Shown here piece by piece: positions 1 to 54,886 of a stretch of 54,886 nt of DNA; the stretch's first letter is position 1; every line of letters starts with the position of its first letter. A program made the position numbers and the translations under genes. This stretch comes from Prorocentrum cordatum (lineage: Eukaryota). A model generated the notes under the pieces. The model did not search any database. It worked only from the letters and a program-made list of their open reading frames with translations, and had not been told where the DNA came from. The stretch is taken from contig CAUYUJ010000205.1 of assembly GCA_963575745.1 (NCBI GenBank), forward strand, positions 62,001 through 116,886, read 5' to 3'.

Positions 1-550
1 GTTGCTGCACTTGGTGTCCTCGCCGCCGACAGCCCCCGTCCCGACAAAACCACGGCTCCCGCTCGAGACTTCCCCCCTTCTTACTCCAGGCGGTGTTCTT
101 CCTCGCCGCCGACAACCGCCGTCACAACAAAACCAGCGTTCCCGCTCGAGACTTGGTTTTGTTTTACGCTGGACTAGCGCCCTACTCTCTTCAGCATTGG
201 CGCCGCTCCCAGCAAGAACAGCGGCCCTGCTCGAGACTTCCGCCCCTTCTATTCAGGGCCAGGTCCTTGCCTCGCCGCCGACCGCCCCCATCCCCACCAA
301 GGCAATCCTGTCGCTCGATACTTGCTTGTGCTTTACCCTTGGCTGGGGCTCCACTGGCGGTCTCGCATCGGCGCAGCAAATCGCGGGCATGCGTTTTCGA
401 GGCGGGATATGTTGAAATCCCTTGGAGGAGGTGTTTGCAAGACCTCCATTGGACGGACCCCGCTATAGAACAATAGTCCCTCATGGTGGTGATGGTTATC
501 ATGATGGTCGCAGGCTTCGTGTGGAAACATCGCGCATGCGGGTAAACTGA

Positions 551-1025
<475 letters not shown>

Positions 1026-1068
1026 AACTCTCATTCTTGAAGAATAATTGTTGTTGATCCCCCCCAGT

Positions 1069-1109
<41 letters not shown>

Positions 1110-1269
1110 AACTCTCATTCTTGAAGAATAATTATTGTTGATCCCCCCCACCGGTGCACATTGATTTTTTTCGATTGAAGTGCCACCCCCGGGGCTCGCA
1201 CCTTGTTTTTTCTCAAGGAAAGTCTTCCTGCTCAAACTGTGCCCCTGCCCCCCGGGCTACAACAACAAG

Positions 1270-1680
1270 GCTCCCGCCTGAGACTTCTTCGATTTTTACT
1301 CAGGACCCCCGCTCCCGCCTGAGACTTCCGCGCAATTTACTCAGGAAAGGCGCTCCCGTCTGAGACTTCCTCGCAATGTAATCAAGACCCCCGCTCCCGC
1401 CTGAGACTTCCGTGCAATTTACGTGGGAACGGCGCTCCCGCCTGAGACTTCTTCGAAATTTACTCAGGACCCCCGCTCCTGCCTGACATTTCCGCGCAAT
1501 TGACTCAGGAACGGCGCTCCCGCCTGAGACTTCCTCGCAATTTAGTGAGGACCCCCGCTCCCGCCTGAGACTTCCGTGCAATTTGCTTAGGAACGGCGCT
1601 CCCGCTTGAGACTTCCTCGCAACTTAGTCAGGGCCCCCGCTTCCGCCTGAGATTTCCTCACAATGTACTCAGGACTGCGC
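1270..1680 (+). repeat. 41-bp tandem minisatellite (CGCTCCCGCCTGAGACTTCC...) of a composite dispersed repeat
   Basis: The core CGCTCC(C/T)G recurs at 1310, 1351, 1392, 1433, 1474, 1515, 1556 and 1597 (period 41). Related units occur at 51260-51545. Confidence 0.92.
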
Positions 1681-2027
1681 TCTCGCGTGCGACGTCCTCA
1701 TAAATTATTCTGGAAATGCGTTTCGGCGCTCAGGAAACACGCACGCGCCAAGGACGCCTTCACAACGTGGTATCTTCCCTCTTCCTTCGTCCTTCCCCCT
1801 CCCCTTCCTCCCACTCTCCCTCGTTCTTCCCCTCCTCCTCTTGCAGGGCCCGCGCCAATTCCAATGGCGGGCAGAGAGATGTACGCCCCCGAAGGATTGT
1901 CCGCCCGTTCCGGTTTGCCCGTGCGTCTAAGCCCGCCGGCCCCAGCAAAGAGAAATAATCCCCCCGAAAGGGGTGTAATCGAAGACGAAGAGGGCGGGCA
2001 TCGAGGGTGTAGGGTATACGTGTTGAA

Positions 2028-2520
<493 letters not shown>

Positions 2521-2555
2521 ATTTTCACATCGGAAGAATAATTGTTGCCCCCTGA

Positions 2556-4720
2556 AGGTCAAACTGTGTCGATGGTCCCCGGTTTACAACAACAGCGTCT
2601 TCTGCCTCATACTTCCTCACATTTACTTGGGGCTTGGGATTCGCTTGGGACTTCCTGGCGAGGTAGCACCGAATTGCGGCTCCCGCCTGATACTTCTTGA
2701 CAATTTATTGCAGACTCGCGTTCTCGTTTGGGACGCCCTCGCAACTTATCACCAAACCGCTGTGGTTGATATCTCTGTATTTCTTCTGCAGATGCCGGCC
2801 CTGGACACTCAGGAAACGCGCTCCGGCTACAGATTGCTGGGCGGTTCAAGCAGGACTCACGTTTCAACGACCCGCCCGCTCGACCCGCCCGTCGGGGCCT
2901 GCCCGCCCGACCAGCTTGTTAGTGACTGCAGTCGCCGCTCGCTGCCCTTCGCCCGCCTTCGATGCCCCTCCCTGCCCGTGCTGGTCCCGCGGTCTTTTTT
3001 GCTCGCTGCCCTTCGTGGCCCCGTTGCTGCCCTCAGTGGCTCCGTCGCTTTCCCTCGTGGCCCCGCCTTCTATGCCCTTCGTGGCCCCCGCTCGCACGCG
3101 CTCGTCGTGGCCCCATCTGCATGCCCTTCGTGGCCCCGCTGTCGCCCTTCGTGCCCCCCTCGCTGCCCTTCGTGGCCCCTTTCCTGCCCTCAGTGGCCCC
3201 GCTGTCGACCTTTGTGGCCCCGTCTAAGCATTCCCTTCGTGACCTCCGCTCGCTCGCGCCCGTCGTGGGGGCTCGCGCCTGGTTCTTTATCAGGGGAAGT
3301 CTTGAGGCTCAAACTGTGTCGTTGGCTCCTGGTTTACAACAACAACGGCTTCCGCCTGAGACCTCCTCACGATTAATTGAAGAATTGCGCTCTCGCTTGG
3401 GACTTTCCGGTGAATAACCATCGAATTGCGGCTCCGGCTTGCAAACTCGCTTGGGACTTCCGCGCAACTAACCACCGAACCGCTTCGCTTGATATTTTTC
3501 TGTACAATTTCTCCAGAAGCCGGTTCTTGACACGCGGGAAGCGGGGTTCCGCTACATATTGCTTGGTGGTTCAAGCAGGACTCACGCTTCAACGACCCGC
3601 CCGCTCGACTCGCTCGTCGGGGCCTGTCGCCCGACCAGCCCGTTAATGACTGCAGTCGCCGCTCGCTGCCCTTCGCCCGCCTTCGATGCCCCTCGCTGCC
3701 CGTGCTGGTTCTGCGGTCGCTTTTGCTCGCTGCCCTTCGTGGCCCCGTTGCTGCCCTCAGTGGCTCTGTCGCTTTCCCTCGTGGCCCCGCACTCTACGCC
3801 CTTCGTGGCCCCCGCTCGCACGCGCCCGTCGTGGCCCCATCTGCATGCCCTTCGTGGCCCCGCTGTCGCCCTTCGTGGCCCCCTCGCTGCCCTTCGTGGC
3901 CCCTTTCCTGCCCTCCGTGGCCCCGCTGTCGACCTTGGTGGCCCCGTATAAGCATTCCCTTCGTGGCCCCCGCTCGCTCGCGCCCGTCGTGGGGGCTCGC
4001 GCCTGGTTCTTTATCAGGGGAAGTCTTGAGGCTCAAACTGTGTCGTTGGCTCCTGGTTTACAACAGCAACGGCTTCCGCCTGAGACCTCCTCACGATTTA
4101 TTATTGAAGAATTGCGCTCTCGCTTGGGACTTTCTGGATAATAACAATCGAATCGCGGCCCCGGCTTGCAAACTCGCTGGGGACTTCCGCGCAACTAACC
4201 GGCGAACCGCTTCGCTTGATATTTTTCTGTGCGATTTATCCAGAAGCCGGTTCTCGACACGCGGGAAGCGGGGTTCCGCTACATATTGCTTGGTGGTTCA
4301 AGCAGGACTCACGCTTCAACGACCCGCCCGCTCGACTCGCTCGTCGGGGCCTGCCCGCCCGACCAGCCCGTTAATGACTGCAGTCGCCGCTCGCTGCCCT
4401 TCGCCCGCCTTCGATGCCCCTCGCTGCACGTGCTGGTTCCGCGGTTGCCTGCGCTCGCTGCCCTTCGTGGCCCCGTTGCTGCCCTCAGTGGCTCCGTCGC
4501 TTTCCCTCGTGGCCCCGCCTTCTATGCCCTTCGTGGCCTCCGCTCGCACGCGCTCGTCGTGGCCCCATCTGCCTGCCCTTCGTGGCCCCACTGTCGCCCT
4601 TCGTGGCCCCCTCGCTGCCCTTCGTGGCCCCTTTCCTGCCCTCAATGGTCCCGCTGTCGACCTTTGTGGCGCCGTATAAGAATACTCTTCGTGACCTCCG
4701 CTCGCTCGCGCTCGTCGTAG
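2556..4720 (+). repeat. Three tandem ~724-bp units containing ~21-bp GCCCTTCGTGGCCCC subrepeats
   Basis: The unit start (G/C)TCAAACTGTGTCG..GG..CC.GGTTTACAAC occurs near 2558, 3307 and 4032, and the internal sequence is collinear between units. Confidence 0.92.
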
Positions 4721-5269
4721 CCCCATCTGCATGCCCTTCGTGGCCACGCTGTCGCCCTTCGTGGCCCCTCGCTGCCCGTCGTGGCCCCGGTGCTGCCCTC
4801 AGCGGCCCCGTCGCTGCCCTCCTTGTGGCCTCAGATTTCATGCCCTGCGTGGCCCACGCTGGCTTTTCTCAAGATTTACAGGCGAATCGCGCTATCGTTG
4901 GAGACGTTCTTGCGATTCATGCAGGATCCACGCTTCAGCAACCCGCCTGCTTGACCTCGTCGCCTGGGCCGGCCTTCCCGATCTGCCCGCTATGTGTCTG
5001 CCCGCCCGATCTGCCCGTCTGGTTCTACCACTTGTTTTCTGCTCCTTGCCCCCCTCCTGCTAATTTCTCTCGTGCTCCAGTCTTTTCCCTCCCCCTTCCA
5101 CTCGTCCTCTCTTCCCTTGCTTTAGGGGCTGCGCTAAATACACGTGGCAGGTAAGGAAGATATACCCTCAAGGGGGTACGATTGAAGACGGCGAGGAGCG
5201 GTACTGAGGGTTTGGGATGTACGTATTCCTTCGCGCGTAAGCAGATACGTGCGAATAGTTTAAAAATGA

Positions 5270-6403
<1,134 letters not shown>

Positions 6404-6423
6404 CACTTTACCCGAACGCTCAG

Positions 6424-7301
6424 TGTTCTCACCAGTGCCAGGGTTTTCATGCGACGCCAGCCAATACCCCCACTTTGTGGGGGGGCAGTGCAAGCTCTAC
6501 CAAATATCCACACGACTCTTCGCCACCACCCACACCCAGCTTCCCGCCCTATGACGTTCGGACACTTCACTTCGTGGCCTGCGGACGACCGTGGCTACTA
6601 CACTGGCGTGGAGTACACACCCACAGAAGTTGTTAGGACAGCGCGCGCGGGTAGAAATTTTGAAAAGTCGTGCAGGTGTTTTTCGAGGACCTACGGTGCG
6701 ATTCGTGTGATTTTATGATGCGCGGTGCTAAAATTCTTAAGAAGCCCAATGGTTTTTGGAGATTTCGGCGTGCGCGCGCGAAGAAAAAACGAATGTGTCC
6801 CGCATGGTATTATTTGACAGGGATGATGGCCCTGGCAGGTGCGCAACCGTTGTCGCAGAAGTTCGAAAAAGTTGCTCGCAAAAGCCCGTTTGACAGAAAT
6901 GTTTAAAAAGTGTTGGGTTTCCTACGAATCCGCAAGAGCGCGCGGGATGAGATTTTGACAATTTTTTGTTGAAAAACCATTGGTTTTTTGATGTTTTTAT
7001 GTTAAAATCGCTGCGAACACTAAGGTTTTGGAAGGATTTCGTCTTGCGCGCGCGAATGTCCACTTTACCTTATTTTTTGCAAGGGATTCTTGAAATTTGA
7101 TTATATTAGAACAAGAAATGTCATTTTATAGTTTTTTTGCAAGGGAAAACGGATTACAACAAAACAACCGGATCTGGATCACATCGTTTTACCTGAGGCT
7201 TCCTCACGAAAATGATGAAAATGTAGCTGCGGCCTAGGCGGCGCAGGGGGGGCGCGCACCAGGGGGCCCAACAATAATTATTCTTTAGAATAAAAATGTT
7301 C

Positions 7302-7388
<87 letters not shown>

Positions 7389-7792
7389 TACTAGCACGTG
7401 GGGACACTCCGTTCTCACCAGTGCCAGGGTTTTCATAGGAGGCGGGCAATACCCCCACTTTGTGGGGGGGCCGGTTCAAGCTCTACCAAATTTCCAAACG
7501 ACTCTTCGCCACCACCCACACCCAGCTTCCCGCCCTATGACGTTCGGACACTTCACTTCGTGGCATGCGGACGACCGTGGCTACTATTCAGGGCCCCGCG
7601 GCCGACGACGACGGCGTGCGCGCGCGAAGAAAAAACGAATGTGTCCCGCATGGTATTATTTGACAGGGATGATGGCCCTGGCAGGTGCGCAACCGTTGTT
7701 GCAGAAGTTCGAAAAAGTTGCTCGCAAAAGCCCGTTTGACAGAAATGTTTAAAAAGTGTTGGGTTTCCTACGAATCCGCAAGAGCGCGCGGG
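6424..7792 (+). repeat. Local duplication: 6424-6600 ~ 7410-7587 and 6767-6946 ~ 7613-7792
   Basis: Near-identical blocks GTTCTCACCAGTGCCAGGGTTTTCAT...GACCGTGGCTACTA and GGCGTGCGCGCGCGAAGAAAAAACG...GCAAGAGCGCGCGGG. Confidence 0.92.
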
Positions 7793-8270
<478 letters not shown>

Positions 8271-8924
8271 GGCTCCCACTAAAGACTCTCTCAAAAAGTA
8301 ATGAAGTATTGCGCTTTCCCGTGGATCGTGCTCTCACGTGGGACTTCCTCGTAATTCGTTCAGACGCCGCGCCTTCGACACTCAGGAATCACGCTCTCGC
8401 TGCGGATTTCCTCAGGATTTATTTGGGAACCGCACTGTCGCCCGAGATCTTCTCGCGATTCATGCAGGGTCCGCGCTTCAGCAGCCCGCCTGCTCGACCT
8501 GGTCGCCTGGGCCCGCCTGCCCGACCCGCCCGCTAGGGTCTACCCGCCCGATCTGCCCGTCTGGTTCTGCCATGTGTTTTCTGCTCCGAGCCCCCCTCCT
8601 GCTAATTTCTCGCGTGCTCAATCCTCCTCCCCTTGTTCTTTCCTTCCGCCCGTCCCCTCCTCCCCTGTGTGACTCTGGGGTGCTCTGGGTGGGGCTGTGC
8701 GTGAATTGTTTGTTGTCCCTGACTCCTGCAGGCTTCCTTGCCCTCAGGACTCGCCGCTCCGGGTTCTATCACTACGGAGCCGAGTGCTCCCCATTCGTCC
8801 ACTGCGGCGGTCTCGTGAGCCCCGTCGCTGTGCAGCACTCCGAGGCCCAGAATTGGCACAGGTCTGGCCAGGGGCTCTAGCACCAGCGGCGCAACGTCAC
8901 CAGACGGCACGGCTACGACACCCA

Positions 8925-11580
8925 GCAACTCCCGCGCCGACCAGGTCGCTGCCTCCCGCATCGACTAGCTTGGCGGCTCTCGCATCGACCATCTCACCGT
9001 CTCCCGCGCCAACCAGCTCGCCGACTCCCGCGCCGACCTGCTCACCGACTCTCGCGTCGACCAGCTCACCGACTCCCAGCCCGTCCAGCTCACCAACTCC
9101 CGCGCCGACCATCTCGCCAACTCCCGCGCTGACCAGCTCACCGACTCGCATCAGCCAGCGCATCGACTGCCACACCGACCAGTTCACCGACTCCCGCGCC
9201 GACTAGCTCGTCGACCCCCGGGCCGACCAGCTTGCCGTCGCACCGACCAGGGCGCTGACTCCCGCATCGGCCAGCTTGGCGGCTCCCGCGCCGACCAGCT
9301 CACTGACTCCCGCGTCGACCAGCTCGCCGACCCCCGCGCCGACCATCACACCACCACAGCAACGGGATTCGTGACATTTTGGTTGCGCCTTGCAGGGTGT
9401 TGTGATGTATTTTCTCCGAGCCATTGTCGAGGACTCCCGCGCCGACAAGCTCATGGACTCCCACGCCGACCTGCTTGGCGGCTCCCGCGCCAGCCCAGTC
9501 ACCGACTCCCGCGCAGACCCGTTCACCGACTCCCGCGCCGACCAGCGCGTCGACTGCCGAGCTGATCTGCTTGCTCGCCGTCGCACCGACCAGGTCGCTG
9601 ACCCCCACATCGATCAGCTTGGCGGCTCCCGCACCGCCCAGCTCACTGACTCTCGCGCCGACAAGCTCGCCGACTCCCGCACCGACCATCACACCACCAC
9701 AGCAACGAAATTCGTGACATTTTCGTTGCGTCTTGTATGGTGTTGTAATTTGATTTCTCCGTGCCCGTGCCGAGGACTTCCGCACCGATCAGCTCACCGA
9801 CTCCCGCACCGACCCGCTTGAGGATGACGCTCGTCCCGCCGCCACTGTCTCCGACGACTACTATTATCTTTTTTTCCGTCTTCCTCCCCGTTGCCAACAT
9901 TCCTATGGGTCTTACTTCTTACTCGTTTGGACTGCAGTGGTGGCCTCTCCTTCGACTTACAGCTCCCTGCCCTCGACCCCGCATCTGGCAACTCTTCATC
10001 CTGGGTCAGCACTGCCCCGTCGTCTACGTTGACCGAAACGGCAAGACCTTCGACGAATTTGGGATGTCAGCCTGGTCTCCTGATCGTCTGCCCTGGCTTG
10101 CTGTGGACCCGTGACGCAATGTGCGGGGCGGCTACGACAGCGAAGAATGATCACGACAACGAGGACGACAGCGCTCAGAACGACATGTTCGGCGTCGGTC
10201 ACAACCGCGAGCACAATCATGGTCGCGAACACGTGCACGATCGACGGAACGGTCCCGATCACGACGGCGGCCGCGATCACGACGACGACGACGACTGCGG
10301 CGCCGACCACGAAGGCGATTTTGGGTGTGCCAGCCTATCCATATTTTATTATGTGCTGTGCTGTCCTTCCCGATGGGGCCTGGCACCAGGGCCGACCTCC
10401 CCGCCGACGCCGAGCCCGAGTTCGACTTCCAGTGGCTTGCACTGTCTTTCGGTGCGGCGGCTGCGCCGACTCCTGGCTCATCGAATGGGCCGGCAGCGTG
10501 ACGGGGAGCAGCTACACGACCCCGTCAGCCGTTCACACAGAGTTTCTCCACAGCATTGCTGGGACTACGGTCCCGGCCCCGACGCCATACGGACGGCAAA
10601 CGCTACGACGACGGCGACAGCGGTGACCTCGACACAACCGGGAGGGGGGATTCCGTGACATCCACATGCAACCCCCAATGCGGTTACCAACATTTTCTCC
10701 ACAGAGCTTCGGATGCCAGCCGCATGACACCGACAAAGCTCGCCCAGCTCACCCACTCCCTGGCCGACCAGCTCGCTGACACCCGCACCGACTAGCTCGC
10801 CGACCCTCGCACCGACCAGCTCACCGATTCCACACCGACCAGCTTGGCAGCTCCCGCACCGACCAGCTCACCGACTCTCGTGCCGACCAGCTCGCCGATT
10901 CACGCGACGACCAGCTCACTGGCTCCCTGCCAATTCAGTTCACCGGCTTCCGCGCTGACCAGTTCGCCGATCCCGCGTGGACCAGCTCACCGACTCCCGC
11001 ACCGACCAGAGCACCGACTCCCGCAGCGACCAGCTCGCCGACTCCCACACCGACCAGCTTGCCGACTCCCTGGCCGACCAGCTCGCTGACACCCGCACCG
11101 ACCAGCTCACGGACTCCCGCACCGACGAGCTCACCGATTCCCACACCGACCAGCTTGGCGGCTCCCGCGCCGACCAGCTCACCGACTCCCGTGCCGACCA
11201 GCTCGCCGACTCCCGCGTCGACCGACTCACAGGTTCCCGGCCCGTTCAGCTCACCGACTCCTGCGCCGACCAGCTCGCCGACTCCTGCGCCGAGCAGCTC
11301 ACCGACTCCCGCTCCGACCAGCTCACCGGTTCCCGCATCCACCAGCTCGCTGACTCCCCAGCTGACCAGCTCGCCGACTCCCGCGCAAACCAGGTCGCTG
11401 ACTCCCGCATCGACCAGCTTGGCGGCACCCGCTCCGATCAGCTGGCCGACTCTCCCGACGACCAGTCGCCGACTCCCGCGCCGACCAGCTCGTCGACTCC
11501 AAGCCTGTCCAGCTTACCGACTCCAGCATCGACTAGCTCACCGACTCCCGCGCCGACCAGCTCGCAGACTACCGTGCCGA
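8925..11580 (+). pseudogene. 24-bp tandem arrays (CCGACTCCCGCGCCGACCAGCTCA) encoding PTPAPTSS mucin-like repeats; probable decayed cell-surface protein gene
   Basis: Arrays at ~8925-9820 and ~10730-11580 translate as (PTPAPTSS)n with frameshifts. Thr-rich and Cys-containing segments lie between and after them. Confidence 0.5.
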
Positions 11581-12367
11581 CCTTGCCTCCGCCCAGTACC
11601 GTATCTCCACTGCCGCCTACGGTGCTGGAGAATGCAGGAGATGTCCATGATGTCGGGTGGAACCATGCTGGTCAGGGCCAAGATGATGGAGCACACCACG
11701 TTGGCAGGGTTCTGGACGCCACCCCCGTTACCATATTTCTTACGCTTTCGATGTTGCTGCAGATATTTCAGGACATGTCCACGAGGCTGTGTCTTACCAC
11801 TCCGGCGAAGCGCTGGATGCTCCCACATGCAGGCGATCCAGTGGAGTGTTCTGTCGGGATCACTGTTTCCATGCCTCATCACACACAGTGGACGCACCAA
11901 CTCGGTGACATCGTAGACTCCGTGACGGAACGCACCCCGTCCCTGCATTTCATCATTGCGGTACCACGTTGTCCACCCCGACAGTTTCTAGCACAACGTT
12001 GGGGCCCAGCATTTTGGAGTCGTCCGCTACCACGGTGTCACCGCGTCGGCCTGGAGCACCACTTGGCCATCTAACGTTACGTGTTTGCGAACGAAGTCGA
12101 TGTTCACCGTGACGAAGTCAAGCACCACGCGTCGCTACCCTGTACCGTGGAACAGGACCGAATAATCCTCAGCGGCCTCACCCATGTCATCACTGACGGC
12201 CTCACCCACACGGGCATCGACAGCAGCATCAAGGGCAGCGCCCGCGGCGACTCCTACAGCGGTGCTGGCTTTGGCCCCCACGGCATGTCCAATGGAAGCA
12301 GTGGCTCAGGCGCCCGCGCACAGGGTGCATTAAGGCGTTTTTTCCCCCCTCTCACCTGTACAGACTG

Positions 12368-14670
12368 ATGGCTGGGCGCTGCGCCGTGTGCCTCGCCGCT
12401 GGTGTGGACGCTCCCGCCCTGCCAGTGGCCGCTCACTGTGCATTACATGCCGGGGCTGCCGCGCAGATGGGCAGGACAGAGCTGCGATTGGCGCGCGCGC
12501 TGGACGCTGCCGCGGCCCCGCGGGTTGCCATGCCATGGCCAGCTGTCGTGCCGGCCGCCCTGGTGAACGGCGACCCTGCTGAAGGCTCCGCCGTCCCTGA
12601 CATGGATGACGACCTCTCGTCAACCCCGCCACCGGAACTCGCCCCCTCTCTGGAGCTTGCCCTCTCTGGCCCGATGTTCCACGACCGGCTCGAACAGGAG
12701 GTCCTCCGCCACTTCGATCTCGTCCAGGCCGCGATGCAGAGCAGGACGGATGGGGCCAGCAGTTCCGTGGAGCACCCCCGAAGAATTGGAGCACGCTGCA
12801 GGGCATCCTCCACAAGTTGGGCTTCGCGTCGGACGCCTCCGACCCCTGGCAGCGGCTGGGCTACGCCGCGCTGGAGGGCCCCGCGCCCACGGCCCCGGCT
12901 CTGGCCGCCCGGGAGCGCACGGCTGTACAATTGTGCGCTCTTGGCAGCAAGGCCGACTGGCTGCCCGCTGATCGGCAGGCGGCGGAAACCGCTCTCAGCA
13001 GCTTCCGTCTTTCCGCCGCTGCCTGCTTCCCTCTTTGGAAGGATCTCGGCACGGAGGCCCTCGCCCTCCTCCGTGACCAGACAGGGCAGGACGTGTGGTT
13101 TTCTCACGCAGTGGTCTTCGCTGCTTGGCCCTGCCCAGGCCGGCGGGCGTCATCAGGAACACACTCGCGCGCTGGCGATGATGCTGGAGAAGGGGATCGA
13201 GAGTGCCTGGCAGGCCTTGGACGGGCAGCACGTGGTCGCCTGGATCCCTGAGGACGAGCAGTGCTTCCCTTCCCCTTCCTTCTCCTCTTCGTCGTCTTCC
13301 TCCTCTTCCCCCCTTCCTCCTCTCCCCCCTCCTCCCTCCTCCCCCGATTGCCCGAGCCCGGGGCCACTGCAAGTTTTTGGCCTCTTCACTGCACTGCTGT
13401 TGGCTGCTTCGTCGCGTGCGTCCGGGGGAAAAAATGCGACCTCAAGCTGCAGGGCGGCGCTGCTTCGCCGAGTCAGCGCGGGCGCACGGCCGGCCTCCCT
13501 TCGCTTGCTCGCGCCGCCCCCTCTTTTCAGCGGTGCGCACGACGTGCAGCACATACTCGACACTTGGTGGTCACCGCTGCTGGGTGAGAAGTGGGCCCCC
13601 CTCGTCCGAGGCATCGGCTTCTCTGACGAGCCGCTGGACATGGTGCTGCGTGGACCTACCACGCCGCGGCACGTGCGCATGGGCTGGCTGTCTTCACGAT
13701 TGCTTTCGCCGGCGCACGCGACCCGCCGAAGATGCTGCAACGCAGAGCCCCTCTGTTGCAGGTGCCCGTGGTTACGCCGATGTCTTTCGACATGAGGGCG
13801 GAGGACGTGATGAGTTTCGCAGCCCTCATGCAGGATCCCGTCCTGCAGGGAGCCACCTGGCGCAACCCCCGTCGCAGCCCCGCGCGCACCGTGGAGATGC
13901 CGAGATTCGTGATTGACGTCCTCGTCCCCCCGACCCTCGGCGAGTTTGATCTGACCTTGATCGGCCAGGCACTCCAGCCACGCCTCCCCTCCACAACATT
14001 CTTCGGCTCGCAGGCCTTGTGCACAGCTCCTGACGCTCTCATTCTGGACATGAACAACACGCGAGGGCTCCACCACTTTTGGCCGCTCTGTGGCCAACTC
14101 CTCGTGCTGAGCCAGTCGCGAGCCCTCCTCCTCACGGAGGCGAGCAAGGACACGTGGGTCGACACCGTGGACTGCGTGCTGCGCGCGGACCCGACCACGG
14201 CGGCGACTACGCTGCGCTGGAAGCCGTCCCGCGGGGGCCGCCCCGAGGCCACCCCTTCCGCGACGCAGTCGGCGCTCGCCGCCACCCGCCGGAAGGCTCA
14301 CCGGACCCCGGCCGCCGTCGATCACCTGACGGAGGTCGCCGTTCGGTGTGAATTGGGGCGAGAGGACGCGGAGGTCATGAGGTTGCTGCTCACGCACGCA
14401 GCCTCAGCGACCGGACTGGCGATCCAGGAGAATTCCAGGGGGGCGCACTGAATCGCAACGAGTGCGAGCACATTCCCGCCGAGTTGCACGGAGGACTTGG
14501 TGGCCGCGTGCGGATACTATTTCAGGATGCGCAGGCGGTGGCCCGCCTACACGCGGCCCTTCATGGACAGTTCATCCAGGTGGGGCACCCCCAAGGTGAG
14601 CGTGTAGGTGAGGAATGAGAGATTCGACTTGGACACTGGGGCGGGAAACGGGGCTCGGAGGCGGGCTTAG
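12368..14670 (+). pseudogene. LINE ORF1 remnant (frameshifted)
   Basis: ATG 61 nt inside the element; coding-like segments across several frames up to TAG at 14668-14670. The C-terminal GRVRILFQDAQAVARLHAALHGQFIQVG resembles an RRM-like fold (inference). Confidence 0.6.
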
Positions 14671-15272
14671 TGCCTCCCCGCCTCCGTGATCTGTGGCACG
14701 TGGCCGGCGGCCCAGCGCCGTTGGGAATTCAAGTTCTGGATTGCATGGGCGAGGTAGGCATCATCGTTGTTATCGTCATGCGGCTCCACCTGCCTGAGGA
14801 CAGGCCGACCCGCGGTGGCCGTGATCACGAGCTCTGCTTTCCTGGCCAGATTTTGCGGCATTCGAAATCGACGCAAAGAACTTCTTCATCATGTTCTTCA
14901 TCTTCTTTCTCTACTGGGTTGCAGCGCCCGGCAGCGGTTACATTACCTGTTCGGCATCATTCGGCAACGCCTTCTGCATCTACTCCTTCAGCATCTTCTG
15001 CTCCCTCCTCTTCGATATCTGGTTCTCTGTTTCCTCAGGCAGCTGATTTGGAAGATCGCCTTCGTCCGCGGATCGGCCCGTTCGTTTTCCCGGAGGGCAC
15101 GGTCACCCCGTGCCGCCACAGCCAGTATGCAGATGTTCCGGCGTGCGTGTATCAGCAGCGGCGTCTCCGTCGAGCGCTCGGGGTCGACCCTTCCGTGGAG
15201 CTCCCACGCGGCCGACTTTCACGGCCACCGCCGACGTCCTCATCGTCGGATCGTCGGACTGGACAGTTCCGG

Positions 15273-18200
15273 GGCGACGTGGTGATTAGCACATAGAACG
15301 CGCAGGCCCTCTTCGTGTCGGATCCCACTCGGCGTGGTTTGAAGATGGGGTACGTCCAGCACTTGATGCGCGCGACAGACATCCTCCTTCTGACGGAGTC
15401 ATGGCACCACAGGGGACTTTGCGCTCTGCCGAGCCCTTCATGGCTGCTCATGCTGGTGGTCCGCGGGCCCGACTACAGGGCGCGCCGGGGTGGGGGTCGT
15501 CGTGCGCTCCTCTTTCCTGGACCTCTTCGACTCCCCGCCGGTTTGGTCGGTGATGTGGCGGGGCCGAGCGGCCAAGCTTTCGCTTCGAGGCGCAGCTGGG
15601 GCTCTCGACGCGGTGGTCGTCTATGGTCCCACGGGGTCGCACCTGACTGAGGCGGAGTTATTCGACGTTCGCATGTCGGAGCGCTCCAGGTGCCGCTCCT
15701 TCACTGGTCTGCCGGCTTGCCTCCACGCCAGGGTCGCTGGCAGGCTCACCCCAGCTCGCACTGCCCTCACCTTGCTTGGGGGTGATTTCAATTGCGCCGC
15801 CGAGCCCGGAGGGCGACGAGCGCTGGCCTCGCAGCAGGAGTCGGGAGGGCGGGATCAAGGGGAAGAGCGGCATTTCCGGTCTGCGATCGGTCTGCCTTTC
15901 GATTTGCACGAGATGCACCAGCCAGATTTCACCCACTCTTCGGCGAGCTCGCAGTCTCGAATAGACAGGTGGTGTTGTAATCAATCGGTGTCTGAACAGC
16001 TGGACCGGCACCTCTCCTGCTGTGCACTCCCCTGGAAAGTTGACCTCTCGGCGCACCGCGCGGTCACCTTCGCCCGCCGCGCCCCGCAGCGCGTGCCCGC
16101 GTCGCATCGACCTGTCCCGGAGCAAGCTCTCCAGCACCCAGATCACGCCCAGCGCGTCCATTTAGAAAACGGTGAGCTTCTTCGTCTTCACCCGGGCGAC
16201 GTTGGTGTCCAGAAGCTGAAGCACCTGAAGGCGGCGACGCCGCTGGCTGGCATCTCTCTCGCAGGGGAGCTTTCGAGTTGCCCGCGCGCCGAGGCGCTCG
16301 ACGACAGGCTGGGGGTCACCATCCGCTTCATGCGTTCCTTCGAGCGGGGGCTGCCGGGGCGCATATCTTCGTGCTTGGCCCGCTATCCCAAGCTGCGGGA
16401 TCTTGTCGGCAACCCGTATGACTTCACCGGGAACGTTACAAGCAAGCTGCATCGGGTCTGGGAGCACGCGCTCGAGCTGGCTCGTTCCCACGCGCTGGGC
16501 GAGTTGGGCAAATCGCACCAGGCGCTTCACGGTTCCGTTTCTTTTCAGGCCACAAAAGTAAGAGCTCGCAATAACCGTTTGATTTTTCGACTTCGGCCCG
16601 GACGGTTTGCAACAGTCCATGCGGTGCAGGGCGCGCGGGGGGAGCTACAGACGACGCCAGACGGCATGGCGGACGCCCCTCGCCAGCACTGGGCCGGGGT
16701 CTTCCTCGCGCGGGGCGTCGACGAGGAGAAGTTGTCCGCGTGGTTGGGGGGCGACGCGGACGCCCGTCCGTTGTCACACCTCGCCCCGTTCCCCGCTCGC
16801 AGTTTCCGGCTGCGACAGAAACGCATCAGGTAGGTAATCCGTAGCTCGAACCGCTCTTCGCCAGGGCCAGACGGTCTTCCGTTTTTGGCTTGGAAACAGA
16901 TCGAGAGTTTGGCCACGAGCGTGCTCTACGAGGCGTTCGTGGACATCTGCGGGGAGGACTGGGCTCGTCGGCTTCAGGAGCACGCCCTGGACTTCAACCA
17001 TAGCCTCCTGTTCTTCATCCCGAAGGGCTCGCCGGGGCAGACCGAGGGCGTGGATGCGTTTCACGGCGCCGCGCAGGTGAGGCCATTGAATGTGACCAAC
17101 GCGGACAACCGGCTTCTCGCGAATGCTGTGAGGCTGGTCATCGAAGACGCGGTGGCCGCCAGGGTTTCCCCCGCTCAGCGCGGGTTCCTTCCCGGGCGGT
17201 CCATGCTTGCCAACGTCGTGGGCGCCGACGAGGAGATGGCGGTGCAGTGCGTGGAGGGCACTGGGGCTATGCCCATTTACTTTGACTTTGAGGCCGCGTT
17301 CCCGTCCTTGGAGCACGCCTTCCTCATGCGGCTGTTGCGGCACTTCGGCTGGCCCGGCTGGCTGATCCGCTTTGCGCAGGCGCTGTGCCAGGGCAACTTC
17401 TGCGACATCGCGCTGAAAGGGGTGCGGTGCGAAGGATTCGCGCTCACCCACGGGTTGCGGCAAGGCTGCCCGCTGTCGCCTTTGCCCTTCGCAGTCGCTT
17501 CAGATCTGCTGCTATGCCGGCTCCAGCGCCTCCTGCCCGACGCCGCGATCAGGGCTTGCGCTGACGACCTCGCACTTGTGGCAGCCAGGGTGCTCTCGAA
17601 GCTCCCGCTTCTCCACGAGCTGTTCGACGACTGCGGCAGACTTTCTGACCTCCGCCTCAATATCAAGAAGACTGTGATCGTGCTGGTATTCACCTGCTCG
17701 GTTATGGAGCTCCGCGGAGACATAGCTGCCCAGGCGCCAGCATGGGGGGCCATGGCGATCAAGGACCAGGCGAAATATCTTGGCTTCGTCTTGGGCCCCG
17801 GGGCGGACGAGTCCAGCTGGGAGGCGCCCTTGGGGAACATGTTGGAGCGCGCCAGGACCTGGGGCGGGATTGGGATCGGCCTGTTCCACACGTGCGAGCC
17901 TTTCCGCGTCTTCGTTGCTTCTGTGGTGATGTTCGTTGCCCAGCGTCGCCCTCTCCCTGCCGCATTCGACTAGGTCGAGAAGCGGGTCGGCGCCAAGCTG
18001 TTCCCAGGGCCGGGCTCCTGGGCGCGGCCGGACGTTGTGACCCGCCTTCGGGCTTTGGGATTCCCTTGCGAACTCGTGGATGTTCGCTGCGCCGCATCCG
18101 TCGCGCAGGCCAGAGTCTGCCATCTGGGAGCTTTACAGCAAGGAGGGCTTCAAGCTCTTCCCGGGGCTGCGCGCCTCCGCCGCTTGCTACTGGACCGCGA

Positions 18201-18977
18201 CGGCCCTCTTGCGTTCCCACTTGCGGTGCAGAAGTGGTTGGACAATAACTCCTTGTCCGTGCTGGAAGCGGCGGCAAACCGGGTGAACCAGTTGGAGCAT
18301 CGACTGGGTTGGCCGCGGTCATGCTCGGCGCCCCAGGCGACGCTGGCGCGCCGCAAGGCGACGTGGCAGGCAACGCGGGTCCGGGAGCTTCTGGCTGAGC
18401 GCCCGTTTGCCGCGGTCGATGTCTTATGCCGTCGGTTAGAATATTGGCGCGTGGACGTCTTCCCGGGCGCGCGCGTGCGCCGCCTTTTTTGACGTGCCTG
18501 GAGATCTTAGGCCGCGCGGCGGCTCCTCCCTGCGTGTTCGCTTCAGCCCTCCGCGCGGCTTTGAACGGTTGGGTGGCCGCCCGCCGCTTTGATGGGGGCG
18601 CGAGATGCGTTTTTGGTTGCCCCGCTGGTGCGGACAGTATCCAGCACTACGCGCTTTGTGGCTGCTATCACAGGTGGTGCAGCGACTACTGCGCCCTGGC
18701 GAGGCCTTCTCCCGGCGCTGCTCTCTCTTGTTTCTTGGGCCTCAGGACTTCTACGTCGCTGGGGGTTTCGGCCGCGTCCTTCACAAGTGAGGAAGCGTTG
18801 GCTCTCCGCGGGGTCAGCGTCTACGCGCTGTACAGGGCCCATCTTGCGCTTCGGCACGGGGCCGCTGAGCAGTCCGAGGCGGGCTACGTTTTCAAGGCTG
18901 CTGTCCAAGAGGCTTGCAGGGAAGGCCGTCTTGGGGATCTTTTTGCTCGCTCGCGCCGCCGGCGTCGCGAAAGCTAG
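15273..18977 (+). pseudogene. LINE ORF2 remnant: apurinic endonuclease + reverse transcriptase + zinc motif
   Basis: APE motifs IST*NAQAL, DILLLTE, LLGGDFN, SRIDR, SAHRAV. RT motifs SPGPDG, RPLNVTNADNRLL, QRGFLPGR, DFEAAFPS, GLRQGCPLSP, CADD (YADD-like). C-terminal CVFGC..DSIQHYALC. In-frame stops at 15294, 16831 and 17971, plus frameshifts. Confidence 0.95.
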
Positions 18978-21609
18978 ATCATCTACCTGTCTGTTGTCTG
19001 TCGCTGCTTTCGGGCCGCCTGGAGGGCGAGTGGCTCACCGCGACGGGCGTCGCGAGAATCCCAGTATCCCTCCTGCATGCTCGCACGGGGGAGGGGGGGA
19101 ACGTAACGAATTTCCCCCCCTTGCGATGTTTGCGCGGGGGCCAAAAACTCCACTCTCTTCCCCCTCGGCAGCGACCGCGTTTAAGGTGCATATCCGGAGA
19201 TGCGCTGTGCGGATGCTCAGTCGGCTCTGTCCCGGCCGCGTGGCCGATAGATCGCGCGCACGACACTTCCTACACGTCCGCCTTGCTCGTCTCCCTCGCC
19301 CCTCCTCCCCTCCCATCCCCCCCCCGCCGCCCAGGTGTAGAGGCGCCCGTCTGGCGAGATTTGCTCGCAAACTGTCGAGGCCAGGCAGCGGCCTCGCCGG
19401 TGCGTCGGAGAGGCTCTGCCTTGTGTGAGGGGTGCGGGTCCGTCGCATCGGGAATCCCGCCCCTTCCCATTTTCCCCCTGCTCGCCCGCCAGAGGTGCGG
19501 CGTTTTTGTCGATCAGTGCCAGCAGGTTTCTACGTGGTGGTTGAGGCCCCCAGCGTTCGAGTGGGCGGTCGCCTTCCGCCTTTCGCTGCCTCCACTTTGC
19601 CCGTCTCCTCTTCCCTCTTGGTGTTTGTTTTCGGTATCGGCGCTGTGAAGGATGTTGTGGCGCTGGGTGTCGCCACTCTGATTTAGCTACTGTGCCTCTT
19701 CAGCATGTCGCGTCGCGGAGTTATCTCTCCGCTTCGAAGGGGGTCCAGATTTGCAGCTCCATTCGTGGTCTTACACGGCCGGCGAACCGTGCACGTGCAC
19801 GGTGCGCAGCACTCGGTAGTTGACAGCTCGTGGCATTTGTTCGCCTATTGCAGGTTGGCTCGTGCAGCGACGCTGGATCTAAGGCAGTCTAGCCTGCAAT
19901 GTCCGGGCTCCCAGCTTCAGCCGTATAGGTTTCCACTTCGCGGTCCTTGCTATTGTATTGTGTCCACCTCTCCTGCTCTTCTCCTCTCGTCGCCTCTCCT
20001 TCCTCCTCTTCCCCCCTGGCTATCCCATAATATTGTGTTGGATTTACTGCAGTGGCCGTTTGGGCCATGCGGTAGGGGTTGTGACACACTGTGTGCAAGT
20101 CTAGCCCGATACGTTTTGAGGGCAATTCGTATCAGTCGCGTTCTGGTCTCTTGCAAGTCTCATTCGGGAGGAAAGGACGATGACGGTCCCGCGGCAGGAT
20201 TGCTTGCCGACTCCCCGGCACGAGGTGGATAAAGATCAGGCGTGTGCGCGGTCTCCCTTTCGCCTCTTCCTCCCCCTTCTCCAAAATTGCGCTGTAAACA
20301 AAAAGGTCCAATGGAAGCAGTGGCTGCATCCCATTGGTGCCGGCTGCCCATGGCACTCCGACTGCAGCAACGATTGCATCCCAGCCTCCCCGTCGTTTCC
20401 AGTTCCCCAGCCAGCGCCGTGAAACCCTAGGACTGCAGGGGCTCTGAAACGTGCCCTCTGAGGTTCCGTCTTGCTTCCTGGGATCGGCTTTGCTTCGGTG
20501 TGCGCAGTTTTCGGCTCAGGGGATATTGGTTTGGTCTCATTCGGCTTGAGGTTTCTGCCTGCAGGTTCTTATCTGGCGCTGCCTTCAGGAACTCCATTGG
20601 CTACAACTGCTGGTCGTTGAAGAAATGGGCGCTTGCCGCACGACGTCTTGCAGCACGACGGGCCCTGTAGCAGGTCCACCCGCTGCCGGCGGAGGAGGTG
20701 CTCCTCGCAGAGTGAACCACTCGTTAGCGGGCGTGTTTGGTGGAGGTGCATGTGTGGCGATTTTCTCCCTCGTTCCTCTTCGTTCGATCACAGCTTTGCA
20801 TTGCATGTTAGACTCCCCAGCTTTTTATCATCACTGGCGCTGGCCTCCGTCCCTCGGGCGCGGCGCCCACCGCATTGGGGACGCCAGGGGCGGCTTGCTC
20901 TCAGAGTTTCCCGTCCACAGTCCGGCTCCAGTTTGCTCATTGCATTTGCTTGGCCGTCCGCGCCTTCCCTCCTGCTCCCTTCTGCTCTCCTTCTCCTGCT
21001 CCTCCGTGCTCCTCGGCGCTGCACTGGCAGCCTCGGTACTTCGTGCTCGCCCATTGGACCTGGCCCCCTGTCTCCGGGTGGGCGTTCCTACTTCATACTG
21101 TTGGGCTCGCGAGGGCTTCTTGTGCGAGTACCCTCTTCGGCAATGCTCGGGGGAGGTGGTTTATGCGCGCACGAGATTTTCTTTCTCTGTGGACGTTCGC
21201 CTGGCTGTCGCTCCTCCCTCTTGTTCTCCTCCTCCTCCTCCTCCTCCTCCTCCTCCTCCTCCTCCTCCTCCTCCTCCTCCTCCTCCCCCTCCTCCCCCTC
21301 CTCCCCCTCCTGGCTGCCGTTGTGTTCGATATGTAAATGTCCGAGGTTCGCTGCATGAATCCAGCTGGGAGTGCATTCGTTTCTCAGTCGCTGGAAGCAC
21401 GGCTTGGGCGACCACACGCGCACCATCAGCTTTCCCTTGCCTCCTCCTCCTTCCCTCCCTTCGTGGCCCCTCTTCCTTCCAGTGCCAGCTCGTCTACGGT
21501 GCGCGGACGGATGCGGCCACCTGCGGCGCGTTCGATCCCGCATACGCAAGTTGCCGTCCCTTCCCCCCTTCAACCTTCCTCTCCTCTCGTATTGCTTTCT
21601 GACGGTGCA

Positions 21610-22680
21610 ACAGGGCCCAAAAACGGCCCCACGAGCCCAAGAGAGCGCCAAGAGGCCCCACAAGAGGACCCCAATATCGCCCCAATACGGCCCAACAGGC
21701 CTCCAAGGGGGCCCCCAAGACGGCCCAACAAGGCCCCAAGACAACCCCAAGGCCTCCAAGACGGCCCGACGCGGCCCCAAGGCCCCAAGAAGGGAAACTT
21801 GAACTGAGATTTCGCACCCTCCGCCCCAAGGCCGCCAAAAACAGCAGGAGGCCCCAAGAGGCCGCCAGCAAGCCCCCGAGAGGCCTCCCCAAAAACCCTG
21901 GGAGGCCCCCAAGAGACCCCAAACAGGCCCCAAGAGGCCCCCGCAAGGCACCCGAGAGGCCCCAAAGCACTCCCAAACCGCTTCCAAGAGGCTTCCGAGG
22001 AAGACCCCTTGGAGAGCTCTTGGGCCTCCCTTCTTGGAGCCTCTCCGGTCTGCAGGGGCGAGCCGTCGGGGAGTTCTCCCCGAGAGTTCTACGGACCCGC
22101 CGGCCACCGGCGGCATGCTCCGCAGTGCCGTCTGCCTTCTTCCAAGCCTACGCAGCCCGCGCGCCTCCTCCGACCTCCTCGGGCGGCCACAACCAAGATG
22201 GAACATCGTGAGAAGAGGAGGCGCTTCTCAATTTCCAGCCTTGACCCTAATGCGGCCCACAGACGGCTCAAGATTGTCCCAGGGCGGCTAAAGACACCCC
22301 CTCAGACAGCTTCTCTGCGCCCCGAATGCCCAGACGGGCTCCAGGAACAAACCAAACAACTCAGTTTCCTGTAGAAAGCACAAGCAAGAAGGAGCAGCAA
22401 TCAGCAAGCAGCTTCCAAGAGAGCCCTGACGACAGCCCAACAGCCCCTCAAGACGGCTCCAGAGACCCCCGAAACAGCACAAGAAGCCCCCAAGACGGCA
22501 GTAAGAGGTGCCAAGACCGGGATCCCGAACCCAAAGTTGGAACGCTTCCCTCCGACACAGTCCCGGCTCCCTCCTCGCCCCCCAGACGCGCCAAAGAGCC
22601 TCCTGGAGGCTCAAAACTGTCCCAGAGCCCCCACGACGGCTCAAAGAGGGGCCCGAAAGTGGCATCCTGGACTGCAGCCA
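21610..22680 (+). repeat. Degenerate ~10-11-bp GGCCCCAAGA tandem repeats (two blocks, ~21610-22000 and ~22410-22680)
   Basis: Repeated GGCCCCAAGA / GGCTCCAAGA units; the same family occurs in reverse orientation at 33180-35030. Confidence 0.8.
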
Positions 22681-23234
22681 CAGCACGAGGTTGCGGCAAT
22701 CATTACCTGCAGCATTCAGCGGCGGCAGCAAGCAACAGCGGGCAGTAGCAAGCGCTGAGTGCGAAGTTCGAGCCCCACGTCAGAATTCCAGCGTGTCGGA
22801 AGCGTGTCCGCCATCACATGCCAGATCGTTCAGCTCGCGTGGACGTAGTCCACGGGCCAGCCCTAGCCAGCTACACCGCGGGGATCAGCACTTGCGGCGA
22901 GCTGCTGCTTGTCCGCGTACCTCTGGCCTGCCTCGGCAAGATCTCGCGGTGACCCGCTTGCGACCTCGTGGACCGCCTGGAGGCGTCCCGTGCCATCCTG
23001 GACAGTCTCGGGGCCCTCTTGTGCCATCTCGGAGCGCCTCGGGAGGGCCCGGGAGCGCACCGGGGCCGGCGGGGCCGATTTGGTCCCACTTGAGGGCCCT
23101 GCCCCCGGCGTTAGAACGTACAGGTGTCCTCCTCGAGTGCAGGGTTGGCTCAATCCGTCCAGGCTCGGGGAGGCGTCAGGCTTGCGATTCTCGAGCGCTG
23201 ACGCCGTTGGCGAAAACAGCCTCCGTGCGGGCCC

Positions 23235-23835
23235 ATGCCGCGGCGAAGGTTGCCCATGGCCGCCGCCGGCTGCGGCGGGGCCGGAGTTGTCCTGTGCTGG
23301 CGCGGCGGGTGCCCTCAGATCCCGACGTCGTGAACAAAACATGTCGGGGCGTTTTTGCTCTGCTTCGGACGCAGGGGCCTTCGACCGGATCAGTCCGAGT
23401 GTGATCTGTCAGGTCATCGTGATCGAGGCCTTCCTAGTCAGGCCTGCGTCTGGGAGGAAGGCCTTCGCCAGGCCCAGGTCGGCCTTTCCAAGTCTCCCCT
23501 CGGCCTACTGGGGCCCTCCCCAGGCCTTCCCTGGGACTACCGAGGCCTTGCCTGGGCCTGCGTCTGCCTGTCCACGACGTCGGATCTCCAGGTGCCCCCA
23601 CGCATCGTTCGTGGGCCCCCCAGCGCTGCGCGGGCGCGCGCTCGGCGCCGCGCCTCTCGCGACAGACGAGGAGCCGGGCGCCGCGGCGGCACCCCCGGCG
23701 GCGGCGCTGGCGGACGGCCTCGCCGCGGCGCCGCTGCTGGGCGGGGCGGCGCTGTGCCTCGGCGCGGTGGCCGCGAGGGGCGCCCGGCGGGCGCGGTCCG
23801 CCGCAGGGCCGAGGGTCGGGCGGCGCTTCTTCAGT
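23235..23835 (+). other. Dinoflagellate class I-type plastid targeting presequence (signal peptide, FVGP motif, second hydrophobic segment, Arg-rich end)
   Basis: Spliced translation [35 protein letters not shown]...[38 protein letters not shown]. Confidence 0.75.
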
Positions 23836-26637
23836 GACCCCATGGATCGCGGGGGCGCCAACTGAAAGGCGAGAAGATGCTGTTCTCCAGCCCGCAGTGC
23901 AGTACTCTAGGGGCCCTCGGAGCGTCTGCTGGCCCTGATCTGGTCTTTCTTGCCCTGCGCTCTGGGCCTGAGAGCTGCGGGTGCATGTCTTGTCTCCGCG
24001 GGGGTCCCCCATGGGCCGCTGGGGCGCCGACCGGTACACCAGCGCCGATCCTCGAAGAAGAATGCATGGACGCAAAGTTTCAGCGAGCTGCGCAGATCTC
24101 TTGAGGTCGGAGCTGGGCCCCCCCTGGCGGCGCCTCCGGCGCCGCCCCTGGCGCGCTCCGTGCGCCAGGGAGGGGGGTTCAGCGGCGATCCAAGAAGTGC
24201 GAGCGGGCCTCCGAGCGGTGATCCTCGTGCGCTCTGTCCTCCTCTGGCTCCTGGCCGGGCGGATCACGGGCCCTGGGTCGGGGCAGGTGCCTTCCTGGCC
24301 GAGGCAGGAAGGCGCGCGCTCCGGTCCCTGGCCCCGGCCAGGCACGGCCAGGGTCGGCAGAGGTGCATCAGTCGGCGCTGTCCGGGAGGAGGCGATGGAG
24401 AGCCTGAACCCGTTCCGGGAGGACCCAGCCGAGAGCACCCGGAAGAGGTACCAGCCGAAGGTCGACGAGATCAACGCGCTCGGCCCATCCCTGAGGGAGA
24501 AGAGTGACGATGAGCTGCGAGAGCTGGCGCTGGAGCTGCGCAGCAGGGCGCAGGGGGGCGAGTCCCTCGAGAGCCTGCTGGCAACATCTTTCGCGCTGGT
24601 GCGTGAGGCTTCCGACCGTGTACTCGGACTGAGGCATTTCGACGTTCAGCTCATAGGTGGGATGGCGCTGCATGAGGGCAACATCGCCGAGATGGGCACG
24701 GGCGAGGGTAAAACCCTCGTAGCCATCCTCCCCGCTTTCCTGAACGCGCTGAGCGGAAAGGGCGTGCACGTGGTCACCGTGAACGATTACCTCGCGCGCC
24801 GCGACGCCGAGTGGGTTGGGCAGCCGCTGCGCTTCCTGGGGCTGGCCGTGGGCGTTGTGCAGGGCCAGATGGCCAGCGATGCGAAGCAGAGGGCCTACCG
24901 CAGCGACGTGACCTACGTGACCAACAGTGAGCTTGGCTTCGACTACCTGCGAGATCAGATGTGCCCTGGCCCGACAGATCTCGCTCTGCGCGCGGAGCAC
25001 CCGTTCCATTTCTGCATCGTGGACGAGGCAGACTATAGGGGTCGACCCAAACGGTGTTTTTTGGCGACTTCCTGGACTGTTTTCGTTCCGACATCGTTTT
25101 GCAGCAGAGGCTGATTGGAGGCAGACGAGGGAGAGCGAAAGCAACACGACAACGAAACACACTTTTTGGGTCGATCCCTGAGGTTGACTCCATCCTCATC
25201 GACGAGGCCCGGACCCCGCTGATCATCTCTGGGACGGCGCAGGACGCGCCAGGCAAGTACCAGGTCGCCCGGGAGGTGGCCAAGAGCCTCAGGAAGGCGG
25301 TGCACTACACCGTTGACGAAAAGCAGAGGCAGTGCGTGCTGGTGGAGGAGGGCGTGGCGGCGGCGGAGCAACTCCTCAACAAGAGCGATCTCTTTGACCC
25401 TGATGACCCCTGGTTCCCCTTCATCGTCAATGCGCTCAACGCGAAAGAGCTGTACATCAGAGACAAACAGTACATCGTGAAAGACGGCGAGGTAAACATC
25501 GTTGACGAGTTCACTGGCCGCGTGATGGAGGGAAGAAGATGGAGCAACGGGCTCCACCAGGCTGTCGAGGCCAAGGAAGAGGTAGATATCCAGGCCGAGT
25601 CGGTGACCCTGGCGTCGATCTCGTACCAGAGCCTTTTCCGCCTCTTTGGCAAACTCGGCGGGATGACGGGCACGGCTTTCACTGAAAAAAAGGAGTTCAA
25701 AGAGATTTACAAGATCGAGGTTGTGGTCATCCCTTCGAACAGACAGCGCATACGGGAGGACAAAGACGACCAGGTGTACGTAGACGATATTGGCAAGTGG
25801 AAGGCGGTGGCAAGGGAAGTGGAACGCGCCCACCGCATCGGCCGCCCAGTGCTCATCGGCACGACCAACGTGGAGAACTCGGAGATCCTCGCGGAGCTGC
25901 TGGACGCCTCGGAGGTGCCCTACAGGCTCCTGAACGCCAAGCCGGAGAATGTCGCCCGCGAGACCGAGATCATCGCAAGCAGCGGGCGCAAGTACGCGGT
26001 CACGATCTCCACGAACATGGCTGGCCGCGGCACCGACATCCTGCTCGGCGGCAACAGCTCGATGATGGCGCGCCTGAAGCTGCGCGAGGAGCTCTTCCCG
26101 AGATTGTTCAAGGCCAAGAGGCAGGCATGGGTCATGCCGGAGGAGTTCTTCCCGGTCGACCTCTCCAAATCTGTCTCCGACAAGGTTCTCAGCATCGTCT
26201 AGCCGATCCCAATCCCCACAGGCATTGGTATCTCAGCCCCACCAACCCACTTCCCCAGGTGGGCATCGCCCCAGTGAAGCCCGAGGATGAGGGGGTGAGT
26301 CGGCCGGTGGGGCCAAGGCCTTGCCAGTGGGGATGGGGATCGGTTAAGCGCTGCTCGAAGGTGCGGGACGCTGTGCGAGCCGCCGTGGCCGAGTGGGCCC
26401 CAGACTCCGCGGAGGAGCTGGCGCCCACGTCCACGGACGCCGCGGCCAAGATCCTTGAGGGCAACCTTACCGAGCTCGAGGCGGACGAGCGTCTGTCGCT
26501 CGCATGCGAGAAGGCCCCCACCGAAGACGAGGCCATCCTGCGTCTCCGCGAGGCCTACAATCTGATGGCCGCGGAGTACAGGGAGGTGACTGACGTCGAG
26601 AAGCGGGAAGTGATCGCGTTGGGCGGCCTCTACGTCC

Positions 26638-26680
<43 letters not shown>

Positions 26681-28259
26681 GAGGGGCCGGTGTTCTCGGC
26701 AGGGAGACCCCGGCGCCACGCGCTTCTTCCTCAGCCTCAACGACCAGATCTTCCGCATATTCGGAGGGGACCAGATCAAGAAAATGGTCTCGGCTATGTC
26801 CTTTTCTGGCTCGGACGACACGCCCCTGGAGTCTGGGCTGCTCTCCAGCTCTCTCGAGGAGGCCCAGAAGAAGGTGGAAAACTATTTTTACAGCGTGCGC
26901 AAGGGGGTCTTCGACTACGACGACGTCATGGACACGCAGAGGAAGATTGTGTACAGCCTGCGCAGGCGCGCACTGCTAGAGGACGACGCCAGCATCCGGT
27001 CCACTCTGGAGGAGTTCTCTGACAAAAACATGAACGACTTCGTCGAGGGGCACGTCGACGTCAAGAAGCCCGTGGAAGATTGGAACCTGGACAAGCTGGC
27101 AGAGAACGTGGGGATCTACTGGACTACCATGCGGGAGACGGTGACGCCCGAGGCCCTGAGGGCTGCCGCGGCTCTGGGCGGCGACGATGGCGTCCGGGCG
27201 GTGACGGCTTACCTGCAGCGGAGTGCCAGGGACGCCTTCTCGCAGAAGTGCACGAGCATCGAGCAGAGTGGTCCTGGGCTGACCGGCATGGTGACGCGCA
27301 GGATCTTGTTGATGCAGCTAGACAACTTCTGGCAGCAGCACCTGAAGAACATGGACTTCCTCAAGAGCAGCGTGACGCTGCGGTCCTATGGCCAGAAAAA
27401 CCCACTGACGGAGTACAAACTTGAGGGCTATCAGATGTTTTTGAAGATGATGTCCAGGATAAGACGCAACTCTGTGTACAACGTTGGTTTGTTCACTCCG
27501 CGCAAGCTTACGAAGATGTCCGAGGAACGCGTGTCCAGCCTCATCCCAAATGCTGAGCAGCGCCAGCAACAGATGTCGGAGATGCTGTCGGGCCCCCATG
27601 GCGAGAAGATAAAGGAGCTCATGGGGATGGGAGACGACCAGGACCCGACGGTACGCACCATCAACCTGGCAAGACTGGCGCTGAACGTTCGGCAGCTGCT
27701 GGACGCGCGGGAGAGCCTGGGGGAGCTGGCCATGGCCAGCTTCAGTGAGCTGAGAGACGGCATGCAGCGTGCTGGCCTCCTCACAGTGGGTGACCAGCTC
27801 AGATGGGCCGCTACCTGCAACGAGTTCGAGCTATTCGAGGACGAGATGGCAGGCGAGGTCTACCTGGCCCTCCGGAAGAGCGAGGAGATCGCCCCGGACT
27901 CGTCCCTGAGCCCCGAGGAGAGGCAGGAGGCCAGGCGTAACTTCATGGTGGCCATGGAGGACCCCGAGTTCCTGCGGACCGTCGGGCAGTTCTCCACCTC
28001 CCCAGACGCCTTCCTGGCCCAGATGAAGGAGGTCGCGGGGGAGCAGGGCTGGACCGCGGAGGACGTCAAGCGCCTGCGCGAGATGTACGCCGCGGCCGGC
28101 GTGAACATCGACGAGGTGATGGCCCAGATGAGCGAGTCGTCCGAGGCCATGCCCCCGGAGCAGAGGGAGGTCGTGGAGTACATGCGGGTGCTGCTCTCGG
28201 GCGACGGCGCGGGTGCGTCCAGCACGGAGAGAGAGGACGCGGGGACGGTGCGGGTCTGA
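23235..28259 (+). CDS. secA: Plastid-targeted preprotein translocase ATPase SecA, ~1280 aa; exons 23235-23308, 23592-~23835, ~24389-25027, 25183-26184, 26361-28259
   Basis: SecA motifs [98 protein letters not shown] and [11 protein letters not shown]. Removing introns 1, 3 and 4 restores the frame exactly. The intron 2 boundaries are approximate. Confidence 0.95.
23309..23591 (+). mobile_element. secA intron 1 (GT-AG, phase 2, 283 bp), Introner/MITE-like
   Basis: Inverted repeat AGATCCCGACGTCGTGAACA (23317-23336) / TGTCCACGACGTCGGATCT (23569-23587). Junction direct repeat GGTGCCCTCA / GGTGCCCCCA. Confidence 0.8.
23836..24388 (+). other. secA intron 2 (~550 bp; exact splice sites unresolved)
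   Basis: Stop at 23863-23865 and a frame change between the presequence and the SecA core. Short inverted repeat GCGCCAACTGA / TCAGTCGGCGC near the ends; ATGGA and TCAGT occur near both junctions. Confidence 0.6.
25028..25182 (+). mobile_element. secA intron 3 (GC-AG, phase 0, 155 bp), Introner/MITE-like
   Basis: Splits the DE|VD Walker B motif. Inverted repeat AGGGGTCGACCCAAA (25037-25051) / TTTGGGTCGATCCCT (25165-25179). Junction direct repeat GAGGCAGAC / GAGGTTGAC. Confidence 0.88.
26185..26360 (+). mobile_element. secA intron 4 (GT-AG, phase 0, 176 bp), Introner/MITE-like hairpin
   Basis: Inverted repeat TAGCCGATCCCAATCCCCACAGGCA (26200-26224) / TGCCAGTGGGGATGGGGATCGGTTA (26322-26346), 22/25 match. 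Inner GCCCCACC/GGTGGGGC pair; AAG|GT at both junctions. Confidence 0.88.
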
Positions 28260-29132
28260 CTCGTGATTGGCGTGCGACCCGCCTCGCGGCGGCGCGCAGA
28301 GTGGGGTGGCGCCAGGTGGGCGGCCTTCTCAGGAGGCAGGGGGCCTCGTGGAAGTCCTCCTGCCTTCTAAGAATGAAGTCCTCGTGTAAGCCTCCCAACA
28401 CTTCCAAGACGCGCCCCCTCTGCGTTCTCAGAAGGCTGCCCGCCTTCGCCCCCGCCCTCTTTCACGCGTTGAGCGAGCCTCGGCCTCGACTCTGCAGCTC
28501 GCCGCTCCGCCAGGGAATGTTCCCCGCGCCCGCGGCCACACCGACGCGATCGCCCACCGACTGCAAGCGCCAGACCTCCGACGATCGTGACCCCGTGCGT
28601 TCGCACGGGGGGCCCGCGCGGCGCAGGCTGTGGTTTTTGAGTGCCCCTTCGGGCCCCGAAGCTGGCCCCGAGAGCGGAGGCACGAACCGATGCCGATGCC
28701 GCTGCTCCCTGGTCCTTCCTCTCCCGGGGCGCCTTCTGGCCAGGACTCTCCGGTCGCCCCCCTTGGGGCCGCGAAGGTGACCGCGCCTTGCAGGTCGCGG
28801 CCCGGGCCCGAGGGCTGCCCTTCTCCAGGGGGGCGGCGCAGGGGCGCGAAGCTGGGTGGCCTGGCATCCCGAGGCGGAGCGGGCCTTGGCCACGGGGGCT
28901 TCGGGGAGAGCACGCGAGCGGCGGGCGCGAGGGCGGGGCATCGGCATCGGCGTGAAGCGCGTGCCGCTCCTCTCGGGGAGGCCCCCGAGCTCGGGGACCG
29001 GCAGGCCGCGCCCCGGCCGCCTCGGCAGGGCCAGGCGGCCGCCACGTCAGAAAGCGTCACCGCCGGGCGCTCCCCTGTGCGGCCTCTGCCGCCCGCGGGG
29101 GCCCTTCGACGGAGGAGCAGTCGACGGCGAGT

Positions 29133-29308
29133 TGGAGGAGGAGGAGGAGGAGGAGGAGGAGGAGGACGACGACGACTAAGAGGAGGACGAGGAAATGGAG
29201 AAGGATAATGATGAGGGCAAGGAGGAGGAGGATGATGAGGAGGATGATGATGCTGCTGCTGATGATGATGATGATGATGATGATGAGGATGAGGAGGAGG
29301 AGGAGGAC
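29133..29308. repeat. (GAG)n/(GAT)n compound microsatellite
   Basis: Direct observation; similar purine-rich runs at 29893-30035, 30730-30805, 34085-34515 and 38970-39215. Confidence 0.95.
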
Positions 29309-30849
29309 CAGTGTAACCCCAAGAGTCACCAACGATGTTGGAATAAGCCCTCACTCCAAGCTCCCTTTCATAGGCCCCCACAAGGGTTCCTTGTCCATTG
29401 AGGGAACTGCCTCATCGGAAGACAGCCGTTTGACGACCCTGAAGAATGCCAAAACGTTCTTCTCGGGACTCCAACGCCACGGATCAACCTGATTGTTGCG
29501 TCTTGACGATCCTGAATCGTGCCAGGATGCCATTCCTGGGACATCAACACCGCGAACCAAAGTAACTGTTGCACCCTCACAATCCTGAGTCTCTCCAAAG
29601 CACTATTTCTGGTACGCGGACCAGTGGAATCCGCGAATCGCTTGCAATTTCTATGACGGACTGTGCGCGGCGCTAAGGCGAGAGCGATATTTTGAAAAGC
29701 AACCGCCCTCAATCTTCGAAGCTCAGGCAAAACAGCAACTCCACATTTTGAAAAACCACCCGCCCTCCATCTGTGAAGCTGTTGCCAATTTGAAGCTTCA
29801 GGGCCATGAGCGGTGATGAAGTCTCAGGCGAAACGCCCGGGCCCTTTCGACCTGCCTTGGGGTGCAACAGGGAGAAGTTATTCATAAGGCAAGGAGAGGA
29901 GGAGGACAACGAGGACGTGGAGGAGGAGGAGGAGGAGGGAGGGAGGGAGGGAGGGAGGGAGGGAGGGAGGGAGGAGGAGGAGGAGGAGGAGGAGGAGGAG
30001 GGGGAGGAGGAGCAGGATTGGATTGGATTGGATTGGACACGTCGAGAGCAAGGCTGGGCCATCCAGCAACGAAGGTTGGAGAGCAAACCTTGCACCGCTA
30101 AGCGGCATAAGGTAGCCATCCAAACACCATGCCAGGAGGACCCGACCTAGAGACAACAACCGCGATGAGTCCCATGCAGAGCAGCGCTGCAAACCGTTCC
30201 ACTGGTTGCCGCCGCCAACCAGGCAGACGTCACCAGAAGAGTGCGCGACTGAGACTTAAAGGCCATGCGCACTGAGTCCGTGACGCACCAACTCCGTGAC
30301 ATTAAGTTTCCGCGCCACGGAGGGCTCATTTTTGACCGTCGGTCAGTTTTTGACCGGCGATCGACAATAAACAGCCACATTATGTTGCGTCGCAGCCCCC
30401 TCATCCTCAGGAGCTCCTCCAAGCCTCCAGTACGTCATTTCCCAAAGCAAATAATCCGCCACCGTGCCTTCAGCACGTAGTGGAGTGTTCCACTCTGCGA
30501 GCCAGTGGGCAGGACCGAGGGGGCACAGTCGCCAACACCGCGCACAAGCGCGCACTGAGTGTGCTGGGTTTACATGCATGCCAGGTTCAGCACACACGCC
30601 TGAAACAAACGTTCACACGACGCGGAAGTGTCAAACAGAATTGTCTAACAGAGTGTCGGCTCGCCTCGTGTACGTTCACACGACGCGGAACTGTCAAACA
30701 AAATTGTCTAACTGACTGTCGGCTCACCAAGGAGGAGGAGGAGGAGGAGGAGGAGGAGGAGGAGGAGGAGGAGGAGGAGGAGGAGGAGGAGGAGGGGGAG
30801 GAGGATGCAATGAGGGAGGGGGGGCAAGGAGAGACGACTAAAGCAGTTG

Positions 30850-32340
30850 GGAGACAGGGACAAGTTCCTTAAGAACAACATCATTGCCCTTGGCGTGCGA
30901 GGGGTCTTACCCTCCCGCACTCGCTTGAGATTATACCTGAGGTGGTCACTGGTTGGCCCTCCAAGGCAGTCCTCCGCAAGCTTGTTAAAGTCGTCCTGAT
31001 TCGGTCATGCATCCACACGCCATGCAAATGAAAATAACGCCACCAGGGTATTGGGTAACATGCAAGTGGTGGCGGCGCGGGTTCGCGAAGAGAGCGGGGA
31101 GCTCGGGGTGAGCCTGCTTGCAAGCAGGTGTGGGCAAGGGAGGGTCACGCAGGCTGCGCCTCAGGCAGACTCTACAAACCCACCTGGGCTGCCTCCACAC
31201 CCAGCGGTGGCCGCCCACTGTGAGACAGGCGGGTACAGCAGGGTCACTGTCAGGAGGAGAAGGGGCAGGGGGAGGGGCAGGTGGAGGGGGAGGGGCGGGG
31301 GGGGGGCATTGGACGACCCTGCGGCCGCGCCGAGGGGGAGCCAGGGAGCTCCAGTGCAGCAGTGCTTTGCATACGAATTTGAGGTACTGGGCCAAAGGAT
31401 GGCACTCGCGAGAATGCTCGTCGAGCTCAGCTGCCGAGGGGCGCGCGTGCGAAAGCGCCGCCGAGTTGGCCAGTAAGTCGGCCCAATGGTTACCTTTAGC
31501 CTGGTACCACTCCTCGTTGTAGGGAGTGAGGTCACTCAGATCTACATGGGCTTTCACTTTAGAAATGCGTAGCTGCTCATGCGGCCTGGGGAAGGCACGG
31601 ATCCCAAGAAGCTTCACTCCAGCATAATAGGACCTTCGATCGAAAACTGCCTCTGGAGCCTTCTCCGCGGCAACGACAAGACCCTCGTAATCAGTGCAGA
31701 ACTCGCTGGCATAAGGTGCATGCCTACACGAAGCAAGAACACCTACATGTTCAGCGGCCGGGCTGGTTTGAGGTGGGAGACGACCTACTTTACCAGAGAT
31801 CGAAGCGTCCACTTCGCCATGACCAGTGATACAGACACAAGCCCAACCAGCACTGTGGTGTACCCGATGTCCGTCTTTGAAGCAAGATCCATCCCAGAAG
31901 AGCCTCTTGCCTCTAAAGGCTTCAAGTACAGTTGCGCCAGGATCCACGCAATGGAATTCGTACCGCTCATGCCCCAGACCGTCAGGTGGACAACAGATGC
32001 TCTCCGGCTCAACTTGGAGGCCTAACATCAAGGGGCACTTCCCGCTCCCGTGCATGACTACATTCTGAACCAACTCTGAAAGAAACTCATCTCGCAGCGC
32101 CCTCGTGGCAGGGCAGAGGAACAGCCGGTGATGCAAGTCATCAGATATAGCACCGCAAAGCGGGCAAGATGAGTCAGGAATAGTGTACCCCATTTGCAAT
32201 AGACGCCAATTCGTGTAGACGCTCTGCAAAAGGAAAGCTTTCAACATTCGCTTCTCAGCCGCACTCAGGGCGTCAGAAAACAGAAGGCTCCCAGCAACGG
32301 ACATATCCACCCTTTCACGCTCCAACCCGCGGGTGCGACG
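30850..32340 (-). mobile_element. 5'-truncated non-LTR retrotransposon 3' end: zinc motif + RNase H + C-terminal zinc fingers
   Basis: CPLCGAISDDLHHRLFLCP; RNase H motifs FWDGS, QTSPAAE, CTDYEG, KVKAH, GNHWADLLA; then GHRW..CRVC and HHL..CMACG. A 1-nt frameshift at ~30987 continues as NKLAEDCLGGP..LKRVREGKTP. Confidence 0.88.
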
Positions 32341-32424
32341 AGGGTGGGGTGTGAGGGCCGCGGGTGCGACGAGGCAGGGAAGAAGACCATAACCCCAGTA
32401 AGCATGTGGGGAATCATAAGAAGA

Positions 32425-32787
32425 GCAATAATAATACGTATGATAACAATAGTAAGAAGAATGCGACTACGAATCATAATCATAAGAGTAAGACTAAGAA
32501 GACAAATACGAATACGGATAATCAGGGTACTAAGAAAATAATAGCAATAATCCGGATAATAATAATAATCATGATAATAATAGTAATATATCTAGTACTA
32601 TTAATACTAATATTAATACTAATAGTAGTAGTAATAATAATAATAACAGCAACAATAATACTACTAATGATAATAGTAATAACAATAATAGTACTACTAC
32701 TAATCATCATACTAATACTAATATTATTATTAATAATAATAATCATACTAATAATACTAATAATAATAATGATAATAATAGTAATAC

Positions 32788-32828
<41 letters not shown>

Positions 32829-33065
32829 TTACTAATACTAACAATGATAATAATAATAATGATAATAATAATAATAATGATAATAATAATAGTAATACTA
32901 TTCGAGCACGAAGAAGAGGAGGAGGAGCAGGAGGAGCAGGAGGAGGAGGAGGAGGAGGAGGAGGAGGAGGAGGAGGAGGAGGAGAGGGGGGGAAGGAGGA
33001 GGAGGAGGAGGCGGAGAAGGAGGAGGAGGAAAACGAAAACGACGACGACGACGACCACGACGGAA
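32425..33065. repeat. Degenerate (AAT)n followed by (GAG)n microsatellite
   Basis: Direct observation. Confidence 0.95.
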
Positions 33066-33179
33066 ATGCAGCAGAGGAAAAGGAACTTGACATGAAGCCG
33101 ATGAGGTCAAGGATGAAGGGGAGAACGTGGATGAAGGAAGAGAAGTTGGAGGCCAACGAGGACGAGGACAGAGCTTTCA

Positions 33180-34256
33180 AATCCCCTCTTGGAGATCTCT
33201 TGGGATTCTTTTGGGGGATCTTGGGTTCCTCTTGGGGCTCTTTCGCGGGGCCGTAGGGCCCTCTTGGGGCCCTCTTGGGGCTCCTGGCGGGTCCTTTGGG
33301 GTCCTGGAAGGCCTCTTGGGGCCATTCGGGAGGCCATCGATCAAAAGGGGGAGTGTCGTAAATTTGCTTCCCCCCCTGGGGCCATCATAATCGCCTCGTG
33401 GGGCGCTCTTGCGACGCTCTTGGCCTGATCTTGGGCGCCCTTGGGGCCGTTTTGGGCGCGTCTTGGACCAATATTGGGGCTCTCTTTGGTCATCTTGGGG
33501 CCATCTTCAGATCCCCAAAGCGCATCGGGCCAACATCATCGATTTTCCATTGTTTTTTTGGGGCCATCTTGGGGCCATCTTCGGGCCAACCTCATTGACT
33601 TTCCATGCTTTTTTGCAGATTTGGGCCCCTCAGGGGGTGTCCTGATGGGGGTCTCCGGGAGCACCTGGAACCGTCTCGTGCCCCTCGTCGGGCCTCTTGG
33701 AGGTATGCCGGAAGCTATCGTGAACGATCGTCGGCTGGATTGAGCCATCCTGGCGGCCGTCTTGGAGCATTGGAGGCCCTAATGCAGCCATCTTGGGCGC
33801 CCTCACGCGTCGCGCCCCCGAGAAAAAACATAGAAGGGAAGCAGTTTTTGGAACAGGAAATAAAGGTATCGCTGCACCACCTTCGCCCAAAGGGCTGGTG
33901 GAACGCTTCACGCTTCGTGTAACCCCGCCAGCCCATACAACAAGTCTGCTTATGCATGGGGCGAAGAGACACATATAGTCAAACAAAGCGGGCAGCCAGG
34001 GTGAGCAGAGAGATCTCTGGAGCAAGGGGGTGGCCTTGGAGAGCCTTTTCGGGCCACCCCTGAAGCTCGCGTGGGGGCGAGGGAAGGCGGAGGAGGAGGA
34101 GGAGGAGGTGGAGGAGGAGGAGGAGGAGGAGGAGGAGGGGAGGGAGAAGGAGGATGACGACGACGATGGCGACGACGGCGACGACGATCACGACGACGAG
34201 GAAGAGTAGGAAGAGGAACAGGAAAACGATGAGGGCAAGGATGATTACGAGGAGGG

Positions 34257-34325
<69 letters not shown>

Positions 34326-34357
34326 GGAGGAGGAGGAGGAGGAGGAGGAGGAGGAGA

Positions 34358-34391
<34 letters not shown>

Positions 34392-34401
34392 GGTGGTGGT
34401 G

Positions 34402-34471
<70 letters not shown>

Positions 34472-35135
34472 GAAGGAGGAGGAGGAGGAGGAGAAGGAGG
34501 AGGAGGAGGAGGAGGACAATTAGGACAAGGACAGATCCCTTAAAGCGCCTCATGGGGTCCTCTTCGGGCTCTTTTGGGGGGTCTTGGGGTCTTATTGGGG
34601 CCCTCTTGGGGCTCTCTTGGGGGCCTGTTGGGAGCTCTGAAGGACCCCTTGAGGCTATCGTGGAGGGCGTGGGTGAAAAGACAGGGGTCTTAACATTTGC
34701 CCCATCCCCCCCCTGGGGGCCTCTGAACTCGCCCCTGGAAGTCCTCTTGGGGTGCTCTCGGGGCGATCTTGTGCGCTCCTGGTGCCGTTTTGGGGGCCTT
34801 CTGGGCCGATGCCAACATCCTTGATCTCCAGAGGTTGGAGGATTTGGGCCGCTGGGGGGTGTCTTCTGGGGGCTCCGAGAGCACGTTGAGCCGTCTTGCG
34901 GCCCACGTCGGGCCTCTTGGAGATATGTCGGAAGCTATCTTGAACCGTCGTCGGCTATCTTGTGCCGCTTTGGAGGCCATCTTGAAGCATCGGACGACCT
35001 CTTAGAGCCATCTTGGGTCATCTTGGGCGCCCTGACACCTCGCGGCCCGCCCAAACAAACCTCAGGGAGGGGAGTTTTTGGAAGAGGGAAGGAAGAGCTC
35101 GTTGGACCACCTTAGCGCAAGTTGCTGGTGTTTTT
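33180..35135 (-). repeat. Two diverged copies of a TCTTGGGGCC-rich dispersed repeat (~33180-33905 and ~34540-35135) separated by microsatellites
   Basis: Shared motifs CGTCGGGCCTCTTGGAG.TATG.CGGAAGCTATC.TGAAC, TCTTGGGCGCCCT and a terminal ACCACCTT.GC.CAA...GCTGGTG. Confidence 0.8.
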
Positions 35136-36499
35136 TCCCCCAAAGGTTGCCCGTAGCCTGGTTTCAGTTTGCTCTCAACCGTTTTCCTGCTCTCTTTCAG
35201 CTTCCCTCCAGGTCGATCCCTCTATGTTGTCCAAAGTCACGTTGCATGTGCGTCGTTTCGGCTAACCGTTGCCACTTCCACTATGATTTGTCCTGGCGAT
35301 TTGATATTTAGGTGGTGTTCTTCGTTGCCTCGGTATGGTTTGCGGGCCTAGTCCTTCTTTGTGACGTGAAGTTGATTGATCGTGTGAATGATCACCATGC
35401 TGACTTTTACATTCGTTGGCTGGTTAATTCGCCAGCACATCGCAGTTGTACCCGAGGGGGGTGAGGATAGGTCCGATGGCATTTTGATCGGGGCAGGTAT
35501 TGTGACACATGTAGCTGGAGTGGGCAGAGAAGGGATTGCAGTTTTGAACATGTGTATGGCGGAGGTGATGGTTTTGGTGGTTGTGGTGGTGGTGGTGTGT
35601 GCTTGTGTGTGTGTGCTCATCCCTTCTTGCGCCCTGCCCTTGTGACAGGTGGCGTGCCCCATGCTGTTACCAGGTGCGCCTGGCGCCTTCTCGCGGCTTT
35701 GCCGCCTTAGGCGGCGTCGCGCCTTCAGCTCGGCTCTGCCGACAGCCTCGCGACACTCCCAGATGGCTGTCGCGTGTTGTCTGGCTCTCCCAGAGAGCCG
35801 TTGCAGATCGTGTGGGCCGCGGGGTAAGTCTTCGCCTGTGGCGGCACCGCCGTGCTGTCTTTCGAGCAGCTGCGCGCCTCTTCGCGCTCGGCTGCTTACT
35901 TCTGTGGACGTGCATCCTGGTCAGGTTTGTTTTGCTCTTGCGCAGCTGTGTGGATCTTCGGTCTTGGTAGGTCAAGTGCACGGCCTCGGTCTGCTGCGCT
36001 GACCGATCTCTGTCGTGCCGGCTACGGCACGATCGCGCGTCTCCTCGCGCTGGCTTTGCCCCTTTCGCCCTCTCCCATTTTTATCTGCGATTTCGGCGGT
36101 GGTTGGGGGTGGTCGACACTCCGCTCATCGGTGCCACTACAGTGGGCACATTGTACTGCGGCGAACCTCACGCGCACCGTTTACTTAGTCTGAGTTTGAT
36201 GTTATGCGTGCGGCCTCATCGCACGCGCCTGACCCTCGGTCGGGTCGGCTGCTCTCTCGCTTCTCCCCCCTCCCTGGCTCCGCCCTGGACGGTCGTCAGG
36301 TGCTTGGTGCTGCTGCACCGGTATCGCTCGCTAACCCTTATCCAGCGCGTGAACCGCGCTGTCGTGGCGTCTGCCCGCCCCTCCGATGCACCTGCCCTGT
36401 CTAGGTCTCCGCCGATCGGCTGGTCTGGCAGCCTTGCAGTTTTTCATCACTGTCTTCATCGGTCCCTGGGTAAGAGGAGGTCATAACCGTAAGCGGTGG

Positions 36500-38081
36500 G
36501 TTCTTAACAATAAGCGCGGTACCACGCGAAAGTACCAGACTAAAGTATCAGACTAATGTACTAGACTCATTTATCAGACTAAAGTACCAGACTTATGTGC
36601 CAGACTAAAGTACCAGACTAGAGTACGTACCAGACTGAAGTACCAGACTAAAGTGCCAGACTAATGTACCAGACTAAAGTACCAGACAGATTACTGCGTC
36701 AGACTAGCGGTACCAGAGTAATATACCAGACTGATGAATGTACCAGACTAAAGTACTAGACTAGCGGTACCAGGCTAGCGGCACCAGACAAAAATACCAG
36801 ACTAGCGGTACCAGACAAAAGTGCGAGATTAGCGGTACCAGACTAGCGATACCAGACTAGCGGTACCAGACTAGCGGTGCCAGACTAATGGGCCAGTCTA
36901 GCGGTGCCAGACTAGCGGTACCAGACTAGCGGTGCCAGACTACTGCGCCAGACTAGCGGTACCAGAGTAATGTACCAGACCCATGTACCAGACTAATGTA
37001 CCAGACTAGCGGGACCAGACTAAAGTACCAGACCAGCGGTATCAGACTAGTGGTACCAGGCGTAGCAGACTAACGGCGCCATACTAATGGAGACTAGTGG
37101 CGCCAGACTAATGGCGCCAGACTCATGGCGCCATACTCCGTTAGCGTGGTACCAAACTACTGCACCAGACTGCAGTACCAGATTAATGTACCAGACTAAA
37201 GTGCCAGACTAAGTACCAGGCTATCGGTACCAGACTAATGAACCAGACTAAAGTACTAGACTAGCGGTACCAGACTCAAGTACCAGACTTGCGGTACCAG
37301 ACGAAGGTGGCAGACTACAGTACCAGACTAGTGTGCCAGACTAGTGTAGCAGACCAGTGGCGCCAGACTCATGGTGCCAGATTCACGGCGATGGCGCCGG
37401 ACTAATGGCGCCAGATTAAGGGACCAACGGCGCCAAACTAATGGCGCCACACTAACGGTGCCAGACCAACGGCGCCAGGCCTGTCTAATGGACTGGCAGT
37501 ACCAGGCTGACGGCACCAGACTAGCGGTGCCGTACTACAGTACCAGACTTAAGTATCAGACTAATATACCAGACCAAAGTACCAGACTGAAGTACCAGAT
37601 GAATGTACGAGACTACAGCGCCAGACTAATGGCGCCACACTAAGTGCACTCCGCTAACGGCACCAGACTAGCGGTACCAGACTAACGTACCAGATTAATG
37701 GCGCCAGATTAACGTCACCCGGCTCATGGCACCAGACTAGCGGTACCCGACTCAAATACCAGACGAAAGTACCATATTAAAGTACCAGACTGACGGCGCC
37801 AAGACTACAGGCACCAGACTGACAGCACCAGAGTAGCAGCATCAGACCAAAAACACCAAGTCAGCGTTACCAGACGAGCAGTACCAGACTGAAATACCAT
37901 ATTAACGGCACCATATTCCCAGTGCCAAACTCATGGCGCCAGACCAATGGCAACAGACTGATGGCACCAGGCTCGTGTGGTGCCAGTAGTCTGGTGCATT
38001 AGTTTTGTACATTAGTCTGGTACACGAGTATGGTACATTTGTCTGGTACATTAGTCTGGTACCGCGCTTACGATTAAGAGC
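36500..38081. mobile_element. Foldback-like non-autonomous element made of ~13-15-bp GTACCAGACT(A) tandem repeats with terminal inverted repeats
   Basis: The left end GTTCTTAACAATAAGCGCGGTACCA matches the reverse complement of the right end (GCTCTTAATCGTAAGCGCGGTACCA). The repeats switch orientation at ~37975. Confidence 0.8.
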
Positions 38082-41000
38082 TCTCCCCCTGGGTGATTCA
38101 GTGGCAATTGGCACCCGACCGATCGCGCTTCAGTTCACCTTGAGTCGAGCTCGCCTTGGCGTGCTCCTCGGTTTCTGGTCTCTGCACGTTCGCTGGCTTG
38201 CAGTCCCTCCTGTCCACCACCCATCTCTGCACGTCAGTGATTGACGCTTCTTTCGTTGCGCTTCCGAATATGCTCGATCGCAATTAGCACCTCCATCTGC
38301 TGCTCTCGCTTGAGGACCCTCTGCGCCGCTTATTTAAAAGTGTGTTTTATCCCCTCGGCGGGGCTCCCCCTTACGTGGAAGCCCGGCCCCCATGCTCAGG
38401 AGATCCACGCCTGCGCTGCGAGACTCACCAAGCTTCGGCGAGACGTCCCCGACACCAAGCAGAGCGGGGCCGCCTTTCTCATTGGCGCCCGCCACAACTT
38501 AAGCAACGACGTCCGGTCAGTCCCAATTGCCCTGACGCGTGAGTTCCTCTGCGCTGTCGACGACTGGCGCATCGCGGCCGGGTGGCACCAGGAGGATCCC
38601 CAGCTTTTGCGCCGTGCGATTCCGAAGTGGGTCGCCGCTGCCCCTCAGGGCGCGGGGCTCTGGGCGGCGAGTCCGCACAGGCGTCCCGCCTCGGTGCGAG
38701 ACAGCCGGTCCTGACCTCTGCCACTTTAGGAGTGCACTGGCGCCGGCGCCGGTGTGCCGGCTGAGGCCCCGTTTGGTGCGGCATTTGGCCCGGCCAGCGC
38801 GAGAGACAACCGCAATCTGGACCGCAGGCTCCCGCCAACGCAGGACGCCTCCCGCCACTCTTCGCAGCTCCAGCCCTTCCCCGGTTTTTTTTTCGTACCG
38901 CGGCACCCAGCTTCTCTGCAGCCGCTCGTGCCTATGCCGCCACCTCGTGGTCGTCTGGCTGGTACCCCAGGAGCAGGAAGAGGAAGATGAGGAGGATGAG
39001 GAGGAGGAGGAGGAGGAGGAGGAGGAGGAGGAGGAGGAGGAGGAGGGGAGGAGGAGGGGGAGGAGGAGGGAGGAGGAGGAGGAGGAGGAGGAGGAGGAGG
39101 AGAGGGATGGATGGTCCGAGGGCGTGCGGGGTGCTGCGCCGTGGGAGTGAGGGAGGGGCAGGACCACAGGAGGAGGAGGAGGAGGAGGGGAGGAGGAGGA
39201 GGAGGAGGAGGAGGGGGCCCCCTTATGGCAGTACCGCGCCAGCCTCCGATCCCTGGGGCCGCGGCTGCCTTCGGCGTGGGCAGCGGGGCCGCCCCTGCCG
39301 CTCCGTCGGCCCTTGCCCTTGCGACGAGCAAAACGACCCCGACGACGCGCTCGTTCAGTGCATCGAGACTTTCCAGCTGTCAAGCGCAGCGGCCGCGGCC
39401 TCCTGGAGCCGGTGGTGCGATTTCACTGGGCGAAGCTCATGCCCGCGCTCCACGACGCCAAGAACCTCGACGTTTTCTTGCAATGGGCTCGTCTCACCGA
39501 AGGCTTCGAGCTCTTCAGAATACTACATGGGGCTCCCCTGGCCCCCCGCCCGCTTCACCAGCGGCCCAGGCGCCCTTGGGATCGTGGCGCCACGAGTCGC
39601 GACCCCTCGCGGTGCCGAGTAGAGCCAGCCCAGCCTCGGCCTCTTCCTGCGCAGTTGTGGCTCGAACCCGCTTCATCTCATTCCACAGTATGTCCGCCGC
39701 CGCGGGCGATGGCCCCGTCGCGGCCCGCATGTGGCGGCTGAGGTCGATTCGCCGGTCTCTTTCGTGGCCTGTCCTCCCTGCAGGCATGCAGCGCAGCCCC
39801 GAGCGCACCGAGGCTTGGCGCCCCTGTGTCGATTGCGGCATCTTTATCTGGCTGGCCTGTCCCCACTGCTGCACTGCACCTCTAACGTTTCCCTCGCGCG
39901 GGCCGGCCTGGCCTCGTGCGGATGCCGCAGCCGCTGGGGCCTTCTGTGCCACGCGTGCCACGGCTGGCCGTGGTTGGCGCGCCCCGGCCGCGGCACGCAT
40001 GGCTCGGTGGCATGCTCCCTGGATTTCCTCCGCTACTTCCGTGCGGGTGGCGACCTCGGCGCTGCCCCTCGTACCGAATATCAATGCAGGCTAGCTGCGA
40101 GCAGCGCTGGGCTGCCGACGAGTTTCTCCGCGGCGGCGGCCATTCTATCACTCCCAGTACCACGCCTTACGTTCTCTTCTCCGCGGTCACCGTCCCGCCT
40201 GGGTCTGGGCTTGCGCCCTTTCCGTCGGCTCGTTCTACGCCGCCGACTCCCCACATTCCCAGGGTCGGGGGACGTAGGCTCATCGTCGAGTGTCCCGACT
40301 CACTGTGCCCACCAGTGGCCCTCCCTCCAAGGTTGCATCTTTCCCCCCTCAGGCGTCAGGAGGGAGAAAAACACACAGACACAATTAATCGGCGATTCCC
40401 AGAAAATATGGGAAAATATGGGAAGAGGGGGGGAAGACAAAAATCCAGAAAATATGGGAAAATATGGGGGATCATTTTATTTGTGTGTATTTATTTGTGT
40501 GTCCCAGTTCCCCTTCAAGGCGGGCCACCCGCCCAGCCGCCTGCTCAGACAGGCGACAGCCAGCGCGCGCCACGTGCGCCCGGGTCGCGCGGCCGGCACC
40601 TTTGCCCGTGCGGAGCGGAGAGCCTCGTACCGGACCCGGCCCAGCTCGCATGCCTGAGGTGGACCTGCCCTCCCTGCGACGGGGTGCGCACTCGCGCCGG
40701 GCAGATCGTGCTGCCGCCCCTCGCGCCCGGCGATCCGCTCTCTTGCCCAGGGGACACCGCCGCAGCTGCAGCCTTGCTCGCGCCTTGCCTCGAGAGCCCC
40801 AGGGCGGTTGCCTGGGCCCCCCCTGCCTGCCCTCCGCAGCCGCGCTGCCCTCGCGCCAGAAGCTCCCCCCGCCGTCCGCTCGCGCCCGGGCCGCCCCGCC
40901 AGCCATGCGCAGCCGACCGCGTGCTCCCCCACGCAGGCCCGCAGTCCCACCGTTGGACGCTCGCGCCTCCGGCGCGTCCCCCGCCGAGGCCGCCGCGGAG

Positions 41001-41409
41001 CATCGCGAGGGCTCCACCGACTGCGGGGGCGCCCTCCTGGACCCGGGGACCAGCGGTGTCGTTCCGTGGCCACGCCGTCTTGGCGGGCCTTGCGCGGCCG
41101 ATGGGGTCGCTTGGCTCCGTGCCGACGACGGCGGTTTCGAGACCGACGACGGGCATGCAGCGACTGCGAACATGATCGCCTGCCTGTCCACACCATGCCG
41201 CTCGGACCGCACACCGGGCCTCCGCACAGAGTCCCTGCGATCTGTCGGGTTGAGGACGCCTCTCGGGGCGAATACAACGCCGCACAGTGAATGATTCTCG
41301 GCTCCTTCCTCGCCGCTGCCTGGCTGTCTTGGACGCGGAGCTGCCCTCCCCTAGTGCCCGCCATCTCGCTCTGTCCAGTTGCCGCTGGGCCTCGGCCGCA
41401 CTAGATCCC

Positions 41410-42200
41410 TTGAGGACCCTCAGAGCGGTCGCGCGTCCCCGTTTTGCTGCCTCGCTCGGCGGTCTTGCCCCGATCGTGGCGCCCAGGGCTCCTCTCTGCG
41501 GGCTGCCGCCTCACCCCGGCACCTCGCTTGCCCCAGATGTGGAACTGCCCGTCCTGGGCGCTGGCCGTGTTGCCGCCGCTCCCTCACCCGCCCACCCACC
41601 CGCCAGGCGCTGGCGCGGGCCCGCCCACCCGCCGTGGCCGTGCGCTTGTTCTCCTCTGTTCCGCAGCCCTCTCGGCCCCCCTGCTCCCGGCCCTGCCTGG
41701 GCGGGAGCTGCCAGGCGGGAGCTCCCTTGGAGTGGCCCTCCGGGTGATCGCGCGCCCCTCTTTTGCGGCCTCGCTCGGCAGTCCTGCCCTGAGCGTGGCG
41801 CCCGGCCCCCCCCTCTGCATGCCTGCCGCCGCCTCGACCAGCTGCTCGCTCTGCCGCTCCGATCTTTTTCGCCGCTCGCCCCCCCGTCCGTTGCAGCGGC
41901 CGCGCTGGGTCCTTCGAGTGACCCTCTGGGTGGATCGTGTGCCCCGCCCCGCGGGCCCTGCTCGGCGGTCTCGCCCCGAACCTCACCCGTCGGGGGCCTC
42001 AGCGCCTCTCGCCCCTGCGGCCCGCCGCCCATGGCGCCTTCTTCTGCTGCCACCTCGTGGCTTCGCTGCTCCAGCGCCCACCCCCTTCGCTCCAGCTGCA
42101 CTTGATCCCTAGGGTGGCCCTTTGGGTGGATCGCGCGCCTTCCTTCGGCCTCGCTCGGCGATTTTGCCCTGACCATGGCGCCCGGGCCCCCTCTCTGGTC
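41410..42200 (+). repeat. Diverged GC-rich tandem units (GCCTCGCTCGGC..T..TGCCC.GA.C.TGGCGCCC.GG)
   Basis: The motif recurs near 41448, 41768 and 42148, with a partial copy at ~41920-41975. Confidence 0.65.
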
Positions 42201-43139
42201 CAGGGGCCTCCTCCCCCCACCCAGCCGCCCGCGGCCTCGCCCCGGCGGCGCGCCGCTCACGCTCTTGCAGCCTGCAGGCTGCGCTGCTTCTTGCTGCCAG
42301 TCCTCTGCTTAGCTCCCTGGGCTGCTGTCTGCCCCCCCCCTCGCGCTCGATCTCCAGGGTGGGACCTCCGAGACGATCGCGCCACTGCTCGCCCCGAGGA
42401 TCCCCAGCGCCGTCTCGGCGGGCGCCCTCGTGGCTTCTCTTGCCGCGCCCCCTCCTTTGTGCCGTTGTCGGCGATCCACAGAGGCCCCTCCGTGCCTGTC
42501 GCGCTGGCTCGCGGGCCACCTCTGCTGGCGACTCGCTCTCTGTGCCGTGCTCGCCGGCGCAGCTCCCACTTTCGGGATCGGCCCCGCGCCGCCCCGCCGC
42601 CCGCCGAGCTCTGGCGTGCTCCTGCCTGCTGCCGCACCCCCCCGCCTCGCTGCCCTGCCGCCCCCGCCCGCTGCCTCGCCCGCCGCCGCAGCCCCCGCCG
42701 GTCCGGCTCTGCTGCCTCGCTCGCCGCCCCGGCCCCGCAGACCCGGCGGCTGCCCTGCCGTCGCCCTGCAGAGGGGCCGCCCGCCCGGCGCGCGCGCGGC
42801 TTCCGCGCGGGCGTCCGACGGTGCGGCGAGCCGCCCACCCGCAAGAGCTCGACAGTGTGTGTGTGTGTGTGTGCGATTCAATCTGGCCCGCTTCGCTTCG
42901 ACCGGAAGAGGTGCGCTCTCGACCCGCGGATCAAAAAAGTGTGTGTGTGTGTGCGCATGCGGAAGGAAGGCGCTTCGAACTGCTTGGGGATATGCAGTGG
43001 TGGCCAGGGGATGTGGGAACCGCTGGGGGGCCATTTTCGCCGAGAGGGAGGGCATTCTGATGGCAATTTCTGGCCTGCCTTGTTCATTCTTTCCCGTCTG
43101 GCGCTTTGGAGGGACCGACACAAGAGGTACCAAGAAGAG

Positions 43140-43229
43140 GTGTGTGTGTGTGTGTGTGTTTATGTTTATGTTTATGTTTATGTTTATGTTTATGTTTATG
43201 TTTATGTTTACGTGTGTGTGTGTGTGTGT
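43140..43229. repeat. (TG)n/(TGTTTA)n microsatellite
   Basis: Direct observation; further (TG)n runs at 42855-42873 and 42939-42953. Confidence 0.95.
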
Positions 43230-43276
43230 TCGTAACCCTTTGCCGCAAGCTTTGGGGAGACGCACCGCTGCGCGCT

Positions 43277-46200
43277 ATGGCGCCAGTGGCAGTGTCGCCG
43301 CCGCCTGGTCCAGGGCGCCGCCGCGCGATTGAACACGAAGACGCCCCAGGCCCCTACCTCGTCATTCACGCGGGCGCCGCCGTAAGGCGGACGGCGGCAT
43401 GTTCCACCAACGAGGAAGTGCTCGCTCGGCTGGAGTACGGAGCACGGGTCACAGTGCTGGAGGTCGTCGTGATTCAGGTGACGAGAAGGGTGCGCGGCCG
43501 CATCGAGGATCCCCCAGGGTGGATTACGCTCCGGTGCCTGAAGGACGGTCACCGTTGGGCGAGGCCGTTGGACGACAGTGACCAGCAGGCGCGGCCTGAC
43601 CCTGCGCACCGCAAACGGGCGCCTGTTGATCTCGGTAGAAGTCCTCATGGCCGAGCCGCGCTTGGCTTCTGTGGCAGCCCAGCGCTGCGGCCTAGCTTCA
43701 GTGGCGGTGTTGGCGAGGGGTCCAGTGGCAGCGGGCCCACCACGCCTACGACGTGCGCGAGTGCGTTGCCGTCCGTGGAGGCTTCGCGGCAGGAGATCTT
43801 GCAGCGCCGTCGGCAGCGCGGCTGGGCGTCCTTGGCAGCCGTGCCCGTGGAGGGGACGCCGTCCGCTTCGCTGGGGCCCAGCTCACCGCGGAATGTGGGC
43901 GCGGCGTCCTCTGTAGAGCCGAAGCCCGGGTCGCGGCAGGAGACCTTGAGAGTCCCTCAGCAGCGCGGCTGGGGGTCCTCGGCAGCCATGCCGGTGGCGG
44001 CGTCACCCCCCGCGGAGCTGGTGCCCAGGCCGTCGCAGCGCGAGGGAGCGGCGAACGCCCATGCAGAGATGAACCGCGAGGGGACCGAGCACTCCCCCGA
44101 GCCAGCGTGCCCTGGCGAGGGTCGGTTGCAAGGTCTCAGATCCCAAGAAGGGCACCCGGTGCACGGGCAGTCCGCGGGACCGCAGCAGGAGCACCAGGAC
44201 GAGCTGGAGCGGCTTCGGGTCGAGCACGCGCAGCAGAGCTCGGAGCTCTCTCAGGTGCGCGGCTCTCTAAATGCATCGATTGCCGAGAAGGAGGCGCTGC
44301 ATGAGGAGCTTCGGCAGTTGAGGTCACAGGTCGAGAGGTTGCGGCAGGCGAGGCTTGAGGAAGAAGGGGAGACGGCGTTGCACCCTCGCGGAACAGAGGG
44401 CCCGCGGCAGTCGCAGCCTGGCTCCGCACTGGCTGCCGAGAGCCCGGGGCCCGCGCCTGCTGGGCGCCGTGGCGCCCCTGTGGCGCCCGCTGCGGCGCCC
44501 TTGGCGGGGGAGCCGAAGCCCGTGGGGCAAGCTGGGAGAGCCGGCGAGGACGATGCAGCCCAGGCGGCGCCCGCTGTGGCGCCCGTGGCCCAGGAGGTGG
44601 TGAAGTGCAGCATGAGGGGCAGGCGCAAGGCACCGGAGCAGAAGGCCGCGAGGCGGCCGCAGGCCAAGCGCGAGGTCGACTTCGGCGACCACGACGCTGG
44701 AAAGTGGGTGTTCCCGAGAACGGAGTACGACGGCTCCTACGGCATCATCGGTGGGGCACCGGTGGTTCTCGAGAAGAAGGGTCCGATCCAGGCGGGCTTG
44801 GACCTGCTCAGGCAGGAGCCTCAGAGGTACCTCGGGCTGTGGTACCAGACGGATGTGATGGGGTGGCCCACGGAGCAGCAGCAGTACTCTCTGGTGGAGC
44901 GCAGGAAGCAGAGGATCGTCGTGACGGAGTCCGTTGGGGCACCCTTCACCTACGTCGAGGGCACGTACCACGCCCTGCCGGACTGCCAGGTGCACTGCGA
45001 TCAGTACACCGACCACATGCAGTACGAGGGCGCCCCGTGCACGGCGGGCAAGCAGCCAGGCCGAGGCCAGGGCTGCGCAGACGTGCCGAGCGTGAGCGTC
45101 CTCAGGGATGTGGACCCGAGCGATGTGCTGCAGGGCAGCGTGGGCGACTGCTGGCTGCTCTCCGCCATGTCCGCCCTGGCGGAGTTTCCGGGCGCAGTCA
45201 AGAAGCTGTTCGAGAAGACGCCCGGAATCGAGTCCATGCCGGGCGAGGGCGAGAACAAGTACGTGGTGACGCTGTGCGACCTGAAGACCTGGAAGCAAGT
45301 CGACATCGTGATCGACGAGCGGCTCCCGGGGAACCCCAAAGGCACTGGCCTGCTGGGTTGCGGCCCGAGCGTGTCTGGGGCCCTGTGGGCCCCGTACATC
45401 GAGAAGGCGTGCGCCATCCATTGTGGCGGATGGGACAAGATCAACGGTGGCCAGTGCACGCACGCTTGGCGCATGCTCACGGGCTGCAAGGACCAGTACA
45501 CGTTCGTGCCCGACGCCAGCGGCATGTACGGCTGCTTCGGCGCCCTGAACCCCAACACGGGCAAGTGGGAGGAGCTCGCCAACTCGCCACACGACGGGTT
45601 CCATGGCCTGTGGCCCATGCCGTGGCCCGCTGTGGGCGGCGGCGGCGGCCTGAACCACAAGATCTCAACGGACGAGATGTTTGAGCGCATGTGCGCGTGG
45701 GACGACGAGAACTACATATTGGGCGCGGGCACCAAATCTGGTACGGACACGCACGACACCGACGGCATCGTGGACGGCCATGCCTACACAATCCTCGATT
45801 GCGTCAATGATGCGGGCGGCACAGACTTCGATCTGATCAAGGTGCGGAATCCGTGGGGCCAAGGGGAGTTCAAGTCGGGCATGTGGGACGACGACGGCCC
45901 TGGCTGGTCGCAGTATCCGCAGGTCAAGAAGGCCCTGAATCCTGTGGTGGCCGACGACGGAGTGTTCTGGGTTGACAAGGAAGAGTTCTTCAAGTACTTC
46001 AAGACTATCTACGTTTGCGCGCATAACATGTCTGACTTTATCGGGGCGGCCCCTGTGGCGCCCGCTGCGGCGCCCGTGGCGGGGGAGCCGAAGCCCGTGG
46101 GGCAAGCTGGGAGAGCCGGCGAGGACGATGCAGCCCAGGCGGCGCCCGCTGTGGCGCCCGTGGCCCAGGAGGTGGTGAAGTGCAGCATGAGAGGCAGGCG

Positions 46201-47839
46201 CAAGGCACCGGAGCAGAAGGCCGCGAGGCGGCCGCAGGCCAAGCGCGAGGTCGACTTCGGCGACCACGACGCTGGAAAGTGGGTGTTCCCGAGAACGGAG
46301 TACGACGGCTCCTACGGCATCATCGGTGGGGCACCGGTGGTTCTCGAGAAGAAGGGTCCGATCCAGGCGGGCTTGGACCTGCTCAGGCAGGAGCCTCAGA
46401 GGTACCTCGGGCTGTGGTACCAGACGGATGTGATGGGGTGGCCCACGGAGCAGCAGCAGTACTCGCTGGTGGAGCGCAGGAAGCAGAGGATCGTCGTGAC
46501 GGAGTCCGTTGGGGCACCCTTCACCTACGTCGAGGGCACGTACCACGCCCTGCCGGACTGCCAGGTGCACTGCGATCAGTACACCGACCACATGCAGTAC
46601 GAGGGCGCCCCGTGCACGGCGGGCAAGCAGCCAGGCCGAGGCCAGGGCTGCGCAGACGTGCCGAGCGTGAGCGTCCTCGGGGAGGTGGACCCGAGCGATG
46701 TGCTGCAGGGCAGCGTGGGCGACTGCTGGCTGCTCTCCGCCATGTCCGCCCTGGCGGAGTTTCCGGGCGCAGTCAAGAAGCTGTTCGAGAAGACGCCCGG
46801 AATCGAGTCCATGCCGGGCGAGGGCGAGAACAAGTACGTGGTGACGCTGTGCGACCTGAAGACCTGGAAGCAAGTCGACATCGTGATCGACGAGCGGCTC
46901 CCGGGGAACCCCAAAGGCACTGGCCTGCTGGGTTGCGGCCCGAGCGTGTCTGGGGCCCTGTGGGCCCCGTACATCGAGAAGGCGTGCGCCATCCATTGTG
47001 GCGGATGGGACAAGATCAACGGTGGCCAGTGCACGCACGCTTGGCGGATGCTCACGGGCTGCAAGGACCAGTACACGTTCGTGCCGGACGCCAGCGGCAT
47101 GTATGGCTGCTTCGGCGCCCTGAACCCCAACACGGGCAAGTGGGAGGAGCTCGCCAACTCGCCACACGACGGGTTCCATGGCCTGTGGCCCATGCCGTGG
47201 CCCGCTGTGGGCGGCGGCGGCGGCCTGAACCACAAGATCTCAACGGACGAGATGTTTGAGCGCATGTGCGCGTGGGACGACGAGAACTACATATTGGGCG
47301 CGGGCACCAAGTCTGGTACGGACACGCACGACACCGACGGCATCGTGGACGGCCATGCCTACACAATCCTCGATTGCGTCAATGATGCGGGCGGCACAGA
47401 CTTCGATCTGATCAAGGTGCGGAATCCGTGGGGCCAAGGGGAGTTCAAGTCGGGCATGTGGGACGACGACGGCCCTGGCTGGTCGCAGTATCCGCAGGTC
47501 AAGGAGGCCCTGAATCCTGTGGTGGCCGACGACGGAGTGTTCTGGGTTGACAAGGAAGAGTTCTTCAAGTACTTCAAGACTATCTATGTTTGCGCGCATA
47601 ACATGTCTGACTTTATCGGGGCGGCCCCTGTGGCGCCCGCTGCGGCGCCTGTGGCGGAGGAGCCGAAGCCCGTGGGGCAAGCTGGGAGAGCCGGCGAGGA
47701 CGATGCAGCCCAGGCGGCGCCCGCTGTGGCGCCCGTGGCCCAGCGGGTGGTGGACGCCGCGATCCGGATCCAATCGTTGTTCCGGGGGATGAGCGCGAGG
47801 ACGGCTGTCAGAGAGCATCGCGATCTGGAATCTTGGTAG
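43277..47839 (+). CDS. Calpain-family cysteine protease with two tandem CysPc domains, N-terminal SH3-like domain, coiled coil and C-terminal IQ motif (1520 aa, intronless)
   Basis: Uninterrupted ORF from ATG 43277. The catalytic triad motifs QGSVGDCWLLSA, GHAYTIL and KVRNPWG each occur twice; WAPYIEKA and DDGVFW motifs are present; IQSLFRGMSAR at 47768-47800. Confidence 0.92.
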   Translation: MAPVAVSPPPGPGRRRAIEHEDAPGPYLVIHAGAAVRRTAACSTNEEVLARLEYGARVTVLEVVVIQVTRRVRGRIEDPPGWITLRCLKDGHRWARPLDDSDQQARPDPAHRKRAPVDLGRSPHGRAALGFCGSPALRPSFSGGVGEGSSGSGPTTPTTCASALPSVEASRQEILQRRRQRGWASLAAVPVEGTPSASLGPSSPRNVGAASSVEPKPGSRQETLRVPQQRGWGSSAAMPVAASPPAELVPRPSQREGAANAHAEMNREGTEHSPEPACPGEGRLQGLRSQEGHPVHGQSAGPQQEHQDELERLRVEHAQQSSELSQVRGSLNASIAEKEALHEELRQLRSQVERLRQARLEEEGETALHPRGTEGPRQSQPGSALAAESPGPAPAGRRGAPVAPAAAPLAGEPKPVGQAGRAGEDDAAQAAPAVAPVAQEVVKCSMRGRRKAPEQKAARRPQAKREVDFGDHDAGKWVFPRTEYDGSYGIIGGAPVVLEKKGPIQAGLDLLRQEPQRYLGLWYQTDVMGWPTEQQQYSLVERRKQRIVVTESVGAPFTYVEGTYHALPDCQVHCDQYTDHMQYEGAPCTAGKQPGRGQGCADVPSVSVLRDVDPSDVLQGSVGDCWLLSAMSALAEFPGAVKKLFEKTPGIESMPGEGENKYVVTLCDLKTWKQVDIVIDERLPGNPKGTGLLGCGPSVSGALWAPYIEKACAIHCGGWDKINGGQCTHAWRMLTGCKDQYTFVPDASGMYGCFGALNPNTGKWEELANSPHDGFHGLWPMPWPAVGGGGGLNHKISTDEMFERMCAWDDENYILGAGTKSGTDTHDTDGIVDGHAYTILDCVNDAGGTDFDLIKVRNPWGQGEFKSGMWDDDGPGWSQYPQVKKALNPVVADDGVFWVDKEEFFKYFKTIYVCAHNMSDFIGAAPVAPAAAPVAGEPKPVGQAGRAGEDDAAQAAPAVAPVAQEVVKCSMRGRRKAPEQKAARRPQAKREVDFGDHDAGKWVFPRTEYDGSYGIIGGAPVVLEKKGPIQAGLDLLRQEPQRYLGLWYQTDVMGWPTEQQQYSLVERRKQRIVVTESVGAPFTYVEGTYHALPDCQVHCDQYTDHMQYEGAPCTAGKQPGRGQGCADVPSVSVLGEVDPSDVLQGSVGDCWLLSAMSALAEFPGAVKKLFEKTPGIESMPGEGENKYVVTLCDLKTWKQVDIVIDERLPGNPKGTGLLGCGPSVSGALWAPYIEKACAIHCGGWDKINGGQCTHAWRMLTGCKDQYTFVPDASGMYGCFGALNPNTGKWEELANSPHDGFHGLWPMPWPAVGGGGGLNHKISTDEMFERMCAWDDENYILGAGTKSGTDTHDTDGIVDGHAYTILDCVNDAGGTDFDLIKVRNPWGQGEFKSGMWDDDGPGWSQYPQVKEALNPVVADDGVFWVDKEEFFKYFKTIYVCAHNMSDFIGAAPVAPAAAPVAEEPKPVGQAGRAGEDDAAQAAPAVAPVAQRVVDAAIRIQSLFRGMSARTAVREHRDLESW
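44474..47743 (+). repeat. In-frame 1575-bp tandem duplication (units start 44474, 46049; partial third at 47624)
   Basis: GCCCCTGTGGCGCCCGCTGCGGCGCC recurs at an exact 1575-nt spacing; only about 11 differences seen by eye between the two full units. Confidence 0.97.
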
Positions 47840-48170
47840 TGTTTGCATCCGGAGGCACAAGCTATACGCCCATGCCGATCCAGGATGGGCCCATCATGGG
47901 CACAGGACTGGTGCACGGGCCTTCCTGGCCAAGCAGGGTGGGCGTTCGCGCGCCGATCTGGGGCACCTCATGGGAGTTCCCAGGGCTGGTGCCGGCGTGC
48001 AGATGGTGTCCCTCCATCACTCAGCGGCGCGCCGATAGGGGGAAGGCGGAGGGGCGGGCCTTCTAGGAAGGCCTTCCGATAAGTTTTCTAAGCCTTCTCC
48101 GAAGCCGCCGAGGGCTTCCCGGAAGGCCGGAGGGCTTCGAAGAGACTCGACCGCCTTCCAAGAAGGCGTG

Positions 48171-48719
48171 CCCCCCTCAAGCATCATCGTCGGCCGGTTT
48201 TCGTGCCATACGTAGTGTCTCTGGCGGTCGTTCGGGACAATCCGGGCACCCCCGCGGACGATTCTCGGCAAGGCGCAGCCACTGCAACGCATCCCGAGGC
48301 AGGGAATCTTGCGAGAACCGAGGAAGACGGTCGAAAGCCTCGAGCCTGGAAACGGAACCTCCCCAATTCCCCCCTTGGGCGCGCCGACGAAGCACAGCTC
48401 AGCCCCACCCGCGCCAGCGAGGCGCGGCGGACCCTGCATCCTGGGCACCTGCGGTACGGCCGCCCATGGCATCTCAGGGGCAACGTTGGGGGGGATATGT
48501 TCAGGGGCGGATGTGGTCAGGGGGGGACGGTTCGAGGTTCGAGGTTCGAGGTTCGAGATTTTCGGGCGTTTTTGTCGGTTATCTGTGGTTGTCCAGCCTC
48601 GGGCTGCTCCAGCGGCTGCGCCTCGCCGAGGGCGTTCTCGGGCTGCCTGGACCGTCCCGAACGGCCGCCAGAGGCCCCAGTTGTGACCCGAAAACCACTT
48701 GGGACAGGCTCAGGGGGGG
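48171..48719. repeat. Long diverged inverted repeat (arms ~48171-48374 and ~48520-48719)
   Basis: CTCTGGCGGTCGTTCGGGAC pairs with GTCCCGAACGGCCGCCAGAG; CTCGGCAAGGCGCAGCC pairs with GGCTGCGCCTCGCCGAG; both arms are bounded by C6/G6 runs. Confidence 0.8.
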
Positions 48720-49456
48720 ATCGATCGACTCCTAATCGGCCCTTGGTCGCCGATGGGTCTGCCAGCTCCACCCCGCCCAGAAACATGCGGATTCGCCATC
48801 GGGGGCCCATTGCCGATCTATCGGCGATGCATCGTCAATTCCAGGCCGACGCTCCCTCCCCTGAGCTGATCCCCCCCATATCCTTGCCCCTCTTCATCGT
48901 AAATGAGAAAGAAGAAGGGACATAATACAACAATTCGTAATCATATGAATACCACTAGTAATGATAATAACCCTGGTGATGAGATGATTCGTCGTATCAT
49001 TTTAACCTCAGAATCTGAATTCTATTATTTCCAACCACGGTATTTCTAACATGATTAACATTAAGATTTATAGTCGTATGAAGCATTTCTTTGAGAGTAG
49101 TGTCAGTAATAATACCGGCGGTACTAGTCACACTATCAGTAACAATATTAATGGTAATGCTATTATTATTATCATTGTTATTACTACTCCTACTACTACC
49201 TATAATGCTACCTTTACCACAACTACTACGACGACGACTACTACTGCCATTACTATTATTACTACTACTACTAGTACTACTCCTACTCCTATCCTTATTC
49301 CTTATTAGAATATACTCCTACTCCCCCCTCAGGCCGGCAGATAGCGGGCGCATCCGGGTGGTCCCATCCTAACCTGTAAAAAACAATACAAAATCAACAT
49401 TTTTCTTATTTTTTCCTCTCGACATGGACGTCCTGTCGTCCACGGCGATAATCCAT

Positions 49457-49836
49457 TGCAAAAAATACCACAAAGAGCACACGCGCGCGTTCATGTCAGA
49501 ATCCTACCGAACACCGTGTGTTTGCAAGCATTTCAACATAAAAACATCAAAAACCCAATGCTTTTTCACAAAAATTGTACAAATTTCCCGCCCGGGCTCT
49601 CTTGCTGAAATCATAGGAAAACCATAGGAATCTTAAGAATTCGGTCAAATCCAGCGATTTCACGTCATCGCGCGGTGCACTCGCGATGCTCTGTCATGCA
49701 CCCAGGCCGCGAATCCTGTGCAAAAAATACCACAAAGAGCACACTCGCGCGTTCATGTCAGAATCCTACCGAACACCGTGTGTTTGCAAGCATTTCAACA
49801 TAAAAACATCAAAAACCCAATGCTTTTTCACAAAAA
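49457..49836 (+). repeat. Near-identical ~118-bp direct repeat (49457-49575, 49719-49836), inverted homolog of 6915-7085
   Basis: TGCAAAAAATACCACAAAGAGCACAC...AACATAAAAACATCAAAAACCCAATGCTTTTTCACAAAAAT occurs twice. The reverse complement of 6960-7010 reads AACATAAAAACATCAAAAAACCAATGGTTTTTCAACAAAAAAT. Confidence 0.88.
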
Positions 49837-50117
49837 TGCTTTGGGGTGTCCTGTCAGACCGTCGGGCTTCCTCCGGCCACCTCTGGCTTCCTGCGGTGTA
49901 CCGGGCCATTCTCGACTCGTCTGGCAATGCGTGCGCGGCATTCAACACGCGCTCGCCAGTTCCCGTCGGCAACCGCCATCGCGGCCGCATCAGCTGTACC
50001 AAACCGGCTGGCCGGTGTGACTTCGGCCCCCAGTTGTGCCAGCTTTGCTTCTTATGTTGTGGGAGGGCGGGTGGGACTGGGCATGCCATGCTTGACTCGC
50101 TCGAGCTGGCTAGCTTG

Positions 50118-50442
<325 letters not shown>

Positions 50443-50889
50443 ACATATAAGTAGTCATAGCCAGCGTACGACACAGACTAGTCATACATCCAAGCGCTAT
50501 CGTTAGCCCGCGGTCGCACTTAGCCGCGTGCGACTTGATGCGGCGACCAGACATTTGAATGATGAGTGGTTATGTGCGACGCGACGTGGTTGGCGCATTT
50601 TCGGGCCTCGGATGTGGCTGTTCCTCGCGTTGGTTTCGGCCCTCATCCACGCGTTCTCTGGGCTAGAACTGACCGTGCAGCCACGAGCTGCCTTTCGACG
50701 GGTCGAACGCAGCCTGAGGCGACAGGTTGGTGTCGCCGCGGGGCAAGACATTCCTGTACACTTTCAGCGCGCCTAGTACAGTGTCCAAGCCAGCCTGGCG
50801 ACGCAGAGCCGCCGACGCCAAGGCTTGAATGTTTTCTTGCAGGTCGTTGGCGATATGTTGCGTCCGACTTTCGCCAGCCTGCGCATTTT

Positions 50890-50972
50890 TGTTGTTGCTG
50901 TTGTTGTTGTTGTCGTTGTTGTCGTTGTCATTGTCGTTGTCATTGTCGTTGTCGTTGTCGTTGTCCTTGTCG

Positions 50973-51027
<55 letters not shown>

Positions 51028-51047
51028 GGTTGTGGTTGTGGTTGTGG

Positions 51048-51097
<50 letters not shown>

Positions 51098-52713
51098 GAA
51101 CTCTCATTTCTGAAGAATGATTATTGTTGATCCCCCCCCTCCGGTGCACACTGTTTTTTTTCAGTCAAAGTGCGCCCCTCGACGCTCGCACCTTGTTTTT
51201 TGAGGGGGAAAGTCTTGATCCTCAAACTGCGTTGTTGCCCCCCGGATTACAACAACAACGGCTCCCGCCTGAGACTTCCTCACAATTTAGCCAAGACCCC
51301 CGCTCCCGCCCGAGATTTCTTCGCATTTTATTCAAGAATCGCGCTCTCGCTTGGGACTTCCTCACGATTTATTCAGGAATCGCTCCTCCTGCGCTTTGGA
51401 GTTGCGCTCTCGCTGGAGACTTGCTTCGTATTTACTGAAGAATAGCGCCCTTGCGTTGGAATTTCATGCAATTTACTCCAGCGCCGCGCTCCCGACACCC
51501 AGGCACCCAGGAGTCGCGCTCACGCTCAGGACTCCTTATCAGATTACCTAGGAATCGGGATCTCGCTGCCCTTCGTGGCCCCGTTGCAGCCCTTCTTGGC
51601 CCCCTCGCTTTGTTTCGTGGCCCCGTTGCAGCCCTTCGTGGCCCCCTCGCTTTGTTTCGTGGCCCCGTCGCAGCCCCTCGTGGCCTCCTCGTTGCCCTTC
51701 GTGGCCCCGTTGCAGCCCTTCGTGGCCCCCTCGCTTTGTTTCGCGGCCCCGTTGCAGCCCTTCGTGGCCCCCTCGCTGCCCTTCGTGGCCCTGTTGCAGC
51801 CCCTCGTGGCCCCGTTGCAGCCCTTCGTGGCCCCCTCGCTGCCCTTCGTGGCCCCGTTGCAGCCCTTCGTGGCCTCCTCGCTTTGTTTCGTGGCCCCACA
51901 TATGTATGCCCTTCGTGGCCCCCGCTCGTTCGCGCCCGTTGTGGCCCCATAAGCATGCCCTTCGTGGCCCCGCTGTCGCCCTTCGTGGCCCCCTCGCTGC
52001 CCTTCGTGTCCCCGTTGCTGCCCTCAGTGGCCCCGTCCGTACCCTCCGCGGCCCAACATACGTATGCCTTCGTGGCCCCCGCTCGTTCGCGCCCGTTGTG
52101 GCCCCATGTGCATGCCCTTCGTGGCCCCGCTGTCGCCGTTTGTGGCCCCCTCATTGTCCCACGTGGCCCAGGTGCTACCCTCAGTGGCCCCATCGTTGCC
52201 TTCTGTGGCCCCGCATTATTTGCCCTTCGTGGCCCACGCTCGTTCGCGCTATTCGTGGCCCCATACGCATTCCCTTCGTGTCCCCGCTGTCGCCCTTCGT
52301 GGCCTACTTCGTGTCCTTCGTGCCTCTGCTGTCGTTCTCTCTCGCTCTCGCTTTCGCTCGTCGTCGTCGTCGCCGTCGCCGTCGTTGCCGTCGTCGTCGA
52401 CGTCGTCGTCGTCGTTGTCGTCGTCGTCGTGGTCGGTCCCCTGTCCGTCCCTCTTGAGGTCGGGTCGACGGTCCGCGGGCTCCGCCGATCAGCGCTGCCG
52501 CTGGCCAGGCCGACGGTCCGCGGCTGCCCCGCCGCTTGCCGGGGCCCGGCCTGCAGGTAAGAAAGGTATACCCCCCAAAAGGGGTTCGATCGAAAACGAA
52601 AAGGGCAGGTATCGAGGGTTTGGGAAATTCGCGTTATTCGACACTCGAGCAGATAAGGGCGAACAGTCTTAAAATGATTGTTGTTGTTGTTGTTGTTGCT
52701 GTTGTTTTTTGTT
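50890..52713 (+). repeat. Compact copy of the composite repeat family: (GTT)n - GAACTCTCATT..GAAGAAT.ATTATTGTTGATCCCCCC - 41-bp units - 21-bp GCCCTTCGTGGCCCCGTTGCA units - (GTC)n - terminal module - (GTT)n
   Basis: 51096-51300 is collinear with 1106-1320, and 52220-52680 is collinear with 5280-5745. Confidence 0.88.
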
Positions 52714-52714
52714 G

Positions 52715-54600
52715 TGCGTGTTTTTTTCCGGTGACCCGTGAGGTTCTCTGCGCTGTTGTCGCCTGCTGACAGATAAAATAGAACGCGATCTCCGTGGCGG
52801 ATGGTGTCTTGCCCTCGTACGCGCTCGCAGCATGCGGATTGTCTTGGCATCCAGCTTGGATTTGAGCAACCTGCAGGCGGGCGTGAGGATCTTCCTCGTG
52901 TGGCTCACGCTTTCCAAAGACGCGCGCCCAGCGGCTTTGGCCGCGCTGTGAAACGCCTGGCTGTCGTCTGGCGCAACCGCGGTTCCTCCTCCCAGCGCCT
53001 TGATCAACGGGCCCTCTACTTCGGCTTCTGTCTCTGGGCCGCCACTGCCTCTGCCTTTCTTGGTCTCCCTGTCCTGGATCGCATGCACGGCCCAGTTCTT
53101 CTTGTGCCGTCCCTTGATGGCGAGCGTACGCCCCTGGTGCACCCTCGTGGCCGCCGACGACCCCCCCTTCTGCGAACCCGTGCGACGCGTGTCCGGCTCG
53201 ACAACGTCCCCCTCGAAGGTCGTGGACTGGGCCCGACGGACTCCCGATCAGGCCATCGCAATCTTGTGCTTGTTGAAGCAGGCGGCCGCCTGGTGTTCCA
53301 CAGCCATGACGCTCTCGTCCTCGCGCCGGACGTAGTGGGTACAGGCGTCGTTCGGAGTCTTGCACCCGAGCGCGTAGGCGGTGCGCAAGTACGTCGCGTA
53401 GTCCGCGTCCCAGGCTGCATTCACGCGGCCAGCAAATGGCGTGAATTCCGCGCGCGCAGCTGGCGCGCGCGAGGCCGAGGGCGCGCGTTGCGCGTGTAGC
53501 GAAACCCGTCGCCAGAAGCCGCCATCTGGCTTTTGCAGGACCGACGCGCAAATTCAAGTTCCGCTCCAGGTGCTGGATGCACGCGAGCGTCCTCGAGACA
53601 CTTCTTGGCCGGCTCCGGGTACAGTGAGACGATGGGCTCGTAGGTGGGCTGCGTCAACCTGGTGATGCCCACGTTGGAATGGGCGTCGGGTGGCGCCTTC
53701 CCGCTGCAGGACAACCCGTACTTTGTCCTTGCGCGCCCTGTTTTCCCGCGCCTTGATACCGCACGGGGCGGCCGGCTTCCTCGTCGCCGCAGCTGGCCGC
53801 TTGAGCAACTCGGCTTTTGCCGCGAGCCCGGGCTTTCGCGCCGAGCGAAAGCGGCGCGGGAGCCAGCGCAGGCAGTGACAGGCTTGAGGCTTAAATGGCA
53901 GCAGCCGCGAAATATGTGCGAACTTCCGAGACAACCAAGACGTGCAGAGAGGATGATGAAGAAACTTAGCGACGACTGGCTCGGGTCCGAACGCAAAGGC
54001 CTTCTGATTCGCCCCTCGTGCAATCAAGGAGGCGCGTTTCGCCGCCGAACAGCCGAGCTCTCAGACGTCGTCTAACTCGGTCTTGTCGTCGTCACCTTGG
54101 TCGCCCAGGTTGCCGTCGTCGTCGCGCGCCTTCTCGTTGTCTTCGGGCTCTGAAAGCGCGTCGTCGTCTTCTGTGGCGACGGTGGGCCCGTTGTCCGTCG
54201 AAGTCGTTGAAGTCCGTCCCGTCGCTGTCGTCCATGTCATCGCCCTCCCAGTCGCTCTCGTCCGATTCGCCGCCTTCCTCAACCAGGGCGGGCATGGTTC
54301 CGTCGGGGCAGTCCCGCTGCGCGGACTCCTTGGTGAAATCGTCCTCGGTTGGCATTTGGTGGCTTGTGGTGTATTCAACGTCCAGTTCAGCGCCCCCCGC
54401 GCTGGGTTCGCCTTGAGCATCGGCCACTGGCGGCGTCCATGGACCAGGCACTTCCGCCGGCGCAGGCGGCCAAAAGTCGCCCGTCTCCCAGATGTTCTGC
54501 GAGCGCCCGAAGCACGCGCGGCAATCTGGCAACGGCCAACCTGTTGGAGTCGGGAAACATCGCAATATCGAGCTGGTTCTGTTGTCTTCGTTCACGACGA
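52715..54600 (-). mobile_element. Decayed Merlin / IS1595 (ISXO2-like) DDE transposase
   Basis: Manual minus-strand translation gives FEGDVVEPDT (VEvDE motif, ~53190-53217), GTAVAPDDSQAF (second D), VSH, and after a frameshift AGDNSAENLTGH (N..E motif, ~52730-52765). There is an internal TGA at ~53249 and an acidic region upstream; the 5' limit is approximate. Confidence 0.65.
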
Positions 54601-54886
54601 AGACGACCGAGTCACCCGCTGCATCGTTGTTGCGCCAATCAACAAGAGCGGCTTATGCAGACACAGGTTATTGCAAACACATTACCACGCATTCGGTCGC
54701 GCGGCGGGGACGGGAGAGGGATGACTTGCCCGGGGGGGCGCCGGGGCCAGGCCGCCGATCGCGGGTGTCGCAGCGCGCCATGTTCTGCATTCGCCGTGGT
54801 CGCGGAGCGGAGCGAGGGGGCGCGGTCGGTCGGTCGGTCGGTCGGGATGAGCAGACGGGGGCCGCGGGGCGGAGGGCTTCGGGGGG

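What the first reader, a model, noticed from the sequence alone, without database searches (positions are those of the whole stretch)
23309..26360. Introns of secA look like distinct TIR hairpin transposons (a multi-family Introner gene)
Seen: introns 1, 3 and 4 each have 15-25-bp terminal inverted repeats just inside the splice sites, plus short direct repeats spanning both junctions; intron 2 has a weaker 11-bp inverted repeat. The four TIR sequences are unrelated to each other. Known: Introners are MITE-like elements that create spliceosomal introns, and they are reported in dinoflagellates. Inference: an intronless secA was colonised by up to four independent Introner families whose splice sites derive from the duplicated target, so splicing removes one target copy and leaves the protein unchanged.
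Basis: partly seen in the sequence, partly recalled or inferred. Interest (0 to 1): 0.8.

Follow-up and report, generated by a model that had tools for sequence, protein, structure and literature searches.

The report
Hairpin introns in a dinoflagellate secA
Three of the four short introns in this dinoflagellate's plastid secA gene are self-folding hairpin inserts of a kind already catalogued genome-wide for this species, so it is a clean example and not a new phenomenon.

Summary
The region is the nuclear, plastid-targeted secA of Prorocentrum cordatum; the spliced model equals a public 1288-aa protein. Transcript contigs from 4 runs show all four junctions: intron 1 23309-23591 (GT..AG), intron 2 23845-24388 (GA..AG), intron 3 25028-25182 (GC..AG), intron 4 26185-26360 (GT..AG).

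Introns 1, 3 and 4 carry terminal inverted repeats far above chance (P 0.003, 0.002, <0.0003). All four introns fold end to end (z -4.3 to -6.6). Intron 2 has only a 10/11 repeat (P 0.03) and contains a very high-copy hairpin repeat.

The junction direct repeats are mostly what the G|GH...AG|G splice consensus gives. Only intron 1's 7-mer stands out (P 0.024).

The claim of independent multi-copy Introner families could not be shown. No genome is held, the 54.9-kb window has no second copy, and the collection scans gave only chance hits.

Dougan et al. 2023 already scanned this genome for exactly this pattern and found introner elements in 2.4% of introns and 8,934 genes. Verdict: real, probably MITE-like intron-creating inserts, already known in kind, low interest.

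The parts
23235..28259 (+). Nuclear gene for plastid-targeted SecA, 5 exons, 1288 aa. The N-terminal presequence is exons 1-2.
   Evidence: Translation. Pfam SecA_DEAD, SecA_PP_bind, P-loop_SecA and SecA_SW. Identical to P0002, named Prorocentrum cordatum by its source.
23309..23591 (+). Intron 1, 283 nt, GT..AG, phase 2. The 7-nt junction repeat is GGTGCCC.
   Evidence: Joint in 3 of 4 RNA runs. Ends pair in the fold, z -4.75.
23317..23336 (+). Intron 1, left inverted-repeat arm. It pairs with 23569-23587.
   Evidence: P 0.003 against pseudo-introns.
23569..23587 (+). Intron 1, right inverted-repeat arm.
23845..24388 (+). Intron 2, 544 nt, GA..AG, phase 0. It is composite, with a weak terminal repeat 23855-23865 / 24368-24378 (10 of 11).
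   Evidence: Joint in 3 of 4 runs with 3-nt ambiguity. IR P 0.029. Fold z -4.34.
24088..24222 (.). Nested palindromic repeat inside intron 2, a diverged copy of a very high-copy family. Bounds are approximate.
   Evidence: Depth 1981-24844 in bin 24116-24239. At place 24161, 71-115 contigs per run carry another letter. Loose ends share a consensus. Two look-alike ORFs, P0123 and P0124; P0124's best stretch covers query residues 49-78, roughly 24154-24243 on the - strand by my own arithmetic.
25028..25182 (+). Intron 3, 155 nt, GC..AG, phase 0, inside the DEVD motif. It is a whole-length hairpin.
   Evidence: Joint in 4 of 4 runs. Fold z -4.89, 0 of 200 shuffles as good.
25037..25061 (+). Intron 3, left arm. 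It pairs with 25155-25179 (25 nt, 84%).
   Evidence: P 0.002.
25155..25179 (+). Intron 3, right arm.
26185..26360 (+). Intron 4, 176 nt, GT..AG, phase 0. It is a whole-length hairpin.
   Evidence: Joint in 4 of 4 runs from contigs with 0 other letters. Fold z -6.60.
26191..26224 (+). Intron 4, left arm. It pairs with 26322-26355 (34 nt, 82%).
   Evidence: 0 of 3000 pseudo-introns reach its score.
26322..26355 (+). Intron 4, right arm. Look-alike RNA contigs cover it.
   Evidence: At 26321, 1, 9, 1 and 4 contigs in the four runs, all with a letter other than the window's.

Best explanation
These are four genuine spliceosomal introns in the nuclear, plastid-targeted secA of Prorocentrum cordatum.

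Introns 1, 3 and 4 are 'introner-element'-type introns. Almost the whole intron is a short, non-coding, self-complementary insert that is foreign to the locus.

Most likely each arose when a small non-autonomous, MITE-like hairpin DNA element inserted at a G|GH site in continuous coding sequence. The arms can be extended to 5'-CT(N1-3)AG...CT(N1-3)AG-3'. On that reading the element's last AG serves as the 3' splice site. The 3-5 nt in front of the element (GTGCC, GCAGA, GTT) repeat the start of the next exon (GTGCC, GTTGA, GTG) and supply the GT/GC 5' splice site. Splicing then removes the element plus one target copy and restores the frame. The terminal pairing also brings the two splice sites together.

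Intron 2 (GA..AG) is a composite with only weak terminal pairing. It later received, or was built around, a copy of a high-copy hairpin repeat.

Shown: the introns and junctions, the inverted repeats, the hairpin folds, exact restoration of SecA, and the absence of the insert sequences elsewhere in the window.

Inferred: transposition, target duplication, membership of multi-copy families, and timing.
For: - RNA joints for all four introns, and agreement with the public protein P0002.
- Inverted repeats placed 3-10 nt inside both splice sites, P 0.003, 0.002 and <0.0003 for i1, i3 and i4.
- All four introns close end to end when folded, z -4.3 to -6.6, with no shuffle folding as well.
- The spliced protein is colinear with dinoflagellate, green-algal and cyanobacterial SecA at i3 and i4.
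- No similarity of i1, i3 or i4 to the rest of the window beyond 12-17-nt words.
- The CT...AG arm ends are listed. The layout [short repeat starting GH][CT...AG ending at the 3' splice site] matches what Roy et al. describe for Symbiodinium ILEs (section 3, read).
- Hairpin repeats do occur in many copies in this organism. The nested element in intron 2 matches 71-115 RNA contigs per run, and the i4 right arm is covered by 1, 9, 1 and 4 non-identical contigs.
- GATC is enriched in the introns: 12.95 per kb against 3.5 per kb in the window.
- Dougan et al. report IEs in 2.4% of P. cordatum introns and call them non-autonomous DNA transposons. By my own arithmetic from that rate, three or more of four introns in one gene has a binomial chance of about 5e-5.
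Against: - No second copy of i1, i3 or i4 in 54.9 kb.
- The interior of i1 has depth 0 in all 4 RNA runs.
- The junction direct repeats are not above the splice-consensus expectation for i2, i3 and i4 (P 0.447, 0.195, 0.086).
- On the CT...AG reading, the putative target copies match 5/5, 3/5 and 2/3, and their lengths differ.
- Arm identity is only 82-93%, so the inserts are not very recent.
- Whether the paralogue (P0003) or orthologues share these intron positions is unknown.
- The published IE introns average 3.4 kb. These are 155-283 nt.
- The contigs over the i4 arm are short, roughly 50 nt by depth, and could come from a few loci.
Confidence: 0.55

Rival explanations
1. One reading: each of three or four introns is a copy of a separate multi-copy Introner family, each present in many unrelated genes, with true target-site duplications.
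For: Arms are unrelated in sequence. There are some look-alike contigs for the i4 arm, and a clearly multi-copy nested element in i2. Multi-family Introner gain is documented in Polarella and Amoebophrya.
Against: No copy in the window. The direct repeats are mostly at consensus level. The nested high-copy element is internal to intron 2 and not at its splice sites.
Confidence: 0.3
2. The hairpins are unique, non-family palindromic inserts. They would be filler or foldback DNA captured during double-strand-break repair, or the product of an unknown mechanism, and not transposon copies.
For: Each intron is unique in the window. [quoted passage not shown] The window also holds another unique 501-nt foldback at 48196-48696.
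Against: The arms are not inverted copies of neighbouring exon DNA, so simple snap-back synthesis from the flank is not supported. The shared CT...AG ends and GATC enrichment hint at a common machinery.
Confidence: 0.2
3. These are older introns whose terminal pairing evolved or was kept by selection because it brings weak GA/GC/GT donors next to the acceptor. The repeats are a splicing aid and not a scar of insertion.
For: The pairing sits 3-10 nt from both splice sites in all four introns. The donors are non-canonical in two of the four.
Against: Introns 3 and 4 are self-complementary along their whole length, far more than is needed to bridge the ends. Compensatory evolution cannot be tested without relatives.
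Confidence: 0.1
4. Chance or a mis-modelled gene.
For: The window contains about a dozen other spaced inverted repeats of similar score.
Against: The repeats sit exactly at RNA-confirmed intron ends. The positional test gives P <=0.003 three times.
Confidence: 0.02

Closest known systems
Introner elements (IE) as defined by Farhat et al. 2021 (Amoebophrya, PMC7789003) and applied to P. cordatum by Dougan et al. 2023 (PMC10666404)
   Same: An inverted repeat of 8-20 nt and a direct repeat of 3-5 nt within 30 nt of both intron ends, with a hairpin fold. It is the same genome that was scanned.
   Different: Here three of four introns of one gene qualify, against 2.4% of introns genome-wide. They are 155-283 nt against a mean of 3.4 kb for published IE introns. 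I could not open the published gene list (Table S1, file too large), so I cannot say whether this gene is on it.
Introner-like elements of Symbiodinium and Polarella (Roy et al., 10.1101/2020.10.14.339549)
   Same: A layout of a short repeat starting GH that gives the 5' splice site, then an element with inverted repeats ending at the 3' AG. GT/GC/GA donors. GH after the acceptor. Several unrelated families in one genome.
   Different: Those are defined by many similar copies; here copy number is unproven. The apparent repeat lengths are 5, 5 and 3 nt, not a fixed 4 or 8.
MITEs (non-autonomous TIR DNA transposons)
   Same: Short, non-coding, with terminal inverted repeats and a hairpin-forming shape.
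   Different: No fixed-length target duplication and no family could be shown.
Mirtron-like hairpin introns
   Same: Introns 3 and 4 are single hairpins about as long as the intron.
   Different: The stems start 3-9 nt inside the splice sites, the introns are 155-176 nt long, there are no small-RNA data, and there is no Rfam match.

Membership tests
Introner element (pattern-defined; Farhat 2021 / Dougan 2023) | Lies in an RNA-supported spliceosomal intron | tested here: met
   Joints in 3-4 of 4 runs for each intron.
Introner element (pattern-defined; Farhat 2021 / Dougan 2023) | Inverted repeat of 8-20 nt within 30 nt of both intron ends | tested here: met
   Met for i1, i3 and i4: read from the arm sequences, their exact complementary cores are about 11, 10 and 8 nt. 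i2 has only 10 of 11 with a mismatch, so it qualifies only if mismatches are allowed.
Introner element (pattern-defined; Farhat 2021 / Dougan 2023) | Direct repeat of 3-5 nt across the exon/intron boundaries | tested here: met
   Repeats of 7, 3, 4 and 5 nt. Only the 7-mer exceeds the splice-consensus expectation.
Introner / ILE (family-defined transposon; Roy, Gozashti) | Many similar copies forming introns in unrelated genes | tested here: inconclusive
   None in the window. No genome is held. The i4 arm has 1-9 look-alike contigs per run and the i1 interior has none. Collection and protein look-ups were uninformative.
Introner / ILE (family-defined transposon; Roy, Gozashti) | Target-site duplication flanking the element, supplying a splice site | tested here: inconclusive
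   Candidate copies match 5/5, 3/5 and 2/3 (read). The exact junction repeats are mostly at consensus level.
Introner / ILE (family-defined transposon; Roy, Gozashti) | Intron absent at the same site in relatives (recent gain) | not testable with these tools
   Only proteins and spliced transcripts of the paralogue and orthologues were reachable.
MITE | Terminal inverted repeats, no coding capacity, small size | tested here: met
MITE | Fixed-length target duplication typical of a superfamily | tested here: inconclusive
   The lengths differ between introns under either reading.
SecA (the host gene) | SecA DEAD, preprotein-binding, P-loop and wing/scaffold domains | tested here: met
   Pfam E-values 1e-30 to 1e-80.

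The most novel reading that the evidence does not exclude
Every intron of this otherwise uninterrupted, organelle-derived gene was created de novo by hairpin-element insertion. At least three sequence-unrelated elements were involved, sharing only CT...AG ends and GATC-rich arms. That would point to one structure-directed, not sequence-directed, mobilisation machinery that is or recently was active in P. cordatum and prefers intron-poor genes.
Probability: 0.15. Interest if true: 0.5.

Novelty: already known. Interest (0 to 1): 0.22.

Why it matters
It is a compact, RNA-verified textbook example of how hairpin elements can sit as introns in a conserved gene without changing the protein.

It could serve as a test locus for whether the terminal pairing is needed for splicing, and for dating intron gain against the 90%-identical paralogue.

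It does not open a new question. The element class, its presence in this genome, and multi-family intron gain in dinoflagellates are all in print.

Tried and rejected
- Whole-genome search: no genome is held for this window.
- In-window BLASTN of each intron: only 12-17-nt words. The 15-nt i4 hit at 17866-17880 lies inside a reverse-transcriptase ORF and is chance.
None of the 142 loci fetched extends beyond 21 nt, so all are chance.
- Viral scans: the same 17-mer gave 22 chance hits. Longer or two-arm patterns for i4, i3 and i1 gave 0.
- Protein-database look-ups of intron translations, used as a proxy for copies:
  - i4 (58 aa): no candidate.
  - i1 (93 aa): 1 hit, a low-complexity repeat protein.
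  - Whole intron 2 (181 aa), used as a positive control: 2 weak hits, of which P0124's best stretch lies over the nested repeat's right arm by my own conversion of residues to bases.
  - Even a known high-copy element gave only these hits, so the negatives say little.
- i3 was not tested this way.
- Relic spliced-leader motif (recalled 21-mer): 0 matches at up to 3 mismatches, so no retrogene signal was found.
- Rfam on 23000-26700: only 2 sub-threshold matches.
- Earlier findings of this scan: nothing.
- Self-BLAST of intron 2 gave little.
- Parts of the introns without RNA cover are not taken as evidence of single copy.
- The Dougan Table S1 and S2 spreadsheets could not be read (too large).

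Full report
**What is there**

The window is GC-rich eukaryotic DNA. Region 23235-28259 (+) encodes a SecA with an N-terminal presequence.

- Long open frames carry SecA_DEAD, SecA_PP_bind, P-loop_SecA and SecA_SW.
- Joining five exons gives an uninterrupted protein.
- That protein is letter-for-letter the public 1288-aa protein P0002, which its source names Prorocentrum cordatum.
- A second copy about 90% identical, P0003, exists in the same species.

**Are the introns real?**

Contigs of four public runs were laid at 80% likeness. One run is labelled RNA; the other three behave like RNA.

| Joint | Skips | Runs | Reading |
|---|---|---|---|
| 23307>23591 | 283 | 3 of 4 | GT..AG, 7 letters ambiguous |
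| 23843>24388 | 544 | 3 of 4 | 3 letters ambiguous; the only splice-like reading is GA..AG, 23845-24388 |
| 25024>25180 | 155 | 4 of 4 | read as GC..AG, 25028-25182 |
| 26181>26358 | 176 | 4 of 4 | GT..AG, from contigs with 0 other letters |

All four runs also hold the roughly 10%-divergent paralogue transcript. It is colinear at the same junctions.

A few other joints are not splice-like, and I leave them unexplained:
- 23284>23678 and 23767>24385, in one run only.
- 25229>25998, in all four runs, with a 41-letter side.
- 25239>26616, in one run only.

The first two probably reflect poor alignment of the paralogue's divergent presequence.

**Inverted repeats**

Each intron's first 45 nt was aligned to the reverse complement of its last 45 nt and compared with 3000 random same-length pseudo-introns from the window.

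| Intron | Score | Fraction of pseudo-introns as high |
|---|---|---|
| i1 | 13.5 | 0.0030 |
| i2 | 8.5 | 0.0287 |
| i3 | 15 | 0.0020 |
| i4 | 19 | 0 of 3000 |

- The arms start 6-10 nt inside the donor and end 3-10 nt before the acceptor.
- Folded as RNA, all four introns close end to end, with z -4.75, -4.34, -4.89 and -6.60. No shuffle folded as well.
- Introns 3 and 4 are single hairpins over their whole length.
- A census of the window finds about a dozen other non-microsatellite spaced inverted repeats of comparable score. The point is therefore their exact placement at intron ends, not their mere existence.

**Direct repeats**

The exact junction repeats are GGTGCCC, GGA, GAGG and AAGGT.

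Dinoflagellate introns have G before the donor, GH at the donor, and AG|GH at the acceptor. Roy et al. note the conserved GH after the acceptor. I therefore conditioned the null on G|GH...AG|G sites. Repeats at least as long then occur with frequency 0.024 (7 nt), 0.447 (3 nt), 0.195 (4 nt) and 0.086 (5 nt). Only intron 1 stands out. The target-duplication reading is compatible with the data but not demonstrated.

**Anatomy**

Printing the arms shows that all six arms of i1, i3 and i4 can be extended over a 1-3-nt bulge to CT...AG:
- CTCAG / CTGGAG
- CTATAG / CTCAG
- CTCAG / CTTCGAG

On this reading the element ends with the acceptor AG. The 5, 5 and 3 nt in front of it (GTGCC, GCAGA, GTT) repeat the start of the next exon (5/5, 3/5, 2/3).

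This is the layout Roy et al. describe for Symbiodinium elements: a short duplicated target giving the donor, CT next, and inverted repeats ending at the acceptor. It rests on three cases and is my inference.

- Arms of different introns do not align above chance.
- GATC is enriched in the introns: 15 in 1158 nt, against 3.5 per kb in the window.

**Intron 2**

Intron 2 is different.
- Its terminal repeat is weak.
- The donor region is repeated 169 nt downstream at 84% over 25 nt.
- Its middle (about 24088-24222) is a palindromic element whose core drew depths of 1981-24844.
- At place 24161, 71-115 contigs per run carry another letter, and the loose ends share a consensus resembling the window's own flanks.
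- This is a diverged copy of a very abundant hairpin repeat. It shows that such elements are multi-copy in this organism, but it is not at the splice sites.

**Is each intron a member of a family?**

This is the crux, and it stays open.
- No genome is held.
- The window has no second copy.
- In the RNA contigs, the interior of i1 has no cover.
- The right arm of i4 is covered by 1, 9, 1 and 4 contigs, all differing from the window at 26321. That suggests other loci, but the matches are short.
- The metagenome and viral scans gave only chance matches.
- Protein-database look-ups of intron translations were negative for i1 and i4.
- The positive control, intron 2 with its known abundant repeat, gave only two weak hits. 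That method is therefore insensitive.

**Consequences for the protein**

The spliced product is colinear with 15 other SecA proteins at i3 and i4, cyanobacterial ones included. Intron 3 splits the invariant DE|VD.

**Comparison with what is known**

- Dougan et al. 2023 (PMC10666404). I saw passages, Table 2 and the Supplementary Note; I could not open Tables S1 and S2.
  - They scanned all introns of this genome for inverted repeats of 8-20 nt plus direct repeats of 3-5 nt within 30 nt of the ends.
  - They found such introner elements in 2.4% of introns and 8,934 genes.
  - They interpret them as non-autonomous DNA transposons.
  - Genome means are 9.8 introns per gene and 4,709 bp per intron.
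- This gene has four introns of 155-544 nt in a 3.9-kb coding sequence. It is intron-poor, and its introns are almost only of this type. At 2.4% per intron, three of four has a binomial chance of about 5e-5 (my arithmetic; the criteria may not be identical).
- Farhat et al. 2021 (passages) defined the pattern in Amoebophrya and noted that most such introns could not be put in families.
- Roy et al. (section 3) and Gozashti et al. 2025 (passages) document many Introner families per genome and many gains per gene.
- A search for 'Prorocentrum' plus 'introner' listed 6 of the 7 papers that hold both terms; I opened only Dougan et al. and the 2024 review among them, and only Dougan et al. treats this genome's introner elements.

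**Verdict**

The class is already known for this very genome, and the multi-family claim remains to be tested against the full assembly.

Noticed in passing
window 48196-48696: A 501-nt whole-length foldback (self-complementary score 53; RNA fold of 48217-48673 has z -11.2). It lies about 360 nt downstream of the calpain-like ORF and is unrelated in sequence to the secA introns. Whether it is an intron or an intergenic element is unknown.
   Followed up: partly
window 24088-24222 (inside intron 2): A diverged copy of a very abundant palindromic repeat. At place 24161, 71-115 RNA contigs per run carry another letter. There are two look-alike ORFs, P0123 and P0124, from short public contigs.
   Followed up: partly
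window 43061-47839: A 1592-aa uninterrupted ORF with calpain (Peptidase_C2) domains in two stretches, and two identical 27-nt palindromes 1575 nt apart (45219-45245 and 46794-46820). This suggests a tandem-unit gene without introns.
   Followed up: no
window 15394-17973: LINE-like retroelement ORFs on the + strand: endonuclease/exonuclease/phosphatase, then reverse transcriptase.
   Followed up: no
window 37150-38065: Arrays of GTACCAGACT-type short repeats facing each other in inverted orientation, forming a large foldback.
   Followed up: no
window 5740-6400 and 32550-32900: Long TTG/CAA and TAA-type microsatellites arranged as inverted blocks.
   Followed up: no
window 24555-26700 (transcripts): A second secA transcript about 10% divergent is present in all four runs and matches paralogue P0003. 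That gene model is fused to a rhomboid domain, which is probably a merged annotation.
   Followed up: partly
window 25229 and 25998: A joint that skips 768 nt inside exon 4 is seen in all four runs (depth 32-210, 41-letter side, ends TG..GC). It is not splice-like and is unexplained.
   Followed up: no
window 23838-23862 and 24007-24031: The donor region of intron 2 is repeated 169 nt downstream inside the intron (25 nt, 84%). This hints at a duplication during the growth of this composite intron.
   Followed up: no
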